In this document: positions 1 through 54,015 of the stretch, piece by piece | How the letters are laid out: the number at the start of each line of letters is the position of its first letter | Position numbering within the stretch: position 1 is the stretch's first letter | DNA from: an uncultured Clostridia bacterium | Lineage (GTDB): Bacteria; Bacillota; Clostridia; Christensenellales; UBA1242 | Reading direction: 5' to 3' | DNA: 54,015 nt | NCBI GenBank assembly: GCA_944376825.1 | Contig: CALWDY010000021.1 | Location: 1-54,015 of the forward strand | Translations under genes and position numbers: made by a program | Notes under the pieces: model-generated | Databases searched by the model: none | What the model was told of the DNA's origin: nothing | What the model saw: the letters and a program-made list of their open reading frames with translations, nothing else

Positions 1-59
1 ATGTATAAAAAATAAAAGGAGAAGAGATGAGAAAAAAGAGCAAACTTTTTTTAAGCATG
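1..59 (+). repeat. 59-bp exact terminal direct repeat (copy 1)
   Basis: 1..59 is identical to 53957..54015 (ATGTATAAAA...TTAAGCATG); includes RBS AAGGAG and the first 11 codons of ORF 27..1541. Confidence 0.97.
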
Positions 60-1541
60 GCAAGTATGGTGCTTACCGTTGCACTATTTTGCTTTGGCGT
101 GTATGCAGCACTAGGCGTAAGTTACACCATTTCAGGAAGTGTTGTGTATCAAGTTAAAGATGTGTTTGTGAACATACAAACATCACTGTACATGTCAAAA
201 GATACATCACTAACAGACCAAAGCACACTTGATGACAATGTTGAATTGTTTGAAACAAATCCAGATAATGCTCAAACAACAACAAACACCCAAAAGTTGG
301 CATACAGTGATGGACTAAAAACATATGACATAGGCACGGGTTTGATACTTGAACCAACAGAAGATGACTTAACAAGTGAAAACATACCAATAAACTATGG
401 TTCGTATGAAATACAAAACGAAGGCTTAGAAAACGAAAGTGCAAAAGGCTATGCATATTACATAGTTGTTTCTATAACAAACTACGGAACGGAAAGTGTT
501 AGTGTTACGCTTACAAATAACATAGACCCACAAGCAACAAACAGTTTAACAAAACTAAGCGGAAACACAACCATTGCTGGGAGAACAGCAGACAAAACCT
601 ATACAACCAAACACATAGTAATAGGCATGGCACTAAACGACGCAACAAAAAGCGTTAGTGATGTAAACTTTAATGTGCCAATTGTTGTTTCAAAAACATT
701 AATAGAAGAGTCTTCAATTTACGAAAGAGTAAACGCAAATAATGAACCAGATGCCAACGGAGATTATCTGCTCTTTGGTTACTATCCACAAACATTAAAA
801 GAGGCTGGCGTTGCAATAACAGGTACAACACCAAACGAAAACGGTTATTATACTGGCAGTGATGGCGAACTGTATGCTTTGGCAGAAGATGATAACTATT
901 ACAAAGTTGAAAAACTTCGTTGGCGCATACTTGATGACAACTATGGAGATGGCACAGCACTTATTGTGTGCGATACAATAATTGACAAGGTAATTTATCA
1001 ACCAAATTATACAGATCAAAATGGCTATAATTACGCAACAAACGAAAATGGGAATATAATAACAGATGTGGAAGATGCAGTGATAACAGATGCACAAAAC
1101 AGGGTTTATGCCAACAACTATAAACACAGCAACCTTCGTGCGTGGTTAAATGGTGAGTTTTATAACAAATTTACAGATGATGAAAAAGATGCAATTGTTT
1201 TAACCACAGTGGACAACAGCACAACATCGGGTGCTCCAAGTGAGTTTGTTTGTGAAAACACCATCGATTATGTTTATGCACTAACCATAAATGATGTAAA
1301 CAACGCAGCCTATGGCTTTGGAAATGAAGTTGACCCTGCAAAAAACTTTAAAGTAAGTGAGTATGCAAATGCAAAAGGTGTATATAGAGACTCCTTTAAT
1401 TATGGGTATGGGTGGCTTCGTTCGCCGAGTCCTTATTACTATGGATGCGATGTTTTTGCGGTGGGAGAAAGTTCGGTTTTTTATAACGAAGTGGCTGGAG
1501 ATGGCAATGGTGCGCTTCCCGCTTTGCAAATAGAGTTATAA
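27..1541 (+). CDS. Secreted/surface protein with C-terminal DUF6273-like (CLec-fold-like) domain; putative DGR target
   Basis: RBS AAGGAG; signal peptide ending FGVYAA; motifs LFGYYPQ, LRWRILD, NNYKHSNLRAWLN, WLRSP, GALPALQI. Confidence 0.75.
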   Translation: MRKKSKLFLSMASMVLTVALFCFGVYAALGVSYTISGSVVYQVKDVFVNIQTSLYMSKDTSLTDQSTLDDNVELFETNPDNAQTTTNTQKLAYSDGLKTYDIGTGLILEPTEDDLTSENIPINYGSYEIQNEGLENESAKGYAYYIVVSITNYGTESVSVTLTNNIDPQATNSLTKLSGNTTIAGRTADKTYTTKHIVIGMALNDATKSVSDVNFNVPIVVSKTLIEESSIYERVNANNEPDANGDYLLFGYYPQTLKEAGVAITGTTPNENGYYTGSDGELYALAEDDNYYKVEKLRWRILDDNYGDGTALIVCDTIIDKVIYQPNYTDQNGYNYATNENGNIITDVEDAVITDAQNRVYANNYKHSNLRAWLNGEFYNKFTDDEKDAIVLTTVDNSTTSGAPSEFVCENTIDYVYALTINDVNNAAYGFGNEVDPAKNFKVSEYANAKGVYRDSFNYGYGWLRSPSPYYYGCDVFAVGESSVFYNEVAGDGNGALPALQIEL

Positions 1542-1567
1542 ATTGAATTTAAAAATCTTTAAATTTG

Positions 1568-1616
1568 TTGCGAGTTAAGCAAAAGTGTTTTGCACTGCTT
1601 AACTTGCAATTTTTTT
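1568..1616 (+). terminator. Rho-independent terminator hairpin
   Basis: TTGCGAGTTAAGCA / TGCTTAACTTGCAA stem (one G-T pair) followed by a T run. Confidence 0.75.
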
Positions 1617-1646
1617 GATTAAAAACATAAATTTTAACAAAACAAA

Positions 1647-1727
1647 GGCACGAAAGTGCACACAGGGTGTGCAGTTTGCAAAGCAAACAAACCCGTTTGG
1701 AGGCTTCCAAACGGGTTTTTTCGTGCC
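1647..1727. repeat. Four-way-junction palindromic element, copy 1
   Basis: Outer stem GGCACGAAA/TTTCGTGCC encloses three perfect hairpins; second copy at 53591..53680. Confidence 0.9.
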
Positions 1728-1769
1728 GTATTTTAAAATGCAAGTTTGCCGTATTTTAAAATGCAAGTT
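1724..1769 (+). repeat. 23-bp perfect tandem duplication
   Basis: TGCCGTATTTTAAAATGCAAGTT at 1724..1746 and 1747..1769. Confidence 0.92.
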
Positions 1770-1774
1770 ATAGT

Positions 1775-3568
1775 TTACTCAACAGTAACGCTTTTTGCCA
1801 AGTTTCTTGGCTTATCGGGACTATATCCCAGTTTTAAGCATGTTTTCACGGCAAGCATTTGAAAAGGAACAATGCAAAGCATGCTACTTAATTCTTCGGG
1901 AGACTTATAAAAATGATAAACAAAATCTACATCTTGCAAGTTTTCTTCATCAACATTTAAATTTGTAACCAAAATAATATTTCCACCACGAGACTTAATT
2001 TCACTTGCACTTGCAAGGTTTTTGGACAAAAGTTCTTTTTTTGTTGCAATAACAAAAACAAGGCTTTTGCTGTCAACAAGCGAAAGTGTGCCATGTTTAA
2101 GTTCGCCAGATGGCAAACTTACGCAGTTTATGTAGGTTATTTCTTTAAGTTTAAGTCCTGCTTCTAGTGCCGAAACATAATCTTCTCCTCTGCCAATAAA
2201 AAACACCTTTTCACTTTTTAAAACAACATTAGATATGTCATCTATGTAATTTAAGTTATAAAAGAAATTTGTTTTGTTGAGTTTTTTTAATTTTTTTATT
2301 ATGTCAATATTTTTGAATTTTTTAGTGTTATACATATGTAAACTAAGCATATAAAAAACAAAAAGCATTGCATTATAGGCTTTTGTGGAAATAACAGCAA
2401 TTTCCATGCCAGCACAAAGAGGTAAAACTATGTTAGAACCTCTTGCAATTGATGAATGTGGAACATTAACAAGAGAAATTATTTTTGCCTTGTTTTGTTT
2501 TGCTAGTTTTAAGCAAAGTAGGGTGTCGGCAGTTTCGCCACTTTGGCTACAAAAAATACAAAGCGTATTTTTGTTGATTTTAGGATTGGAATAACTAAAT
2601 TCACTTGCAATGTGTGCAGAGCATTCCATACTAGTTTTTTCTTGAATAAATTTTGCTCCCATTAAACATGCGTGATATGCCGTACCGCATCCAATAAGTT
2701 TTATGCTATTTATGTCTTTTAAATATTCATGGTCTATTTTTTCAAAATAGTTGGTTGAGCTATACGAGGTAATTATATTATTTAAAACATGTGGTATCTC
2801 ATCAATTTCTTTTTCTGCAAAATAGTTGTAATTTCCCTTTGATGCATTTTTTTCAAAAACTGTTACCTTGGTTTTTTTTACTTTTATTTCTTTTAAATTA
2901 AAATCATAAAAAACAATTTCGTCTTTTTTTGCAACACAAATACTGTTTTCTGGCAACGCATAATAATCTTCAAATTTTTCGCCAAAGCAAACGGGGTCGC
3001 TTGACGCTAAAACTTCTTTAGCACTTTTTGCAACATAAAGGGGACTATTTTTTCTTGCCAAAAACAATGTGTTTTTTTCATTTTTGTTCATGATGCAAAA
3101 AGCAAAACTTCCTTTGAGAATTTTAATAGTTTTTTCTATTGCTTCTAAAACGCTACCCTTATGCAAACATAAAAGATTTGCCACAACTTCGGTGTCGGTT
3201 TCACCACACACTTTTATATTTTTTTCAAGAAGTTCTTTTTTTAAATCTAGGTAATTTTCAATTATTCCATTATGTACCACGCACCAAATTTTATCAAAAC
3301 TCAAATGCGGATGAGTGTTTAAAATGCTAACTTTTCCATGAGTTGCCCACCTGGTGTGTGCAATGCCACAATTTGATTTTATCTTTGTGTTTAGGTTTTT
3401 ATATAAATTTTTAATTTCTCCTAAACTTTTATGTACATAAAATTCATCATTGTCAAAAAGGCATATTCCAGAAGAATCATATCCACGGTATTCTAATTTT
3501 TTAAGATTGTTTATAATTGTTTCTTCTGTGTTTTCATTTTTGCCAATGTAACCAATTATGCCACACAT
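1775..3568 (-). CDS. glmS: Glutamine-fructose-6-phosphate aminotransferase
   Basis: N-terminal MCGIIG, EYRGYDS, HTRWATHG, SQSGETAD, C-terminal DKPRNLAKSVTVE. Confidence 0.97.
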   Translation of the reverse strand: MCGIIGYIGKNENTEETIINNLKKLEYRGYDSSGICLFDNDEFYVHKSLGEIKNLYKNLNTKIKSNCGIAHTRWATHGKVSILNTHPHLSFDKIWCVVHNGIIENYLDLKKELLEKNIKVCGETDTEVVANLLCLHKGSVLEAIEKTIKILKGSFAFCIMNKNEKNTLFLARKNSPLYVAKSAKEVLASSDPVCFGEKFEDYYALPENSICVAKKDEIVFYDFNLKEIKVKKTKVTVFEKNASKGNYNYFAEKEIDEIPHVLNNIITSYSSTNYFEKIDHEYLKDINSIKLIGCGTAYHACLMGAKFIQEKTSMECSAHIASEFSYSNPKINKNTLCIFCSQSGETADTLLCLKLAKQNKAKIISLVNVPHSSIARGSNIVLPLCAGMEIAVISTKAYNAMLFVFYMLSLHMYNTKKFKNIDIIKKLKKLNKTNFFYNLNYIDDISNVVLKSEKVFFIGRGEDYVSALEAGLKLKEITYINCVSLPSGELKHGTLSLVDSKSLVFVIATKKELLSKNLASASEIKSRGGNIILVTNLNVDEENLQDVDFVYHFYKSPEELSSMLCIVPFQMLAVKTCLKLGYSPDKPRNLAKSVTVE

Positions 3569-3746
3569 ATTTACTCCTTAAATGTAAAATAGGCTATAAC
3601 CTTTAATTACGATATTGCATGCTTTTTGTCGTAACATATAATAATATGAAAGTTGGCTAAATTAAGACACAAAACATTTTGTTATAATTTTAGTTGATGC
3701 TTGAAATATAATAAAAATATTGATACACTATAAAAAAGGAGCAAAA

Positions 3747-4235
3747 ATGAAAAAGGGTTTAAAAAATTCAGTTCAAAAAGATTATGTAAATAAAATTGTG
3801 GCAGAATTTATAAAAGCAATAAAAGAGCGATATTTCAATTTAATGTTAAACAAAAACTACATAAAAAATGAGAAACAAATGTCCGAGCAAGATATATTAA
3901 AATTTAAAAAATTTGAAAGCCAGTTAGATGGTTTTGGCAGTTTTTTAGAGGAAAGTTTTAGTTGGCAGATAAAAACGAAAAACAATTTGCATTATAGTTC
4001 GGATTATAATTATGAAGGGGAAGAAAGAGAATTTGGTTTTTTGATTGAAAATGGTGCAATAGATTATTTTGGCAAAGAGATTTCACAACTTCTTGGAGAA
4101 AATTTTTTTATAGAAATATATGCAAACAAAGAAAACGCCGTTTTAAATATAACAAAAATAAAAGATGGAAAAATTGTAACCAAATCCCAAAAAATTTGCA
4201 ACAATCTTTTAGTTGAGGAAAATAAGGAAATGTAA
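3747..4235 (+). CDS. Hypothetical protein
   Basis: ORF with AAGGAG RBS before ATG 3747; followed by a terminator. Confidence 0.7.
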   Translation: MKKGLKNSVQKDYVNKIVAEFIKAIKERYFNLMLNKNYIKNEKQMSEQDILKFKKFESQLDGFGSFLEESFSWQIKTKNNLHYSSDYNYEGEEREFGFLIENGAIDYFGKEISQLLGENFFIEIYANKENAVLNITKIKDGKIVTKSQKICNNLLVEENKEM

Positions 4236-4283
4236 AAACAAAAACCACGGTATAATTGAGCAGTATCCGTGGTTTTTTTGTTT
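4236..4283. terminator. Bidirectional terminator between convergent genes
   Basis: AAAACCACGG...CCGTGGTTTT with A and T flanks. Confidence 0.75.
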
Positions 4284-4288
4284 GTATT

Positions 4289-5848
4289 TTAATTTAATTT
4301 TTGTAATTTTTTCTTTGCCACAAAAATAATAAAATATAATAAAATTAAAAACAATGCGATTATAATTGAAATGTTAATTAAAAAATAATGTAGCAAACTA
4401 TAATTTATATTTAAAAATATTGTAGTTGTAATCATAACAAAAGCAAGGGGAATAAAAACAGACAAAAACGAACTTAAAGATTGTTTAACAAGCACACTAT
4501 CATTTTGTGTTGTTAAATTTGGAAAACAAATGTTCATCACAATGCCAAACATACAAAGTGTTAAATTAAAAAATAAGCAACAAGCAATTATCATTAAACA
4601 AAACCAAAACGAAATATTATAACTAATTGAAAATATTATTATTGAAACTAAAATAAATGGCAAGCCCACTAAAAAGGCAAAAGTAATTTTAATCCAAATT
4701 ATTTGAGCAAAAGACAGAGGCATGCTTTTTAACATACTAAAACTTTGTCGTTCCATAGAAATAGAAACAGCCGAAATATTTGCGGTTGACAACATAAAAA
4801 AGCATATTGTAATAAAGATAATGCTAAGAGTAAAAGAACTTATTGGAATAATTTCTCCAATTGAGTTTATAAGAGATTTGTCAATGGCAAAATATATGCA
4901 AACACCAAGCAAAAGTAAATATGAAAAAAGCGTGTTAAAAACATACATGGGACTTGAAAAATACTTCTTTTTTTCCTTGTTTAAAAGTGCAAAAAACAAA
5001 GGTTTATTTTTGTAATAAATTTTTGATTTTGATGCGGTAGAAGAATTAAGTTCAGTACACATTTTAAAATATGTTAAATACACAAAATAATAAATGAATA
5101 CACTTAACGCGATTGCAAGTAAAATATTGTACAAAAGATATAATAAATTGTTTTGTGTTATGGAAATGTAAAACCAGTTTATCCAAGGAAGATACTTTAT
5201 AAAGTTGGTAGAATTTGCGTTTTCCATTAAGTCAAACACATTTATTTGCATATAAAAATACATAAATAAACCAAAAAATACAAATAGTGCCAAAGTTGAA
5301 AATAAATTTTTATATTTAATTTTTTGAGTTAAAAAACTAAAAAAACAAGTAATTAGACAACTTAAACAAAGTGGTACAATGGGTTCAATAAAAAAACCAA
5401 ATAAAAAACAAATAAAACTTACAATATTAAATCCGTTATACACATAATAAAGCACTGTAAAAGGCACAATAAAAACAAATTGATACAAATAACCCAAAAG
5501 CAAAATGCCAATTAATTTTGAAAGTATTATTGTGCTTTTTTTGATTGGCATGCTAAAAATGATGTCGTTGTCTTTGCTTTTATACAACACATTAAAGCAT
5601 GAACTAAAAAATAAAAATATTACAAAAAAGTTAGATGCTAAAATTGAAAAGGAAATTAAAAACTCATAGTTTTTTAAATTGCTTTCTTTTAAAACCATTA
5701 TAAAAGAATAGGCATAAAAAGTAGAAAAACCCAAAAGGAACAAAAGTGCAAAAACAATTAAAAATTTGCCCACCTTTGACTTTTTTTTATTTGCCAAGTT
5801 TATTGCCGACAAAAAATTTAATTTAATTAAAGCAACAAGATTATTCAT
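4289..5848 (-). CDS. ABC-2 type exporter permease
   Basis: Many hydrophobic segments; SMPI and SISMERQSFSMLKSMPLS motifs; overlaps the ABC ATPase stop. Confidence 0.85.
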   Translation of the reverse strand: MNNLVALIKLNFLSAINLANKKKSKVGKFLIVFALLFLLGFSTFYAYSFIMVLKESNLKNYEFLISFSILASNFFVIFLFFSSCFNVLYKSKDNDIIFSMPIKKSTIILSKLIGILLLGYLYQFVFIVPFTVLYYVYNGFNIVSFICFLFGFFIEPIVPLCLSCLITCFFSFLTQKIKYKNLFSTLALFVFFGLFMYFYMQINVFDLMENANSTNFIKYLPWINWFYISITQNNLLYLLYNILLAIALSVFIYYFVYLTYFKMCTELNSSTASKSKIYYKNKPLFFALLNKEKKKYFSSPMYVFNTLFSYLLLLGVCIYFAIDKSLINSIGEIIPISSFTLSIIFITICFFMLSTANISAVSISMERQSFSMLKSMPLSFAQIIWIKITFAFLVGLPFILVSIIIFSISYNISFWFCLMIIACCLFFNLTLCMFGIVMNICFPNLTTQNDSVLVKQSLSSFLSVFIPLAFVMITTTIFLNINYSLLHYFLINISIIIALFLILLYFIIFVAKKKLQKLN

Positions 5849-6551
5849 TTTCGTTGATCTCCAAAAATATAGTTTCTAAATTTTCATCGCCTAAAACATC
5901 TTTCATCGTTCCTTGTTTTACTATTTTGCCTTCGTTTAAAATTATAACATGGTCGCATAGTTTTTCTGCAACTTCCAAAATGTGAGTGGAAAAGAAAATA
6001 GACACGCCAAGTTTTGTTAAGTCTTTCATCAAAGTTTTAAGTTTGTGGGTGCTTGTTGGGTCAAGTCCAACAAAAGGTTCGTCTAGTATTATTAGTTTTG
6101 GATTGTGTACAAGTGCAGAAATAATTGCGAGTTTTTGTTTCATGCCATGTGAAAAAGACGAAATTTGTTGTCCTAAATTTTCTTTTATTTCAAACATTGA
6201 TGCATACATGTCTATTCTTTGTTTTCTTTCTGTTTTGTCAACTTTATATATGTCGCAAACAAAATTTAAATAGGCTATTGCCGTCATAAAATCGTACATG
6301 TTTGGATTGTCGGGAATATAAGCAAAAGTTTGTTTTGCTTCAAGAGGCTGTGTTTTAATGTTGTTTCCATTAATGTAAATTTCACCGTCTTCAAAATCTA
6401 TAATTCCACACACACATTTAATGGTTGTTGTTTTTCCGGCGCCATTTTTGCCTATAAATGCACAAAGTTCTCCATCTTTTACGATTAAAGACAAATTATC
6501 AACAACTTTTTTTGTGCCATAAAACTTTGTTAAATTTTTAATTTCAAGCAT
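5841..6551 (-). CDS. ABC transporter ATP-binding protein
   Basis: Walker A GKNGAGKTT, signature FSHGMKQK, Walker B IILDEP, H-loop STH; RBS GGAGG before ATG 6551. Confidence 0.95.
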   Translation of the reverse strand: MLEIKNLTKFYGTKKVVDNLSLIVKDGELCAFIGKNGAGKTTTIKCVCGIIDFEDGEIYINGNNIKTQPLEAKQTFAYIPDNPNMYDFMTAIAYLNFVCDIYKVDKTERKQRIDMYASMFEIKENLGQQISSFSHGMKQKLAIISALVHNPKLIILDEPFVGLDPTSTHKLKTLMKDLTKLGVSIFFSTHILEVAEKLCDHVIILNEGKIVKQGTMKDVLGDENLETIFLEINENE

Positions 6552-6718
6552 TTTTACCTCCAATTTAGAGCATAAATTTACAATAGTATATAATTTCTCA
6601 TATTTAAAGTCAAATGTATAATATAATAATATTTGTAAGCATGTTTTTTATGTTTGTTGACATATATTTTAATATGTTGTAATATTTAATTATATTTTAT
6701 TTATAGGGTAAACTAAAT

Positions 6719-9199
6719 TTGAAGCTAAGAAAATCATTTGACATTATAAGGTATAATCCAACGCTAAGCGAGGGACTTTTAACCGAGCAAGTTAAAGAAC
6801 GCACAGAACATAAATTATTTAACAAAGTAAAACAAAAAACAGGAAAATCTTATTTTAGAATTGTTTTTGAAAATATTTTTACTTTTTTTAATTTTATTTG
6901 GATTTTAATTTTCACTGCTCTTATGCTTGTTGAAAGTTATGGCGATTTGTTGTTTATTGTGGTGATATTTTTAAATACACTAATTTCAATAATACAAGAG
7001 TGCAAAGCAAAAGTGGTTGTAGACAAGTTGAGTTTGGTTACAATGCCCAAAGTAAAAGTGATTCGCGACAGTCAAACTCTTGAAATTCAATCTGAAAAAA
7101 TTGTGCTGGACGATGTGATATATCTCGAAATAGGCAATTCTATTCCTGCCGACTGCGTTGTTTTAGAAGGAAAATTAGAAGTAAATGAAAGTTTGCTTAC
7201 AGGCGAAAGCGATGCTGTAAAAAAGGGAGAAGGAGATAATCTTCTTGCGGGAAGTTTTATAATTAGTGGTGCTTGCTATGCAAGAGTTGATAAAATTGGT
7301 AAAGACAACTATATTCAATCCATAGCAAGTCAGGCAAAAAAGTTTAAAAGTCCAAATTCAAGTTTAAATAAAGATTTAAACGCAATTATAAAATACATTG
7401 GTATAGCCATTATTCCAGTTGGTGTATTGATGTTTGTTAACAACTTTTTTTCATATGATAATAGTTGGCAATACGCAGTAACAAAAACTTGTGGGGCCCT
7501 TATAGGAATGGTCCCTGCGGGAATGTTTTTGCTTGTAACAGTGGCTCTTGCAGTGGGAGTTATAAAATTAAGTAAAAAACGAACACTTGTAAAAGATTTA
7601 TATTCAATAGAAATGCTAGCAAGAGCAAATGTTTTATGTTTAGATAAAACAGGCACAATAACAGATGGAACAATGCAGGTTAGTGAACTTATTGATTTAG
7701 ACAGAATACAAGATATTTCTAACGCAGATATAATTTCAAATGTTTTGTATGCTCAACAAACAAGCAATTCAACATCAAATGCAATGCTTGCTGAATTTGG
7801 GAAAAAGAACGATTATAAAATTTTATATAATTTAGACTTTTCTTCAAAGCGAAAATGCACTGCAACAAGCTTTGAAAAATTGGGAACTTTTGTTATAGGT
7901 GCCCCTGAATTTACAAAATGCAGGCTTTCTAAAAAAATAAAAAATTTAATATACGAACACACATCAAAAGGCAAAAGAGTTTTGTTGCTTGCGCATTCTC
8001 AAAAAGTGCTTGATGAAACAGAAAATTTGCCAACAGATAGTATACCTCTTGCGCTAATCACCATTGAAGACCATATAAGGGAAGATGCTTATGACACAAT
8101 AGAATGGTTTAAGCAAAATAATGTGCAAGTAAAAATAATATCGGGAGACAACCCAATAACAGTAAGTAACATTGCAAAAAGAGTGGGTGTTGAAAACGCA
8201 GAGGCTAGCATATCGCTAGAAGGAATGAGTTTGGTTGAAGTTGAAAAAATTGCAACAAACTTTACAGTTTTTGGTAGAGTTAGCCCCGAACAAAAACACA
8301 CACTAGTAAAGGCACTAAAAAAGCAAGGTTATGTTGTTGCAATGACTGGTGATGGAGTAAATGACACGCTTGCTTTAAAAGAAGCAGACTGCTCTATTGC
8401 AATGGCAGACGGAAGCGAAGTTGCAAGAAACTTGTCCAACCTTGTTCTTTTGGATTCAAAATTTTCATCACTGCCAGATGTTGTTAAAGAAGGTAGACAG
8501 GTTATAAACAATGTACAACAGTCTTCAACATTGTTTTTAATGAAAACACTTTTTACAATACTACTGTCTTTATTTAGCATTGTTACAATGTCGGGATATC
8601 CTTTTCAACCTGTTCAAATGTTTTTGCTTGAATTGTTTGTGATTGGATTGCCATCGGTTATTCTTGCATTGCAACCAAACACAAGTTTAATTAAAGGAGA
8701 TTTTATTCCCGTTGTATTAAAGCGTAGTATTCCAAGTGGACTTTTAATATTTTTAAATGTCTTTGGGGTTATTATTCTTGCAAGGTTCAATGTTATTAAT
8801 GCAGAAGAATTTGCAACACTTTCTACACTTGTTTTAATTTTTACAGGATACATTAATTTGTTTTTCTTGTGCTTGCCACTAACAAAAATAAGAGTTGGAT
8901 GTTTAATTTTGTCAATAGCTTGTATTGTTGTTTCTATACTTGCAATGGGTGATTTTTTTGGAATGACAATGATAAATTTAAAGGTTTTGCTTTTTCTGCT
9001 TGCATTTATGATTATAGCAATTCCGTTGCACATTTTTATTCCAAGACTATTAAATAAAATAAATTTAAGAATAAAGCAAAGACAGTTAAATAACGCCGAC
9101 AAAAAAACAAACTACAAGCGAAAACTTGTATATATTGATAAAACATTAGACAACATAAATGAAACAGAAAACGACAGCATTAAAAACGATAAAAAATAG
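6719..9199 (+). CDS. Cation-transporting P-type ATPase (CtpE-like)
   Basis: TGES, DKTGTIT, SGDN and MTGDGVND motifs. Confidence 0.93.
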   Translation: MKLRKSFDIIRYNPTLSEGLLTEQVKERTEHKLFNKVKQKTGKSYFRIVFENIFTFFNFIWILIFTALMLVESYGDLLFIVVIFLNTLISIIQECKAKVVVDKLSLVTMPKVKVIRDSQTLEIQSEKIVLDDVIYLEIGNSIPADCVVLEGKLEVNESLLTGESDAVKKGEGDNLLAGSFIISGACYARVDKIGKDNYIQSIASQAKKFKSPNSSLNKDLNAIIKYIGIAIIPVGVLMFVNNFFSYDNSWQYAVTKTCGALIGMVPAGMFLLVTVALAVGVIKLSKKRTLVKDLYSIEMLARANVLCLDKTGTITDGTMQVSELIDLDRIQDISNADIISNVLYAQQTSNSTSNAMLAEFGKKNDYKILYNLDFSSKRKCTATSFEKLGTFVIGAPEFTKCRLSKKIKNLIYEHTSKGKRVLLLAHSQKVLDETENLPTDSIPLALITIEDHIREDAYDTIEWFKQNNVQVKIISGDNPITVSNIAKRVGVENAEASISLEGMSLVEVEKIATNFTVFGRVSPEQKHTLVKALKKQGYVVAMTGDGVNDTLALKEADCSIAMADGSEVARNLSNLVLLDSKFSSLPDVVKEGRQVINNVQQSSTLFLMKTLFTILLSLFSIVTMSGYPFQPVQMFLLELFVIGLPSVILALQPNTSLIKGDFIPVVLKRSIPSGLLIFLNVFGVIILARFNVINAEEFATLSTLVLIFTGYINLFFLCLPLTKIRVGCLILSIACIVVSILAMGDFFGMTMINLKVLLFLLAFMIIAIPLHIFIPRLLNKINLRIKQRQLNNADKKTNYKRKLVYIDKTLDNINETENDSIKNDKK

Positions 9200-9236
9200 A
9201 CTCTACTTCCCATATGGGAAAAGAGTTTATTTTTTG
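9192..9236. terminator. Bidirectional terminator
   Basis: Imperfect inverted repeat around TTCCCATATGGGAA between convergent genes. Confidence 0.6.
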
Positions 9237-9237
9237 T

Positions 9238-9933
9238 TTATACAGGGAAAACAATGTTATTTTTAAACGAAAACAGTCCATCTTCACCAATAATAATGTT
9301 GTCAAGCAGAACGATGCCCAAAGTGTCTAAAATTATTGCCAATTTTTCATTTGCATCATAATCTTTGCAAGATGGTGATGCTTTTCCAAGTGGATGATTG
9401 TGAGCAATCATAATAGCCTTTGCTTTGTGTCTTAAAATTGACTTTGCCAATTCCACTTTGTTTATTTTTACTTCACTAAGTTCGCCATCGACAAGTTTTT
9501 TGTATCCTGTAAAAACATTATTGTTTCCAATGAAACCTAAAACGACACATTCATTTGCATACATATTAAAAATAGGATTAAAAAAATTGTAAATATCACT
9601 GTATGTTTTGCAAGAATATTTTTTGGCGTTTTTGTCTTTTAAATAAAGTTCAAAAATTTGTGGCAAGTATGATATTGTTTTTGCAGTTACCTCGCCAACA
9701 CCTTCAACTTGCATAAGATCAATTGGGTCTGCGTCTAAAATTTTAGAAAGTGAACCGAATTCACTTAAAAGTTTGTGTGCAATATTGTTTGTATCTCGCC
9801 GTGCGTGTGACATTGTTAAAATTTGTTCAACAACTTGAACTTCACTAAGAGCTTCTAATCCAGCAGAGTCAATTAAATTTCTCAATCTTTTACGATGTCC
9901 GTTATGTTGATGCGCCTCTTTTGACATATTCAT
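9238..9933 (-). CDS. radC: RadC family JAB-domain protein
   Basis: GHRKRLR N-terminus, HhH VEGVGE, JAB motif AHNHPLG..PS..D. Confidence 0.9.
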   Translation of the reverse strand: MNMSKEAHQHNGHRKRLRNLIDSAGLEALSEVQVVEQILTMSHARRDTNNIAHKLLSEFGSLSKILDADPIDLMQVEGVGEVTAKTISYLPQIFELYLKDKNAKKYSCKTYSDIYNFFNPIFNMYANECVVLGFIGNNNVFTGYKKLVDGELSEVKINKVELAKSILRHKAKAIMIAHNHPLGKASPSCKDYDANEKLAIILDTLGIVLLDNIIIGEDGLFSFKNNIVFPV

Positions 9934-9939
9934 GGTTTA

Positions 9940-10002
9940 AGTATATCATACAAGCAAATTTGCTTGCAAGTATTTGACAATATTCAAAGATTTTGTAATA
10001 AT
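9940..10002. promoter_or_regulatory. Divergent sigma-A promoters of radC and degV with a 16-bp palindrome
   Basis: Minus strand TTGCAA-18-TATACT; plus strand TTGACA(9974)-17-AATAAT with extended TG; palindrome CAAGCAAATTTGCTTG at 9951..9966. Confidence 0.6.
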
Positions 10003-10008
10003 TTTAAT

Positions 10009-10854
10009 ATGGAAGTCAAAAATATTGGAATAAGTGCCGATAGCACTTGCGATTTGCCAAAAGAATTTATAGAAAAATATGATATAAGAATAAATGCCAT
10101 GCCGTTTTCGCTTGGAGAAGACGACCTAAGGCACGATGGTGTTACGGGAACAAGCAAAGATGTTTTTGATTATGTTGAAAAAACGGGCAAACTGCCAACA
10201 ACATCTGCTTATAATGAATATGAGTATACAGAGCATTTTAAAGAAATAAAAAAAGATTATGATGTTATTATACACTTTTCTTTTTCATGGGACATTTCTT
10301 CAACTGGGGCAAATGCCAAAAGGGCAAGTGAAGGCATGGAAAATGTTTTTGTAATAGATAGCAAAAATGTAACATGCGGGATATCACTATTAATATTAGA
10401 GTGTTGCCAATTGAGAGAGCAAGGATTAGGCGTAAAAGAAATTATAAACAAAATAGAAACGCTAAAAACAAAAGTGCAAACTTCTTTTTTAATAGACACT
10501 CTTAAATATTTGCATAAAGGTGGAAGGTGTAGTGGCGTTGCACTGCTGGGTTCAAAAATTTTAAATATAAAACCAAGAATAAGCGTTATAAACGGAAAAA
10601 TGGAAGTAACAAAAAAATACTTGGGAAGCATCAATAATTGTATGATAAAATATTGTGATGACATATTAAACGAAGTTCCTGCTGATAAAAAAAGGGTTTT
10701 TGTTGCTTATTCAACACCGCTTGATGTAAAAGATAAAATAATAAAGAAATTAAATGATTATGGTTTTGAAGAAATAATAGAGGCACAAGTTGGACCATCA
10801 ATATGTATACATTGTGGGCAAGGCGCAATGGGAGTAATATATTTAGCAAAATAG
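10009..10854 (+). CDS. degV: DegV family fatty-acid-binding protein
   Basis: DSTCDL, PTTSA, ISST, IDSK, LHKGGR, IHCG motifs; likely start ATG 10009. Confidence 0.92.
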   Translation: MEVKNIGISADSTCDLPKEFIEKYDIRINAMPFSLGEDDLRHDGVTGTSKDVFDYVEKTGKLPTTSAYNEYEYTEHFKEIKKDYDVIIHFSFSWDISSTGANAKRASEGMENVFVIDSKNVTCGISLLILECCQLREQGLGVKEIINKIETLKTKVQTSFLIDTLKYLHKGGRCSGVALLGSKILNIKPRISVINGKMEVTKKYLGSINNCMIKYCDDILNEVPADKKRVFVAYSTPLDVKDKIIKKLNDYGFEEIIEAQVGPSICIHCGQGAMGVIYLAK

Positions 10855-10865
10855 GGAGAGTATTT

Positions 10866-11702
10866 ATGAAAATTTGTATATCATGCGATAGCACTTGTGA
10901 TATTCCAAAAGATTTATTGCAAAAATACGATATTCACTTAATGCCAATAACAATAATGCTTGGCACACAAGAACATCATGATGGAATAGACATAACGCCC
11001 GATGATGTTTTTGCGTTTGTTGACAAAACAAACGAGTTGCCAAAAACGTCTGCTGTTAATATCTATGAGTACACAGAGTATTTTAAAAAATTAAGGCAAG
11101 AATATGATGCGGTTATTCACTTTTCTCTTTCGTTTGCAATATCATCAACGGGCAATAATGCAAGGCTTGCAAGCAACGAAGTTGATAATGTTTATATTAT
11201 AGATACAAAAAGTTTGTCTAGTGGTTCGGGACTTTTGGCACTTTCTTGTGTTGATAAAATTAAAGAGGGCAAAGATATTTCAACAATAGTAAAAGAACTA
11301 GAAGAAGAGTCAAATAAGGTTCAAGCCTCCTTTCTTCTTGACACTTTACGCTTTTTGCACAAAGGCGGAAGATGTTCAAGTATTGCACTTTTGGGAGCAA
11401 ATGTATTAAAAATAAAACCTAGAATAAGTTTGGTAGATGGAAAAATGCAAGTTACAAAAAAATATAGGGGCAACATTGAAGATGCACTTTTAAAATATGC
11501 AGATGACCTTTTAAAAGAAATACCGCCAAACAAAAAAAGAGTATTTGTAACATATTCAAGCCCTGTTGAGCCAACAAGAACAATTCTTTTAGAAAAACTA
11601 AAAAGTTATGGGTTTGAAGAAGTTTTAGAAAGCAGTGCATGTTCAACAATTTGCACACATTGTGGAAGAAAAACTCTTGGAGTGTTGTATATTGCACAAT
11701 AA
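10866..11702 (+). CDS. degV: DegV family protein (tandem paralogue)
   Basis: Same motifs; RBS GGGAGAG before ATG 10866. Confidence 0.92.
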   Translation: MKICISCDSTCDIPKDLLQKYDIHLMPITIMLGTQEHHDGIDITPDDVFAFVDKTNELPKTSAVNIYEYTEYFKKLRQEYDAVIHFSLSFAISSTGNNARLASNEVDNVYIIDTKSLSSGSGLLALSCVDKIKEGKDISTIVKELEEESNKVQASFLLDTLRFLHKGGRCSSIALLGANVLKIKPRISLVDGKMQVTKKYRGNIEDALLKYADDLLKEIPPNKKRVFVTYSSPVEPTRTILLEKLKSYGFEEVLESSACSTICTHCGRKTLGVLYIAQ

Positions 11703-11852
11703 ATAATATTTTTGTGTGCAAAATTGCCAAAATCCTTTAAAATAATGGGTTGTGGCAATTTTTTTATCAATTTTAGTTTGAAAATAAATAAAAATGGGCT
11801 ATAATATATGTACTTAAAGAGTTCTTTAAGAATACACAAAAAGGGGATATAA

Positions 11853-12125
11853 ATGAACAAAGGAGAATTTATAAAAGCCATGGCAGATAAAGCTTCTTTA
11901 ACTCAAAAAGAAGCAACAGTGGCATACGATGCTTTTGTAGGAGCAGTTACAGACGCCTTAAAACAAGGCGACAAAGTTCAACTTGTTGGATTTGGAACAT
12001 TTGAAGTGCGTGAAAAATCAGCAAGAGAGGGAATCAATCCTCAAACAAAAGAAAAGGTTAAAATTGAAGCTTCAAAAGCACCAGTTTTAAAATTTGGAAA
12101 AGCCTACAAAGATCTTTTTAATTAA
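11853..12125 (+). CDS. hup: DNA-binding protein HU
   Basis: MNKGEFI, VQLVGFGTFEV, REGINPQT. Confidence 0.96.
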   Translation: MNKGEFIKAMADKASLTQKEATVAYDAFVGAVTDALKQGDKVQLVGFGTFEVREKSAREGINPQTKEKVKIEASKAPVLKFGKAYKDLFN

Positions 12126-12138
12126 ATTTAATTTGTTT

Positions 12139-12180
12139 AAAAAAATCACCACATTCAAATGAAGTTGTGGTGATTTTTTT
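12139..12180. terminator. Bidirectional terminator
   Basis: AAAAAATCACCACA...TGTGGTGATTTTTT. Confidence 0.8.
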
Positions 12181-12219
12181 ATGTAAACCTTAAATTAAAT
12201 AGCATTTAAACAAACAGAG

Positions 12220-12963
12220 TTAATTATCTAAATTTGCGTTTGCAATTTTTTCTTTTGCTTTCTTTTTGTCAAGTTTAATTTGTTTTGCATCAATTTTTTT
12301 TGTTAAAATTTTTGCGTGTTCGTAAATGTTGTCATGAACTTCAATAAACTCTTTGCAATATTTTTTTATAGAATCATTAAAAGCTTTAAATTCAGTTAAA
12401 TATTGGCTTGGACCAGCAAGTTTTACGGTCATTCCGTTTGATTTGTGCTGGCGTTTTGTTTCATAATTTTCATATCTAATTTCTTCAAGACATAAATATG
12501 CCCTAAACCCAGAACCACTTATAACCTTATATACATTTGCATTAATAAATATTGAAACTTTTGGTACTACATTTTTTAAAACATTTTCAAGGTCAATATA
12601 TATTGGAGTTGAAAATATGCTTTTTATTCCATCAACCAAATAAAATGCATGATCTTTAATGGTGTCTTTAATCCCCACTTTGTGAGAAAACACCCTTTGA
12701 GATGATGCTTTTAGGTTTGATGATTGTGCAACTTTAAAAAAAACACGATCATCTTCTTGAATTCGAGATAGAACAATTCCTGCTTTGTTTAAAATATCGT
12801 TTGGAGTGTCGTAAAAAGTTTCACTGCTTTTTACAGGACCAAAATATTGAAATCTATAAAATTTTAAAATGTGCTGTAATGCAAGAATTTTTCCAAAAGG
12901 TTTATCTGTTAAGCCTTCATATTTTACAACATCATAATTTTGAAGTTCTACAAACTTTCCCAC
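12220..12963 (-). CDS. Hypothetical protein, distant CYTH-like domain
   Basis: FYDTPNDILNKAGIVLSR resembles the CYTH YxDT..L...g..LR motif; start probably GTG 12963 after GGAGG (ATG 12999 also possible). Confidence 0.6.
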   Translation of the reverse strand: MGKFVELQNYDVVKYEGLTDKPFGKILALQHILKFYRFQYFGPVKSSETFYDTPNDILNKAGIVLSRIQEDDRVFFKVAQSSNLKASSQRVFSHKVGIKDTIKDHAFYLVDGIKSIFSTPIYIDLENVLKNVVPKVSIFINANVYKVISGSGFRAYLCLEEIRYENYETKRQHKSNGMTVKLAGPSQYLTEFKAFNDSIKKYCKEFIEVHDNIYEHAKILTKKIDAKQIKLDKKKAKEKIANANLDN

Positions 12964-13144
12964 AATTCCTCCATATGTTTTTAGTTTATCTAATTTCATC
13001 AAAAAAATCAATTATAATGATAGAATTAATAAATTTAATAATTATATTGTAAAAAATTGCGAAAAATTTATATTGCTGATATAATAACATAAAAGTTGTG
13101 TTAACATAGTTCATAATTTTAATTTAATTAAAAGGGAGAATAAA

Positions 13145-13432
13145 ATGGAAGATAAAAACAAAGAAAGCAAAATTTACACTTATGTTGGACTTTGCGTTGC
13201 AATTGCATCAATGATTATGTACATGTTTGTTAGTTACTATATGTTTGGAATAGCAAAACTTTTGTTTAACATAGGTAATGTGCTTTTGTGTGCAAGTTCA
13301 ATAATTTTTGCTTGCTTTGGATACAAGCAAGACAATAAAGTGCTTACTCTTGTAAACATGGCTACTTTTTGTGTGTCAATAACCATTATGATTTCTTTAA
13401 TATTTGAAATAGTAAGAAATTATATATTTTAA
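13145..13432 (+). CDS. Small membrane protein (about 3 TM)
   Basis: RBS GGGAG; three hydrophobic stretches; terminator follows. Confidence 0.75.
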   Translation: MEDKNKESKIYTYVGLCVAIASMIMYMFVSYYMFGIAKLLFNIGNVLLCASSIIFACFGYKQDNKVLTLVNMATFCVSITIMISLIFEIVRNYIF

Positions 13433-13436
13433 ACTA

Positions 13437-13478
13437 AATACACTTATTTTTCTTAATGTTAAATAAGTGTATTTATTT
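13437..13478 (+). terminator. Terminator hairpin
   Basis: AAATACACTTATTT...AAATAAGTGTATTT. Confidence 0.65.
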
Positions 13479-13520
13479 TGATAAAGTAAAAAAAAAGTAT
13501 ATAATGATGCAAGGAGAATT

Positions 13521-14618
13521 ATGTATCAAGCACTGTATAGAAAATATAGACCAAAAACATTTGATCAAATTGTTGGGCAAGACCATATTGTTAAAACGCT
13601 TTCAAATCAAATAAAGCAAGGGCAAATTAGTCATGCATATCTTTTCACGGGAACAAGGGGAACGGGAAAAACAACAACGGCAAAAATTTTTGCAAGAGCA
13701 ATTAACTGTTTAAATCCACAAAACGGTTCTCCTTGCTATGAGTGTGAGGTTTGTAAAGCCCTTGCCGACAACAACAATGTTGATGTTGTAGAAATAGATG
13801 CTGCTTCAAACAATAGGGTTGATGAAATAAGAGATATAAGGGAAAAAGTCAAATTTTTGCCTGTAAGTGGGAAATATAAGGTATATATTATTGATGAAGT
13901 TCATATGCTTACCGAAAGTGCATTTAATGCACTTCTTAAAACGCTTGAAGAACCACCATCACATATAGTTTTTATATTGGCAACAACAGAAGTGCACAAA
14001 CTTCCAGCAACAATACTTTCAAGATGTATGCGTTTTGATTTTCATTTAATCAGCGATGAAATTTTAATACAGCAATTAAAGCAAATTTTTAAAAACGAAA
14101 ATGTTGAGTGCGAAGAAGATGCCTATAAAATAATTGCTTCATCGGCAGAAGGGAGTGATAGGGATATGCTTTCAATTGCAGATTGCATGGTTGCTTATTC
14201 TCATGGAAAAGTTACGGCCGATCTGGTTATGAATATTTTAGGCAGAACAAACCATGAAACATATTTGTCTATTTGCAAAAGCATACACGATAAAGACATA
14301 GGAACAGCGCTTACAATTTTAGATAATGTGCAAAAATCAGGCAAAAATATGAGTGTGGTTGCAAAAGACTTGACATTGTGTTTTAGAAATCTGTTGGTTG
14401 TTAAAACTTGCAAAGATGCAAACAAAATGCTAAATTTTACATCACAAGTTTTTGAAAACTATAAAGAATTGTCAAATAAGTTTGAAACCAAAGAACTAAT
14501 GGAAAACATGAAAATATTTTCGGCAATTGAAGCAGAAATAAAATATGCAATGTCCCCAAAAACACTAATAGAAACAGCAATAGTATCGTGTTTAACTGAT
14601 AGTCAAAAAAAAAACTAA
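13521..14618 (+). CDS. dnaX: DNA polymerase III subunit gamma/tau (0-frame, gamma-length product)
   Basis: LYRKYRP, GTRGTGKTT, Zn-binding Cys cluster, IIDEVHML, SRC motif. Confidence 0.97.
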   Translation: MYQALYRKYRPKTFDQIVGQDHIVKTLSNQIKQGQISHAYLFTGTRGTGKTTTAKIFARAINCLNPQNGSPCYECEVCKALADNNNVDVVEIDAASNNRVDEIRDIREKVKFLPVSGKYKVYIIDEVHMLTESAFNALLKTLEEPPSHIVFILATTEVHKLPATILSRCMRFDFHLISDEILIQQLKQIFKNENVECEEDAYKIIASSAEGSDRDMLSIADCMVAYSHGKVTADLVMNILGRTNHETYLSICKSIHDKDIGTALTILDNVQKSGKNMSVVAKDLTLCFRNLLVVKTCKDANKMLNFTSQVFENYKELSNKFETKELMENMKIFSAIEAEIKYAMSPKTLIETAIVSCLTDSQKKN

Positions 14619-14995
14619 TTTTAATAACTAAACAAGCAAAATTACAAGAAAAACAAAAAAGTATTGATTATAAAAATCTTTCGGCACGAACAATATGGGG
14701 GAAAATTATTGTATATTTAAGAGAGCACAACAACATAATTTTGCATATAGTTTGTGGTGATATAACTGATGTCGATGTTGTTAATGAAAAGTTTATCATA
14801 AAAACAGCAGAGCAAAGCATAATTGATATGCTTAATGAAAAAGAAAATTATAAACAATTACAAAATGCCTTTAATTTTTTTGGTTTTGAAAAATTTGAAA
14901 TCGAAAAAAGTAAAAAGCAAGCAACAGATGAAGATAATATTAAAGTTTTAAACAAATATTTTAATAATGAAGTAATTATAATAAACAAAAAATAA
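14603..14995 (+). CDS. dnaX: C-terminal tau extension of DnaX in the -1 frame
   Basis: -1 frame is open from 14603 (just after TAG) through the A10 run to the stop at 14995; no good start or RBS; linker then IWGKIIVYLRE. Confidence 0.75.
   Translation, partial: SKKKLILITKQAKLQEKQKSIDYKNLSARTIWGKIIVYLREHNNIILHIVCGDITDVDVVNEKFIIKTAEQSIIDMLNEKENYKQLQNAFNFFGFEKFEIEKSKKQATDEDNIKVLNKYFNNEVIIINKK
14605..14614 (+). other. A10 slippage/frameshift site in dnaX
   Basis: AGTC-A10-CTAA immediately before the 0-frame stop. Confidence 0.7.
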
Positions 14996-15005
14996 GGAGA
15001 TTTAT

Positions 15006-15335
15006 ATGAATAATTTTAGAGGTGGATTTGGAGGATTTAATGGAGCAAATCTTCAAAATTTAATGAGACAAGCGCAAAAAATGCAACAAGACATGGAAAA
15101 GGCAAAAGAAGAGTTGGTAAACACAGATTTTGTAGGAACAAGCGGGGGTGGAATGGTTCAAATAACTCTTACAGGCGACAAAAAGGCAAAAAAAGTTGAA
15201 ATAAAAAAAGAAGTTGTTGACCCAGACGATGTGGAAATGCTTGAAGATTTAATTCAATCAGCAATAAATGATGCTGTGGAGAAAATAACAAAAGCCGAAC
15301 AAGAAAAATTGCCATCACTTCCACAAGGACTATAA
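15006..15335 (+). CDS. ybaB: YbaB/EbfC nucleoid-associated protein
   Basis: MRQAQKMQ, GGGMV, VDPDDVEMLEDLI; dnaX-ybaB-recR synteny. Confidence 0.95.
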   Translation: MNNFRGGFGGFNGANLQNLMRQAQKMQQDMEKAKEELVNTDFVGTSGGGMVQITLTGDKKAKKVEIKKEVVDPDDVEMLEDLIQSAINDAVEKITKAEQEKLPSLPQGL

Positions 15336-15336
15336 A

Positions 15337-15924
15337 ATGTATATAGAATCATTAGAAAAATTAATAAATGCATTTCGCAAATTGCCAGGGGTTGGATATA
15401 AAACTGCACAAAGATATGCTTATAGTATTTTAAATGGCACAAATGAAAGTGCAAAAGAATTTGCTGAAAGTATATTGTCGGCAAAAGAAAAAATAAAGTT
15501 TTGCAATGAGTGTGGAAATTTTTGTGAAACAGAAATTTGTGAAAATTGTTTAAAGAAAAACAAACAAATAATTTGCGTTGTTAAAGAACCAAAAGATGTT
15601 GTTGCAATGGAAAAAGTCAAAAGTTTTGACGGAGTTTTTCATGTTTTGCATGGGACAATTAGCCCACTTGAAAATAGGGGTCCAAACGATATAAGAATAA
15701 AAGAACTGTTGCAAAGAGTACAAAAATACAACACCAAAGAAGTTATAATGGCAACAAATCCAGATGTTGAAGGTGATGCAACTGCAATGTATATTTCAAA
15801 ACTTTTAGAGCCTTTAAATGTCAAAGTAACACGCTTGGCACAAGGGGTAAGCATGGGTAGTGAACTTGAATATGCCGATGAAGTAACACTAACAAGAGCA
15901 CTGGAAAGAAGAATAAAAATATGA
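15337..15924 (+). CDS. recR: Recombination mediator RecR
   Basis: LPGVGYKTAQR, C4 zinc finger, TOPRIM ATNPDVEGDAT, ELEYADEVTL. Confidence 0.97.
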   Translation: MYIESLEKLINAFRKLPGVGYKTAQRYAYSILNGTNESAKEFAESILSAKEKIKFCNECGNFCETEICENCLKKNKQIICVVKEPKDVVAMEKVKSFDGVFHVLHGTISPLENRGPNDIRIKELLQRVQKYNTKEVIMATNPDVEGDATAMYISKLLEPLNVKVTRLAQGVSMGSELEYADEVTLTRALERRIKI

Positions 15925-16164
15925 TACAAAATATTTTAAATTAAAAAAAATTAAAAATTTTTAAGAAATACTGAAAATCATTTAACAAATCGGATTTGTT
16001 TGATATATCTTATTTGAAATTTTATTAAAAAAACTTACAATTAATATTTTAGTTGTTGCTAGTTAAATTTTCATTTATAAATCATTATTTTTAGGATTTT
16101 AATTATAAAAGGGTCAAATAGATTTAAACATTTACAAATTAGTTAATTTATAAAGGAGTTGTCT

Positions 16165-16623
16165 ATGGAAAAAATCAAAAACAAAAACATATATTTATGT
16201 TTATTTTTGGCTGTGATATTATTATTTTCTTGCGTTTTTTTGTTTACTGGGTGTGGTGATAATAATGATACTTCAACAGATGGTGACACTGATACATCAT
16301 CTGTAACAAGAATTCAACTTACAGTTAATAATATTTCTCGTTATTTGGGTATTAATTATAGTGTAGAAAAAACAAAGTATAATTCTAATACAATAGCAAA
16401 TTATGTAAACCATGTGTATAGTGTTGAAACATATAGTCTTGGAGAATATCGCTTTGTAAACCTTGTGATTGAAATAGGTGTGAAAGGAGCAAAAGATCAG
16501 AACAGAATCAGTGAAAATGGTTATGGTTCGTTTTTCTTCGTGAGAAATGGTCCGTTGCAACCTTTTATGTCTCCAACAAGACCAGTTGTTAAAAGGGTTG
16601 TGTCTGGTTATGTTGAAGTTTAA
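16165..16623 (+). CDS. Putative lipoprotein
   Basis: RBS AGGAG; lipobox FTGC followed by a D/T/S-rich linker. Confidence 0.75.
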   Translation: MEKIKNKNIYLCLFLAVILLFSCVFLFTGCGDNNDTSTDGDTDTSSVTRIQLTVNNISRYLGINYSVEKTKYNSNTIANYVNHVYSVETYSLGEYRFVNLVIEIGVKGAKDQNRISENGYGSFFFVRNGPLQPFMSPTRPVVKRVVSGYVEV

Positions 16624-17347
16624 AAATATAAAGAACATATTATTGATTTTGCCGTTATTTCTTTTTTCAATAATTTCTATGTATGGTTGCAATGAACAAA
16701 AATTCAACATTTCATTTTATTTAGATGGTGCATATTTAGAAACTCAAGAAACAAGTGATTATGTTGATTATCCCAATTTTTTTGTTGCAGATGGAAATGT
16801 TATTGATGGTTGGTATTTAGATGTAAATTATTCTGAAAAGTTTAATTTTTCAAATAAAATTATGGAAGATATATCGTTATATGCTAGAAGTTTAACATAT
16901 GTAGAAGCGTTTAGTAAATTGGTTAATCAAAGTGGCGAAGAAGTGTCAGATCATGAAGTTGGAGTATCAAACGTAGGTGGTTTAGCAATTAAACTACTTG
17001 GGGGAACAGGAGTTATTAAAACAAATGGTTATTTAATTAATCATAATAATTCTATTTATATTTTCGAACATAATCGCGTTGATAAGTATAATCATTATGT
17101 TTTCATTTGGGATTTAAAAACGGGACAAGGTAGCATAACAATTGCCGAAATAGATACTTATAGAGTTAAATTTATGGCATCATTTAATTTAAGTTATGAA
17201 ATGGACATAAAATCAATAGAAGATACAATTTTTTATGATACTCAAGTGTCAACGGATTACATTTATAAAAATGGTATTGTAAAAACAAAAAAAGCCATAC
17301 AGGAGTATTTGACTCAACTTGACGAATTAATAAGGATAAATTTTTGA
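16610..17347 (+). CDS. Putative lipoprotein with InlB B-repeat-like domain
   Basis: ATG 16610 overlaps the upstream gene; lipobox MYGC; DGWYLD...FNFS..I.EDISLYA. Confidence 0.72.
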   Translation: MLKFKNIKNILLILPLFLFSIISMYGCNEQKFNISFYLDGAYLETQETSDYVDYPNFFVADGNVIDGWYLDVNYSEKFNFSNKIMEDISLYARSLTYVEAFSKLVNQSGEEVSDHEVGVSNVGGLAIKLLGGTGVIKTNGYLINHNNSIYIFEHNRVDKYNHYVFIWDLKTGQGSITIAEIDTYRVKFMASFNLSYEMDIKSIEDTIFYDTQVSTDYIYKNGIVKTKKAIQEYLTQLDELIRINF

Positions 17348-17411
17348 TTTTACACATAATTAAAAATTTGTAAATTATAGTTTAAAAAAACAAAAAAAGA
17401 ACTTTACTATT

Positions 17412-17456
17412 TGAAATGAAGCCCAAAAGTTAGACAACTTTAGGGTGTTCACTTCA
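17412..17456. mobile_element. Miniature remnant made of two fused IS3/IS150-like inverted repeats
   Basis: TGAAATGAAGCCCAAAAGTTAGACA...CTTTAGGGTGTTCACTTCA with TG...CA ends, inside a longer hairpin (AAAAAGAACTTTAC/GTAGAGTTCTTTTT). Confidence 0.5.
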
Positions 17457-17495
17457 TTTTGTAGAGTTCTTTTTTATGTGGCAATTAAATAAAAT

Positions 17496-17762
17496 TTAAT
17501 CTTCGTTTTCTAATTCTTTTATAAAATCATTTATTACTTTTTTTGCGTCTTCATTATTTTCGTTTATTGTGTCAATAAGTTCATATAACATAACAAGTTT
17601 TTCGTGATTGATTGTTTTTTCATATTTAACTGACGCATCTATGTTGAGGGGATTCCCACATTTTGGACAAAAATTTAATTTCAATGTTCCATCTTTTGAA
17701 ACCTTTTGACCACAACTTGCACAAGTTATGTTTTGTCCGTCAGTTTTTATACCATTCATCAT
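17496..17762 (-). CDS. Small zinc-ribbon protein
   Basis: CASCG...FCPKCG; ATGA overlap with the upstream gene. Confidence 0.8.
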   Translation of the reverse strand: MMNGIKTDGQNITCASCGQKVSKDGTLKLNFCPKCGNPLNIDASVKYEKTINHEKLVMLYELIDTINENNEDAKKVINDFIKELENED

Positions 17763-18967
17763 ACTTTTTCTTCTCCTTCGTTTTGTTTTTTATTTTTTCT
17801 TTCATCAGCAAATTCTATGTTTTGTTTTTTTTCTTTTTGTTTTACTTTTTCTTTTGCTTTATGAATTGAAGAAGTTACTTGTTTTGATGTTGATTTATAA
17901 AGTTTTTCATTCATTTTTTCAATTGATGAATACAGTTCTTTAAAAAGTTCAATGTAACTGTTGCTTTTATTGTCTGCAATAACAGAACTTATATAATTTG
18001 AGGAATCTATTTTTGTTGGATGTGGATATCTGTAATCAACCCTGTCGGCACGAACAACATTGTTTTTATCCATTATAATTTTAAACCAGTCATTATTAAG
18101 GGTGTATGCTCCAATTTTTGGTCTTTTTTCGTTTGCTTTGTCAAATTCATACATGCCACCAAAGGCAATAAACCAGCATTGTTTTGTTACCGTTTTCCCA
18201 TCTTTGTTTACATGAGTTGTAAGTCCGCAAGAATACCAATTAGTTTTGCTTGTTGTGCAAAAATATATATCATGTCCCGGATTGTTGTTTGCAAATTTTT
18301 GCATTGATATAGCAAGTGTGCGAACGGTGTTTATTTTTTCGTTATAATGAAGCAGAGAAACTTGCTTTGTCTTTTGATTACTTAAATTTAGTGTCAAATG
18401 GAAACCTGCATTAACAAGCTTGTTTTTCATGTCTAACATATTTGCAAGCTTTTCCATAAGGTCGGGGCCACCATTGTCAATAATTTCTTTTTCTTTAAGG
18501 CCTCTAACTAAAATTATTTTGTCTTTTATGGTTTTTAATTTTTTATATGCATAAGCAAGTTGTTCTTTGTATGGCAATGTGTCTTCGTTGTTTCCAGTTG
18601 TAACTCTTGTAAAGATATCCGAAACAACCACTACTGGATTGGTTGCATTTTTTATTTGTTCTATTATAAAATCCAGCCATTTTTCATTCATTGCGCATTT
18701 ATATGAAGCGGGATATCTTATTCTTTTGCCATCAGGGGAAAGTTTATATGCTTTTCCCAAATTAAGTTCGCACAGTCCGTTAAGTCCAACATCTTTGCTG
18801 TTAACTTTAAGGGCAATTGTTTTTTGAGTTTGCTCTTCTAATGAGTTCTCAATTTCCAAATCAATATCTTTTAATTCATTTTCATCAAATGGTTGGTCAA
18901 TTTCTTCTTTAAGTTTTATTTTTTTACCAATCACATCTAGGGCTCTATCACCATTTTCTGTGCTCAT
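17759..18967 (-). CDS. Degenerate (likely inactive) metallophosphoesterase paralogue
   Basis: Colinear with the upstream gene but metal ligands are replaced (LCELNLG, VVSDIF, VRGLKEKEI); RBS GGAG. Confidence 0.65.
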   Translation of the reverse strand: MSTENGDRALDVIGKKIKLKEEIDQPFDENELKDIDLEIENSLEEQTQKTIALKVNSKDVGLNGLCELNLGKAYKLSPDGKRIRYPASYKCAMNEKWLDFIIEQIKNATNPVVVVSDIFTRVTTGNNEDTLPYKEQLAYAYKKLKTIKDKIILVRGLKEKEIIDNGGPDLMEKLANMLDMKNKLVNAGFHLTLNLSNQKTKQVSLLHYNEKINTVRTLAISMQKFANNNPGHDIYFCTTSKTNWYSCGLTTHVNKDGKTVTKQCWFIAFGGMYEFDKANEKRPKIGAYTLNNDWFKIIMDKNNVVRADRVDYRYPHPTKIDSSNYISSVIADNKSNSYIELFKELYSSIEKMNEKLYKSTSKQVTSSIHKAKEKVKQKEKKQNIEFADERKNKKQNEGEEKV

Positions 18968-18977
18968 TTATTTCTCC

Positions 18978-20138
18978 TTAATCTTTGTTATAATACCAGC
19001 CATCAACCTTTATTTTTTGGGGAACTTTTAATTTTGTTTGTTTATTTTTTTTAGCTTCGGCATCTTTTAAAATTAAACTTACAATTTTTTCTTTTATTTC
19101 TTTGTCCATTTGTAAACCTGTTTTTTCAAGTATTTCTACAATTTCTAAAAATTTTCCGTAAATTAGAGGTTTGATTGCTTGCATATTTTTATCTATAATT
19201 TTTGAACTTTCTCGAACGCATTCATCTTTAAGTGAATATGTTCCGCTTGAAAGAATTGGAATTGATTTTGTAACTGTTACAATAGGAGGTTGCATATTAT
19301 AAGGATTTTTCTTGTCATAAAGTGGATTTAGTGCTGTTGTAATTTCAAGGGCATAATAAGGACACTTATTAATAGGTTTCAGGCCTTTTTCGTAGCCATA
19401 TTGTCCACCACCCGAGGCGGGAAGGATTATGTTTAACTCGTCCTTTCTAACTCTTTTTCCGTTTTTGTCTATTATAATTTTAGATTTAATGGATGATTGG
19501 AAAACATGCTTGTGCCCGATTGCATTTATCAAGGACTCTTGGTTTATTGCTGCATTGTTTTCTGGGTTTCCACTGTCTCCGTGATGTGTTACAAGGTTAA
19601 AAGTATGTTTTTTTGACTTGGTGTATGGGCATTTAAGCGTAACCGCTGTATCTGCAAAGCATGGCGCATATGCTTTGGGAATTCCAAGAGCTTGTGTTGC
19701 TTGCTCAACTGGATTAATTCCGGTGTTTTTGTCAATTCTTCTTTCGTGATTGCCCGAGTGTATCCAAACAACTTTGTTTTGATTTGCCACTTGTTTTAAA
19801 AGTGAAACAAAAACATTTAATTGTTCTTGTGGATAGGCGATGTCTTCAAACATGTTGCTAACAGAATTTAAAATTGCTGTGTTCATCATGTCGCCCATTC
19901 CAATTAGTTTTGCGTTTGGGGTTTGAAGAACATAGTTTAAAATTTTCATTGCTTCATCAATGCTAAAATCAACGGATCCAATGTGCCAGTCACTAATAAA
20001 TACAAGAACCACAGTATCGTATTTTTCAGACAAGTCTACATTGCAAGTTTTTATTCCATAGTCTTTTGAAAAAGTCTGTTTTTGACGATATGAATTTATG
20101 TTGTCATCGCTTTTAACTTTGTTTAAAATTTCTGCCAT
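18978..20138 (-). CDS. Calcineurin-like metallophosphoesterase
   Basis: All five motifs present: SDWH, GDMMN, GNHE, HHG, GHKH; RBS GAGGTG before ATG 20138. Confidence 0.88.
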   Translation of the reverse strand: MAEILNKVKSDDNINSYRQKQTFSKDYGIKTCNVDLSEKYDTVVLVFISDWHIGSVDFSIDEAMKILNYVLQTPNAKLIGMGDMMNTAILNSVSNMFEDIAYPQEQLNVFVSLLKQVANQNKVVWIHSGNHERRIDKNTGINPVEQATQALGIPKAYAPCFADTAVTLKCPYTKSKKHTFNLVTHHGDSGNPENNAAINQESLINAIGHKHVFQSSIKSKIIIDKNGKRVRKDELNIILPASGGGQYGYEKGLKPINKCPYYALEITTALNPLYDKKNPYNMQPPIVTVTKSIPILSSGTYSLKDECVRESSKIIDKNMQAIKPLIYGKFLEIVEILEKTGLQMDKEIKEKIVSLILKDAEAKKNKQTKLKVPQKIKVDGWYYNKD

Positions 20139-20159
20139 GTTCACCTCTGTAATAGTGTA

Positions 20160-20201
20160 AGTATATCATTCAAAATCTAAAAATGTCAATACGGTATTGA
20201 C
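20160..20201 (-). promoter_or_regulatory. Sigma-A promoter with palindromic operator candidate
   Basis: TTGACA-18-TATACT (extended TG) on the minus strand; GTCAATAC-G-GTATTGAC at 20185..20201 overlaps the -35. Confidence 0.6.
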
Positions 20202-20306
20202 TAAAAAGAAGCGATGACCATAGGCGCTTTTTTGGATGTACAACATATTGAAAATAAAAAAACGCCATACATTATATGGAAAATTTTGTCAAAAAAAACA
20301 AGAATT

Positions 20307-21359
20307 TTAATCTTGTTTTTCCTCGGTTTTATTATGTTTTGTCTTCTTTTTTTCTGTTGTTTTATTATTTTTTGCCTTTTGTTGTTTTCGTATAAGTTTT
20401 TTTTCTTTGGTTTTTTTAGAAAGTTTATATAGCATTATATCTATCGCATCGCCCGAAAGAGTTTCAACAGGTTTTACGGCAATTTCTTCGTTTCTTTTTT
20501 CCATTGGTGTTTTGTTGTATGGCATTTCCACTGTGTCATTTCTAAGCCTTACTTCCATTTGTTCAAACGGGATAGATATATTATTTCTTTTAAACTCGTT
20601 AAATACATTCTCCATAACAAAATAATAAACATCCCAATAGTCATTAGAAAGGCACCAGCAATTTGCAACAAATGTGATTGAACTTGAATCTAATGATTTT
20701 AATGCGCAAAATGGGGCAGGGTCTAAAAGAACTTTGTTGCAATTTGTTATAACATCTAAAATAATGGACTTTACCTTTTCAACATCGCTCGAATAGTCAA
20801 CGCCGAAATTAAAATATACTTTTCTAGTTGAATTTGCACTGTAATTAATAAGTGAACTTTCTACAACTTTTGAGTTTGGTATGCTTATAATTTTATTATC
20901 AGTTGTTGCAATAATTGTGTGAAGCATCTTTATTTCTGTAACTGTTCCTTCAATGTTGTCAATTGCAATATAATCTCCTTCTTTAAAAGGGTGTGTTCCA
21001 ATTATAACAACTCCGTTTGCCAAATTAGATAAACTACCTTGCATTGCAAGAGATATTGCAAGACCCGCCGCCGAAAGTAATGCAATAAAACCGGTGATAG
21101 GTATTCCAACAAATTGACATATTCCTAAAAGAAGTAACATATATAAACAAAATTTTAAAACGCTAAGCAAAAATTTATAGGTTACTCTTGACATTTTTGA
21201 TTTTGCAAAAATTTTTTTAAGCAGACCAATTATTATTTTTATAACAATGTAGCCGGCAATAAAAATTCCAATCACTTCTAAAAGTTTAATTCCAACAGTC
21301 TTTGTAACTTCAAGTGCCTGATTGCCAATGGCTTGCCAATCGACTAATAAATTTTTCAT
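20307..21359 (-). CDS. mscS: Small-conductance mechanosensitive channel
   Basis: AAGLAISLAMQGSLSNLANG, HPFKEGDYI, IPNS, IPFEQ. Confidence 0.92.
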   Translation of the reverse strand: MKNLLVDWQAIGNQALEVTKTVGIKLLEVIGIFIAGYIVIKIIIGLLKKIFAKSKMSRVTYKFLLSVLKFCLYMLLLLGICQFVGIPITGFIALLSAAGLAISLAMQGSLSNLANGVVIIGTHPFKEGDYIAIDNIEGTVTEIKMLHTIIATTDNKIISIPNSKVVESSLINYSANSTRKVYFNFGVDYSSDVEKVKSIILDVITNCNKVLLDPAPFCALKSLDSSSITFVANCWCLSNDYWDVYYFVMENVFNEFKRNNISIPFEQMEVRLRNDTVEMPYNKTPMEKRNEEIAVKPVETLSGDAIDIMLYKLSKKTKEKKLIRKQQKAKNNKTTEKKKTKHNKTEEKQD

Positions 21360-21445
21360 TTTTTCTCCTTTGTTAGTTTTTGTTTTTTAACTAAAAATAT
21401 TTTAAATTTGTTATCAAAAAAAGTCAAACAAAGTAAATATATAAA

Positions 21446-21470
21446 AAATCACCACAATTGTGGTGAAATT
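21446..21470 (-). terminator. Terminator after nrdG
   Basis: TCACCACAATTGTGGTGA palindrome with a T run on the minus strand. Confidence 0.6.
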
Positions 21471-21958
21471 TATTCATATAAAACTATTGCATTATCTTTT
21501 AGTGATTTTTTAACATCAATCACTCTTTGATTTGTGCTTCCAACCCAATGTGCGCTTGTATCTTTTTTGTCTAATTCAAATTTTCCATCGCAAAGAACAT
21601 CTATGTGTTTAAGTATTTCCAAATCTTTTATATCTTCATATTTAAATCCCGTGTAAAGCCAAATTGTTTTTTGTGGAAAATTTTGTCTTATTTCTTTTGC
21701 TAAATTTGTTATTGTTGTTACGTTGCCAGAACAAAGGGGGTCTCCGCCCGAAAATGTGATGCCACTAATATAGTCCTTTTTTAGTTCATCAAAAATTTCT
21801 TTTTTGGCGTTTTCATCAAATAATATTCCGCCGTTTGCGTCCCAGGTTATTGGATTGTGGCATCCTTTGCAGTGATGAGAACAGCCGGCTACCCACAAAA
21901 CTACCCTTAAACCTTCGCCGTTTATCATGTCTTGTTTTGTTATGTTGTGATAATTCAT
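21470..21958 (-). CDS. nrdG: Anaerobic ribonucleotide reductase activating protein
   Basis: NGEGLR, CSHHCKGCHN radical-SAM motif, SGGDP, GSTNQR. Confidence 0.96.
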   Translation of the reverse strand: MNYHNITKQDMINGEGLRVVLWVAGCSHHCKGCHNPITWDANGGILFDENAKKEIFDELKKDYISGITFSGGDPLCSGNVTTITNLAKEIRQNFPQKTIWLYTGFKYEDIKDLEILKHIDVLCDGKFELDKKDTSAHWVGSTNQRVIDVKKSLKDNAIVLYE

Positions 21959-21959
21959 A

Positions 21960-24080
21960 TTACATACTCCGTCTATCTTTAATCTCTGCCATTTTGGCAC
22001 TGTTTAATCTTGTGTCCCCTTTAACCCTGCTATATGCAAGATATCCAACCATGCGATCAATTTTAGTTAAATTTTTACTTCCGCATTTTGAACATACATC
22101 CATGCCTAGTTCGCTGTGCCCACAATCATCGCAGTAAGAAAGGGAAAGGTTTACACCTTCATAAAAACCAAGGTCCATTGCTCTTTTTACAAGAGTTTTA
22201 AATGCTTGTTTATTATAGTCAATTTGGTATCTAACATATTGAATTTTTCCACCATTAAACAAACTCCAAAATCTTCCTTCTTTGTCTTGTTTTTCAATTG
22301 GAGAAATATCTTCTGCAACATGACAATGAAAACTATTTGAAACATATTCTCTATCAGACACATTTGGGATAATTCCATAAAGTCTTCTAAATTGTTGAAC
22401 TTGAAGTCCGCACAAGTTTTCGGCTGGTGTTCCGTATATGGCATAAAGTTTGCCATCTTTTTCTTTAAATTCGTTTATTTTCTTGTTTATGTATTCCATT
22501 ACTTCAATGGCAAATTGTCCATCTTCAACAAGAGATTTTTTGTTGTAAAGTTGTTGAAGTTCGTTTAGTGCTGTTATTCCAAATGATGCAGTTGCAGATT
22601 TAAGTAATGGTTCTATTTTTTCGTTTGGTTTTAAATGACCCCCAAAAAATCCACCTTCGCAGTAGGCGAGAGGATTTGTTGATGCTCTAAGTTGAGAAAG
22701 GTATTCATAAGTTCTAAGATGTAAATTTCTAATCATTTCAAGATAATAGTCTAATACTTCATAAAAATCTTTTTCTTCTTTTCTTGCTTTTGCCAAAATC
22801 ATAGGCAAGTGCAAAGAAATTGCACCGATATTAAATCTTCCAACAAAAATTGGTTCATCTTTTTCATCAGCAGGTTTCATTCCGCCTCGTTTATACCATG
22901 GCGCCAAAAATGCACGACATCCCATTGGACTGATTGCTTTTTTATACTTTTTGTAAATACCCGACACATATCCTTCGCCAGTTAAACTTAGCCAATCAGG
23001 ATACATTGTTTTTGAAGAACACTCTATTCCTGCCTCAAAAACATCGTGGCAAGGACCGTTTTCTCCGTGCAGTGCTTCGTCATATAAAAATATAATTTTT
23101 GGAAAAAGAACAGGTTTTTTGCATTCTTTTTTGCCTTGACCATTTTTTCTAACTTCCAAAAGCGTTTTTGTTGCCATTTTTCCAAAAAGGTCTGTGGCAA
23201 GTCCGCAAGTTGTTGCAATAAAAGGGTAGTCCCCGCGAGAAGATGCAACGGTGTTAAATTTATATTCCCAACCTTGAAAGCCTTGTTTGTATTCATACTC
23301 AACATCTTTAAGGGCTTCACTTTTGCAAACTTCATCACTAAGTCCAAGATTTTTGTATTTTGCATATTTTAAATCGTATGATTTTTGGGCGTATTTTGAA
23401 AGAATTTTATCACACTCGGGAATTGTAAATCCGCCATATTGTTGTCCGGCGGCAGCCAATACGATATCACCAATAACATCAAATGCTGTGTCAAGGGTTT
23501 TTGGTTCGTTATACCAAATGTTTCCCATTTCAAAGCCACCAGTTAAAACTTCTTCAACATTAAACAAACAACAATTCATTGTGTCTCGCCTTGCTGACAT
23601 ATCGTGAATGTATATGTATCCATCGTTTATTGCTTGAATTTCATTTATGTTTAAAAAGAATTTTTTGTATAATTCCTTATTTAATTGATTAAAAATTAAG
23701 CTTCTTTTAGTTGAAACCAAACTGCTGTCCATATTTGCGTTCTCTTTGTCGCCAATATACATTATAGACTGACTTTTTCTGTAAACATCATCAAGCATTG
23801 CAACGAAATCTTGTTTGTAATCTCTGTAATCTTTATAACTTTTTGCAACTTTTGGGAAATAAGTTTCTAGTGCTTCTTCAACAACGCTGTGCATGGTTTT
23901 AATTGGAATTTGCTCTATATTTAAATTTTTAACAGAGGCATTAACTCTTTTGCATATTTTGTCTAAATCTTCTTGCGTAAAAGAAACTAAAACCCTTTCT
24001 GCCGATTTGGAAATGGCTTTAACAACTTTGTTGATGTCATAATTTTCCAAACTTCCATCTTTTTTTATAACTTGTACCAT
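21960..24080 (-). CDS. nrdD: Anaerobic ribonucleoside-triphosphate reductase
   Basis: ATP cone, YIHD, NCCL, MGCR, TPAE, CxxC-CxxC, glycyl-radical RMVGYL. Confidence 0.97.
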   Translation of the reverse strand: MVQVIKKDGSLENYDINKVVKAISKSAERVLVSFTQEDLDKICKRVNASVKNLNIEQIPIKTMHSVVEEALETYFPKVAKSYKDYRDYKQDFVAMLDDVYRKSQSIMYIGDKENANMDSSLVSTKRSLIFNQLNKELYKKFFLNINEIQAINDGYIYIHDMSARRDTMNCCLFNVEEVLTGGFEMGNIWYNEPKTLDTAFDVIGDIVLAAAGQQYGGFTIPECDKILSKYAQKSYDLKYAKYKNLGLSDEVCKSEALKDVEYEYKQGFQGWEYKFNTVASSRGDYPFIATTCGLATDLFGKMATKTLLEVRKNGQGKKECKKPVLFPKIIFLYDEALHGENGPCHDVFEAGIECSSKTMYPDWLSLTGEGYVSGIYKKYKKAISPMGCRAFLAPWYKRGGMKPADEKDEPIFVGRFNIGAISLHLPMILAKARKEEKDFYEVLDYYLEMIRNLHLRTYEYLSQLRASTNPLAYCEGGFFGGHLKPNEKIEPLLKSATASFGITALNELQQLYNKKSLVEDGQFAIEVMEYINKKINEFKEKDGKLYAIYGTPAENLCGLQVQQFRRLYGIIPNVSDREYVSNSFHCHVAEDISPIEKQDKEGRFWSLFNGGKIQYVRYQIDYNKQAFKTLVKRAMDLGFYEGVNLSLSYCDDCGHSELGMDVCSKCGSKNLTKIDRMVGYLAYSRVKGDTRLNSAKMAEIKDRRSM

Positions 24081-24150
24081 ATATTGTTCTCCTTGACATT
24101 AATTACAACATATTGTGGTTTATGTAAATTTGTGCTCCCATATATTGTGA
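24074..24150 (-). promoter_or_regulatory. NrdR boxes
   Basis: CACAATATGTTG (24103..24118) and CACAATATATGG (24135..24150), 32 bp apart; a third box-like site at 24074..24089 covers the start codon. Confidence 0.8.
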
Positions 24151-24334
24151 TTATGAAATAGAGCATATCACATAAATATTTTTTTGTACAATAAAAAATG
24201 TCAAATTTAAAAAATTTTTTTTTAAAAAAATTAAAACTGTTGGTTTTGCAAACAATGTGGTTATAAAAACAAAACTACACAAAAAATTTGTCAAAACAAA
24301 TTCAAGATGTTAAAATTAAATTAAGGAGAAAAGA

Positions 24335-24655
24335 ATGTTAAACGAAGAAGAAAGATTAAAAATTTATGACAAGGCAACACAGCTTTGGGGGCTTGTTGCA
24401 CAATATGATCAGTGTGTTGAAGAAATGGGGGAATTGATTGTTGCTATAAATAAATATAAAAGAAAGGTCCTTTATAAAGAGTATAAAGGAGATAGTAAAA
24501 TTGTTGAAAATTTGGTTGAAGAAATTGCTGATGTGAGTATATGTTTGGAACAGATGCGACATTTTTTTAAAGCGCATAATATAGATGAAGTAATAGAAAG
24601 AAAGATGCAGAAATTTTTGGGGCAGATAAATGAAATGGAAAAAGAGAAAAAATAA
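24335..24655 (+). CDS. MazG-like nucleotide pyrophosphohydrolase
   Basis: EEMGEL...EEIADV motif; RBS AAGGAG. Confidence 0.85.
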   Translation: MLNEEERLKIYDKATQLWGLVAQYDQCVEEMGELIVAINKYKRKVLYKEYKGDSKIVENLVEEIADVSICLEQMRHFFKAHNIDEVIERKMQKFLGQINEMEKEKK

Positions 24656-24806
24656 CAGACTGTCAAAAAACTGCGTGAACGAAAAATTTTTTAAAAATTT
24701 TCTTGCTTTGTTTACTGCAAAACGCCTAAAAACAGTCATTTAGGTAACTAAACTCCTGCTTTTAGGCATTTTGCGAGCCTCGCCTCACTTGTTTTTAGGC
24801 AGTCTG
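24656..24806. mobile_element. 151-bp MITE-like element
   Basis: Imperfect terminal inverted repeats CAGACTGTCAAAAAAC / GTTTTTAGGCAGTCTG; no coding capacity; begins right after the mazG-like stop. Confidence 0.6.
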
Positions 24807-24849
24807 ATTAATTTTTCATAATTAAAAGAAACACTTTAATGTGTTCTTT

Positions 24850-26316
24850 TTAGTTATACTTTTTTTCAAAATATTTAATTAAAACTCTTTGAGTGCTTTC
24901 ATTTTTGCAATATGCAAGCCATCTTAACTCGGCGATGTTTACATTTAGTTCGTTTTTATCCAGTTCGCACACAATCTCAACCTTGTCGCCGTTGTTTAGT
25001 CTTGTGTATATTGGAGATTTGTTTGGTGAGTCATTAATATAAGCATATTTGCAACTAAACCCAATGTCGTTATGAAGTTTAAAGGCAAAATCTAACATCG
25101 TGCTGTGTGAAGGTATTTTTATTTTTTCTTTTGACGGCGTGAAAACGGTTATAAAGTTTGTAACAACTCCGCCTGCCATTGTTTCATCTATTATGTCTAC
25201 ATCTGTGCCAACAATGGTTCCATTTTGAATTTCTGTGAAGTGCTGTCTAGACATGCAACTAATGCTAAAAAGGTTTCTTATATTGTCTTTCACAACCAAA
25301 TAACTATTATTAAATGTGTCATAACTTAAATTGATTGGTTTTAGTTTTTGCGACAAATTGGTGTTGGAAAGTATATCGCAAAGAAGTTCCATATAATTTT
25401 TTGACTGTTGTTTTTGGTTAAAAATGATATATATGTTATATGTTGGTACATTTATAAAATTGCTTTCTTTTATTTTTGTAAGTTTGCTTATTTCAAAGTG
25501 TGCTGTAATGTCGTTATAAATTTCAAGATGCGTTTTTGGCTCAACAATTACTTTGTATAAAGATATGTTTGTTTTAAGAGATTTTATATATAAATTTACT
25601 TCTCGCTGAATTTCTTCTTTTAGTTGGGTTATGTAATTTTTTGTGTTTTGTATATATCTGTTGTAATAGTTTACAAAATCTTTGTTTTCATCTTCTGTTG
25701 AAATCAAAAAGCATTCATTTTTTAAGTTGTCATAAAAATATTTTGATTTTAAAAGTTTTGCAAGAGGAATTATCCATTTTTTGGTTTCGTTTATTTTTGC
25801 TTCTTTTTTATATTTTGGAAAAACTTTAATTGTTTGTAAATTGTTTAATCTATCAGCAAATTTTATATAAAAACCAAATTTGTTGTTTTTTCCTATTGAT
25901 ATTAGTTTTTGGTATGTTTTGTCCTCCAATGCTTGTTTAAGAAAATCATCTGTGTTTGAAAAAAGATTTTCATTGTCGGGCATGAAATTTTCTTTTGTTA
26001 TTGCTGTAACAGCATCAACAATTTCTGCAATTTGCTTGTTAAATGTTTTTTCAATATTTTTAATTGAAACTCCGCAATCTTCAACGGTGTCGTGCAAGAG
26101 TGCCGAAGATATAACATCTGTATTAAAATCTAGGTGCTCTAAAATTGAGGCAACTTCAACCGGGTGCAATATGTATGGTTCGCCACTTTTCCTAAATTGG
26201 TTTTCGTGTTTTTGTTTTGCAAAATTATAGGCTTTTATAACATTTGATATGTCTAAACTGTTTTTCTTTTTTAAGTTGTTTATAATTCTATCGAAAATAA
26301 TTTCATAATTATTCAT
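24850..26316 (-). CDS. Truncated RelA/SpoT homologue: HD hydrolase, degenerate synthetase region, TGS
   Basis: RKSGEPYILHP, LLHDTVED, KFADRLNN; TGS VFTP...DFAFKLHNDIG; no ZFD or ACT domain. Confidence 0.85.
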   Translation of the reverse strand: MNNYEIIFDRIINNLKKKNSLDISNVIKAYNFAKQKHENQFRKSGEPYILHPVEVASILEHLDFNTDVISSALLHDTVEDCGVSIKNIEKTFNKQIAEIVDAVTAITKENFMPDNENLFSNTDDFLKQALEDKTYQKLISIGKNNKFGFYIKFADRLNNLQTIKVFPKYKKEAKINETKKWIIPLAKLLKSKYFYDNLKNECFLISTEDENKDFVNYYNRYIQNTKNYITQLKEEIQREVNLYIKSLKTNISLYKVIVEPKTHLEIYNDITAHFEISKLTKIKESNFINVPTYNIYIIFNQKQQSKNYMELLCDILSNTNLSQKLKPINLSYDTFNNSYLVVKDNIRNLFSISCMSRQHFTEIQNGTIVGTDVDIIDETMAGGVVTNFITVFTPSKEKIKIPSHSTMLDFAFKLHNDIGFSCKYAYINDSPNKSPIYTRLNNGDKVEIVCELDKNELNVNIAELRWLAYCKNESTQRVLIKYFEKKYN

Positions 26317-27283
26317 AGTCGGCATCCTTAATTAGTCTATAATAATTGTCATCTTCCATGTTGCTAACTTTTGCAAATCTAAACATATTTGAATCTATTG
26401 CATCACTAATTATATTTTGAATGCTATCTTCTACAATTCTCTTTTGCTGAAATTCGTTAAGTCCCGATTTTGTGGGGCTTAAATATAGTCTTTTAATTAA
26501 ATTTATCAGGTCTGTTATTTCGTTTTTAACATTTACTTCTGGAATGTCAAGGGCAAGAAGGTTGTATATTTCTCCATCTGGAATATTAAAAGCTATTCTT
26601 GAAAAAATGATGTATTGGATGCATGGCACATGTTCTCTGCCACGGGAAATGGAGTTTACAGTTCCAAGTCCTCCAATATATCTTTTGTTGGATGGTGGAT
26701 TGTTTAATATTATCAAACATTTGTCGTTGTTGTTTTTTAAACTTACAAAAATTTGAGTTTGGTTTTGCTCTAAATTACCCCAATAGTAATTTTCAAATTG
26801 GGTGTAAAATTGATTTATTTTTTTTATGTCGTTGTTGTAGGAGTTTAAAATTTTTAAATATTCTTCGGCTTTTTCTCTTGAAACCATAAAAATTCCATAT
26901 GATTTTAAGCCTTTTGGCGAAGAAAAATCAACATCATTAACAACAGATATTATTCCAAAGGTTAATATGTCATAATTGTAACTGCCAACTTTGCCTTTGT
27001 ATGCGCTGGAATTGTAATAATAAACAATATAATTTCCAATAAATTTTGTGTGGTTTTCGTTGCTTGAAATGTTTAAACTGTTTTTGTCTATTTCTGCAAC
27101 TAAAAATTGGTCGATATCAATTTTGTATGCTTTTTTTAATTCCAACAAAAACATTATTGATGGCATGCTTTTGCCACTTAAATAATTAACTATACTGCTT
27201 GCCGAAAATCCTGTTTTTTCTGCAACATCTTTTTGTGTGTATAAGTCTGTTAAAAATTTAAGATTTTTTTTAAATGTTTCCAT
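26309..27283 (-). CDS. XRE-family HTH protein with uncharacterised C-terminal domain
   Basis: TQKDVAEKTGFSASSIVNYLSGKSMPS HTH; overlaps the start of the RSH gene. Confidence 0.85.
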   Translation of the reverse strand: METFKKNLKFLTDLYTQKDVAEKTGFSASSIVNYLSGKSMPSIMFLLELKKAYKIDIDQFLVAEIDKNSLNISSNENHTKFIGNYIVYYYNSSAYKGKVGSYNYDILTFGIISVVNDVDFSSPKGLKSYGIFMVSREKAEEYLKILNSYNNDIKKINQFYTQFENYYWGNLEQNQTQIFVSLKNNNDKCLIILNNPPSNKRYIGGLGTVNSISRGREHVPCIQYIIFSRIAFNIPDGEIYNLLALDIPEVNVKNEITDLINLIKRLYLSPTKSGLNEFQQKRIVEDSIQNIISDAIDSNMFRFAKVSNMEDDNYYRLIKDADYE

Positions 27284-27405
27284 AACTGCTCCTTATGCAA
27301 ACATTGTATATAAAAAAAAACAAAAAATCAACATTATAATATAAAAAATTTCAAAATAATAAACAACACAATCAATTATGTTGTTATGTGATTTACAATA
27401 ATAAA

Positions 27406-28332
27406 CTATATTTCATTGATTTCACTTATTTTATTGTCGGTCATAGAAATTTCATAGTCTTTGGCATTTAAACTAGAATAAAGTGTATAACAAAGTGGAG
27501 AAAGGGATAATATGCCTATCTTTTCAAAATTTCCAAAATATCCCAAAAGTTGATCATCTTTTAAATTTTGTTGCAAATTTAATGATAAAAATTTTCGTGC
27601 AAGATTCATATCTTGCACTTTTAATGCTTCAAAAAAATTATAAGGAACAAGCAAATTGTTATTTGCATTTTTTACTTGTGTGTTTTTTGTGTAAAGAGAT
27701 TGTTCCTTTATTAAAATTTCGTTTTCTTGAACAAAAGAACACACTTTTATGTGTTTTGCCATATCGTTTATGTTTTGTAAAGTTTTAATGTTGTTGCCAT
27801 CTATTTCAATTTGATCGCCATCAACTTGACTAAACACATTATTTGTAACATTATATGCAATGAGTGATTTGTTGTTTTTTTTATTGCACAAAATATTTAT
27901 GTTGTTATCAACAACAAAACTTGAAGCGTTAATCATATTTACTTCGTAAACATACTCGCCTTTGGATGAGAATATCTTTATTCTGTCTTCATAACAAGTA
28001 ATTGTGTATTTAATATTTTTCACTGTGTGAGAAGCAGTGTAAACAATTATATTTGATGACAATAAAAACGGTTTTATAAATATTTCTGCTCTATTTTTAA
28101 AATTATACACTTTAACGCACGAACTTTGTGATTTAACATTAAAGTTTTCATTTTCTAAATTTATACAAAAAGGAATTGACAAATAAGACTGGTCAATTGG
28201 ATATGCCTTTATTAAAAGATTGTTTTTTTCGCAATTTAAAACTTCAAGAAATTTTGTTTCTTCTAAAAAATAATTTTTGTTATCTATTTCTAAAAGAAAA
28301 TTCTCGTTGGAAAATATTTTTAAGTTTTTCAT
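27406..28332 (-). CDS. Hypothetical protein
   Basis: 308-aa ORF with typical composition; TATAAT 5 nt before the ATG. Confidence 0.7.
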   Translation of the reverse strand: MKNLKIFSNENFLLEIDNKNYFLEETKFLEVLNCEKNNLLIKAYPIDQSYLSIPFCINLENENFNVKSQSSCVKVYNFKNRAEIFIKPFLLSSNIIVYTASHTVKNIKYTITCYEDRIKIFSSKGEYVYEVNMINASSFVVDNNINILCNKKNNKSLIAYNVTNNVFSQVDGDQIEIDGNNIKTLQNINDMAKHIKVCSFVQENEILIKEQSLYTKNTQVKNANNNLLVPYNFFEALKVQDMNLARKFLSLNLQQNLKDDQLLGYFGNFEKIGILSLSPLCYTLYSSLNAKDYEISMTDNKISEINEI

Positions 28333-28433
28333 GATGTATTATATGAAATAATTGTTTATAAAATACTTTATTGTTTTTGTATTTATTGTTTAATAAATTT
28401 TTTTTTGTCAATACTTAGCACAAAGGAGAATTT

Positions 28434-29273
28434 ATGAAAGATTATTCAAAGTGGAAAGATGATGAAATTATAAAACTTTTCAATTTTATAGAAAATGGTA
28501 AAAAAGAAAATAAAAGTTTGTCAACATTGTTTAGCGAGTATGCCTCAAAAACAAATAGAATGCCAAACAGTGTAAGAAATTATTATTATGCGGAATTAAA
28601 TTGTTTGCAAAATGATAGTGCAAGGCGAAAAAGACTAAACATAGATTTATCGCTTCATCAAAAAATAGATCAAAAAGAATTTTCAAATGAAGAAACCAAA
28701 GAGTTGGTATTAGAAATACTAAATCAAACATCAAAAGGGATATCGGTAAGAAAAGCTTGTTTAAATTTGGCAAACGGCGACATAAACAAAATGGTTAGGT
28801 TTCAAAACAAATTTAGAACAGTAGTTTTAAAAGATAAAGAATTATATGAAAGTTGTATAAACGAATTAAAAAACAAGGGGGTTAGTGTGAAATCAAAATT
28901 GCCAAACAATGTAATTAGTATGCCAGATAGAAGAAATATATTAACTGAAAGTGATATAAATAGTTTATTTTTGGGGCTTGTTAAGTTGGTAAAAAAGCAA
29001 GCAACGATGCAAGTTAGCACAACTTTAAAACATGAATGTGAAAAGGCAAACCAAACACTTAGGAAAACGCTTGTTGAACTAAGCGAAAAAGACAATGAGT
29101 TAAAAATGCTTAGAAAACAATTTAAAGTTTTAAATATGCAAAACAATAAACTTGTTGAAGAGATTAAACTTCTTAGGGGGCAAACGGCTGAACTTTTAAC
29201 AAAACAAAATAAACTATCTGCACTTAAAAAATTTACTCAAAAATACGAAAATAAATTAAACGAAATCAATTAG
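28434..29273 (+). CDS. RsfA/YlbO-like regulator (tandem Myb-like repeats plus coiled coil)
   Basis: WKDDEIIKLF...FSEYASKTNRMPNSVRNYYY and a second repeat FSNEETKELV; C-terminal heptads. Confidence 0.6.
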   Translation: MKDYSKWKDDEIIKLFNFIENGKKENKSLSTLFSEYASKTNRMPNSVRNYYYAELNCLQNDSARRKRLNIDLSLHQKIDQKEFSNEETKELVLEILNQTSKGISVRKACLNLANGDINKMVRFQNKFRTVVLKDKELYESCINELKNKGVSVKSKLPNNVISMPDRRNILTESDINSLFLGLVKLVKKQATMQVSTTLKHECEKANQTLRKTLVELSEKDNELKMLRKQFKVLNMQNNKLVEEIKLLRGQTAELLTKQNKLSALKKFTQKYENKLNEIN

Positions 29274-29357
29274 CTTTATTCTCACATAAAATAGTTGACT
29301 AAAATGATTTGCGTTGCTATTATATTAATGAATTATATCTATATATAAGAGGAAAAA

Positions 29358-29939
29358 ATGAGTAAAAGAATTAGACTTGTGTTAAGTGTTTGCATTTTGG
29401 CATTGTGTTTAAGTACACTTACTTTTGGTGTGCTTGCGGCAGTGCAAAAAAGCAATCAAATAAAAGGTGAAATAGGTTTTAACGCAGATAATTGTGATGT
29501 TTCTATTTCGGGAGTGGTTACTGGGGCGGTAAAAACAGATGGTAGTGCCAATAATGCTAGTTTTCCAACGTCAATAGTAACAAATGATACACGGGCTTGG
29601 CAAATAAATGATGTTTTGTGTTTTGATGAAAGCAATTATCCAGAAATTCCAGACATTGTTATAACATTTACTGTAACAAACAACTCATCAACGGTTGCGG
29701 TTAAGGTAACGGCGACTTTGGGGTCTGCAATACCAACAGATCATGTAAGTGCAACATTTTCAAGTAATGTTGGAACATGGTCAGACACCGATGGTATAAC
29801 TCTTGGAACCAAAGGTGGAACAGAACCTAGCAGTGCAACTATAACACTAACAATTAGTTTGACAGACAAAATAAACACACTTCCTGCAACACAAGGCAGA
29901 TTGGTTAATTTTAAATTTGAAACACCAACTAATTCATAA
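29358..29939 (+). CDS. Secreted beta-rich protein related to the N-terminal domain of ORF 27..1541
   Basis: Signal peptide ending FGVLAA; ITFTVTNNS.VAVKVT resembles IVVSITNYG.SVSVT. Confidence 0.75.
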   Translation: MSKRIRLVLSVCILALCLSTLTFGVLAAVQKSNQIKGEIGFNADNCDVSISGVVTGAVKTDGSANNASFPTSIVTNDTRAWQINDVLCFDESNYPEIPDIVITFTVTNNSSTVAVKVTATLGSAIPTDHVSATFSSNVGTWSDTDGITLGTKGGTEPSSATITLTISLTDKINTLPATQGRLVNFKFETPTNS

Positions 29940-29972
29940 TATTTTAAATAAAAATGTAAAGTTTTTAAATAT

Positions 29973-29999
29973 ATACAGCAAGTCTTTGCTGTATTTTTT
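29973..29999 (+). terminator. Rho-independent terminator
   Basis: ATACAGCAA-GTCT-TTGCTGTAT followed by a T run. Confidence 0.75.
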
Positions 30000-30001
30000 A
30001 T

Positions 30002-30030
30002 TTGCTAAAAAAAATCATGTTTGTTATCAT
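30002..30030 (+). promoter_or_regulatory. Sigma-A promoter of addBA (leaderless arrangement)
   Basis: TTGCTA-17-TATCAT with extended TG; ATG 7 nt downstream; no SD. Confidence 0.55.
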
Positions 30031-30037
30031 ATAATAA

Positions 30038-33000
30038 ATGGCTGTAAATTTAATTGTTGGACACAAACTTAATTATGTTAGTAAAGAAGTTATAAGGTCT
30101 ATTGATAAAAATAGACACGATTTTTGTTGTGATAATATTGTTGTTGTTCCCGATAGATTTTCAATGGTTGCAGAAAAACTTATATTTGAAATTTTAGATA
30201 TCAAAGCAACATTTAACATTCATGTTATGGGCATAAATAAACTTGCAAAAAAAATCATTGATGATGCTAATCTTAATTGTGTTTATGTGGACAATTTAGA
30301 AAGCACTTTTATTTTGTATAGAGCCATTCAAAAAGCAAAAAGCAAATTTTTGTGTTTTTCAAAAAATATTAGTCAAGGTCTATTAGAAAAAATTAAAAAT
30401 TCACTTTCACTTGTAAGGTCAAGCGATGTTACTGTGGCCGAATTAAAACAAAACCTAAATTTTGTAGATGAAAACAACAAAGCAAAAATGCAAGACATTT
30501 TGTCTGTATATGAAGAGTATGAAAAACTTTTGGATGGCAGACTGGATGCAACAACGGTATTAAAAACTTTTAGTGCATTGATAGAAACATCACTAAAACT
30601 AAAAAACACAAACATATACTTTTGTGGTTTTGATAGTTTTACAAAACAAGGTTATGAAATAATAAAAAAAATTTCAACTAATTGCAAAAATTTAGTTGTT
30701 GGTGTTCTGCACTCGGCAAACAATTCAAATGCAAATATTTATGACAATGAAATGTATGATGAACTCACATCTTTTTTTAAAGACAATAAAATTGACTTCA
30801 ACATAACCAATGTAAAACAAGATTTGGGGTTGGGTCAAGATCAAATCTTTAAAAATGTTTTTGGATACAATATCCAAAAAATAGAAAACTACAACTATGC
30901 TAGCGTGGTGGAGATGCCATCAAAACAAGATGAAATCGAAAATGTTGCAAAGCATATAAATTATTTAACAAAAAACAAAAAATGCAAATTTGATGATATA
31001 AATATAGTTGCAAATAGCAGTTATTTTGATGAAATAGAAAACACTTTTAAAGAATATAATATTTCTTATTATGTTGATAAAGATACAAATTTTTTGCAGA
31101 TACCACTGTGTAATTTTATAAAGTATGCTTTTGATGTTTATTTGGAAAATTATAGTCAAGACAGCATAATAAATTTTTTAAGTAATTATTTTTGCAACAT
31201 AGAAAAACAAGAAAAAGATAACATTCAAAATTATATATTAGAAAACAATATTGAATATAAAAAATTTGGCAAATTACTAGAAGATTATCCGCTTTGCCAG
31301 TTAAATGAACTAAAAAGTTTTGTAAGCAAACTAAATGCTCAAAATAAGGTTGGCTATTATATTCAACAAATAGAAAAATTTTTTGAAGGTTTTTTTGTTC
31401 CTGGTCAAATAGATAACTTATGCGATGAATTTCACAAAACTAACGATTTAAATAACGAAAAAATATATGTTCAAGTTCTAGATAAAATAACTTCTTTAAA
31501 TGAAAAATTTAACAGTGTGCTGAAAGATGAATTTATATCAATAACAGATTTTTATGATTTGTACTTAAATGCATTGTCAAACTTAAAAATTTCCCAAATA
31601 CCATTAAACCTAGATTGCGTTTATGTTGGAGACAGTTCTTCAAGTTTTTTCGAAACAAAAAAATATATGTTTGTTTTGGGTGCAAACCAAGATTCTCTTC
31701 CATCAACAATAAAAGATATGGGACTTTTAAGCGACAAAGAAATAGAAAATTTATCAAAAAAAATAAAGATTACTCCAACGGTAAAAATGATAAACAGAAG
31801 AAACAGATTTAAACTTTTCGATATTTTAAGCGATGCAAAACAAAAACTGTTTGTATATTACAGACTTAACAATGATGATGGTCAAAAAATGTTGCCTTCA
31901 AAATTTGTGGGAGACATTTTGAAACTAGGAGCAAGCAAAATAAACAATGCATATTTTGAAGAAAATTTTGCCGATGATAATGTTTTGGAAAAAATAAAAT
32001 TCAACAATCCAATTTCGTCTGTTGCACTTAAAAACATTTCAAGAAACATATCAATAAGTCCATTGCTAAAAACTGCTTTGCAAAGATTGGGTGAGTTTAA
32101 ACAATTTAATTTTGTAAACAAAGAAAGAGTTTCAAGTGGCAAAATGATGCTAAACTTAAATAAAACAAAAATAAGCCAAATAGAAAGTTATTATGAATGT
32201 CCGTTTAAACATTTTGCAAGACACGGATTAAAATTGGTCGAACAAAAAGATGGAACAATTAAGCCCAATGATTTTGGGAATTTTTTGCACGAGTTTTGCA
32301 AATGCTTTGTTGATTTTGTAAAAGAAAACCAAATTGAAAACGAAAACCAAATTACAAGTGTTGTGGATAAGGTTTTTAAAAATCTTTTAAGTAAGAAAGA
32401 GTATTTGTATTTTAAAGACAAAGAAAATTTATATACACAAGAAATCTTATATAATGAAGTAAAAAGGTTTGCTCTTTTTGTGTGTTTTGAACAAAAAATA
32501 AGCAATTTTAAAATTTTTAAAACAGAATTTAAGTTTGGAGACCGTGTAGAAGATTTATGTGTTTATGTGAATAATGAAAAATATAGCATAGTTGGTATTG
32601 TAGACAGAGTTGATGTGTGTGATGACCATTTTAGAATAATCGATTATAAAACGGGCTCGCTTGCAAGTTCAAATGCCAAAATTGAAAATTTATACAATGG
32701 CACAAAAATTCAAGTTTATGTTTATTTAAAGGCAATAGCAAACAAATTTAATCTTAAACCTTTTGGAGCGTTTTACTTGCCAATTAGCAATGCTTTTTTA
32801 GACACAAAACAAGATGAGTATAAAATGCAAGGCTATTTTATAGACGATATAAATTTAATAGAAAAAGCAGATACCACTTTAAGTTTAAAAAACAATAAAA
32901 GCAAGTTGTTTGAAGTGCAATATTCTCCAAATGTAAAATATGTTAAAGAAAATTTAAAAAAATTTGTATATAGCAAAAATGTAACAAAGCAAGAAATGCA

Positions 33001-33205
33001 AAATATGATAAACTATTCAATAAAAATTGTTGAACAAGCAATAAAAGAAATTTTAAATGGAAACACGCAAATTTCTCCAATTGAAGATAGTTGCAAGTTT
33101 TGCGAATATAAATCAATTTGTGGAATTGATGAAAGCGGTATATTAGCGCGAAAAATAGATGCGAAAATAGGTCCAAAAACTTTTTTGGGAGAAGACAATG
33201 AGTAA
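30038..33205 (+). CDS. addB: ATP-dependent helicase/nuclease subunit B
   Basis: VVVPDRFS, Fe-S cysteines (ECPFKHF; CKFCEYKSIC), nuclease GIVDRVD...IIDYKTG. Confidence 0.93.
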   Translation: MAVNLIVGHKLNYVSKEVIRSIDKNRHDFCCDNIVVVPDRFSMVAEKLIFEILDIKATFNIHVMGINKLAKKIIDDANLNCVYVDNLESTFILYRAIQKAKSKFLCFSKNISQGLLEKIKNSLSLVRSSDVTVAELKQNLNFVDENNKAKMQDILSVYEEYEKLLDGRLDATTVLKTFSALIETSLKLKNTNIYFCGFDSFTKQGYEIIKKISTNCKNLVVGVLHSANNSNANIYDNEMYDELTSFFKDNKIDFNITNVKQDLGLGQDQIFKNVFGYNIQKIENYNYASVVEMPSKQDEIENVAKHINYLTKNKKCKFDDINIVANSSYFDEIENTFKEYNISYYVDKDTNFLQIPLCNFIKYAFDVYLENYSQDSIINFLSNYFCNIEKQEKDNIQNYILENNIEYKKFGKLLEDYPLCQLNELKSFVSKLNAQNKVGYYIQQIEKFFEGFFVPGQIDNLCDEFHKTNDLNNEKIYVQVLDKITSLNEKFNSVLKDEFISITDFYDLYLNALSNLKISQIPLNLDCVYVGDSSSSFFETKKYMFVLGANQDSLPSTIKDMGLLSDKEIENLSKKIKITPTVKMINRRNRFKLFDILSDAKQKLFVYYRLNNDDGQKMLPSKFVGDILKLGASKINNAYFEENFADDNVLEKIKFNNPISSVALKNISRNISISPLLKTALQRLGEFKQFNFVNKERVSSGKMMLNLNKTKISQIESYYECPFKHFARHGLKLVEQKDGTIKPNDFGNFLHEFCKCFVDFVKENQIENENQITSVVDKVFKNLLSKKEYLYFKDKENLYTQEILYNEVKRFALFVCFEQKISNFKIFKTEFKFGDRVEDLCVYVNNEKYSIVGIVDRVDVCDDHFRIIDYKTGSLASSNAKIENLYNGTKIQVYVYLKAIANKFNLKPFGAFYLPISNAFLDTKQDEYKMQGYFIDDINLIEKADTTLSLKNNKSKLFEVQYSPNVKYVKENLKKFVYSKNVTKQEMQNMINYSIKIVEQAIKEILNGNTQISPIEDSCKFCEYKSICGIDESGILARKIDAKIGPKTFLGEDNE

Positions 33206-36200
33206 GGAAGTTTTTGAAAAAATAAAGGAACAAGAAGATGTCCTTTCATCTTACAATAAAAATGTAGTTGTTTCCGCTTCCGCAGGAAGTGGGAAGACTT
33301 CTGTCATGATTAGAAAAATTGTAGATTTAATACTAAACAAAGGCGTGCATGTAAAAGAACTTTTGGTTTTAACTTATACCAATGCGGCGGCGAGTGAAAT
33401 GAAACAAAAACTTCTTGATTATATGACAGAGCAGGCACAAAACAACAGGCAACTTTTAGAAGAAATAGAAGATGTAAATCTTGCAGATATTTCAACATTT
33501 GATAGTTTTTGTCAAAAAATTGTAAAAAGATATTTTTATGTACTAGATATAGATCCGGGATTTAACATTATTCAAGGAAGCCAGCAAAAACAGATACAAC
33601 TTAAAGCATTAAAAAAAACACTTGAAATTTACAAAGAAAAAAACAGCGAAAAATACTTTAATTTGTTTGATATTTACGCAAAAAATAGAACTGATAAAAA
33701 CATAATAAATTTAATAATGAAATTGTACGACTACTCTTGTTCAATTTTAAATTACGAAGAGTGGAAAAACAAATCACTAAAACTATTTGAAAACGAATAT
33801 GCTGGAAATTTGCTTTTCGATAGATATGTTAAAATATTAAATTCTATTTTTTTAAAATACAACAATTTTTTGGAAAAATCTTCAATTTTAAATTTTAATA
33901 AATATTGTGAACAATTAAATCAAAATATATCACAAATAGAATTTTTAAAGAAATCACAAAATTTCGCCAATTTAATAGAAAATGCACAAAACATAGAACT
34001 AAAATCAGTTCCATCAAAGGAAGACAGAGATGAGAACTTGCAACCAAAAATAAAACAAACAAAAGAGTATTTAACAGATGTTATAAACGAAATAAAAAGA
34101 TATGAAAGCAAAGAAATATATTTAAAATCTATTGATGCATGCAAATTTACAACTAAATCTTTATTTGAGTTGTGTGATATATTTAAATTTGAATATGATA
34201 AAATTAAAAAGCAAAAAAATGTATACGATTACAATGATATTGAAAGATTAACAATTAAACTTTTTGAAAACGAGAACATATTAAATGATGTTAAAAATTC
34301 TTATAAAAATATTTTTATAGATGAGTTTCAAGACGCCAATCTTGTTCAAGAAAAAATAATAACCAGTTTAAAAAACGGAAATAACTTGTTTTTTGTGGGT
34401 GATTTAAAGCAGGCAATTTATGGATTTAGACAATCAAACTCTAAAATTTTTGAACGCATATGCAAAGATTTTGACAAAGATGAAAAAACCAATGGCAACT
34501 CACAATCTTTGTATTTAAATTGCAATTTTAGAACAACATCAAAAATACTTTTGTTTATAAATCAAATATTTTCCGTTATTATGACAGAAGAAACGGCAGG
34601 GTTAAACTATAAAGACAAGGCAAAACTAATTCCAAAAGCAAAATATCAAGATGAAAAAAATCCTTGTGTAGAATTGGACATTATTTATAAAGAAGAAAAT
34701 GAAGAAAAAAAATTGCCATCAATTTATAGTGTGCAAAATCAAGATAACAGTCAACATGAAAAAGATGCTGTGATAGAAGCCAATTTTGTTGCAGAAAAAA
34801 TTACAAAGTTGTTAGATGAAGAAATATATGATGTAAAATTAAAAAAATATAGAAAAATTAAATATAGCGATATTGTGATTTTGTTTAGAACGCGTGGAAG
34901 TCAAAATGAATTTATTTCAACATTAAACAAATTTAATATACCAACACAAGAAAATTCAAATAAAGATTTGGAACAAACATACGATGTTATGGTGTTAATA
35001 AACTTATTAAAAGTTGCATCTAATTTTAATAATGATTATTCTCTTGCAAGCATAATGATGTCGGACATTTTCTGCTTTGATGTTGACGAAATGTTAAAAA
35101 TTAGAAAATTAAATGAATATAAATATTTTTATGAGTGTGTAAAAAATTACAATAAAGATGACGAAATAAAGCAAAAAATTGTTGAAATGATGCAAATATT
35201 AAATAATTTTACAAAAATTTTAACTTTTAGCGGAATAAATAAGGCATTTTTATATATTGTTAAAAAGCAAAATTATGAATATAAATTATCTAATTATTTA
35301 AATGGTTATGCAAGAATAAAAAACTTGAAAGATTATATAAATTCTTTTAATAATTCAAATTTCAATTATAGTGTTAGCGAATATTTAAATTTTTTAAAAC
35401 AAAGCACCAGAGAACAAAAAGTTTCTTCTCATGTTGACAGCCAAGATGTTGTAACATTAACAACTATGCACGCAAGCAAAGGGCTAGAATGGCCAATAGT
35501 TATAATTCCAAATCTAGACTACAATTTTAATAGAGCTCCAAACGAAAGTGAAATTGCTCTTAGCGAAGAACTTGGTGTTGGTGTAAAGTATTATGATAGG
35601 ACTTTAAGAAAAAAACACGAAAGTGTGTTTTATGATTTGGTAAAATATCAAAACAAAGAAAATGAGTTTAGTGAAAAAATAAGGCTTTTATATGTGGCAT
35701 TAACAAGGGCAAAAAACAAACTCATTTTGGTTTCAACAAAGGCAAAACTAAACTTTTATAAATATGAAGATGAAAGACAAATAAAATCATCTCAATCATA
35801 CCTAGATTTTATAGTTAATTCACTTAATGAAAAAGATATAAAAAAAATAATAAACAAGCAAACATTTTATATTAATGATGACAGTCAATATAAGTGCAAT
35901 TTAATTAATGCAAAATGCTATTTGTCAAATGTAAAGCCAAAAATGATAAAAGTATATAAAAATATTTTTGATGAAGACAAAATAAAAGAATTTCAAGATT
36001 ATATAAAACAAGAATATTTTAATAGAGAAGCAACAGAGAAAGCACAAAAAAATTCAGTTTCAAAAATTTTGCAAGATGACAATTTTTCAAGTTACAACAT
36101 AGCACCAAAAAGTTTAAATATAAACGAACATTTAAATGAAATTGACAAAAGCCAATTGGGTTCTGCTTATCATAAGATTATTGAAATGTTAGATTTTAAA

Positions 36201-36638
36201 AACGAAATAAGTACTCAAAACATTAAAGAGGCAATCAATAAACTCGAAAAAGAACAAGTTTTTAAAAAAGAAGTTTTAGATTTGCTAAACATAAACACAA
36301 TTCAAAAAAATGTGGATATATTGCTAAAATTATCAAATGGATGCGAAGTTTTAAAAGAACAAAGTTTTATTATGCAATTGCCTTACAGTGAAGTAGTGCA
36401 AAGCAACATTGATGATAAAATTTTAATTCAAGGCGTTTGCGACCTTATTATTTTAAAAGAAAACAGTGCAATATTGGTGGACTATAAGTATAGTAATCTA
36501 TCCGAGTCAAATCTTTTAAAAAAGTATAACAAACAAATATGGCTTTATAAAAAAGCAATCGAATGCGGTTTAAATAAAAATGTTGAAGGAGCTTTTATTT
36601 TAAGTTTAAGGCAGGGAAAACTTATAAAGTGCGAATAG
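33198..36638 (+). CDS. addA: ATP-dependent helicase/nuclease subunit A
   Basis: ASAGSGKT, IDEFQD, VGDLKQAIYGFR, TMHASKGLE, LYVALTRAK, nuclease QGVCDL...VDYK. Confidence 0.95.
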   Translation: MSKEVFEKIKEQEDVLSSYNKNVVVSASAGSGKTSVMIRKIVDLILNKGVHVKELLVLTYTNAAASEMKQKLLDYMTEQAQNNRQLLEEIEDVNLADISTFDSFCQKIVKRYFYVLDIDPGFNIIQGSQQKQIQLKALKKTLEIYKEKNSEKYFNLFDIYAKNRTDKNIINLIMKLYDYSCSILNYEEWKNKSLKLFENEYAGNLLFDRYVKILNSIFLKYNNFLEKSSILNFNKYCEQLNQNISQIEFLKKSQNFANLIENAQNIELKSVPSKEDRDENLQPKIKQTKEYLTDVINEIKRYESKEIYLKSIDACKFTTKSLFELCDIFKFEYDKIKKQKNVYDYNDIERLTIKLFENENILNDVKNSYKNIFIDEFQDANLVQEKIITSLKNGNNLFFVGDLKQAIYGFRQSNSKIFERICKDFDKDEKTNGNSQSLYLNCNFRTTSKILLFINQIFSVIMTEETAGLNYKDKAKLIPKAKYQDEKNPCVELDIIYKEENEEKKLPSIYSVQNQDNSQHEKDAVIEANFVAEKITKLLDEEIYDVKLKKYRKIKYSDIVILFRTRGSQNEFISTLNKFNIPTQENSNKDLEQTYDVMVLINLLKVASNFNNDYSLASIMMSDIFCFDVDEMLKIRKLNEYKYFYECVKNYNKDDEIKQKIVEMMQILNNFTKILTFSGINKAFLYIVKKQNYEYKLSNYLNGYARIKNLKDYINSFNNSNFNYSVSEYLNFLKQSTREQKVSSHVDSQDVVTLTTMHASKGLEWPIVIIPNLDYNFNRAPNESEIALSEELGVGVKYYDRTLRKKHESVFYDLVKYQNKENEFSEKIRLLYVALTRAKNKLILVSTKAKLNFYKYEDERQIKSSQSYLDFIVNSLNEKDIKKIINKQTFYINDDSQYKCNLINAKCYLSNVKPKMIKVYKNIFDEDKIKEFQDYIKQEYFNREATEKAQKNSVSKILQDDNFSSYNIAPKSLNINEHLNEIDKSQLGSAYHKIIEMLDFKNEISTQNIKEAINKLEKEQVFKKEVLDLLNINTIQKNVDILLKLSNGCEVLKEQSFIMQLPYSEVVQSNIDDKILIQGVCDLIILKENSAILVDYKYSNLSESNLLKKYNKQIWLYKKAIECGLNKNVEGAFILSLRQGKLIKCE

Positions 36639-36819
36639 TGATATATTTGCACTTTATTTATTTTGATTTTTTAATATTTAAAATAATACATTGAAAAATA
36701 AAAATAAATTCAAAAAAAAATTATTAAAAAAAACAAAAAAATATTTAAAAATATTAGTTAAAAAAATATTAATGTGATATACTACACTCGAAAAATGTAT
36801 AAAAAAGGGGAAGGTTAAT

Positions 36820-39450
36820 ATGCTTTTAGGCGTTATTGAAAATATTTCTGATTTTATTTATCAAATAACAACAAACGGACTTACATCGGACCTTATCTTC
36901 TACATTGGCTTAGGTTTTATCATTTTTATGGTTTTATTTTTCATGGTAAAATCACGCTATGCTTATGAAGGAAGATTGGAAAGGTCTCTTGAAAAATTAA
37001 ACAGATGGTTGTTTGTTCATCAACAAATTGATGAATCTAATTTGGTGGAATTTAACAATATGATAAAAAAAACACCAAGGTTATTAAGGTATCATTGGCA
37101 ACAATATATGTTATATCGTGAGCACGAGCCAAGTTTTTATATGAGCATGTACAACTGCATTGAAAAGCCTTTACATACAAGTTCGTACAATTCAAACATA
37201 AAAAACTTTATAGGCATCTGTTGTGCAACAATGCTTGTAACTTTTGTGTTGTCTCTTTTAAGTTATGGCAGTTCTCCGCTAACAATAGAGAGTTTTGCTA
37301 ATTCACTTATAACTCCTTTGGTTATAATGATATTAAGCGTTATATTTTTAATTTTGCTAAGATCTATGCAAAATTTCAATTTATCTAGTTTATATCAAAA
37401 TTTTCACTTGTTTAACAGATATGTTGATAAAGCATCTACAACTATTCCAAAATATGTAGACTTTGAAATCTTGTTCACAAGAAAGGAAATTCGTGGCGGA
37501 ATTCCTGTGCTTAACGAATACCTTGAAAAAAGAGCGCGCCAAGAAGCAGAAGAACTTGAAAAAGCCCGTCAAAATGCAGTTGAACATGAGGTTTATAATT
37601 TTGAAAGTACGGGGATAGATGGTTCTTTAATATTAGATAGGGCGATGAAAGAATCGGAAATATATTTAAATTCTCGTCAAAGACTTTTAACTCAAATTCA
37701 ACAATTTGAATCTGAAATAGAATCTTTAAAAAGAAATTATGAAAATGTTTCAAAAGATTATCAAAGAAAGTTGCAAGCAAGTAAAGAAAATATAGAAAGA
37801 TTGAGAACTCAACAAGAAGAGTCAACAAATCGTATTGAAGTAAACTATATTAAAAAACAACAACAAGATGAGATTAAAAAACAAGAACAACTAGAAAAAG
37901 ATCAAGATGATGCAACGCTAAGATACGAACAAGAAACTGCAACGCTTAAACAAGAAATTGAAAAATGCAGAGCAGAACTTGAAGAGAAAAAAGAATATGT
38001 TACAAAAGCAATGCTTAGTGAATATGATACATTTTCAACAAAAATTTATAAAGCAATATTAAACGATGTTCAAGAAAAACACAAACAAGAAGTTGATGAA
38101 CTTGCAGAACAAAAAGTAGAGGCACTAAAAGAACTTGAAAAAGCAAAAGAAATCAACAATATAAAAGATAGTGTAATTAATGATTTAAGAGAACTTATTC
38201 ATCAAACAGAAGAAAAACAAAAAATAGATTTAAAAACCGAAGAGGAAAAAATAGAAGAAAAACTTGATGAGGGTAATGACATTCAAGAAGATGCTTCTAG
38301 CAATGAAAATCAACAAAATATTGAAGAAGAAACCAAAATAACACAAGAAAACCAACAAGGTGTTGAAGAGCAAGAAGATGAAGAACAACAAGAAGCGCCA
38401 CAAGGTTTTTATGATGAAAATGGTTATTACTGGTTTGAAAACGGAACATATTATGATGATAAGGGATATTACCACGATGAAGATGGTTTGGTTTATGACC
38501 AAGATGGCAATTATATCCCACAAGAAGAATATGAAAAATTAACAAAACCACAAGAGCCACAAATTAATGACAATATTTTAAATGGCGAAGAAAATGCAAA
38601 TGAAAGTTTACAAGATTTAACAAAAGAAGACAACAAAGAACCTGAAAGTGCAAGAGTAGAAAAAGTTGAAGAAATTGTAAGCCAAAATCAAGAAGAAAAA
38701 GATACAGAAAAAGATACAAAAAAAGAAGAGCCAATACAAACAAAAATTGCCGAAATTGACGAAATTATTCCAGTTGAAAAAGAAGAACACAGCGAAGAAG
38801 TTGTGTTGCAACAAAACCAAGAGACTCAACCTTTAAACAATCAAATTGAAATAAACGAAGAACAACCAAAAAGAAGAGGCAGGCCAAGAAAAACAACAAA
38901 TAACGAAGAAAAGCCAAAAACGACAGGAAAGAGAGGCAGGCCAAGAAAAACTGAAAGTGCACAAGATAAACCAAAAGTGGAAGGCAAGCGTGGCAGACCA
39001 AGGAAAACAGACACAACGGAAGAGAAGCCAAAAGTAGCAGGAAAACGAGGTAGGCCAAGAAAAACCGAAACGACGCAAGACAAACCAAAAACATCGGGCA
39101 AACGAGGTAGACCAAGAAAAACCGAAACGACGCAAGACAAACCAAAAACTAGCAGAAAGCGTGGTAGACCAAGAAAAAATGCCGATGATTTAAAAGCAAT
39201 CAGCAATCAAATTTTGGAAGAAAGCAATCGTTTAATTCAACAACAAAATGAGCTAAATAGACAACTTGGTGAAACATTGCAACAAATAAAAGATCAACAA
39301 AACGAAGAAAAACTTCAAGCACAAGAAATTTTACAAGAAGATGAACAAATTAAAACAGACATGCAAGAAAATCAAGAAGCGCCAACAACCGAAAATATAG
39401 AAATTGGTGAAGACAATAAACCAAAACATGATGGTGAAGGTCAAAATTAA
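36820..39450 (+). CDS. Membrane-anchored coiled-coil protein with Tyr/Gly/Asp repeats and six AT-hooks
   Basis: About 3 TM segments, long coiled coil, GFYDENGYYW-type repeats, acidic linker, 6x RGRPRK. Confidence 0.85.
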   Translation: MLLGVIENISDFIYQITTNGLTSDLIFYIGLGFIIFMVLFFMVKSRYAYEGRLERSLEKLNRWLFVHQQIDESNLVEFNNMIKKTPRLLRYHWQQYMLYREHEPSFYMSMYNCIEKPLHTSSYNSNIKNFIGICCATMLVTFVLSLLSYGSSPLTIESFANSLITPLVIMILSVIFLILLRSMQNFNLSSLYQNFHLFNRYVDKASTTIPKYVDFEILFTRKEIRGGIPVLNEYLEKRARQEAEELEKARQNAVEHEVYNFESTGIDGSLILDRAMKESEIYLNSRQRLLTQIQQFESEIESLKRNYENVSKDYQRKLQASKENIERLRTQQEESTNRIEVNYIKKQQQDEIKKQEQLEKDQDDATLRYEQETATLKQEIEKCRAELEEKKEYVTKAMLSEYDTFSTKIYKAILNDVQEKHKQEVDELAEQKVEALKELEKAKEINNIKDSVINDLRELIHQTEEKQKIDLKTEEEKIEEKLDEGNDIQEDASSNENQQNIEEETKITQENQQGVEEQEDEEQQEAPQGFYDENGYYWFENGTYYDDKGYYHDEDGLVYDQDGNYIPQEEYEKLTKPQEPQINDNILNGEENANESLQDLTKEDNKEPESARVEKVEEIVSQNQEEKDTEKDTKKEEPIQTKIAEIDEIIPVEKEEHSEEVVLQQNQETQPLNNQIEINEEQPKRRGRPRKTTNNEEKPKTTGKRGRPRKTESAQDKPKVEGKRGRPRKTDTTEEKPKVAGKRGRPRKTETTQDKPKTSGKRGRPRKTETTQDKPKTSRKRGRPRKNADDLKAISNQILEESNRLIQQQNELNRQLGETLQQIKDQQNEEKLQAQEILQEDEQIKTDMQENQEAPTTENIEIGEDNKPKHDGEGQN
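38869..39177 (+). repeat. 57-bp (19-aa) coding tandem repeat of AT-hook motifs
   Basis: Six RGRPRK cores with 19-aa period; synonymous variation between units. Confidence 0.92.
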
Positions 39451-39454
39451 AACA

Positions 39455-39486
39455 AAAAAATGCAAACATTAAAGTTTGCATTTTTT
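39455..39486. terminator. Bidirectional terminator
   Basis: AAAAAATGCAAAC...GTTTGCATTTTTT between convergent genes. Confidence 0.8.
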
Positions 39487-40729
39487 ATTTTATTTCAATA
39501 CATGTTTTTAGTTGTTTTTCCACTTCTTTTGCCATAAGATTTGTTGATGCGTAAATGTAAAATATAGGTTCACCTTTTTTTACCTTGTCGCCAATTTTGT
39601 GAAAAGTTCTAATTCCATTTTCGTAAACAATTTCATCAGTTTCTTGCATTTTTACTGTGCCCATTTTTGCAACAATATTTCCAATTTCTTTTGTGTTAAA
39701 CCAAACAACTTTACCGTTTGAATCTGCTTTAACAACAAGTGTGGGATTTTTATACTTTTCATCAAACAAATCCAAACTTCCGCTTTGGCAAGAAATCATG
39801 GTTTTTAATTTGTTTAGTGCTGTTTTGTTTTTAATAACTTTTTTTACTTTATATCTTGCAACAAAGTATGGAATGTGTTTATCTAAACTTACACAAATTG
39901 ATGCAAGTTTTACACTGTCGTGATATAAATTGGATTTTTCTTCACCTTTTAAAATTTTTATTGCTTCCATTGCTTCGAGTTTTGGCCCAACATTATAGCC
40001 TAGGGGTTGGTTCATTTTTCCAAGTACAATTTTAACTTTTTTGTTTGCAAGCCTTCCTATCTTTTTCATTTTTTTGCCAAGCAATTTTGCACTTTTTTTA
40101 TTTGGCATAAAAGCCCCGTTTCCATATTTAACATCAAGAACAATGATATTTGCTCCGCATGCAAGTTTTTTGCTCATTATTGATGATGCAATAAGGTCAA
40201 TATTGTCTACAAGCCCAGTTCTATTTCTAAGAGCATAAATTTTTTTGTCGGCAGGTGCAAGATTTTTTGAGGTTGTAAGCATACAACCACCGTTGCGCTT
40301 TACAAGTTCAATTGCACTATCTATATCAATGTCTGTTTTGTATCCTTTAAAACTTTCAAGTTTATCGCATGTGCCACCTGTAAAACCAAGACCTCTTCCA
40401 CTAAGTTTAAGCATTTTTGTCCCAAGGCTTGCGCAAATGGGAACTATAATTATTGTTGTTGTGTCACTTACGCCACCCGTTGAATGTTTGTCTACAACGC
40501 TTTTTAACTTTGAAAGGTCTATTTTTTCACCACTATCAAGCATTGCCATTGTTAAATAATACAGTTCTTTTTCGCTTAATTTGCAGAAATATATTGCCTC
40601 AATAAAAGGCAAAAATTCTTCATCGGTTATTGTGTTTTGGGTGTATGCATTTATTGCATCATATATTTCACATTTAGATAAAGGTTTGTTGTTTTTTATT
40701 TTTTCAGTTAGAAACTTTATATTTACCAT
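39485..40729 (-). CDS. pdp: Pyrimidine-nucleoside/thymidine phosphorylase
   Basis: DKHSTGGV, KLSGRGLGFTGGT.DKLES, PADKKIYALR, IASSIMSKK, LDVKYGNGAFM. Confidence 0.93.
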   Translation of the reverse strand: MVNIKFLTEKIKNNKPLSKCEIYDAINAYTQNTITDEEFLPFIEAIYFCKLSEKELYYLTMAMLDSGEKIDLSKLKSVVDKHSTGGVSDTTTIIIVPICASLGTKMLKLSGRGLGFTGGTCDKLESFKGYKTDIDIDSAIELVKRNGGCMLTTSKNLAPADKKIYALRNRTGLVDNIDLIASSIMSKKLACGANIIVLDVKYGNGAFMPNKKSAKLLGKKMKKIGRLANKKVKIVLGKMNQPLGYNVGPKLEAMEAIKILKGEEKSNLYHDSVKLASICVSLDKHIPYFVARYKVKKVIKNKTALNKLKTMISCQSGSLDLFDEKYKNPTLVVKADSNGKVVWFNTKEIGNIVAKMGTVKMQETDEIVYENGIRTFHKIGDKVKKGEPIFYIYASTNLMAKEVEKQLKTCIEIK

Positions 40730-40735
40730 AACATT

Positions 40736-40764
40736 ATTTTAAAAATAAAAAACAACTATGTCAA
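40736..40764 (-). promoter_or_regulatory. Sigma-A promoter of pdp (leaderless arrangement)
   Basis: TTGACA-17-TAAAAT then 6 nt to the ATG; no SD. Confidence 0.7.
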
Positions 40765-40774
40765 ATATATAAAA

Positions 40775-40845
40775 TAAAAAACCACCCCAAAGACAGCGTG
40801 GAAGACAAATTTTATAAGCCGTGTCAAAGTTGGGTGGTATTTTAT
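40775..40845 (-). terminator. Long-loop terminator-like hairpin
   Basis: ACCACCCAA...TTGGGGTGGT plus T run on the minus strand, directly after the stop of ORF 40846..41088. Confidence 0.55.
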
Positions 40846-41088
40846 TTACGCAAAGAATTTTGGTTTTTTCCAAACAAGCACGCAAACAAGATCAATAAGC
40901 CAGCAAACAGCAAAGCATGGAACAATCCAAAGAATTCCAACCACAATCATAAATGTGTCTTTTTTATTTATTCCTTTTACAATTCTATAAACTCCCCAAA
41001 CTATGTCTAAAACAGGTATGCAAAGAAGAAGTTTAACAATCCATGGAAGTTTGTTCATAGATTCAATAAATCCGTTTTTATTTGCCAT
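40846..41088 (-). CDS. Small membrane protein
   Basis: RBS AGGAGG; hydrophobic; WLIDL motif. Confidence 0.8.
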   Translation of the reverse strand: MANKNGFIESMNKLPWIVKLLLCIPVLDIVWGVYRIVKGINKKDTFMIVVGILWIVPCFAVCWLIDLVCVLVWKKPKFFA

Positions 41089-41240
41089 ATTTCCCTCCTA
41101 AAATATATTATACACTTAAATATGCTTTATCTCAACAAAAAACAGGCTTTAAATTGGGTTATAACAATTTATTTTGTTAATATTAATTGCACAGTATAAT
41201 TTATTCTTATATAATGTTTTTTAGAACAAAAGGTTGAAGT

Positions 41241-42092
41241 ATGAAAAAATATAAGTTTATGGTTGAAAAACCAAACAAAGTTCTTAAATTTTTAGAGTAT
41301 AATTTGCAAGAATATAAATATTCAAATTTAAGCCAAGCATTAAGAAAAAAAGATATAATTGTAAACAACAAAAGAATAAAAAGCAATGAAATGTTAAAGG
41401 TTGGAGATGTTGTTGAAATTTATTTGGATGATAAAAAAATTGAAAGCAAATACAATGTTGTTTATCAAGATGATAATGTTATTGTGTTTAACAAACAAAA
41501 AGGAATTGAAGTGTGTGATGGTGAATACAATTTAAAAAACGAATATGAAAAACATAATAAAAAAATATATGCGGTTCATAGAATTGACAGAAACACAACT
41601 GGTCTTGTTGTTTTTGCAAAGAGTGAAAACATTTGCAAGTTGTTAACTAAAATATTTAAAAGTCATTATGTAAAAAAATATTATTATGCTGTGGTTAAAA
41701 ATGTTTGCATAAAAAATGAAGATGTTTTGGGTGATTATCTTTTAAAAAATAAAGAATCAAGCACGGTTAAAATTTTCAACAAAAAGGTGCCAAACTCAAA
41801 TTATATAGAAACAAAATATAACATTATTAAAAATGGAGAAAACATAAGTTTGTTAAATGTGTGCATAACGGCGGGGAAAACGCATCAAATAAGGGCACAC
41901 TTGGCCTATCACAACATGCCCATTGTTGGAGATGAAAAATACGGAGATAATGTTTTAAATAAATTGCTAAAACAAAAAACACAACTTTTACAGGCATATA
42001 AAATAGAGTTTGATATAAAAAATAATTCAAGTTTAAAATATTTAAATAATGTAAAATTACAAATAGACTGTGCTTTTAAAAATATGTTTTAA
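41241..42092 (+). CDS. RluA-family pseudouridine synthase (S4 domain)
   Basis: HRIDRNTTG catalytic motif, GKTHQIRAHLA, PIVGDEKYG. Confidence 0.93.
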   Translation: MKKYKFMVEKPNKVLKFLEYNLQEYKYSNLSQALRKKDIIVNNKRIKSNEMLKVGDVVEIYLDDKKIESKYNVVYQDDNVIVFNKQKGIEVCDGEYNLKNEYEKHNKKIYAVHRIDRNTTGLVVFAKSENICKLLTKIFKSHYVKKYYYAVVKNVCIKNEDVLGDYLLKNKESSTVKIFNKKVPNSNYIETKYNIIKNGENISLLNVCITAGKTHQIRAHLAYHNMPIVGDEKYGDNVLNKLLKQKTQLLQAYKIEFDIKNNSSLKYLNNVKLQIDCAFKNMF

Positions 42093-42127
42093 CATTTTTT
42101 TTAATGTTGTCATATAAAATTCATGTT

Positions 42128-42607
42128 ATGCCAAAAACACAATTAAAAAGTTTATCTTCAAATTCTTATTATGCAAATTTACTAAAAGAAGCATATGCAG
42201 GAAGCGAAAGTGAAACTATGATGTTAATGCAATTTTTATATGATAGTTATACTTTGTCGTGTTTTGACAATGATTTTGTTGATGAGTTTTATTTGATTGC
42301 GCAAGATGATACAGAACATCACAAACTGTTGGGTGAATGTATAGTTAAATTGGGTGGAGACCCTGTTTATTGTTCATCTAGCAATGTTTTTTTTAATGGG
42401 AAAAACATAGAAAACGACAAGGGTATTAAACAAATGATTTTGCGAGGTATAGAAATAAAAGAAAAATCTATAATAAATTATAAAATTTTAATTTCTAAAA
42501 TTATGGAAAAAGAAATTAAAAACATATTAGAAATTATTCTTGTGGATGAGCAAAAACATAAAGAAATGTTTAAAAATATGTTAAAAAAATATGAAAATAA
42601 TGCCTAA
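42128..42607 (+). CDS. Ferritin-like / Mn-catalase-like (spore-coat type) protein
   Basis: YAGSESE, DDTEHH, LGGDP, IEIKEKSI, DEQKH. Confidence 0.78.
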   Translation: MPKTQLKSLSSNSYYANLLKEAYAGSESETMMLMQFLYDSYTLSCFDNDFVDEFYLIAQDDTEHHKLLGECIVKLGGDPVYCSSSNVFFNGKNIENDKGIKQMILRGIEIKEKSIINYKILISKIMEKEIKNILEIILVDEQKHKEMFKNMLKKYENNA

Positions 42608-42874
42608 AAAATGCAATAAATTACCTTTTTTGCATTTTTTTATTTTTATTTTTAAAATAAAATAATTTAAAGTCAATTTTTGAAAAATCTTATTTTTGTT
42701 TTATTTTTTAAAAAAACAAAACAATCCAATATGTTTCATATCGAAAAATTATATTTATTGTAAATAAATATTTTGTAGAATATTATTATATTTCATTTGA
42801 TAAAAAACCTTAAATAGTGATAGAATATATCAAAAGATATTTATTTTGTATAAGAAAAGGGTTGGGAGAAAAAT

Positions 42875-45800
42875 ATGAAAAAAATTGCCATTTACATATT
42901 GCTAATGTTTTGTGCATTTTCAGTTTCTGTGCTTAGTGCATGCAATCAAGATGATTCACGCATAAGTTTTAATGTGGATTATATTGAAATGAACATTGGA
43001 GATGAACTTGATGTTTATTCAAAATTAAATGTAAAAGGAGTGGCAATTCAAGATGTAACATTAAAATCTTTGGATAGTTCTGTTATATCTTTAATAGACG
43101 GCAAAGCGACTGCTGTTGGACAAGGTACAACCTTTGTACAAGCATCTTATGACCTTAAAATTGCAAACCTAGAAATTAAAGTAAATGGTGAGGCAATAGA
43201 ATGCGAAGCGCCTATGGGCCTTATGTATGACACGCAAAATGGTTTCGTAACATGGAATCATGTTTTAGTTAAAATTGGCAATGAAATACAACAAGTTAAT
43301 TCCTATACCGTTGAAATAAAATCTCAAAACACAGTGAAAGAAGAAATAGTAATTGGTGATAATAAATATCAACTTAAAGATAGTGGCGTTTATGAAATTA
43401 GAGTAAAATGCAATTCTTTTACATCAAATGGAACAACATTGTATCAAGGCTCAGAATATAGCCAAAGTTTAGTTTTAACAAAACTAGAAAAACCATATAA
43501 TTTAAAATACAACGACGAAACAAAAACGCTTTCATGGGAAGCAAGTGATGATATAGCAACTTTTGTTGTAAACATAAATGGAGTTTTGTCACAGCCAACA
43601 ACAAAAAAAGAAATGGTTGTTGATTTAACCACTGTAAATATATCAAAACAAGAAACATTTGAAGTTTCAGTAATAAGTCAAACATCTAACAAAGATGGAA
43701 ACGATATTGTTGCATCAAGCGAAAGTGATAAAAAAGTTTGGACAAGACTATATGCTCCACAATTAAATATTGCAAACGGAGTTATCACTTGGGACAACAC
43801 TCAACAGGGTGACTTTCATTATGAAATAATAAGAACGGATATAAACAATGTTGTTTCAAAAGAAGTTGTTAGTGGAGGTGTTTATTCTCTTGATGGTATC
43901 TCAGCAGGAACTTATAACACCATACAACTTAAAGCAGTTAGTGACAGTGAAAATTATTTATCAAGCGAAAATTTAAGTGTTTTGTCGGATGTGATTAAAC
44001 TTGAAAAAGCAACACTATCCTTTAACCCAATAAATAGAACATTTGTTGTTGAAAACTATGAGGGTAAAAATATTGAACTTGAAATAACATATAAAAACAG
44101 CATTGAAAAAATATCTCTTCAAAACGGCACATATCTTTTTGACAAAACGGGCGTAGGTGCATATTCAGTAAAAGCTTATGTATATGCACAAGATAGCAAA
44201 GAAATAAATGCCGATGCTTCAAACACCATTAATCTTTTGAAACTTTCACAAATTGACTCTTCTTCTATAAATCAAAGCGTAAATGAAAACAAGTATTTTG
44301 TAACTTTTGGCGAAGTTGAAAACGCAGACACCTATTCACTTTCATATTTTAAAGATGGATTGGAAAACACACTTGTAAAACAGGCAGATGGTTCTTATGG
44401 TGATGTTGACACTATTTTTAATAATATTGGAACATATCAAATAACCATAACTGCATCTAGTTCAAAAATGACAGCCGTTGACACTTTTATTTTGCCAAGT
44501 AAAACAACTATAAGTGTGGTAAGACAAGAAAATGTTTCGCTTTCATTAAACGAAGAAAACGGACCAAAATCAATAAGTTGGAACACTATTTCAACGGCAA
44601 ATGGATATTCGTATTATATACTTAAAAACGGAGAGTTGTTTGAAGAAAACACAATTTCATCTTCTTTGATATCTGTAGAAAACTTTGAGTTTGGAAAATA
44701 TGAATTTTTTGTAAAGGCAGTAGGCTCGTTTAATAGTGGAGTTTTGTATTTAGATAGTTTAAATTATGCAAAAGTGGATTTTGAAATAGAATTATTGCTA
44801 GATACTCCAACTGTAAATTTTGATGTTGAAACAAAAATTTTAACAATTACAAAAGTAAATTATGCAAACAATTATGAAATAACAATAAATTTAAAAACTT
44901 TAAGTTTTGATAATTCACAAGACATAATAACAATAGATTTAACTCAAAAACTACAACAGCCAGGTGATTATGTTGTTGAAGTAAAAGCAGTCAATGCCGA
45001 CAATGATCTTATTTTTGACTCAAACACAAACTCAATTACAATTACAAAACTCAGTTCACCACAACAATTCAATTTGTCTATGGATGGTGTAATAACAATT
45101 TTAGATTATCCAAACGGACAAATGCTTGATGAAAATAGGGCAACACTTCTTATAAACGATGAAATTACCGAAACATTGGATGATGGTTTAAATTTTGTGT
45201 TAAAAGCAAAATTTAATGCAACAAAACAAAAGGTAAACAATCACTATTATTTAGATAGTGAATGGTGTCAATTTAATATACAAAGATTAATTGCACCAAC
45301 TGCTCCTGTTTTGAATGAAACTGTTATATCATGGCAACAAACAACACAAAAAAACTTTGTGTATTTGCTAACAATTACACAAGGTGAAACAGTGAAACAA
45401 ATACAATTAAACGAAAATCAAATAGATGTGTTTGATGAAAGAATTAGCCCAATAAACACAAAACAAGATTTTTCTGTTAAATTATGCTATTTGTATGTTG
45501 GAGCAAATATAAATTTGCAAGATAAAATCGATATATATTTTACATCACAATATAGCGAAGAGACAACTATTCATAAAATTGAAAGTGATGCTGTTTTAAG
45601 CGTTGTTGAAGAAGATGAAAAGGTTTTGGCAAATTGGACACAAAGTTCAATTAGTGATGTGAGTTATGAACTTTTATTAAATGATGAAATTATTTATAGC
45701 GGAAATGAAACATCAAAAGATATAACTGAATATGTTGTAGATGCGGGGAAATACACATTAAAATTAAAAATTTCAAAACAAGGATTTTTAACAAGTGAAT

Positions 45801-48800
45801 ATGTTGAGGTGTATGTTGAAAGACTGGCAAGTGCTACAAGCATAAAAATAGATGAAGATGAAAATATCATTGTTGAAACTAATTATAACACAGAAGATTT
45901 GCCAGATTCAGTAGCCCAATTAGATCATATAACAATATCAAAAGACCAAGATCAAAATATAACAAACCTTTCAAGTTATTTTGGAAACTTTGAAATAAGT
46001 GTGGGGCTTGTTGCAAAAAAATACACAGAGGGGAAATATTATTTCCTATCAAGTGCAATAAGTACATTTGAATTTTCAAGAATTCAAACCCTAACAGATC
46101 CAGCAATTAATAACAATATAATATCATGGGATGATATTGCACAAACATCAAATTATAAACTTAAATTTTCAAATGGAGAACAAGACTTGTATTACTTGTG
46201 TAGCGGAGTAAATTATATAAGCGCACAAGATGAAAATATAAAACAAATTATAGACACTTTGAATTCTGGCACTCTAACCGTTAGCGTGTCGGCAAGAGTG
46301 GGTGAAATTAGTGCATTAATTGGACAAGAAAATTTGTTGTCTTCATATTACTCTAACACAGTTCAAATTATAAAATTAAACCCAGTTTCTAATATTATTT
46401 TACAATCCGAAGAAAAAAATCAACAAGAGATAAAGATATCATGGGATTATGATTTCCAAGGAGTTAGTGTTGGTCAATTTGTTATAGAAATTTACAAAAA
46501 TGATGAATATTTGGAAACAATATATGCATTTGGAACATCTAAACATGTAATGTCTGCGGGCATGACATACGAAGGTACATATTATGTTAAAATTTATGCA
46601 GAAGGAACAAGCAACTGCATAAATAGTGATACAGTTGCTTCTGCAACTTATAAAAGACTTGCAAAACCTCAAAATCTTACAATCACTCAAGATGCACTTT
46701 TATCTTTTACAGGCGCTGCAGGGGCTGTTAAATATGGCGTTTCATATTATGCGAATGACTTGGTAAAGGGCGAACTTGAAACTTTATCTACCAGCATAAA
46801 TTTAAAAGAATATTTATTTGCAAGTGCGTTTAGTGGGCAAATAACAATAAATGTATATTCTATTGGAGGAAATGGGCAGGACGAAGGCAAAACATTTTCA
46901 AGTCAGCAAAGTGACAATTATGTTGTTACAAAACCAGTTGAGGCAAACATAACCCTTTCAACAAATAAACTTGTTGCCGGTCAAACAAAAATTGATGAAG
47001 TTGATGACAAAAGCAAGTATGTTATAACCATAAGCACAGATAATAGAATAGTTAAAGAATTAGAACTAAACTATGGTGAAGAATACATTTTTGAAGACTG
47101 GTACTATAAAGATACAAATGAAAAAGTTCCTACTAATGTTGAAAAAGTATATTCTATTAAAGTTGAAAGAAAACTAGAAGAAGAAAATTGCATAAAGTCA
47201 GATTCAACATTAAAAATTGTTACAAAATTGGCAGAAGTTAATAATGTGGGATTTATAAGAAAAACAGATAGTGCAGATAGTACAATATATCTTCGCGGAG
47301 ATGTGGTTGCAAATGCTTCAAAATATGTTTTAAATTTTTTGGGCACAGATTTTCAAACAAATGAATTTAATGTTTCAGGTCAATACGCCGAACTGGCTCT
47401 TTTAGAAAACATATATTCACAAATTCCACAAAACTTTACAATGACAGTTTATGCGCAAGGACTTATAGGCGGAAGAGTGGATTATATTGACAGTTCAAAA
47501 GCTTCGGTGTCGGGCAAAAAATTAAGTGCCGTAACAAACTTTAAAACAGTAAATGGTGTTCTTTGTTGGGATAAAGTGGATGAGGCGTATGATTATGCAA
47601 TAGATGTAAACAACACCGAGATTTTAACGGGATATGTTTTAAATTCAAAACACACATTAAGTGAAAATTTAAATGGCAAACAAGGTGAATTGGTTTTAAA
47701 TATAAAAGCGGTTGGAAATGTAAAAACATCACTGGTTAAGCAAGATATTGTTTTAGACTCTTTGTTTATAACAAATGAAGATGGAACAAGAAAAGATTAC
47801 AGCTGTAAAAAACTAGCAATACCACAAAACTTGAAAGTTGTTATGGGCTATATTGCTTTTACAAAAGTAGAGGGGGCAGATGGTTATCAGGTTGTGTATG
47901 GAACAAACAACTTCAACCTTGATGAACTATACAGTGAACAAACCGATTATTCAATTTTCTATGCACAAGAAATGTATAATATGTTTAAAGAAAATCAAAA
48001 ATATTCTATTTCTGTTATGGCAACATCAACAGAAGAAGATGTTATTTATTCGGACAAAACACAAGATTTAAGCATAAAAATCTTATCAAATAATTGCGCA
48101 GGAACATTGAATATTGTTTTAAAACAAACATCAACAAATCCTGTTAAATATGACTATACTATATCTCAACTAATATGGACGGCAGATTCAAACGCAGTAA
48201 ACGGATATAATGTAAACTTTAATGGTGAAATATTCAATACAAAAAACACTGAATTTGTTTTAGATGGAGATGGAAACCTAGAAGCAGGAAAACATCAAAT
48301 AAAACTTTCTGTGGCAGGTTCTAGTGAAATTGATGCTGATGGCAGTTATCTTTTAAATTCTAAATATAGTGAAACATTATATTTTACAAAACTTTCAAGT
48401 CCAAATCTAAAAGTAGAAAATGGTGAACTTGTTTGGGACAAAATTGATGGGGCAACAGGATATTTGTTATATCTTGGCGATGAACTTCAAAATAGTGGTT
48501 TGCCAATAGAAACAAACACCTATTATCTAGATTTGTCGAATACTTCTAATACAACATATTCTTCGTATAAGGTTAGAGCAATTTCAACATCTTCTCAGTA
48601 TATTGCAAGTTCGGTGGGAACATATAAAGATGCAGAAGGAAACAACTTGGAAGTTGTAAAACTACATTCACCAGATGCGTTCATGATAAAAGAAGGGGCA
48701 TTTAGATGGGAATTAAATGATATTTGGTCTTTATTGCCACTTGTAACAAAAGGAATAATAGAAAATCCCGTTACTGCAACAACCCAAACTTTGGCAACAA

Positions 48801-51800
48801 CAAAAATCAATATGAAATTTGCAAGCAAAACAAGCACCGCCGAATTTAGTTATGAAGATTATGCATTAAAATATTGTTTTGTAACGGATAAATTAAAACA
48901 AGACATTGCAAATAATATTTTAATACCAGCCGAGCAAAAAGAAATGATTTTGGCGCTTTTGGAAACCTATCAGTATAATGGCTGGCCTACACTTAATAAT
49001 GGATACTTAGAAATGGGCGCTGATTTGCCTGCTGGTGCATATAATTTAACATTAAGACAAAAGGGTGATAGTGTAAAATATTTAACATCTAATTATGGTA
49101 GCAATATAGAAGTTTATGTTCCATATGCTCCTCAAATTTCAATTGTATACTCAAACAATGCCTATGTTCTTTCATGGAACTCAATCAACATTCCTGCATC
49201 TTACAATATGCAAACTCCAACTTATGCAATTTTTGCAGACCAAAATGTTGAAGAAGAAGGAAAAATTGTTTCAAAAAGAGTTGAAATTGGCAGAACAACA
49301 TGCACAAGTTTCAACATTACCAATTTGGTTGAAAGTGGCACAATAAATTCTTCATTTACAGCGATATATGTTTATGTTGCTGGAAATGATGACAAAGTGT
49401 TAAATGGAAAAATCTCAAACAAAATAACATTAACCATTTTAGACCCAACAACAGCAAGAGTGAGAGATGGTGTAATTTATTGGAATGCACAAGAAAGTGC
49501 AAGTGCTTATCAAGTAACATACACTGAAAACAATGGCAACGTTGTGGGTGAAACAAAAACACTTTCATTAAAAGATGCAACTTGGGATTGTGCAGAACTT
49601 CAAAGTTACAACAAAATAGAAGAGTACTCGATAAAAATTCAAGCAATTGGGTTAAAAGTTGCAACAACAACTCATGCAATAATTTCGGGACCAAACAGCA
49701 GTGTTGGAAAGGTGTCAAAACTTCCAACGCCAATTAGCACAGTTGAAGATGGAAGAATTAGATGGTTAAGTGAAGAAAACAGTTCTTCATATAAAGTAAT
49801 TGTTAATAAAGATGACAATTTGTTAAATACTGTATCAATAATAAATCAACCAGACTTAGATAATTATATTTGGTTTGAATCAACCTTTACAGAGGAAAAC
49901 CTATTATACAAATTCCAAGCAGTGGGAAGTCTTGATATAGACTTGTCAACAGGAGAAAAAGCATTTGTAAACTCTAATAAAGGAAGCGATATTTATGGAA
50001 CAACAATAAGCAAAGTTTCAAATGTTGTTGCAAGAAAAGGTGTTTTATATTGGGATATTGCAAAAAATAATAATATTAACATAAGTTATTATAAACTTAC
50101 ATTTAATCAAGTGGATAATGATGGCAACCCTATAAATGAAGACTTTGTGATTATAAACAATAACTTCACAAATGCAGATGGAACATGCTCTTATAATTGT
50201 GCTGACCTTGCAAGTGGAAGATATAGAGTTACAATTCAAGCCTTCTTCAAGTCTAGTGATAATCTTGGAACATATATTTATAATGGAGAAACGGCATACT
50301 ATTTGATGAGTATCAAGTCGGATAGTTATGAATTCCAAAAATATAGTGATGTTCAAGGCGAAGATGAAAGTGGTGTCGTTTACAATATTGTACTAAAAGA
50401 TGGTGAGTTTACTTGGAAATATGTTGGAAATTTAGAAGAAGAAAACTATCAATATGAGTTGAAATTTAAAATTAATGAAGATGTAACAAGAGAACTTGTT
50501 GTAATAACAGAAGAAAACAGTTACTTCTCATATGTAACAAACAAACTTATAAATGAAAATCCTTTTGAACTTCAAATAAGAGTTATTCCAAAAGACGGTG
50601 TAGAAGGTTTTGTAAACTCAAACTATGTTACTTTTGTAAACCCAAATAATAAAAATCTGCCAAACATCTATCAATTAAATGGTATTAGCGCAGACGATAT
50701 TGTTCTTAGAGATTTAAGAGAAGAAGATATAGAAAATATACAAGATGTTCCAAGCAGTGATTTACATATAATTTGGAACAAATACTCCGTTTCAACGGGT
50801 GATACTAATATAGATTTGCAAGTTAAATATAAGGTTAATTTCTGGACAAGTGAAGATGAAACAGTAAAATCTATAATTGTTGATACAATGTATATAAATA
50901 CTCTTGAATTCCAATCTACAATAAGCGATGAGTATACTCTTTACTATACAATTCAAGTTTTGCCACTTGGAAATCAAAGTTATATACCTTCTTGCATTTC
51001 AGATGTTAGAGAAATTCAAAAACCACAATCGGTTCAAAGTGTTGGATTTAACAGCGAAGAAAAATATTTTTACTGGTCAACAGAAGGCACATCCAACGAC
51101 CATTCATATAAAATTAAAGATGAAATAATTGAGACTAACGATCTTGGAGAAATTGTATATGTTGATGGCGAGCCAAATGTGCTTAGAACATACATTTACA
51201 CAACACAAAACAACCTTACAAATAGATACACGCCAACAGAACAAGGAATGCATAAAGTTTCGGTTGCGGTTGTTGTAAAAAATAGCGACAATGATGGAAG
51301 TTTAACATCTGATTACACATATTATTACGATGAAGTTTTAGAGCCAGAAAATAAAGACAAAGGAACAGCTGTTTTGGTTGACTTGTTTAAAATTACCCAA
51401 GAAGGCTCAAACGGAACGGTGGAAAAACCATATTTAATAGAAACGAAAGAACAGTTTAACAACATTAAATATAGACTACAAAAAGATGAATACTTAAATA
51501 GTTACACTTTAATGGAAAATGGAGTGGAGCAAACAGTAACATTAAGTGAAGAAAACAAACAATTTAACTTTAAGCAAATTGCTTCAATCTATAATGTCTC
51601 TCCATTGGGTCAAGGAACAAACTTTGAATTTGTTGGCAATTATGATGGAAACAAAAAAACATTAAGTTGGGACTATGACTTAACAAATATAACTGCATAT
51701 CAATCAATACAATATGTTGCATTGTTCTCGCAAATAGAAAGTGGCGCAAAAGTGCAAAATTTAAAAGTAGTTGCAAACCTAACGGGACAACTTAAAGTTG

Positions 51801-52684
51801 GTGCAACAATATCACTGCTTTGCTACAAAAACTTGGGAACAATTCAAAATGTGGTCTTGGGTTCACAAGGGCAAAGCATAGATTTAACATCAAACAAAGA
51901 CATGTTTGTTTATGGAATTGCATATCAAAACTTAGGAACAATTCAAAATGTGGTAAACTACTATGATGTTTCACTTAAAAACAGCACAGACGTTCTTGGA
52001 ATAAAAGCAAGTTTTGCTTCTATTGCAGGGGAAAACGAAGGTCTTGTTCTTAAATGTGGACACTATGGAAACATTACTCTTCAAACAACAATTTCAACAA
52101 GCGGTGGAATTGTTGGAACAAACAGAGCAAACGGAACAGTTGAAGCATGCGTGCTTAAAAATCAAACAACAACACTTAGCATAAACAAACAAGCACAACA
52201 AGGTTCAACGCAAGGTGCAGTAAACTTCTATTTTGGAGGAATTATTGGTCAAAACGACGGAACAGTAAATTATTGTTACACCTACACAAATTCAGTAATA
52301 TATAGAAGTGCTCCTGTTGGCTCTATTAATAAAGTTTATATTGCAGGTCTTGTTGGACTTTCAAATAATGGCAACATAAAAGGTTCTTATGTTTATAATG
52401 TGGTAAATGCTTCAAGTGCCCAATCAATACAAATAGGCAATGTATATTTGTTTGCATATATTACATGGTCGTCAGGTGGCGTTGATACAAGATGTTTCTA
52501 TAATGAAGGGCAATCTCATGCTCCAATTGGAGGAGTTGGTGTTGATAAATTTAGCATAACATCATATTCAAAAGTTCCTCTTGGAGATAGGTTAAATGGA
52601 ACAGAAAGCACATACTACTTAAACAACGAAAACGAGTTCCCAAAATTTGAATGGGAAAACGAAGTTGGTAGTTGGGTAGAGTGA
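42875..52684 (+). CDS. Giant (3269 aa) surface lipoprotein: Ig-like domain, many FN3-like repeats, C-terminal GLUG-like region
   Basis: Lipobox LSAC; recurring KL..P.nL...l.W units; GTVEKPYLI, FVGNYDGN, GGIVG.N and GGIIGQN motifs. Confidence 0.85.
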   Translation: MKKIAIYILLMFCAFSVSVLSACNQDDSRISFNVDYIEMNIGDELDVYSKLNVKGVAIQDVTLKSLDSSVISLIDGKATAVGQGTTFVQASYDLKIANLEIKVNGEAIECEAPMGLMYDTQNGFVTWNHVLVKIGNEIQQVNSYTVEIKSQNTVKEEIVIGDNKYQLKDSGVYEIRVKCNSFTSNGTTLYQGSEYSQSLVLTKLEKPYNLKYNDETKTLSWEASDDIATFVVNINGVLSQPTTKKEMVVDLTTVNISKQETFEVSVISQTSNKDGNDIVASSESDKKVWTRLYAPQLNIANGVITWDNTQQGDFHYEIIRTDINNVVSKEVVSGGVYSLDGISAGTYNTIQLKAVSDSENYLSSENLSVLSDVIKLEKATLSFNPINRTFVVENYEGKNIELEITYKNSIEKISLQNGTYLFDKTGVGAYSVKAYVYAQDSKEINADASNTINLLKLSQIDSSSINQSVNENKYFVTFGEVENADTYSLSYFKDGLENTLVKQADGSYGDVDTIFNNIGTYQITITASSSKMTAVDTFILPSKTTISVVRQENVSLSLNEENGPKSISWNTISTANGYSYYILKNGELFEENTISSSLISVENFEFGKYEFFVKAVGSFNSGVLYLDSLNYAKVDFEIELLLDTPTVNFDVETKILTITKVNYANNYEITINLKTLSFDNSQDIITIDLTQKLQQPGDYVVEVKAVNADNDLIFDSNTNSITITKLSSPQQFNLSMDGVITILDYPNGQMLDENRATLLINDEITETLDDGLNFVLKAKFNATKQKVNNHYYLDSEWCQFNIQRLIAPTAPVLNETVISWQQTTQKNFVYLLTITQGETVKQIQLNENQIDVFDERISPINTKQDFSVKLCYLYVGANINLQDKIDIYFTSQYSEETTIHKIESDAVLSVVEEDEKVLANWTQSSISDVSYELLLNDEIIYSGNETSKDITEYVVDAGKYTLKLKISKQGFLTSEYVEVYVERLASATSIKIDEDENIIVETNYNTEDLPDSVAQLDHITISKDQDQNITNLSSYFGNFEISVGLVAKKYTEGKYYFLSSAISTFEFSRIQTLTDPAINNNIISWDDIAQTSNYKLKFSNGEQDLYYLCSGVNYISAQDENIKQIIDTLNSGTLTVSVSARVGEISALIGQENLLSSYYSNTVQIIKLNPVSNIILQSEEKNQQEIKISWDYDFQGVSVGQFVIEIYKNDEYLETIYAFGTSKHVMSAGMTYEGTYYVKIYAEGTSNCINSDTVASATYKRLAKPQNLTITQDALLSFTGAAGAVKYGVSYYANDLVKGELETLSTSINLKEYLFASAFSGQITINVYSIGGNGQDEGKTFSSQQSDNYVVTKPVEANITLSTNKLVAGQTKIDEVDDKSKYVITISTDNRIVKELELNYGEEYIFEDWYYKDTNEKVPTNVEKVYSIKVERKLEEENCIKSDSTLKIVTKLAEVNNVGFIRKTDSADSTIYLRGDVVANASKYVLNFLGTDFQTNEFNVSGQYAELALLENIYSQIPQNFTMTVYAQGLIGGRVDYIDSSKASVSGKKLSAVTNFKTVNGVLCWDKVDEAYDYAIDVNNTEILTGYVLNSKHTLSENLNGKQGELVLNIKAVGNVKTSLVKQDIVLDSLFITNEDGTRKDYSCKKLAIPQNLKVVMGYIAFTKVEGADGYQVVYGTNNFNLDELYSEQTDYSIFYAQEMYNMFKENQKYSISVMATSTEEDVIYSDKTQDLSIKILSNNCAGTLNIVLKQTSTNPVKYDYTISQLIWTADSNAVNGYNVNFNGEIFNTKNTEFVLDGDGNLEAGKHQIKLSVAGSSEIDADGSYLLNSKYSETLYFTKLSSPNLKVENGELVWDKIDGATGYLLYLGDELQNSGLPIETNTYYLDLSNTSNTTYSSYKVRAISTSSQYIASSVGTYKDAEGNNLEVVKLHSPDAFMIKEGAFRWELNDIWSLLPLVTKGIIENPVTATTQTLATTKINMKFASKTSTAEFSYEDYALKYCFVTDKLKQDIANNILIPAEQKEMILALLETYQYNGWPTLNNGYLEMGADLPAGAYNLTLRQKGDSVKYLTSNYGSNIEVYVPYAPQISIVYSNNAYVLSWNSINIPASYNMQTPTYAIFADQNVEEEGKIVSKRVEIGRTTCTSFNITNLVESGTINSSFTAIYVYVAGNDDKVLNGKISNKITLTILDPTTARVRDGVIYWNAQESASAYQVTYTENNGNVVGETKTLSLKDATWDCAELQSYNKIEEYSIKIQAIGLKVATTTHAIISGPNSSVGKVSKLPTPISTVEDGRIRWLSEENSSSYKVIVNKDDNLLNTVSIINQPDLDNYIWFESTFTEENLLYKFQAVGSLDIDLSTGEKAFVNSNKGSDIYGTTISKVSNVVARKGVLYWDIAKNNNINISYYKLTFNQVDNDGNPINEDFVIINNNFTNADGTCSYNCADLASGRYRVTIQAFFKSSDNLGTYIYNGETAYYLMSIKSDSYEFQKYSDVQGEDESGVVYNIVLKDGEFTWKYVGNLEEENYQYELKFKINEDVTRELVVITEENSYFSYVTNKLINENPFELQIRVIPKDGVEGFVNSNYVTFVNPNNKNLPNIYQLNGISADDIVLRDLREEDIENIQDVPSSDLHIIWNKYSVSTGDTNIDLQVKYKVNFWTSEDETVKSIIVDTMYINTLEFQSTISDEYTLYYTIQVLPLGNQSYIPSCISDVREIQKPQSVQSVGFNSEEKYFYWSTEGTSNDHSYKIKDEIIETNDLGEIVYVDGEPNVLRTYIYTTQNNLTNRYTPTEQGMHKVSVAVVVKNSDNDGSLTSDYTYYYDEVLEPENKDKGTAVLVDLFKITQEGSNGTVEKPYLIETKEQFNNIKYRLQKDEYLNSYTLMENGVEQTVTLSEENKQFNFKQIASIYNVSPLGQGTNFEFVGNYDGNKKTLSWDYDLTNITAYQSIQYVALFSQIESGAKVQNLKVVANLTGQLKVGATISLLCYKNLGTIQNVVLGSQGQSIDLTSNKDMFVYGIAYQNLGTIQNVVNYYDVSLKNSTDVLGIKASFASIAGENEGLVLKCGHYGNITLQTTISTSGGIVGTNRANGTVEACVLKNQTTTLSINKQAQQGSTQGAVNFYFGGIIGQNDGTVNYCYTYTNSVIYRSAPVGSINKVYIAGLVGLSNNGNIKGSYVYNVVNASSAQSIQIGNVYLFAYITWSSGGVDTRCFYNEGQSHAPIGGVGVDKFSITSYSKVPLGDRLNGTESTYYLNNENEFPKFEWENEVGSWVE

Positions 52685-52715
52685 TATTTGGTTTTGTTTT
52701 ATCAAATTCAATCAC

Positions 52716-52750
52716 AAAAAAATTAGGTCGGTTTTGACCTAATTTTTTTT
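52716..52750 (+). terminator. Rho-independent terminator
   Basis: AAAAAATTAGGTC...GACCTAATTTTTT. Confidence 0.85.
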
Positions 52751-52850
52751 AGATTAACAAAAAACTTTGCAAATAAAATATTTAGATTTTTAAAATCATG
52801 TAAAAACTTTTAAAGTCATATAAAACAAATTGTTTGCATTATATATTTGT

Positions 52851-53540
52851 ATGAGATATCCCTTTTTAACTATAAAAAATTTTAAAAAAGTTTTACTTAT
52901 AATTGGCATTATGATTGGCTTGTGTACTGCACTTATGTCAGGTGCGATTGTGTATTCACAATCAAAAACATACACATATAGTGTTGTAATTGATGCTGGG
53001 CATGGTGGAATAGACGGTGGAAGTGAGGGCTTTAATGGTACAAAAGAAAGCGAAATCAATTTGGTATACGCAAAAACTTTGGAACAATACTTTAAAGATT
53101 TTGGTTTTAAAACAACTATGACAAGAATAAATGAAAATGGGTTATATAGCCCTTTTGCATCAAACAAGAAAAAAGATGACATGCAAAAACGAAAAGAGTT
53201 GATTGAAAGCGTAAAGCCAGACATGGTGATTAGTATACATATGAATAGTTTTGCTCTTTCTTCAAGTCGTGGAGCACAAGTTTTTTATAATGAAGATAAT
53301 GAAAATTCAAAATTGCTAGCCGACCAAATACAAAAACAATTTGTGCAAAATTTGGTTGAACCAAGACAAAATTCTCAAAAGGGCGATTATTACATTTTAA
53401 ATTGCACTTCTATTCCTAGTGTAATTGTTGAATGTGGATTTATATCCAATCAAGAAGAAGAATTGTTATTAAACACAAAAGAATATCGTGAAAAGTTGTG
53501 TTACAGTATTTTGTGTGGAGTTGTGAGTTATTTAATGTAA
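52851..53540 (+). CDS. N-acetylmuramoyl-L-alanine amidase (Amidase_3, CwlD-like)
   Basis: N-terminal TM, VIDAGHGGIDGG, ESEINL, SIHMN, RGAQVFY, VECGFISN. Confidence 0.9.
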   Translation: MRYPFLTIKNFKKVLLIIGIMIGLCTALMSGAIVYSQSKTYTYSVVIDAGHGGIDGGSEGFNGTKESEINLVYAKTLEQYFKDFGFKTTMTRINENGLYSPFASNKKKDDMQKRKELIESVKPDMVISIHMNSFALSSSRGAQVFYNEDNENSKLLADQIQKQFVQNLVEPRQNSQKGDYYILNCTSIPSVIVECGFISNQEEELLLNTKEYREKLCYSILCGVVSYLM

Positions 53541-53590
53541 ACCGATTTGTTGGTTTTTGTTGTAAAATAAAAAGTGTCATAAAAAAGTAT

Positions 53591-53680
53591 AGGGCACGAA
53601 AGTGCAAACAATGTTTGCAGTTTGCACTATAAAGCAAACCAACCCGTTTGGCAATTGCCAAACGGGTTCTTTCGTGCCCT
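53591..53680. repeat. Four-way-junction palindromic element, copy 2
   Basis: AGGGCACGAAAG/CTTTCGTGCCCT outer stem with three inner hairpins; compensatory changes relative to copy 1. Confidence 0.9.
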
Positions 53681-53877
53681 TTATACTCAACATAATTTTT
53701 TGTATGCATTTTGTTGTGCTCGGGCAAACACAATTTTTCTTTTACCAAACCCAACAACACAAACATTGAAATAATCCTAGCACAGCAAATACAAGCAATT
53801 TTAATCAATTATCCACAACAATAAAGCATTTAAAAACCTCCAAAAACAAAAAAAATTTAGCAAACATACAAAATTGC

Positions 53878-53909
53878 TTGACACGGGGGGGGGGGGGGTA
53901 TCCTATTAT
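53878..53909 (+). promoter_or_regulatory. Putative phase-variable promoter with G14 tract in the spacer
   Basis: TTGACA(53878..53883)-C-G14(53885..53898)-TATCCT, with TATTAT overlapping at 53904. Confidence 0.75.
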
Positions 53910-53956
53910 TAGTTATACAATATATACATTTTTATATGGCAAGTTGTTCACAATAT

Positions 53957-54015
53957 ATGTATAAAAAATAAAAGGAGAAGAGATGAGAAAAAAGAGCAAA
54001 CTTTTTTTAAGCATG
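53957..54015 (+). repeat. 59-bp exact terminal direct repeat (copy 2)
   Basis: Identical to 1..59. Confidence 0.97.
53983..54015 (+). CDS. Partial CDS (MRKKSKLFLSM...), paralogue of or same gene as 27..1541
   Basis: Same RBS and first 11 codons; runs off the window end. Confidence 0.8.
   Translation, partial: MRKKSKLFLSM

Follow-up and report, generated by a model that had tools for sequence, protein, structure and literature searches.

The window analysed here (the whole stretch of 54,015 nt, contig C21) opens with a complete gene at 27..1541 and closes with what looks like the start of the same gene behind a poly-G promoter. This raises the question of whether the bacterium switches a dispersed family of surface proteins on and off through G tracts and, in addition, has their binding sites rewritten in trans by a DGR, as proposed in the initial annotation of the window. 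The host genome is a 33-contig MAG of the chicken-gut Clostridia type (1.05 Mb, 29% GC, 97% complete).

Gene 27..1541 (+ strand) encodes a protein of 504 aa that comprises a signal peptide, an N-terminal module shared with its paralogues and a DUF6273 domain. The predicted Sec signal peptide (27..110, + strand; MRKKSK..., a hydrophobic helix and VYA↓A) is suggested by the sequence together with helix 2-26 of the AF2 model. The beta-rich N-terminal module (111..716, + strand) is 73-76% identical to its counterparts in the genes of C24 and C9 (aa 1-228 and 1-256), and no Pfam or NCBIfam family matched it. The C-terminal DUF6273/C-type-lectin-like domain extends over 715..1538 (+ strand), with its Pfam core at nt 1092-1535. 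The reading of this C-terminus as DUF6273-like is upheld by the match of Pfam DUF6273 (PF19789) to aa 356-503, with an E value of 4.1e-16 and a score of 59.8 bits against a gathering cut-off of 23.5 (62.2 bits in the six-frame search). NCBIfam holds no family for the 504-aa protein and no SipW-type signal model matched, and a profile search of PDB sequences returned just a weak LRR match that stems from the LRR paralogues among the aligned sequences. The gene is followed by its own intrinsic-terminator-like hairpin with a T7 run (1567..1616, + strand; z -5.4), as had been described.

Among solved structures, the AF2 model is matched best by PDB 9qa6 (Foldseek E 2.5e-5, probability 1.00, 287 aligned columns), the DUF6273 domain at the N-terminus of the IgA peptidase from Thomasclavelia ramosa (PMC12402451). 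The two have in common the DUF6273 fold and their nature as secreted gut-Firmicute proteins; however, gene 27..1541 is without an M64 peptidase domain and the sequence identity to 9qa6 is 16%. The likeness is one of fold. The fold also matches phage DUF6273 proteins, with 22 BFVD matches at E ≤0.001.

A search of the genome for paralogues gave 15 matches to the protein of gene 27..1541, in agreement with a dispersed multi-locus surface-protein family; a secreted or surface location of its members is suggested by their sequences. Common to the family members are the N-terminal module of ~200 aa and a promoter/5'UTR/signal-peptide cassette that is almost the same in each; they differ in their C-termini, with LRR_5 in three of the ten paralogues scanned and no family in six. 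The non-DUF6273 C-termini are BspA-type LRR or unassigned to any family. Gene 27..1541 is the only one in its genome with DUF6273 above the cut-off, hence there is no repertoire of C-type-lectin paralogues, and the multi-locus lectin-type adhesin repertoire that had been envisaged falls.

The apparent twin at the other end of the window has been explained by examining the contig ends. Positions 1-59 and 53957-54015 match exactly over 59 nt, and the same 59-mer is found at four contig ends, namely the start and end of C21, the end of C25 and the end of C9. A 127-nt suffix is identical between the ends of C21 and C25, and a 127-nt prefix between the start of C21 and reverse-complemented C9. These contig-end identities, as judged from their sequence, are a 195-nt exact repeat present at two loci. 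Its 3' two-thirds (1..127, + strand; the reverse-complemented C9 end) contain the end of the 5'UTR, the RBS GGAG at 18-21 and the first 34 codons, and its 5' two-thirds (53889..54015, + strand; the C25 end) contain the RBS at 53974-53977 and the ATG at 53983, from which a family gene runs off the end of C21. Two 127-mers overlapping by 59 nt would be the expected remnant of an assembly graph with k=127, a k value deduced from the overlaps. The 59-mer at four contig ends and the 127-nt identities thus indicate that the twin is an assembly-graph repeat and not a circle; the identity itself is exact, but the joining of both window ends into one locus is not confirmed, because the 59-mer also ends C25 and C9. 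The two-locus repeat further implies that the promoter of gene 27..1541 carries either G14 (C21 end) or G10 (C25 end). At least eight contig ends are located inside family genes.

That C21 is instead a true circular replicon of 53,956 bp, with gene 27..1541 behind the G14 promoter and an element on either side, is extremely improbable. Its own termini do overlap exactly, and terminal overlap of any kind is rare (2 of 33 contigs); nevertheless, the overlap sequence is not unique to C21, the identical stretches of 127 nt are in keeping with a repeat at two loci, the GC of 0.295 is no different from that of the remaining contigs, and the contig encodes AddAB, NrdD, GlmS, a RelA/SpoT-like protein and a P-type ATPase, a housekeeping content which marks it as a piece of the chromosome and not a small circle. 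Plasmid or episome status was rejected for C21 on the shared overlap and the chromosomal gene content.

The promoter upstream of the C21-end gene was found as annotated, with the layout TTGACA-C-G14-TATCCT at 53878-53904. It is composed of a consensus -35 hexamer TTGACA (53878..53883, + strand), the G14 tract as a putative slipped-strand switch in the spacer (53885..53898, + strand) and two candidate -10 hexamers (53899..53909, + strand), TATCCT at 53899-53904 with a spacer of 15 nt and TATTAT at 53904-53909 with a spacer of 20 nt. A TTATCCACA box (53809..53817, + strand) lies ~69 nt 5' of the -35 and is also present in the promoter regions of C24, C25 and C33. Co-occurrence of the paralogues with poly-G promoters is evident from four family promoters in which TTGACA is separated from the -10 region by a tract of G10, G11, G12 or G14. 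The proposal that every family gene is switched is thereby narrowed to these four members, as the remaining ones are without a tract. A tract of roughly 8 nt or longer between -35 and -10, which is one mark of SSR phase-variation loci, is present here in a promoter assigned by consensus match.

Such tracts stand out from the genomic background. Runs of G or C number 229 at length 5, 30 at length 6, 3 at length 7 and 1 at length 8, followed by single runs of 10, 11, 11, 12 and 14; six runs of at least 8 were observed against 0.38 expected (iid). Four of the five runs of at least 10 have the layout TTGACA-C(GAC)-Gn-TATCCTATTAT and are located 84-98 nt 5' of family start codons. The spacers at the four loci measure 14-16 nt with TATCCT and 19-21 nt with TATTAT, the optimal 17 nt occurring at none. 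These non-optimal spacers fit a 'mostly OFF' state, and would also fit a wrong promoter assignment, which for the tract-bearing genes is a putative one throughout. Genes for MutS and MutL are present, which argues against a mismatch-repair defect raising slippage.

Tract-length polymorphism, the second mark of SSR phase-variation loci, was found in contig-level data both between paralogues and between samples, as the initial annotation had anticipated for the G tract. Near-identical paralogous promoters carry G10, G11, G12 and G14. Seventeen public runs were found, none of them on record as RNA and all kept as contigs, and four were compared. Run X2 contains a unitig with upstream sequence of the C33 type and a tract of G13, where the own genome has G11, and the C25-type promoter of run X8 can be aligned gap-free only with G11, where the own genome has G10; all these lengths come from short-read assemblies, where homopolymer lengths are error-prone. 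Contigs break at the tract in all four runs, and among the contigs listed for them none spans the tract with at least 31 nt on both sides. Branching between paralogues could by itself account for such breaks.

The design is not restricted to this genome. When 200 other genomes from this taxonomic family were searched, eight of them had the pattern TTGACAC-N0-3-G9+ (reversed control 0), mostly 5' of ORFs with signal-peptide-like or lipoprotein-like N-termini; it was not found in six other same-genus genomes searched, and the promoter pattern gave no match in JGI metagenome contigs. Among the DUF6273 loci of relatives having a complete 5' end, 7 of 18 have a G run of at least 7 within 300 nt upstream, as do 5 of 6 DUF6273 loci from named MAGs. 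At 23 such sites, runs of G7-G9 give spacers of 15-19 nt and runs of G10-G14 spacers of 14-23 nt. Tract lengths of 7-15 across many independent assemblies bear, as far as sequence comparison can indicate, the signature of mutable tracts and not of a fixed motif.

It could be argued that the G tracts are fixed promoter elements, as a regulator site or a source of spacer rigidity, or in part sequencing or assembly artefacts, and that the genes are under conventional regulation. The non-optimal spacers at the four loci are compatible with this, the conserved TTATCCACA box near the promoters could serve as a regulator site, and poly-G is a weak point of short-read chemistry. Against it, G runs of at least 10 are otherwise almost absent from this 29% GC genome, their length differs among near-identical promoters and among samples, the tract lies internally between unique flanks and turns up in independent studies, and the design recurs with differing lengths in many independent assemblies. 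We therefore regard conventional regulation through fixed or artefactual tracts as quite unlikely, and length-variable tracts that act as switches as the preferred reading.

Two copies of an element of ~85 nt were reported in the window, and both fold as four-way junctions on both strands (z -9 to -10). Copy 1 (1647..1727) separates gene 27..1541 from the convergent glmS; on the minus strand, the longest hairpin of this copy is terminator-like, and a perfect 23-nt tandem duplication (1724..1769) abuts the copy. Copy 2 (53593..53678) lies 3' of an amidase gene (52830..53540) and constitutes the 5' boundary of the promoter cassette of which a duplicate is found at C24. A genome search revealed three copies, all three at family loci, which substantiates the proposed tie of the element to family genes and disagrees with independent scattering. 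Rfam 15 gave best matches of ≤20 bits for the element against cut-offs of ≥37, and no gathering-level match in the whole window. Structure statistics over the three copies fell short of significance, since the observed values were attained by 120 of 500 shuffles, and the element pattern gave one chance match in JGI metagenome contigs, in the coding region of a high-GC contig. A covariance model run on 149 other genomes of the taxonomic family produced just weak matches (21-33 bits, in 11 genomes), two of which have a similar four-way architecture with unrelated sequence and do not adjoin family genes; the element is thus not a family-wide conserved motif. It is a structured intergenic repeat with a terminator-like hairpin inside, which bounds the duplicated promoter cassette and probably insulates it against read-through.

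The second layer, diversification by a DGR, has to be assessed at the 3' end of gene 27..1541. A VR-like end (1412..1535, + strand) is delimited by the boundary motifs TGGCTTCGTTCGCC (WLRSP) and GCGCTTCCCGCTTTGC, has a GC of 0.48-0.50 against ~0.37 for the gene, and both motifs recur at the nucleotide level in VR/TR pairs proven for relatives; in its fold and its boundary motifs the gene thus bears the DGR mark of a C-type-lectin-fold target whose variable region is C-terminal. For gut phages, DUF6273 proteins are on record as targets of DGRs (tentaclins, PMC10743442; Faecalibacterium prophages, PMC11792537), and orphan targets without a DGR are described in bioRxiv 10.1101/2024.10.15.618418. 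The phage targets share with gene 27..1541 the Pfam domain DUF6273 and a variable region, potential in the present gene, at its C-terminal end with a WLRSP-type boundary.

The machinery for such diversification was searched for in the own genome. Reverse transcriptase (RT; PF00078) gave no match in this 97% complete genome, the positive controls being matched in 3 of 14 control genomes, and no Avd-like gene (PF05635) was found. A blastn search of nt 1050-1560 against the own genome for a TR returned nothing except short chance words, and an adenine-tolerant sliding scan of the same genome reached 62 of 130 positions in its best non-self window. The same scan recovered adenine-specific mismatches in a relative from the same taxonomic family, G029, where two G10-promoter DUF6273 genes are true DGR targets: TR adenines account for 23 of 23 mismatches in one and for 20 of 21 in the other. 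In G029, a G10 promoter is followed by an 828-aa target with its VR, the TR and the RT, and a second G10-promoter target lies in trans. The claim that the binding site is diversified in trans thus finds no counterpart in the own genome, and the combined poly-G and DGR design, although it does not hold there, exists in this relative. With no DGR found in its own genome, gene 27..1541 most likely has a fixed binding tip, as an orphan or relic DGR target.

The full two-layer system would still operate if a DGR located elsewhere, on a prophage, a phage or an unbinned contig, rewrote the 3' end in trans while the poly-G switch acted on the promoter. The boundary motifs with raised GC and the cis and trans targets of G029 speak for it. 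Of 19 other genomes of the genus, eight have RT genes; G211 and G210 (two loci) have WLRSP-bounded VR/TR pairs adjoining RTs, and in G113 a stretch that resembles a TR adjoins an RT; moreover, MAG binning often loses phage or repeat-rich contigs. Apart from the missing RT, Avd-like gene and TR, however, none of the TRs of seven relatives is cognate to the VR-like end, and the VR boundary patterns gave no exact-flank match in IMG/VR and one chance match, on a contig of 70% GC. The DGR targets inspected in G211 and G041 are without signal peptide or poly-G and look prophage-borne. In the protein collection, the 504-aa protein is alone in its cluster with no variant copies, and shorter fragments of aa 300-504 were absent at E ≤1e-20. 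A DGR acting from elsewhere is accordingly judged unlikely. The broader proposal, that reduced-genome gut Clostridia run two-layer adhesin variation by poly-G switch and DGR, with gene 27..1541 as a live trans target of a DGR lost from the bin, for instance on a phage or on a short contig broken at a repeat, and the 85-nt element delimiting a movable promoter cassette, appears to us just as doubtful.

The reading that probably holds is that of a poly-G phase-variable family of paralogous surface proteins, in which the twin is an assembly repeat and the DUF6273 gene an orphan or relic DGR target. The paralogous genes share the promoter/5'UTR/signal-peptide cassette and the N-terminal module and carry swapped C-terminal binding domains. 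Slipped-strand mispairing at replication may alter the length of the G10-G14 tract in four members, and thereby the -35/-10 spacing, which would result in stochastic and reversible switching of each gene between a transcribed and a silent state, as at a contingency locus with putative ON and OFF states. The DUF6273 gene keeps the scaffold of a DGR variable region with no DGR found in the genome, and the 85-nt element, at the boundary of the duplicated cassette, would probably insulate it from read-through.

Homopolymer contingency loci are textbook knowledge for Neisseria, Campylobacter, Helicobacter, mycoplasmas and treponemes. In Neisseria porA (poly-G) and opc (poly-C), a homopolymer lies between -35 and -10 and its length sets the spacing and the transcription level. 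The present loci resemble these in the G/C homopolymer within a promoter spacer, in the surface-protein genes and in the host-associated bacteria; unlike them, they belong to uncultured, reduced-genome, Gram-positive-type gut Clostridia known from sequence alone, and their tract sits in a cassette that has been duplicated over a paralogue family with swapped C-terminal domains. SSR phase variation in Neisseria at large is the subject of PMC5084427 and PMC5320596. The Vlp system of Mycoplasma hyorhinis, in which a multigene family of lipoproteins has poly-A tracts within its promoter spacers and a conserved 5' region, is similar in its conserved promoter, 5'UTR and signal peptide, divergent mature parts, own homopolymer switch per gene and small AT-rich genome. 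It differs in having poly-A instead of poly-G, and repetitive lipoprotein tails instead of folded binding domains (C-type-lectin-like, LRR). For the tpr genes of Treponema pallidum, upstream poly-G reportedly modulates transcription, short tracts being permissive and long ones silent. This length rule fits the spacer pattern of G7-G9 versus G10-G14; here, too, poly-G precedes a paralogous surface-protein family, as it does in the case of tpr (PMC7864442). The phylum and the protein family are, however, different, and here the tract is inside a canonical TTGACA...-10 promoter.

A literature search found no homopolymer contingency loci in uncultured gut Clostridia of ~1 Mb. The poly-G promoter design looks common in this lineage and is tied to DUF6273 and the C-type-lectin fold, a class otherwise known as the preferred DGR target, and one relative (G029) couples the poly-G promoter and the DGR on the same genes. 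In practical terms, repeats of this kind are a main cause of contig breaks in these MAGs and can mimic circular contigs. For the biology of commensals, these loci offer a concrete, testable example of stacked adhesin variation, in which 'whether' an adhesin is made and 'what' it is would be varied by separate layers.

The features observed in the window (the 59-nt terminal identity, the DUF6273 ORF, the G14 promoter, the hairpin and the copies of the structured element) are real and far beyond chance, while neither the diversity-generating retroelement (DGR) component nor the joined layout finds support in this genome. The assembly has 33 contigs and 1,051,304 bp (97% complete, 0.15% contaminated, ∼29% GC), and the window is the whole of its contig C21. 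The stretch is present, in all cases as contigs, in 17 public runs of 7 studies, from chicken-gut or other gut metagenomes. C21 encodes an AddA/AddB-type helicase-nuclease, NrdD, GlmS, a RelA/SpoT-like protein, a P-type ATPase and an Amidase_3 protein, and from this gene content it is chromosomal. Just upstream of the amidase gene lies a giant ORF of 3269 aa (42875-52684, plus strand) with no Pfam match at E ≤ 1e-5. An 876-aa ORF (36820-39450, plus strand) has AT-hook motifs and a 57-nt (19-aa) tandem repeat of 5.3 copies at 38876-39178.

Nucleotides 1-59 and 53957-54015 are identical, as the initial annotation had described in proposing a truncated 5' twin of gene 27..1541 at the other window end. 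The 59-mer occurs four times in the genome, always at contig ends (C21 start, C21 end, C25 end and, on the reverse strand, C9 end), which points to a repeat and not to a circle. Exactly 127 nt are common to the ends of C21 and C25, and exactly 127 nt to the C21 start and the reverse-complemented C9; as these two 127-mers overlap by 59 nt, they define one 195-nt exact repeat at two loci. The repeat is entered from the G14 promoter and from a G10 promoter, and its exits are the DUF6273 gene and a 379-aa paralogue. We infer a k of 127, for which this pattern would be expected from the assembly graph after loss of a short repeat edge; the twin is best read as an assembly repeat. Joining the window ends into one locus, as had been suggested, is only one of two paths through the repeat, and the less likely one because it would give a 54-kb circle of housekeeping genes. 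A circular C21 was rejected in view of the C25 and C9 copies and the chromosomal gene content. Besides C21, only C26 (6168 nt) has ends that overlap each other (by 81 nt), which may indicate a 173-nt repeat or else a small circular molecule.

Gene 27..1541 has a 504-aa product, of which aa 356-503 match Pfam DUF6273 (E 4.1e-16). Where a terminator was predicted after the gene, there is a terminator-like hairpin with a 15-bp stem and a T7 run at 1567-1616 (z −5.4). In the AF2 model (mean pLDDT 74), a helix at the N-terminus (aa 2-26), a beta-rich module and a domain at the C-terminus can be distinguished. Among solved structures, the model is closest to 9qa6, the IgA peptidase of T. ramosa (E 2.5e-5), a protein whose N-terminal domain is annotated as DUF6273 according to PMC12402451. 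A search of BFVD gave 22 matches at E ≤ 0.001, of which 10 bear the name DUF6273 and a few are called tail-fibre or receptor-binding proteins, and full-length DUF6273 homologues in a large protein collection are 35-43% identical.

A search of its own genome gave 15 matches to the protein; the best share 73-76% identity with it over aa 1-228 and 1-256, beyond which they diverge. A scan of 10 paralogues revealed BspA-type LRR_5 in three, a weak DUF1573 match in one and no Pfam family in six. The proposal of a dispersed multi-locus family thus holds for the N-terminal module, but DUF6273 above cut-off is confined to gene 27..1541. Family genes are interrupted by at least eight contig ends (both C21 ends, the C25, C9 and C11 ends, C33, and the C18 and C30 starts); C33 and C11 both lead into the C18 start, which forms a second repeat node. 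A fusion of the module to LRR domains also occurs in the large protein collection, in P0002 (91% identity over 46% of the query).

The promoter predicted before the truncated copy was located as TTGACA (53878-53883), C, G14 (53885-53898) and then TATCCTATTAT. G/C runs of 5, 6, 7 and 8 number 229, 30, 3 and 1 in the whole genome, beyond which only runs of 10, 11, 11, 12 and 14 occur; the iid expectation for runs of at least 8 is 0.38. Four of the five runs of at least 10 share the context TTGACA-C(GAC)-Gn-TATCCTATTATTAG upstream of family start codons. The −35/−10 spacer is 14-16 nt with TATCCT as −10 and 19-21 nt with TATTAT, the better hexamer, so that most copies would be off-optimum in spacing whichever −10 applies.

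Tract length is not invariant, as evident among the paralogues (C21 end G14, C25 end G10, C24 G12, C33 G11), whose flanks are identical or 92% identical, and among samples. Logan contigs of the public run X2 include a 50-nt unitig with 19 nt of C33-type upstream sequence followed by 13 G, against G11 in this genome, and a C25-type promoter with G10. A 231-nt contig of run X8 with C25-type upstream sequence aligns without gaps, with 6 mismatches, only if its tract is G11, against G10 here. Contigs break at the tract into 31-50-nt unitigs in all four of the runs examined, which fits length heterogeneity, though paralogue branching alone would explain the breaks too. MutS and MutL are both present in the genome. 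Keyword searches of the literature on homopolymer phase variation, be it of Firmicutes, of MAGs or combined with DGRs, gave classical pathogens and nothing on these lineages or on poly-G/DGR pairing, which is not proof of absence.

The only run of at least 10 G away from family promoters is a G11 at C17:13029-13039 (minus strand). It stops 2 nt short of the ATG for a multi-pass membrane protein of 225 aa, at the expected ribosome-binding site, and is possibly another contingency locus. At C2:32274-32281, a G8 directly adjoins TATAATGG, 4 nt ahead of a 650-aa ORF whose N-terminal part includes a hydrophobic segment. Close to each of the four poly-G promoters (window 53809-53817, C24:14012, C25:49057 and C33:277) is an exact copy of a DnaA-box-like nonamer, TTATCCACA, which could be a regulator site; these are 4 of its 21 genome occurrences, and being paralogous they are not independent. 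In another MAG, the poly-G promoters at the loci L054 and L055 are likewise followed by a similar box.

Among other genomes of the same GTDB family, TTGACAC-N0-3-G9+ was found in 8 of 200 (reversed control 0), and it was absent from all six other same-genus genomes searched. The ORFs downstream mostly have signal-peptide-like or lipoprotein-like N-termini. Over 23 sites, spacers are 15-19 nt with G7-G9 and 14-23 nt with G10-G14, as a length-dependent switch predicts. DUF6273 is present in 21 of 60 other genomes of the family, with a maximum of 19 copies in one 1.1-Mb genome; this relative, G024, with its reduced genome, displays a very large expansion of the domain. Of 29 DUF6273 loci examined, 18 were complete at the 5' end with 150 nt or more of upstream sequence, and 7 of these 18 have a G run of at least 7 within 300 nt upstream of the gene. 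Five of six named-MAG DUF6273 loci have a G run of this kind, L056 being without; the run is 427 nt upstream at L055 and lies before a preceding 207-aa ORF at L058, and L057 and L066 are one locus. At L076 (G014:C7:141099-144650), two promoter-like sites, G12 and G9, lie upstream of one DUF6273 gene.

The four-way-junction element of ∼85 nt was confirmed before the twin (53593-53678) and after the complete gene (1647-1727), with a closing stem and three hairpins (z −9.1 to −10.0, both strands). A third genome copy lies on C24. At the C21 end and on C24, the element is the exact 5' edge of a 435-nt block, 92% identical between the two, which extends through the poly-G promoter into the family gene. 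Its expected association with poly-G promoters holds at these two places, but the 1647 copy is solitary, between gene 27..1541 and the convergent glmS. In the three sequences, 104 of 105 pair cells are standard, with compensatory changes in two pairs; with three sequences the statistics are not significant (120 of 500 shuffles equal them). The longest hairpin (12-13 bp, GC-rich, then T-rich sequence) is terminator-like on the minus strand in both window copies. The element has no match in Rfam, and a covariance model run over 150 genomes scored highly for the own-genome copies only. We read it as a structured, terminator-containing intergenic repeat bounding a duplicated promoter cassette, which it probably insulates; it may also take part in recombination between family loci. 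At 1724-1769, two perfect tandem copies of the 23-nt TGCCGTATTTTAAAATGCAAGTT start in the last element bases and stop 5 nt short of the glmS stop codon. Four-way elements away from family genes also occur in two relatives: the intergenic ∼100-nt L037 (G035:C3:500601-500701) and L042 (G121:C28:2926-3024) have the same closing stem and three hairpins in unrelated sequence, and such elements may be a recurrent structural class in this bacterial family.

DUF6273 has been described as C-type-lectin-like and as a DGR target with the variable region (VR) at its C-terminal end (PMC10743442, PMC11792537, bioRxiv 10.1101/2024.10.15.618418). Nucleotides 1412-1535 look like a VR: their GC is 0.48-0.50 against ∼0.37 for the gene, and the boundary words TGGCTTCGTTCGCC and GCGCTTCCCGCTTTGC recur at the DNA level in relatives (13 of 35 loci at ≤2 mismatches). 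Diversification in trans, as initially envisaged, finds no counterpart in this genome (97% complete), where the sought locus was missing in each of its parts: no reverse transcriptase (RT), no Avd-like gene and no template repeat (TR; blastn empty, and 62 of 130 positions in the best non-self window of an adenine-tolerant scan). None of the TRs of seven relatives is cognate to the VR-like 3' end, and the large protein collection contains no variant copies of the protein. Gene 27..1541 would accordingly be an orphan or relic DGR target here, unless the DGR was lost from the bin.

In G029, of the same GTDB family, one contig combines a G10 promoter with an 828-aa protein that has two DUF6273 domains and a signal peptide, a VR, a TR and a 373-aa RT. 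All 23 mismatches of this VR fall at TR adenines, as do 20 of 21 in a second target, which lies on a different contig and likewise has a G10 promoter; recovery of such adenine-specific pairs indicates that the VR/TR search works. Two VR/TR pairs were found in G041. An RT match occurs in 8 of 19 other same-genus genomes, six above cut-off; within this genus, G211 and G210 (two loci) have VR/TR pairs beside RTs, and G113 has a TR-like stretch beside an RT. The targets inspected in G211 and G041 look as if carried by prophages and have neither signal peptide nor poly-G.

The domain class and scaffold of a DGR target were correctly assigned, and the combination of poly-G and DGR exists in a relative, G029. 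The poly-G promoter genes themselves appear to form a real contingency-locus family, ordinary in kind and, as far as the keyword searches show, previously undescribed.

What the first reader, a model, noticed from the sequence alone, without database searches (positions are those of the whole stretch)
1647..1727. Unnamed ~85-bp four-way-junction element, present twice with compensatory base changes
Seen. Copy 1: GGCACGAAA G [TGCACAC agg GTGTGCA][GTTTGC aaa GCAAAC][AAACCCGTTTGGA ggct TCCAAACGGGTTT] TTTCGTGCC. Copy 2 (53591..53680): AGGGCACGAAAG [TGCAAAC aat GTTTGCA][GTTTGC actataaa GCAAAC] C [AACCCGTTTGGC aatt GCCAAACGGGTT] CTTTCGTGCCCT. Loops differ freely while stems covary (C-G to A-T; A-T to C-G). 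All pairs are Watson-Crick, so either strand can fold. It is GC-rich in an AT-rich genome and has no tRNA hallmarks. Inference: selection acts on structure. It could be a REP/MITE-like ssDNA substrate, an attC-like recombination site, a retrohoming signal, or a novel ncRNA motif.
Basis: partly seen in the sequence, partly recalled or inferred. Interest (0 to 1): 0.8.

Follow-up and report, generated by a model that had tools for sequence, protein, structure and literature searches.

The report
Four-armed palindromic repeat at gene ends
An 85-90-base DNA segment that folds into a perfect four-armed junction belongs to an apparently undescribed repeat family in small-genome gut Clostridia, and it sits where related genomes have an ordinary transcription stop signal, so it most likely ends and protects transcripts and is probably not a new RNA gene.

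Summary
Both copies are where stated and fold as closed four-way junctions on either strand (z -8.7 to -11.3). A third copy lies on another contig. No Rfam family matches.

It is a real family. A covariance model built only from members in other genomes recovers all three copies here at 67-78 bits. In 36 distinct members, 93.7% of pair cells are paired and 33 of 35 pairs show double changes. Arm P2 (TGCAAAC-N3-GTTTGCA) stays constant while P1, P3 and P4 vary freely. G.T mismatches (41) are about as rare as A.C (24) and other mismatches (51), so the constraint acts on DNA or on both strands.

The family was found in 12 of 150 other genomes of the same bacterial family and essentially not outside it.

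All three copies here occupy the slot where the closest relatives carry a plain terminator. One member elsewhere is a clean ~100-nt indel. A second class pairs the 3' end of a tRNA or tmRNA gene with an inverted pseudo-copy, and direct repeats often flank it.

Best reading (0.5): a REP-like, duplicative nested palindrome that serves as a bidirectional terminator and 3'-end protector.

No link to Y1 transposases or reverse transcriptase was found. Earlier notes of this scan describe similar-looking junction palindromes in two other phyla.

The parts
1647..1727 (.). Copy 1 of the four-way-junction element. P1 is 1647-1655 with 1719-1727, P2 is 1657-1673, P3 is 1674-1688 and P4 is 1689-1718. It lies between convergent genes: the 504-aa surface protein gene (27-1541, +) and glmS (1775-3568, -).
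   Evidence: Sequence; folds; model hits of 98.3 bits (R1) and 66.9 bits (R2, built without this genome).
1689..1718 (.). P4 of copy 1: a 13-bp hairpin with an A-tract before it and T-rich sequence after it on both strands. It is the likely bidirectional intrinsic terminator and the first stable hairpin after the glmS stop codon, 45 nt away.
   Evidence: It is the only terminator-like site reported in 1300-2000, on the minus strand. The stretch between the glmS stop and the element has no stable fold (-5.4 kcal/mol). The three closest congeners have a plain terminator at this place.
53591..53680 (.). Copy 2. P1 is 53591-53602 with 53669-53680, P2 is 53603-53619, P3 is 53620-53639 and P4 is 53641-53668. 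It lies 50 nt after the stop of an Amidase_3 gene (52830-53540, +) and about 200 nt upstream of a poly-G promoter-like region.
   Evidence: Model hits of 113 bits (R1) and 77.7 bits (R2). There is no stable fold between the amidase stop and the element (-4.8 kcal/mol, z -0.85).
53681..53750 (+). A spacer of about 66-70 nt that travels with the element. It is nearly identical downstream of copy 2 and copy 3 and is followed by a stretch of about 60 nt that is not alike. Element plus spacer make a unit of about 160 nt.
   Evidence: Pairwise and three-way alignments. The unit is absent from the orthologous rubrerythrin-promoter interval of congener G001.
1724..1769 (.). A perfect 23-nt tandem duplication (2.0 copies) that begins in the last 4 nt of copy 1 and reaches almost to the glmS stop codon. 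It is unexplained and may be a footprint of the event that put the element there.
   Evidence: Tandem Repeats Finder: 100% matches, score 92.
1567..1617 (+). The surface-protein gene's own intrinsic terminator: a 14-bp stem followed by T7. This is context. It shows that copy 1 is not needed to stop that gene.
   Evidence: Fold of 1542-1646 and sequence.

Best explanation
The element belongs to a family of 80-135-nt nested palindromes. In the genomes searched the family is confined to one family of small (about 1 Mb), AT-rich, uncultured gut Clostridia.

One long helix (P1 stacked on P4) carries two short hairpins (P2, P3) on one strand, which gives a perfect four-way junction. P2 is the constant signature, TGCAAAC-N3-GTTTGCA. 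The other arms drift but are kept strictly Watson-Crick.

The element is gained, lost and duplicated as a unit, and it settles at the 3' ends of transcription units. In this genome it occupies the place of the ordinary intrinsic terminator.

Inferred mechanism:
- P4, with its flanking A- and T-tracts, stops RNA polymerase coming from either side.
- P1 then pairs the released 3' end back into the junction, shielding it from 3'-to-5' exonucleases. This is the dual role reported for REP elements of E. coli.
- Copies 2 and 3 thereby also insulate a poly-G (phase-variable-looking) promoter from upstream read-through.

Shown: the structure, the family, the covariation, the Watson-Crick-only constraint, the position in terminator slots, and the indel behaviour.

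Inferred: termination, RNA protection, insulation, and any protein that reads P2.
For: Structure and family:
- The folds have z -8.7 to -11.3.
- Model R2, built from 9 members of other genomes, scores the three copies here at 66.9-77.7 bits.
- On 9 sequences, 96% of cells are paired and 31 of 35 pairs have double changes. With the 3' partners slid by 1-3 columns, only 32-49% pair.
- On 36 distinct sequences, 93.7% of cells are paired and 33 of 35 pairs have double changes. Slid controls give 33-45%.

Symmetric constraint: the pair cells are 1044 Watson-Crick, 41 G.T, 24 A.C and 51 other.

Terminator slot:
- After glmS, 3 of 3 closest congeners have a plain hairpin plus T-run where copy 1 sits.
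- After the rubrerythrin gene, G001 and G003 have a plain A-tract/hairpin/T-tract where copy 3 sits. In G001 the same poly-G promoter follows.
- After clpB, 4 of 19 congeners have the junction 5-10 nt after the stop codon, and one of its arms is a canonical hairpin plus T7-8. By eye, at least 14 of the other 15 have plain hairpins and I saw no clear hairpin in G012.
- No other stable hairpin lies between the upstream stop codon and copies 1 (minus strand), 2 or 3.
- P4 is the only terminator-like site that the scan reports in each region.

Unit behaviour:
- One member lies between a T-box leader and the pheS ribosome-binding site. It is missing, to within about 3 nt of the base of P1, in 2 of 2 alignable congeners.
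- At least three full copies in that genome share P1 and P2 but differ in P3 and P4, and a further match to the repeat lies on a fourth contig (not inspected).
- Tandem arrays have periods of 112, 141, 156 and 213 nt.

Neighbours: the 45 flanking ORFs scanned are varied housekeeping genes.

Analogy: REP325 acts as both terminator and mRNA stabiliser (abstract of bioRxiv 10.64898/2026.03.23.713779).
Against: - No transcript data exist, so termination and protection are untested here.
- Not every member looks like a terminator. In several, P4 is a pure A/T hairpin or lacks a T-run.
- One member lies inside the pheS 5' leader, where it cannot terminate efficiently.
- Two members sit just after a separate terminator.
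- Termination needs only one hairpin. This reading does not explain the invariant P2 sequence, the four-way shape, or the tRNA-linked class with its direct repeats.
- The copy number is tiny (3 here), unlike REPs.
- The alignments used for covariation were fitted to the model, which leans towards the structure.
Confidence: 0.5

Rival explanations
1. It is the folded single-strand attachment site of miniature, non-coding integrative elements. P1 plus P4 imitate the duplex target, P2 and P3 are the element's own arms, and the junction point is the crossover. A tyrosine recombinase acts on the folded strand, as with integron attC or the CTX phage attP. The terminator role is incidental.
For: - In the tRNA/tmRNA-linked class, the continuous strand of P4 plus P1 is the antisense of the last ~30 nt of an intact tRNA or tmRNA gene. 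The interrupted strand is an inverted pseudo-copy split by P2 and P3, in most cases in the T-loop, the usual crossover region of tRNA-targeting integrases (recalled knowledge).
- In 7 of 11 such loci a direct repeat of the last 16 nt of the tRNA (3 mismatches or fewer) lies downstream of the unit.
- Units at tmRNA and at tRNA-Ser of one genome share the spacer and P2, but their arms match their own target.
- Units occur in tandem, as in accretion.
- The Watson-Crick-only constraint fits a DNA substrate.
- The duplicated block of copies 2 and 3 begins exactly at the 5' end of the element.
Against: - No recombinase gene is linked. Among 45 flanking ORFs only one is an integrase, and it lies on the far side of two RNA genes.
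- The three copies in this genome are not tRNA-linked and have no flanking direct repeats.
- 4 of 11 tRNA-linked loci lack the repeat.
- In second units of arrays P1 cannot form.
- Units of 110-160 nt are very small for known integrase sites.
- No excised form has been seen.
Confidence: 0.2
2. It is a neutral by-product. Palindromes grow around terminator hairpins by template switching or fold-back synthesis, which automatically gives perfect Watson-Crick arms and apparent covariation. The elements have no function of their own.
For: - Pairs are strictly Watson-Crick, with mismatches in the proportions expected from fresh mutation.
- Arms incorporate the host terminator or the neighbouring tRNA 3' end.
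- A perfect 23-nt duplication abuts copy 1.
- Palindromes are known to seed inverted duplications centred on themselves (abstract of PMC3315005).
- Distribution is sporadic: 12 of 150 genomes.
Against: - The same P2 sequence and the same four-arm order recur across at least 9 genera. Independent local growth would not produce this.
- The element persists at the orthologous clpB site in four species while its sequence changes in a compensated way.
- It is a discrete indel at the pheS leader.
Confidence: 0.15
3. It is a structured non-coding RNA, or a cis-acting RNA motif in 3' UTRs, read on one strand by a specific protein through the P2 hairpin.
For: - Strong covariation.
- High G+C in an AT-rich genome.
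- P2 is invariant.
- 7 of 8 independent free-standing loci that have an upstream gene are co-oriented with it.
Against: - No Rfam match.
- No promoter-like site upstream on the plus strand.
- There are essentially no conserved unpaired nucleotides.
- G.T is not favoured over A.C.
- A terminator-like arm lies inside the fold, so the full junction would rarely be transcribed.
- tRNA-linked members are in the opposite orientation to their upstream gene.
- One free-standing member is antisense to both neighbours.
Confidence: 0.1

Closest known systems
REP / BIME extragenic palindromes of Enterobacteria and Pseudomonas (REPINs)
   Same: They are extragenic, G+C-rich palindromes at the 3' ends of transcription units and between convergent genes. 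They vary between strains. Reported roles are termination and mRNA 3'-end protection (abstract of bioRxiv 10.64898/2026.03.23.713779).
   Different: REPs are single imperfect hairpins of about 35 nt, present in hundreds of copies and tied to RAYT (Y1) transposases (recalled knowledge). Here there are four perfect arms, 1-4 copies per genome, and no co-occurrence with Y1 transposases: 2 of 12 against 1.8 expected.
Bacterial MITEs and structured repeats (Correia, ERIC, BOX, RUP, bcr1; names recalled)
   Same: These are short, non-coding units with terminal inverted repeats (here P1, 9-12 bp). They fold stably, are scattered between housekeeping genes, and show filled and empty orthologous sites.
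   Different: No target-site duplication was seen. The terminal repeat sequence differs between subfamilies while an internal hairpin is constant. Copies within one genome differ by compensated changes and are not near-identical. No parent IS was found.
Bidirectional intrinsic terminators (A-tract, hairpin, T-tract)
   Same: P4 of the copies here has this form and sits where relatives have such a terminator.
   Different: A terminator needs one hairpin. The closing stem P1 and the two extra hairpins, with the invariant P2, have no counterpart.
Folded single-strand recombination sites: integron attC and CTX phage attP (recalled)
   Same: Structure is conserved while sequence is free, and the constraint is on DNA. 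In the tRNA-linked class an inverted copy of the target lies next to a hybrid site, as expected if one arm of a folded site was exchanged.
   Different: No RYYYAAC/GTTRRRY cores, no extrahelical bases, no integron integrase or cassette array, and the target is a tRNA T-loop and not attI or dif.
Integrative elements and their gene-less derivatives (CIMEs) at tRNA/tmRNA 3' ends (recalled)
   Same: Direct repeats of the tRNA 3' end flank the unit in 7 of 11 loci. The unit brings a replacement 3' end with its own terminator. Units accrete in tandem.
   Different: Units are only 110-210 nt with no genes. They carry an inverted, interrupted copy of the target. The copies in this window are not at tRNA genes.

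Membership tests
Any Rfam 15 family | Covariance-model score at or above the family's gathering threshold | tested here: not met
   There are 0 matches in the whole window. In E-value mode, the best hit on 1500-1900 scores 20.4 bits against a threshold of 68. In 15 member loci only tRNA, tmRNA, T-box and L10 leader matched, and none lies on the element's own arms P1a-P2-P3; in the tRNA-linked loci the tRNA/tmRNA matches cover the 3' strand of P4 and P1.
tRNA / tRNA-like gene | Cloverleaf with D, anticodon and T arms recognised by ARAGORN | tested here: not met
   0 genes in the window.
REP/REPIN | Co-occurrence with a RAYT/Y1 (PF01797) transposase | tested here: not met
   In the same 150-genome sample, 22 genomes have a Y1 transposase and 12 have the element. 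The overlap is 2, against 1.8 expected. The IS200-like copy in this genome has unrelated flanking hairpins.
REP/REPIN | High copy number of short single hairpins | tested here: not met
   There are 3 copies in 1.05 Mb, and each has four arms.
REP/REPIN | Extragenic location at 3' ends or between convergent genes | tested here: met
MITE | Terminal inverted repeats | tested here: met
   P1 is 9-12 bp, perfect.
MITE | Target-site duplication | tested here: inconclusive
   No consistent duplication flanks three G378 copies. At the filled and empty pheS site a 3-nt GTT is possible, but the species are too diverged to tell.
MITE | Filled versus empty orthologous sites | tested here: met
   G378 is filled. 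G562 and G548 are empty at the T-box/pheS junction.
MITE | Parent IS with the same ends | not tested
   No systematic search for longer elements bounded by P1 was made. Flanking ORFs show no transposase.
Integron attC | R''/R' cores RYYYAAC...GTTRRRY at the base of the stem, and extrahelical bases | tested here: not met
   By inspection, P1 (GGCACGAAAG/CTTTCGTGCC) lacks these cores, and the stems are perfect with no bulged bases. The consensus is recalled, not taken from a tool.
Integron attC | Adjacent IntI gene and cassette array | tested here: not met
   Tyrosine recombinase matches in the genome lie on C24 (about 11 kb from copy 3), C27, C28, C32 and C33. None is adjacent to any copy.
Retron / DGR / group II intron accessory structure | A reverse transcriptase gene in the genome | tested here: not met
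   PF00078 gives 0 matches in a 97%-complete genome.
Intrinsic terminator | G+C-rich hairpin followed by a T-run | tested here: met
   P4 of copies 1 and 2 is flagged on the minus strand. On the plus strand it is followed by TTTTTTCG (copy 1) or TTCTTTCG (copy 2). Function was not tested.
Integrative element att site at tRNA/tmRNA | Direct repeat of the tRNA 3' end on the far side of the unit | tested here: inconclusive
   This is met in 7 of 11 tRNA-linked members of other genomes. It does not apply to the three copies in this genome, which are not tRNA-linked.

The most novel reading that the evidence does not exclude
The four-way junction is a self-contained, folded single-strand recombination substrate. 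P1 plus P4 reproduce the duplex target (in many members the T-arm and acceptor end of a tRNA or tmRNA gene). P2 and P3 are the arms of a tiny gene-less mobile element. The branch point is the crossover site. This would be a sequence-encoded mimic of a Holliday intermediate that lets units of 100-200 nt integrate at gene 3' ends and re-template their arms on each new target. It would be a new class of miniature integrative element and a third example, after attC and the CTX attP, of recombination through folded single strands.
Probability: 0.15. Interest if true: 0.85.

Novelty: new variant of a known kind. Interest (0 to 1): 0.5.

Why it matters
If the main reading holds, small-genome gut Clostridia have their own counterpart of REP elements. 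It is a portable four-armed palindrome that can replace a gene's terminator and insulate a phase-variable promoter. That is relevant for annotating transcription-unit ends in thousands of uncultured genomes. It is also a caution that strong covariation does not by itself indicate an RNA gene.

Three features are not explained by any described repeat family that I could find: strict Watson-Crick pairing, the invariant P2 hairpin, and the variants built on tRNA 3' ends with flanking direct repeats. Together they make a DNA-level mechanism directly testable.

Tried and rejected
- **Rfam.** Three searches (window at gathering threshold, 400 nt in E-value mode, 15 member loci) found nothing on the element.
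- **Reverse transcriptase (retron, DGR, retrohoming).** None in the genome.
- **Y1/HUH transposase link.** No co-occurrence. The local IS200 ends are unrelated.
- **Linked recombinase or transposase in flanks.** None among 45 ORFs, apart from one non-adjacent integrase.
- **Coding potential.** ORFs across the element are short, lie on both strands, and change with the compensatory substitutions. I did not pursue this.
- **Target-site duplications.** None convincing.
- **RNA evidence.** No RNA holder was listed for window 1200-4200.
- **Phage and plasmid collections.** No blastn match.
- **Public collections by pattern.**
  - The genome-specific P1-P2-P3 pattern gave 0 hits in genome contigs and in metagenome contigs.
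  - A looser P1-P2 pattern gave 8 hits. Three are in one MAG that carries the G378-type copies and 5 are scattered at about chance level.
  - A P2-P3 pattern in metagenomes gave 7 hits, none of them a junction.
- **P2 as an independent motif.** GCAAACNNNGTTTGC occurs in 118 of 401 family genomes, against about 39 for the reversed control by my reading of the table. Many hits are plain terminators or tRNA and rRNA spacers, so I do not count this as evidence for a binding protein.
- **Circularity of the contig.** The 59-bp terminal self-overlap is not proof, because the same 5' block occurs on at least five other contigs, some at contig ends.
- **Literature.**
  - One search timed out and one was malformed.
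  - 'miniature inverted-repeat' with 'four-way junction' returned 0 papers.
  - A search on extragenic palindromes, cruciforms and terminators listed nothing that describes such an element.
  - I read only the abstracts of two papers.
  - Supplementary files were not consulted.

Full report
**1. Observation**

Both copies read exactly as quoted. Each folds, on either strand, into a closed four-way junction. Energies are -48 to -57 kcal/mol against shuffled means of -21 to -23, giving z -8.65 to -11.26, and none of 200 shuffles folds as well.

The arms in copy 1 are:
- P1: 1647-1655 with 1719-1727
- P2: 1657-1673
- P3: 1674-1688
- P4: 1689-1718

The arms in copy 2 are:
- P1: 53591-53602 with 53669-53680
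- P2: 53603-53619
- P3: 53620-53639
- P4: 53641-53668

The window is contig C21 of a 1.05-Mb, 33-contig assembly with 27-33% G+C per contig. The elements have 44-51% G+C.

A third copy lies at C24:14149-14238. It is 95.7% identical to copy 2. No further copy was found with either covariance model.

**2. Not a known RNA**

- Rfam gives nothing at gathering thresholds in the window.
- In E-value mode around copy 1 it gives only noise.
- In 15 loci that hold members from other genomes, none of the matches covers the element's own arms P1a-P2-P3.
- ARAGORN finds no tRNA in the window.

**3. A real family with conserved structure**

A model built from the three copies (R1) found divergent four-way junctions in congeners G012, G017 and G005.

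A scan for the P2 hairpin in 401 genomes of the same bacterial family, followed by folding of the hits, produced more members. These include three copies in G378 with identical P1 and P2 but different, fully compensated P3 and P4.

I built a second model, R2, from nine members, none of them from this genome. R2 recovers the three copies here at 77.7, 72.7 and 66.9 bits, so they belong to the same family.

Covariation on the nine-sequence alignment:
- 96.0% of pair cells are standard pairs.
- 31 of 35 pairs show changes on both sides.
- None of 500 shuffles reaches these values.
- Sliding the partners by 1-3 columns gives 32-49% pairing.

Covariation on 37 matches, 36 distinct:
- 93.7% of cells are paired.
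- 33 of 35 pairs show double changes.
- Slid controls give 33-45%.

These alignments were fitted to the model, which favours the structure. The slid controls and the independent minimum-free-energy folds of each member agree with them.

P2 is nearly invariant, with 30-36 of 36 sequences identical at each of its inner six pairs. P1, P3 and P4 vary at every pair.

**4. Distribution**

- In the genus, 6 of 20 genomes carry the element: G000, G004, G005, G012, G017 and G019.
- In a 150-genome sample of the family, 12 genomes in 8 further genera have a hit at E <= 0.001. The search used strict filters and is therefore an underestimate.
- In 145 genomes of other families of the order there is one marginal hit, at 28 bits.
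- Pattern scans of public genome and metagenome collections, and blastn against phage and plasmid collections, added nothing.

**5. The constraint is symmetric**

Over all aligned pair cells there are 1044 Watson-Crick pairs, 41 G.T, 24 A.C and 51 other mismatches.

An RNA read from one strand would tolerate G.U far better than A.C. Here both are rare and of the same order, as expected if mismatches are simply recent mutations. So the pairing is kept at the DNA level, or on both strands.

Other points that argue against a stand-alone RNA:
- There are almost no conserved unpaired bases.
- No promoter-like site lies upstream of either copy on the plus strand.
- In the copies of this window P4 is itself terminator-like, and in the tRNA-linked members the tRNA's own terminator forms the tip of P4. 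A full-length junction transcript would therefore rarely be made.

**6. Where it sits**

Copy 1 lies between convergent genes. The 504-aa DUF6273 surface protein gene has its own terminator at 1567-1617. Nothing stable lies in the 45 nt between the glmS stop codon and the element. On the minus strand P4 is the only terminator-like site found in the region.

In the three closest congeners, glmS is followed by a plain hairpin plus T-run and by a different downstream gene.

Copy 2 follows an Amidase_3 gene by 50 nt with no other structure between them.

Copy 3 follows a rubrerythrin gene by 54 nt. In G001 the same rubrerythrin gene and the same poly-G promoter block are separated by a plain A8-hairpin-T7 terminator, and the ~234 nt that hold the element are absent. 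G003 also has a plain terminator after rubrerythrin.

At the clpB 3' end, four congeners carry the junction 5-10 nt after the stop codon, with one arm being a canonical hairpin plus T7-8. By eye, at least 14 of the other 15 congeners, this genome included, have ordinary hairpins; in G012 I saw no clear hairpin.

So in three independent orthologous comparisons the element occupies the terminator slot.

**7. It behaves as a unit**

- In G378 one copy lies between a T-box leader (Rfam hit) and the pheS ribosome-binding site. Two congeners have the same junction without the ~100 nt, with the boundary within about 3 nt of the base of P1.
- That genome has at least three full copies at unrelated loci, and a further match to the repeat lies on a fourth contig (not inspected).
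- Tandem arrays occur.
- Copies 2 and 3 here head a duplicated block that starts exactly at the 5' end of the element. The block includes a ~66-nt spacer.
- No consistent target-site duplication was seen.
- Flanking genes are ordinary housekeeping genes.
- There is no association with Y1 transposases: the overlap is 2 of 12 against 1.8 expected. There is no reverse transcriptase in the genome.

**8. A second class built on tRNA ends**

In 11 loci of other genomes the element abuts the last gene of a tRNA run, or tmRNA. The genes are Ser-GGA, Ser-CGA, Leu-TAG, Arg-TCT, Tyr, Thr-GGT, Lys-CTT and tmRNA.

In these loci:
- The continuous strand of P4 plus P1 is the antisense of the last ~30 nt of the intact gene.
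- The gene's terminator forms the tip of P4.
- The other strand is an inverted pseudo-copy of the tRNA end. It is interrupted by P2 and P3, in most cases within the T-loop and in G082 between the T-stem and the acceptor strand.
- In 7 of 11 loci a direct repeat of the last 16 nt of the tRNA lies beyond the unit. In 4 of 11 it does not.
- Units at tmRNA and at tRNA-Ser of one genome share P2 and a ~60-nt spacer, but their arms match their own target.

This is the signature of site-specific integration at tRNA genes. It also resembles what a folded single-strand site would leave behind. No recombinase is linked. The copies in this window are not of this class.

**9. Reading**

The best-supported account (confidence 0.5) is a REP-like, duplicative nested palindrome. 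It settles at transcription-unit ends and, in this genome, does the work of the intrinsic terminator in both directions. P1 is likely to tuck the released 3' end into the junction.

This matches the dual terminator and stabiliser role reported for an E. coli REP (abstract only). It would also insulate the poly-G promoter downstream of copies 2 and 3.

This account does not explain the invariant P2, the need for four arms, or the tRNA-linked class.

The rivals are:
- a folded single-strand recombination site (0.2);
- neutral palindrome growth by template switching (0.15; see the abstract of PMC3315005);
- a one-strand RNA motif (0.1).

No transcript data could be obtained.

**10. Novelty**

I found no description of such an element. 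Rfam gave nothing. Two literature searches returned either nothing or only general work on REPs and cruciforms.

Two earlier notes of this scan describe Watson-Crick-only multi-stem palindromes at operon ends in a Zixibacteria genome and an Anaerolineales genome. I did not check them. They suggest that the general phenomenon may be wider than this family.

I class the element as a new variant of a known kind (extragenic palindromic repeats), with a minority chance of being something more unusual.

Noticed in passing
window 53878-53909; also C24 (L001 about 3900-3935, minus strand) and G001 (L161): A promoter-like TTGACA is followed by a G-run and then TATCCT/TATTAT. The run is 14 G here, 12 G in the C24 paralogue and 10 G in congener G001. 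It lies upstream of a multi-paralogue surface-protein family with a shared signal peptide and N-domain and with DUF6273 or BspA-LRR C-termini. It looks like slipped-strand phase variation through promoter spacing.
   Followed up: partly
window 1-59 and 53957-54015: The contig has an exact 59-bp terminal self-overlap. The same 5' block of the surface-protein family also occurs on C24, C9 (contig end), C25 (contig end), C2 and C11. The overlap may therefore reflect a repeat and not a circular molecule. If the ends do join, copies 2 and 1 flank the 504-aa gene as direct repeats.
   Followed up: partly
window 1724-1769: A perfect 23-nt tandem duplication starts in the last 4 nt of copy 1 and ends 5 nt before the glmS stop codon. 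Its origin is unexplained.
   Followed up: partly
window 42875-52684: A 3269-aa ORF with a signal peptide and long repetitive, Ig-like-looking segments. It is probably a giant surface adhesin.
   Followed up: no
G000 contigs C27:19216-19233, C28:436-453, C12:25872-25889, C4:44006-44023, C31:53992-54009: 18-nt matches to the 3' end of tmRNA are scattered in the genome. Two of them lie next to tyrosine recombinase genes (C27:20052-20564 and C28:1-156). They are probably att remnants of islands that integrated at tmRNA.
   Followed up: no
G406 (for example L039), G020 (L056), G022 (L068): Other hairpin-rich repeats share the GCAAAC-N3-GTTTGC hairpin. There are 23 copies in G406 that the models do not match. 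G020 has 213-nt units after tRNA-Lys with five or more perfect hairpins. G022 has 56-nt mini-units after tRNA-Ser, each ending in a copy of the tRNA 3' end.
   Followed up: partly
L033 (G299) about 1480-1600: A run of four short hairpins, each followed by GTGAAG or GTGAAT. One of them is the GCAAAC hairpin. It could be a multi-site protein-binding RNA.
   Followed up: no
G000 C4:400-855: An intact IS200-like Y1 transposase gene (151 aa) flanked by G+C-rich hairpins. A second, truncated copy lies at the start of C25.
   Followed up: partly
G000 C31:3177-5462: Between clpB and the DUF4011-like gene, which are adjacent in congeners, this genome has about 2.3 kb holding a membrane protein, two small HTH-like ORFs and a 195-aa ORF. 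This is a possible small island.
   Followed up: no
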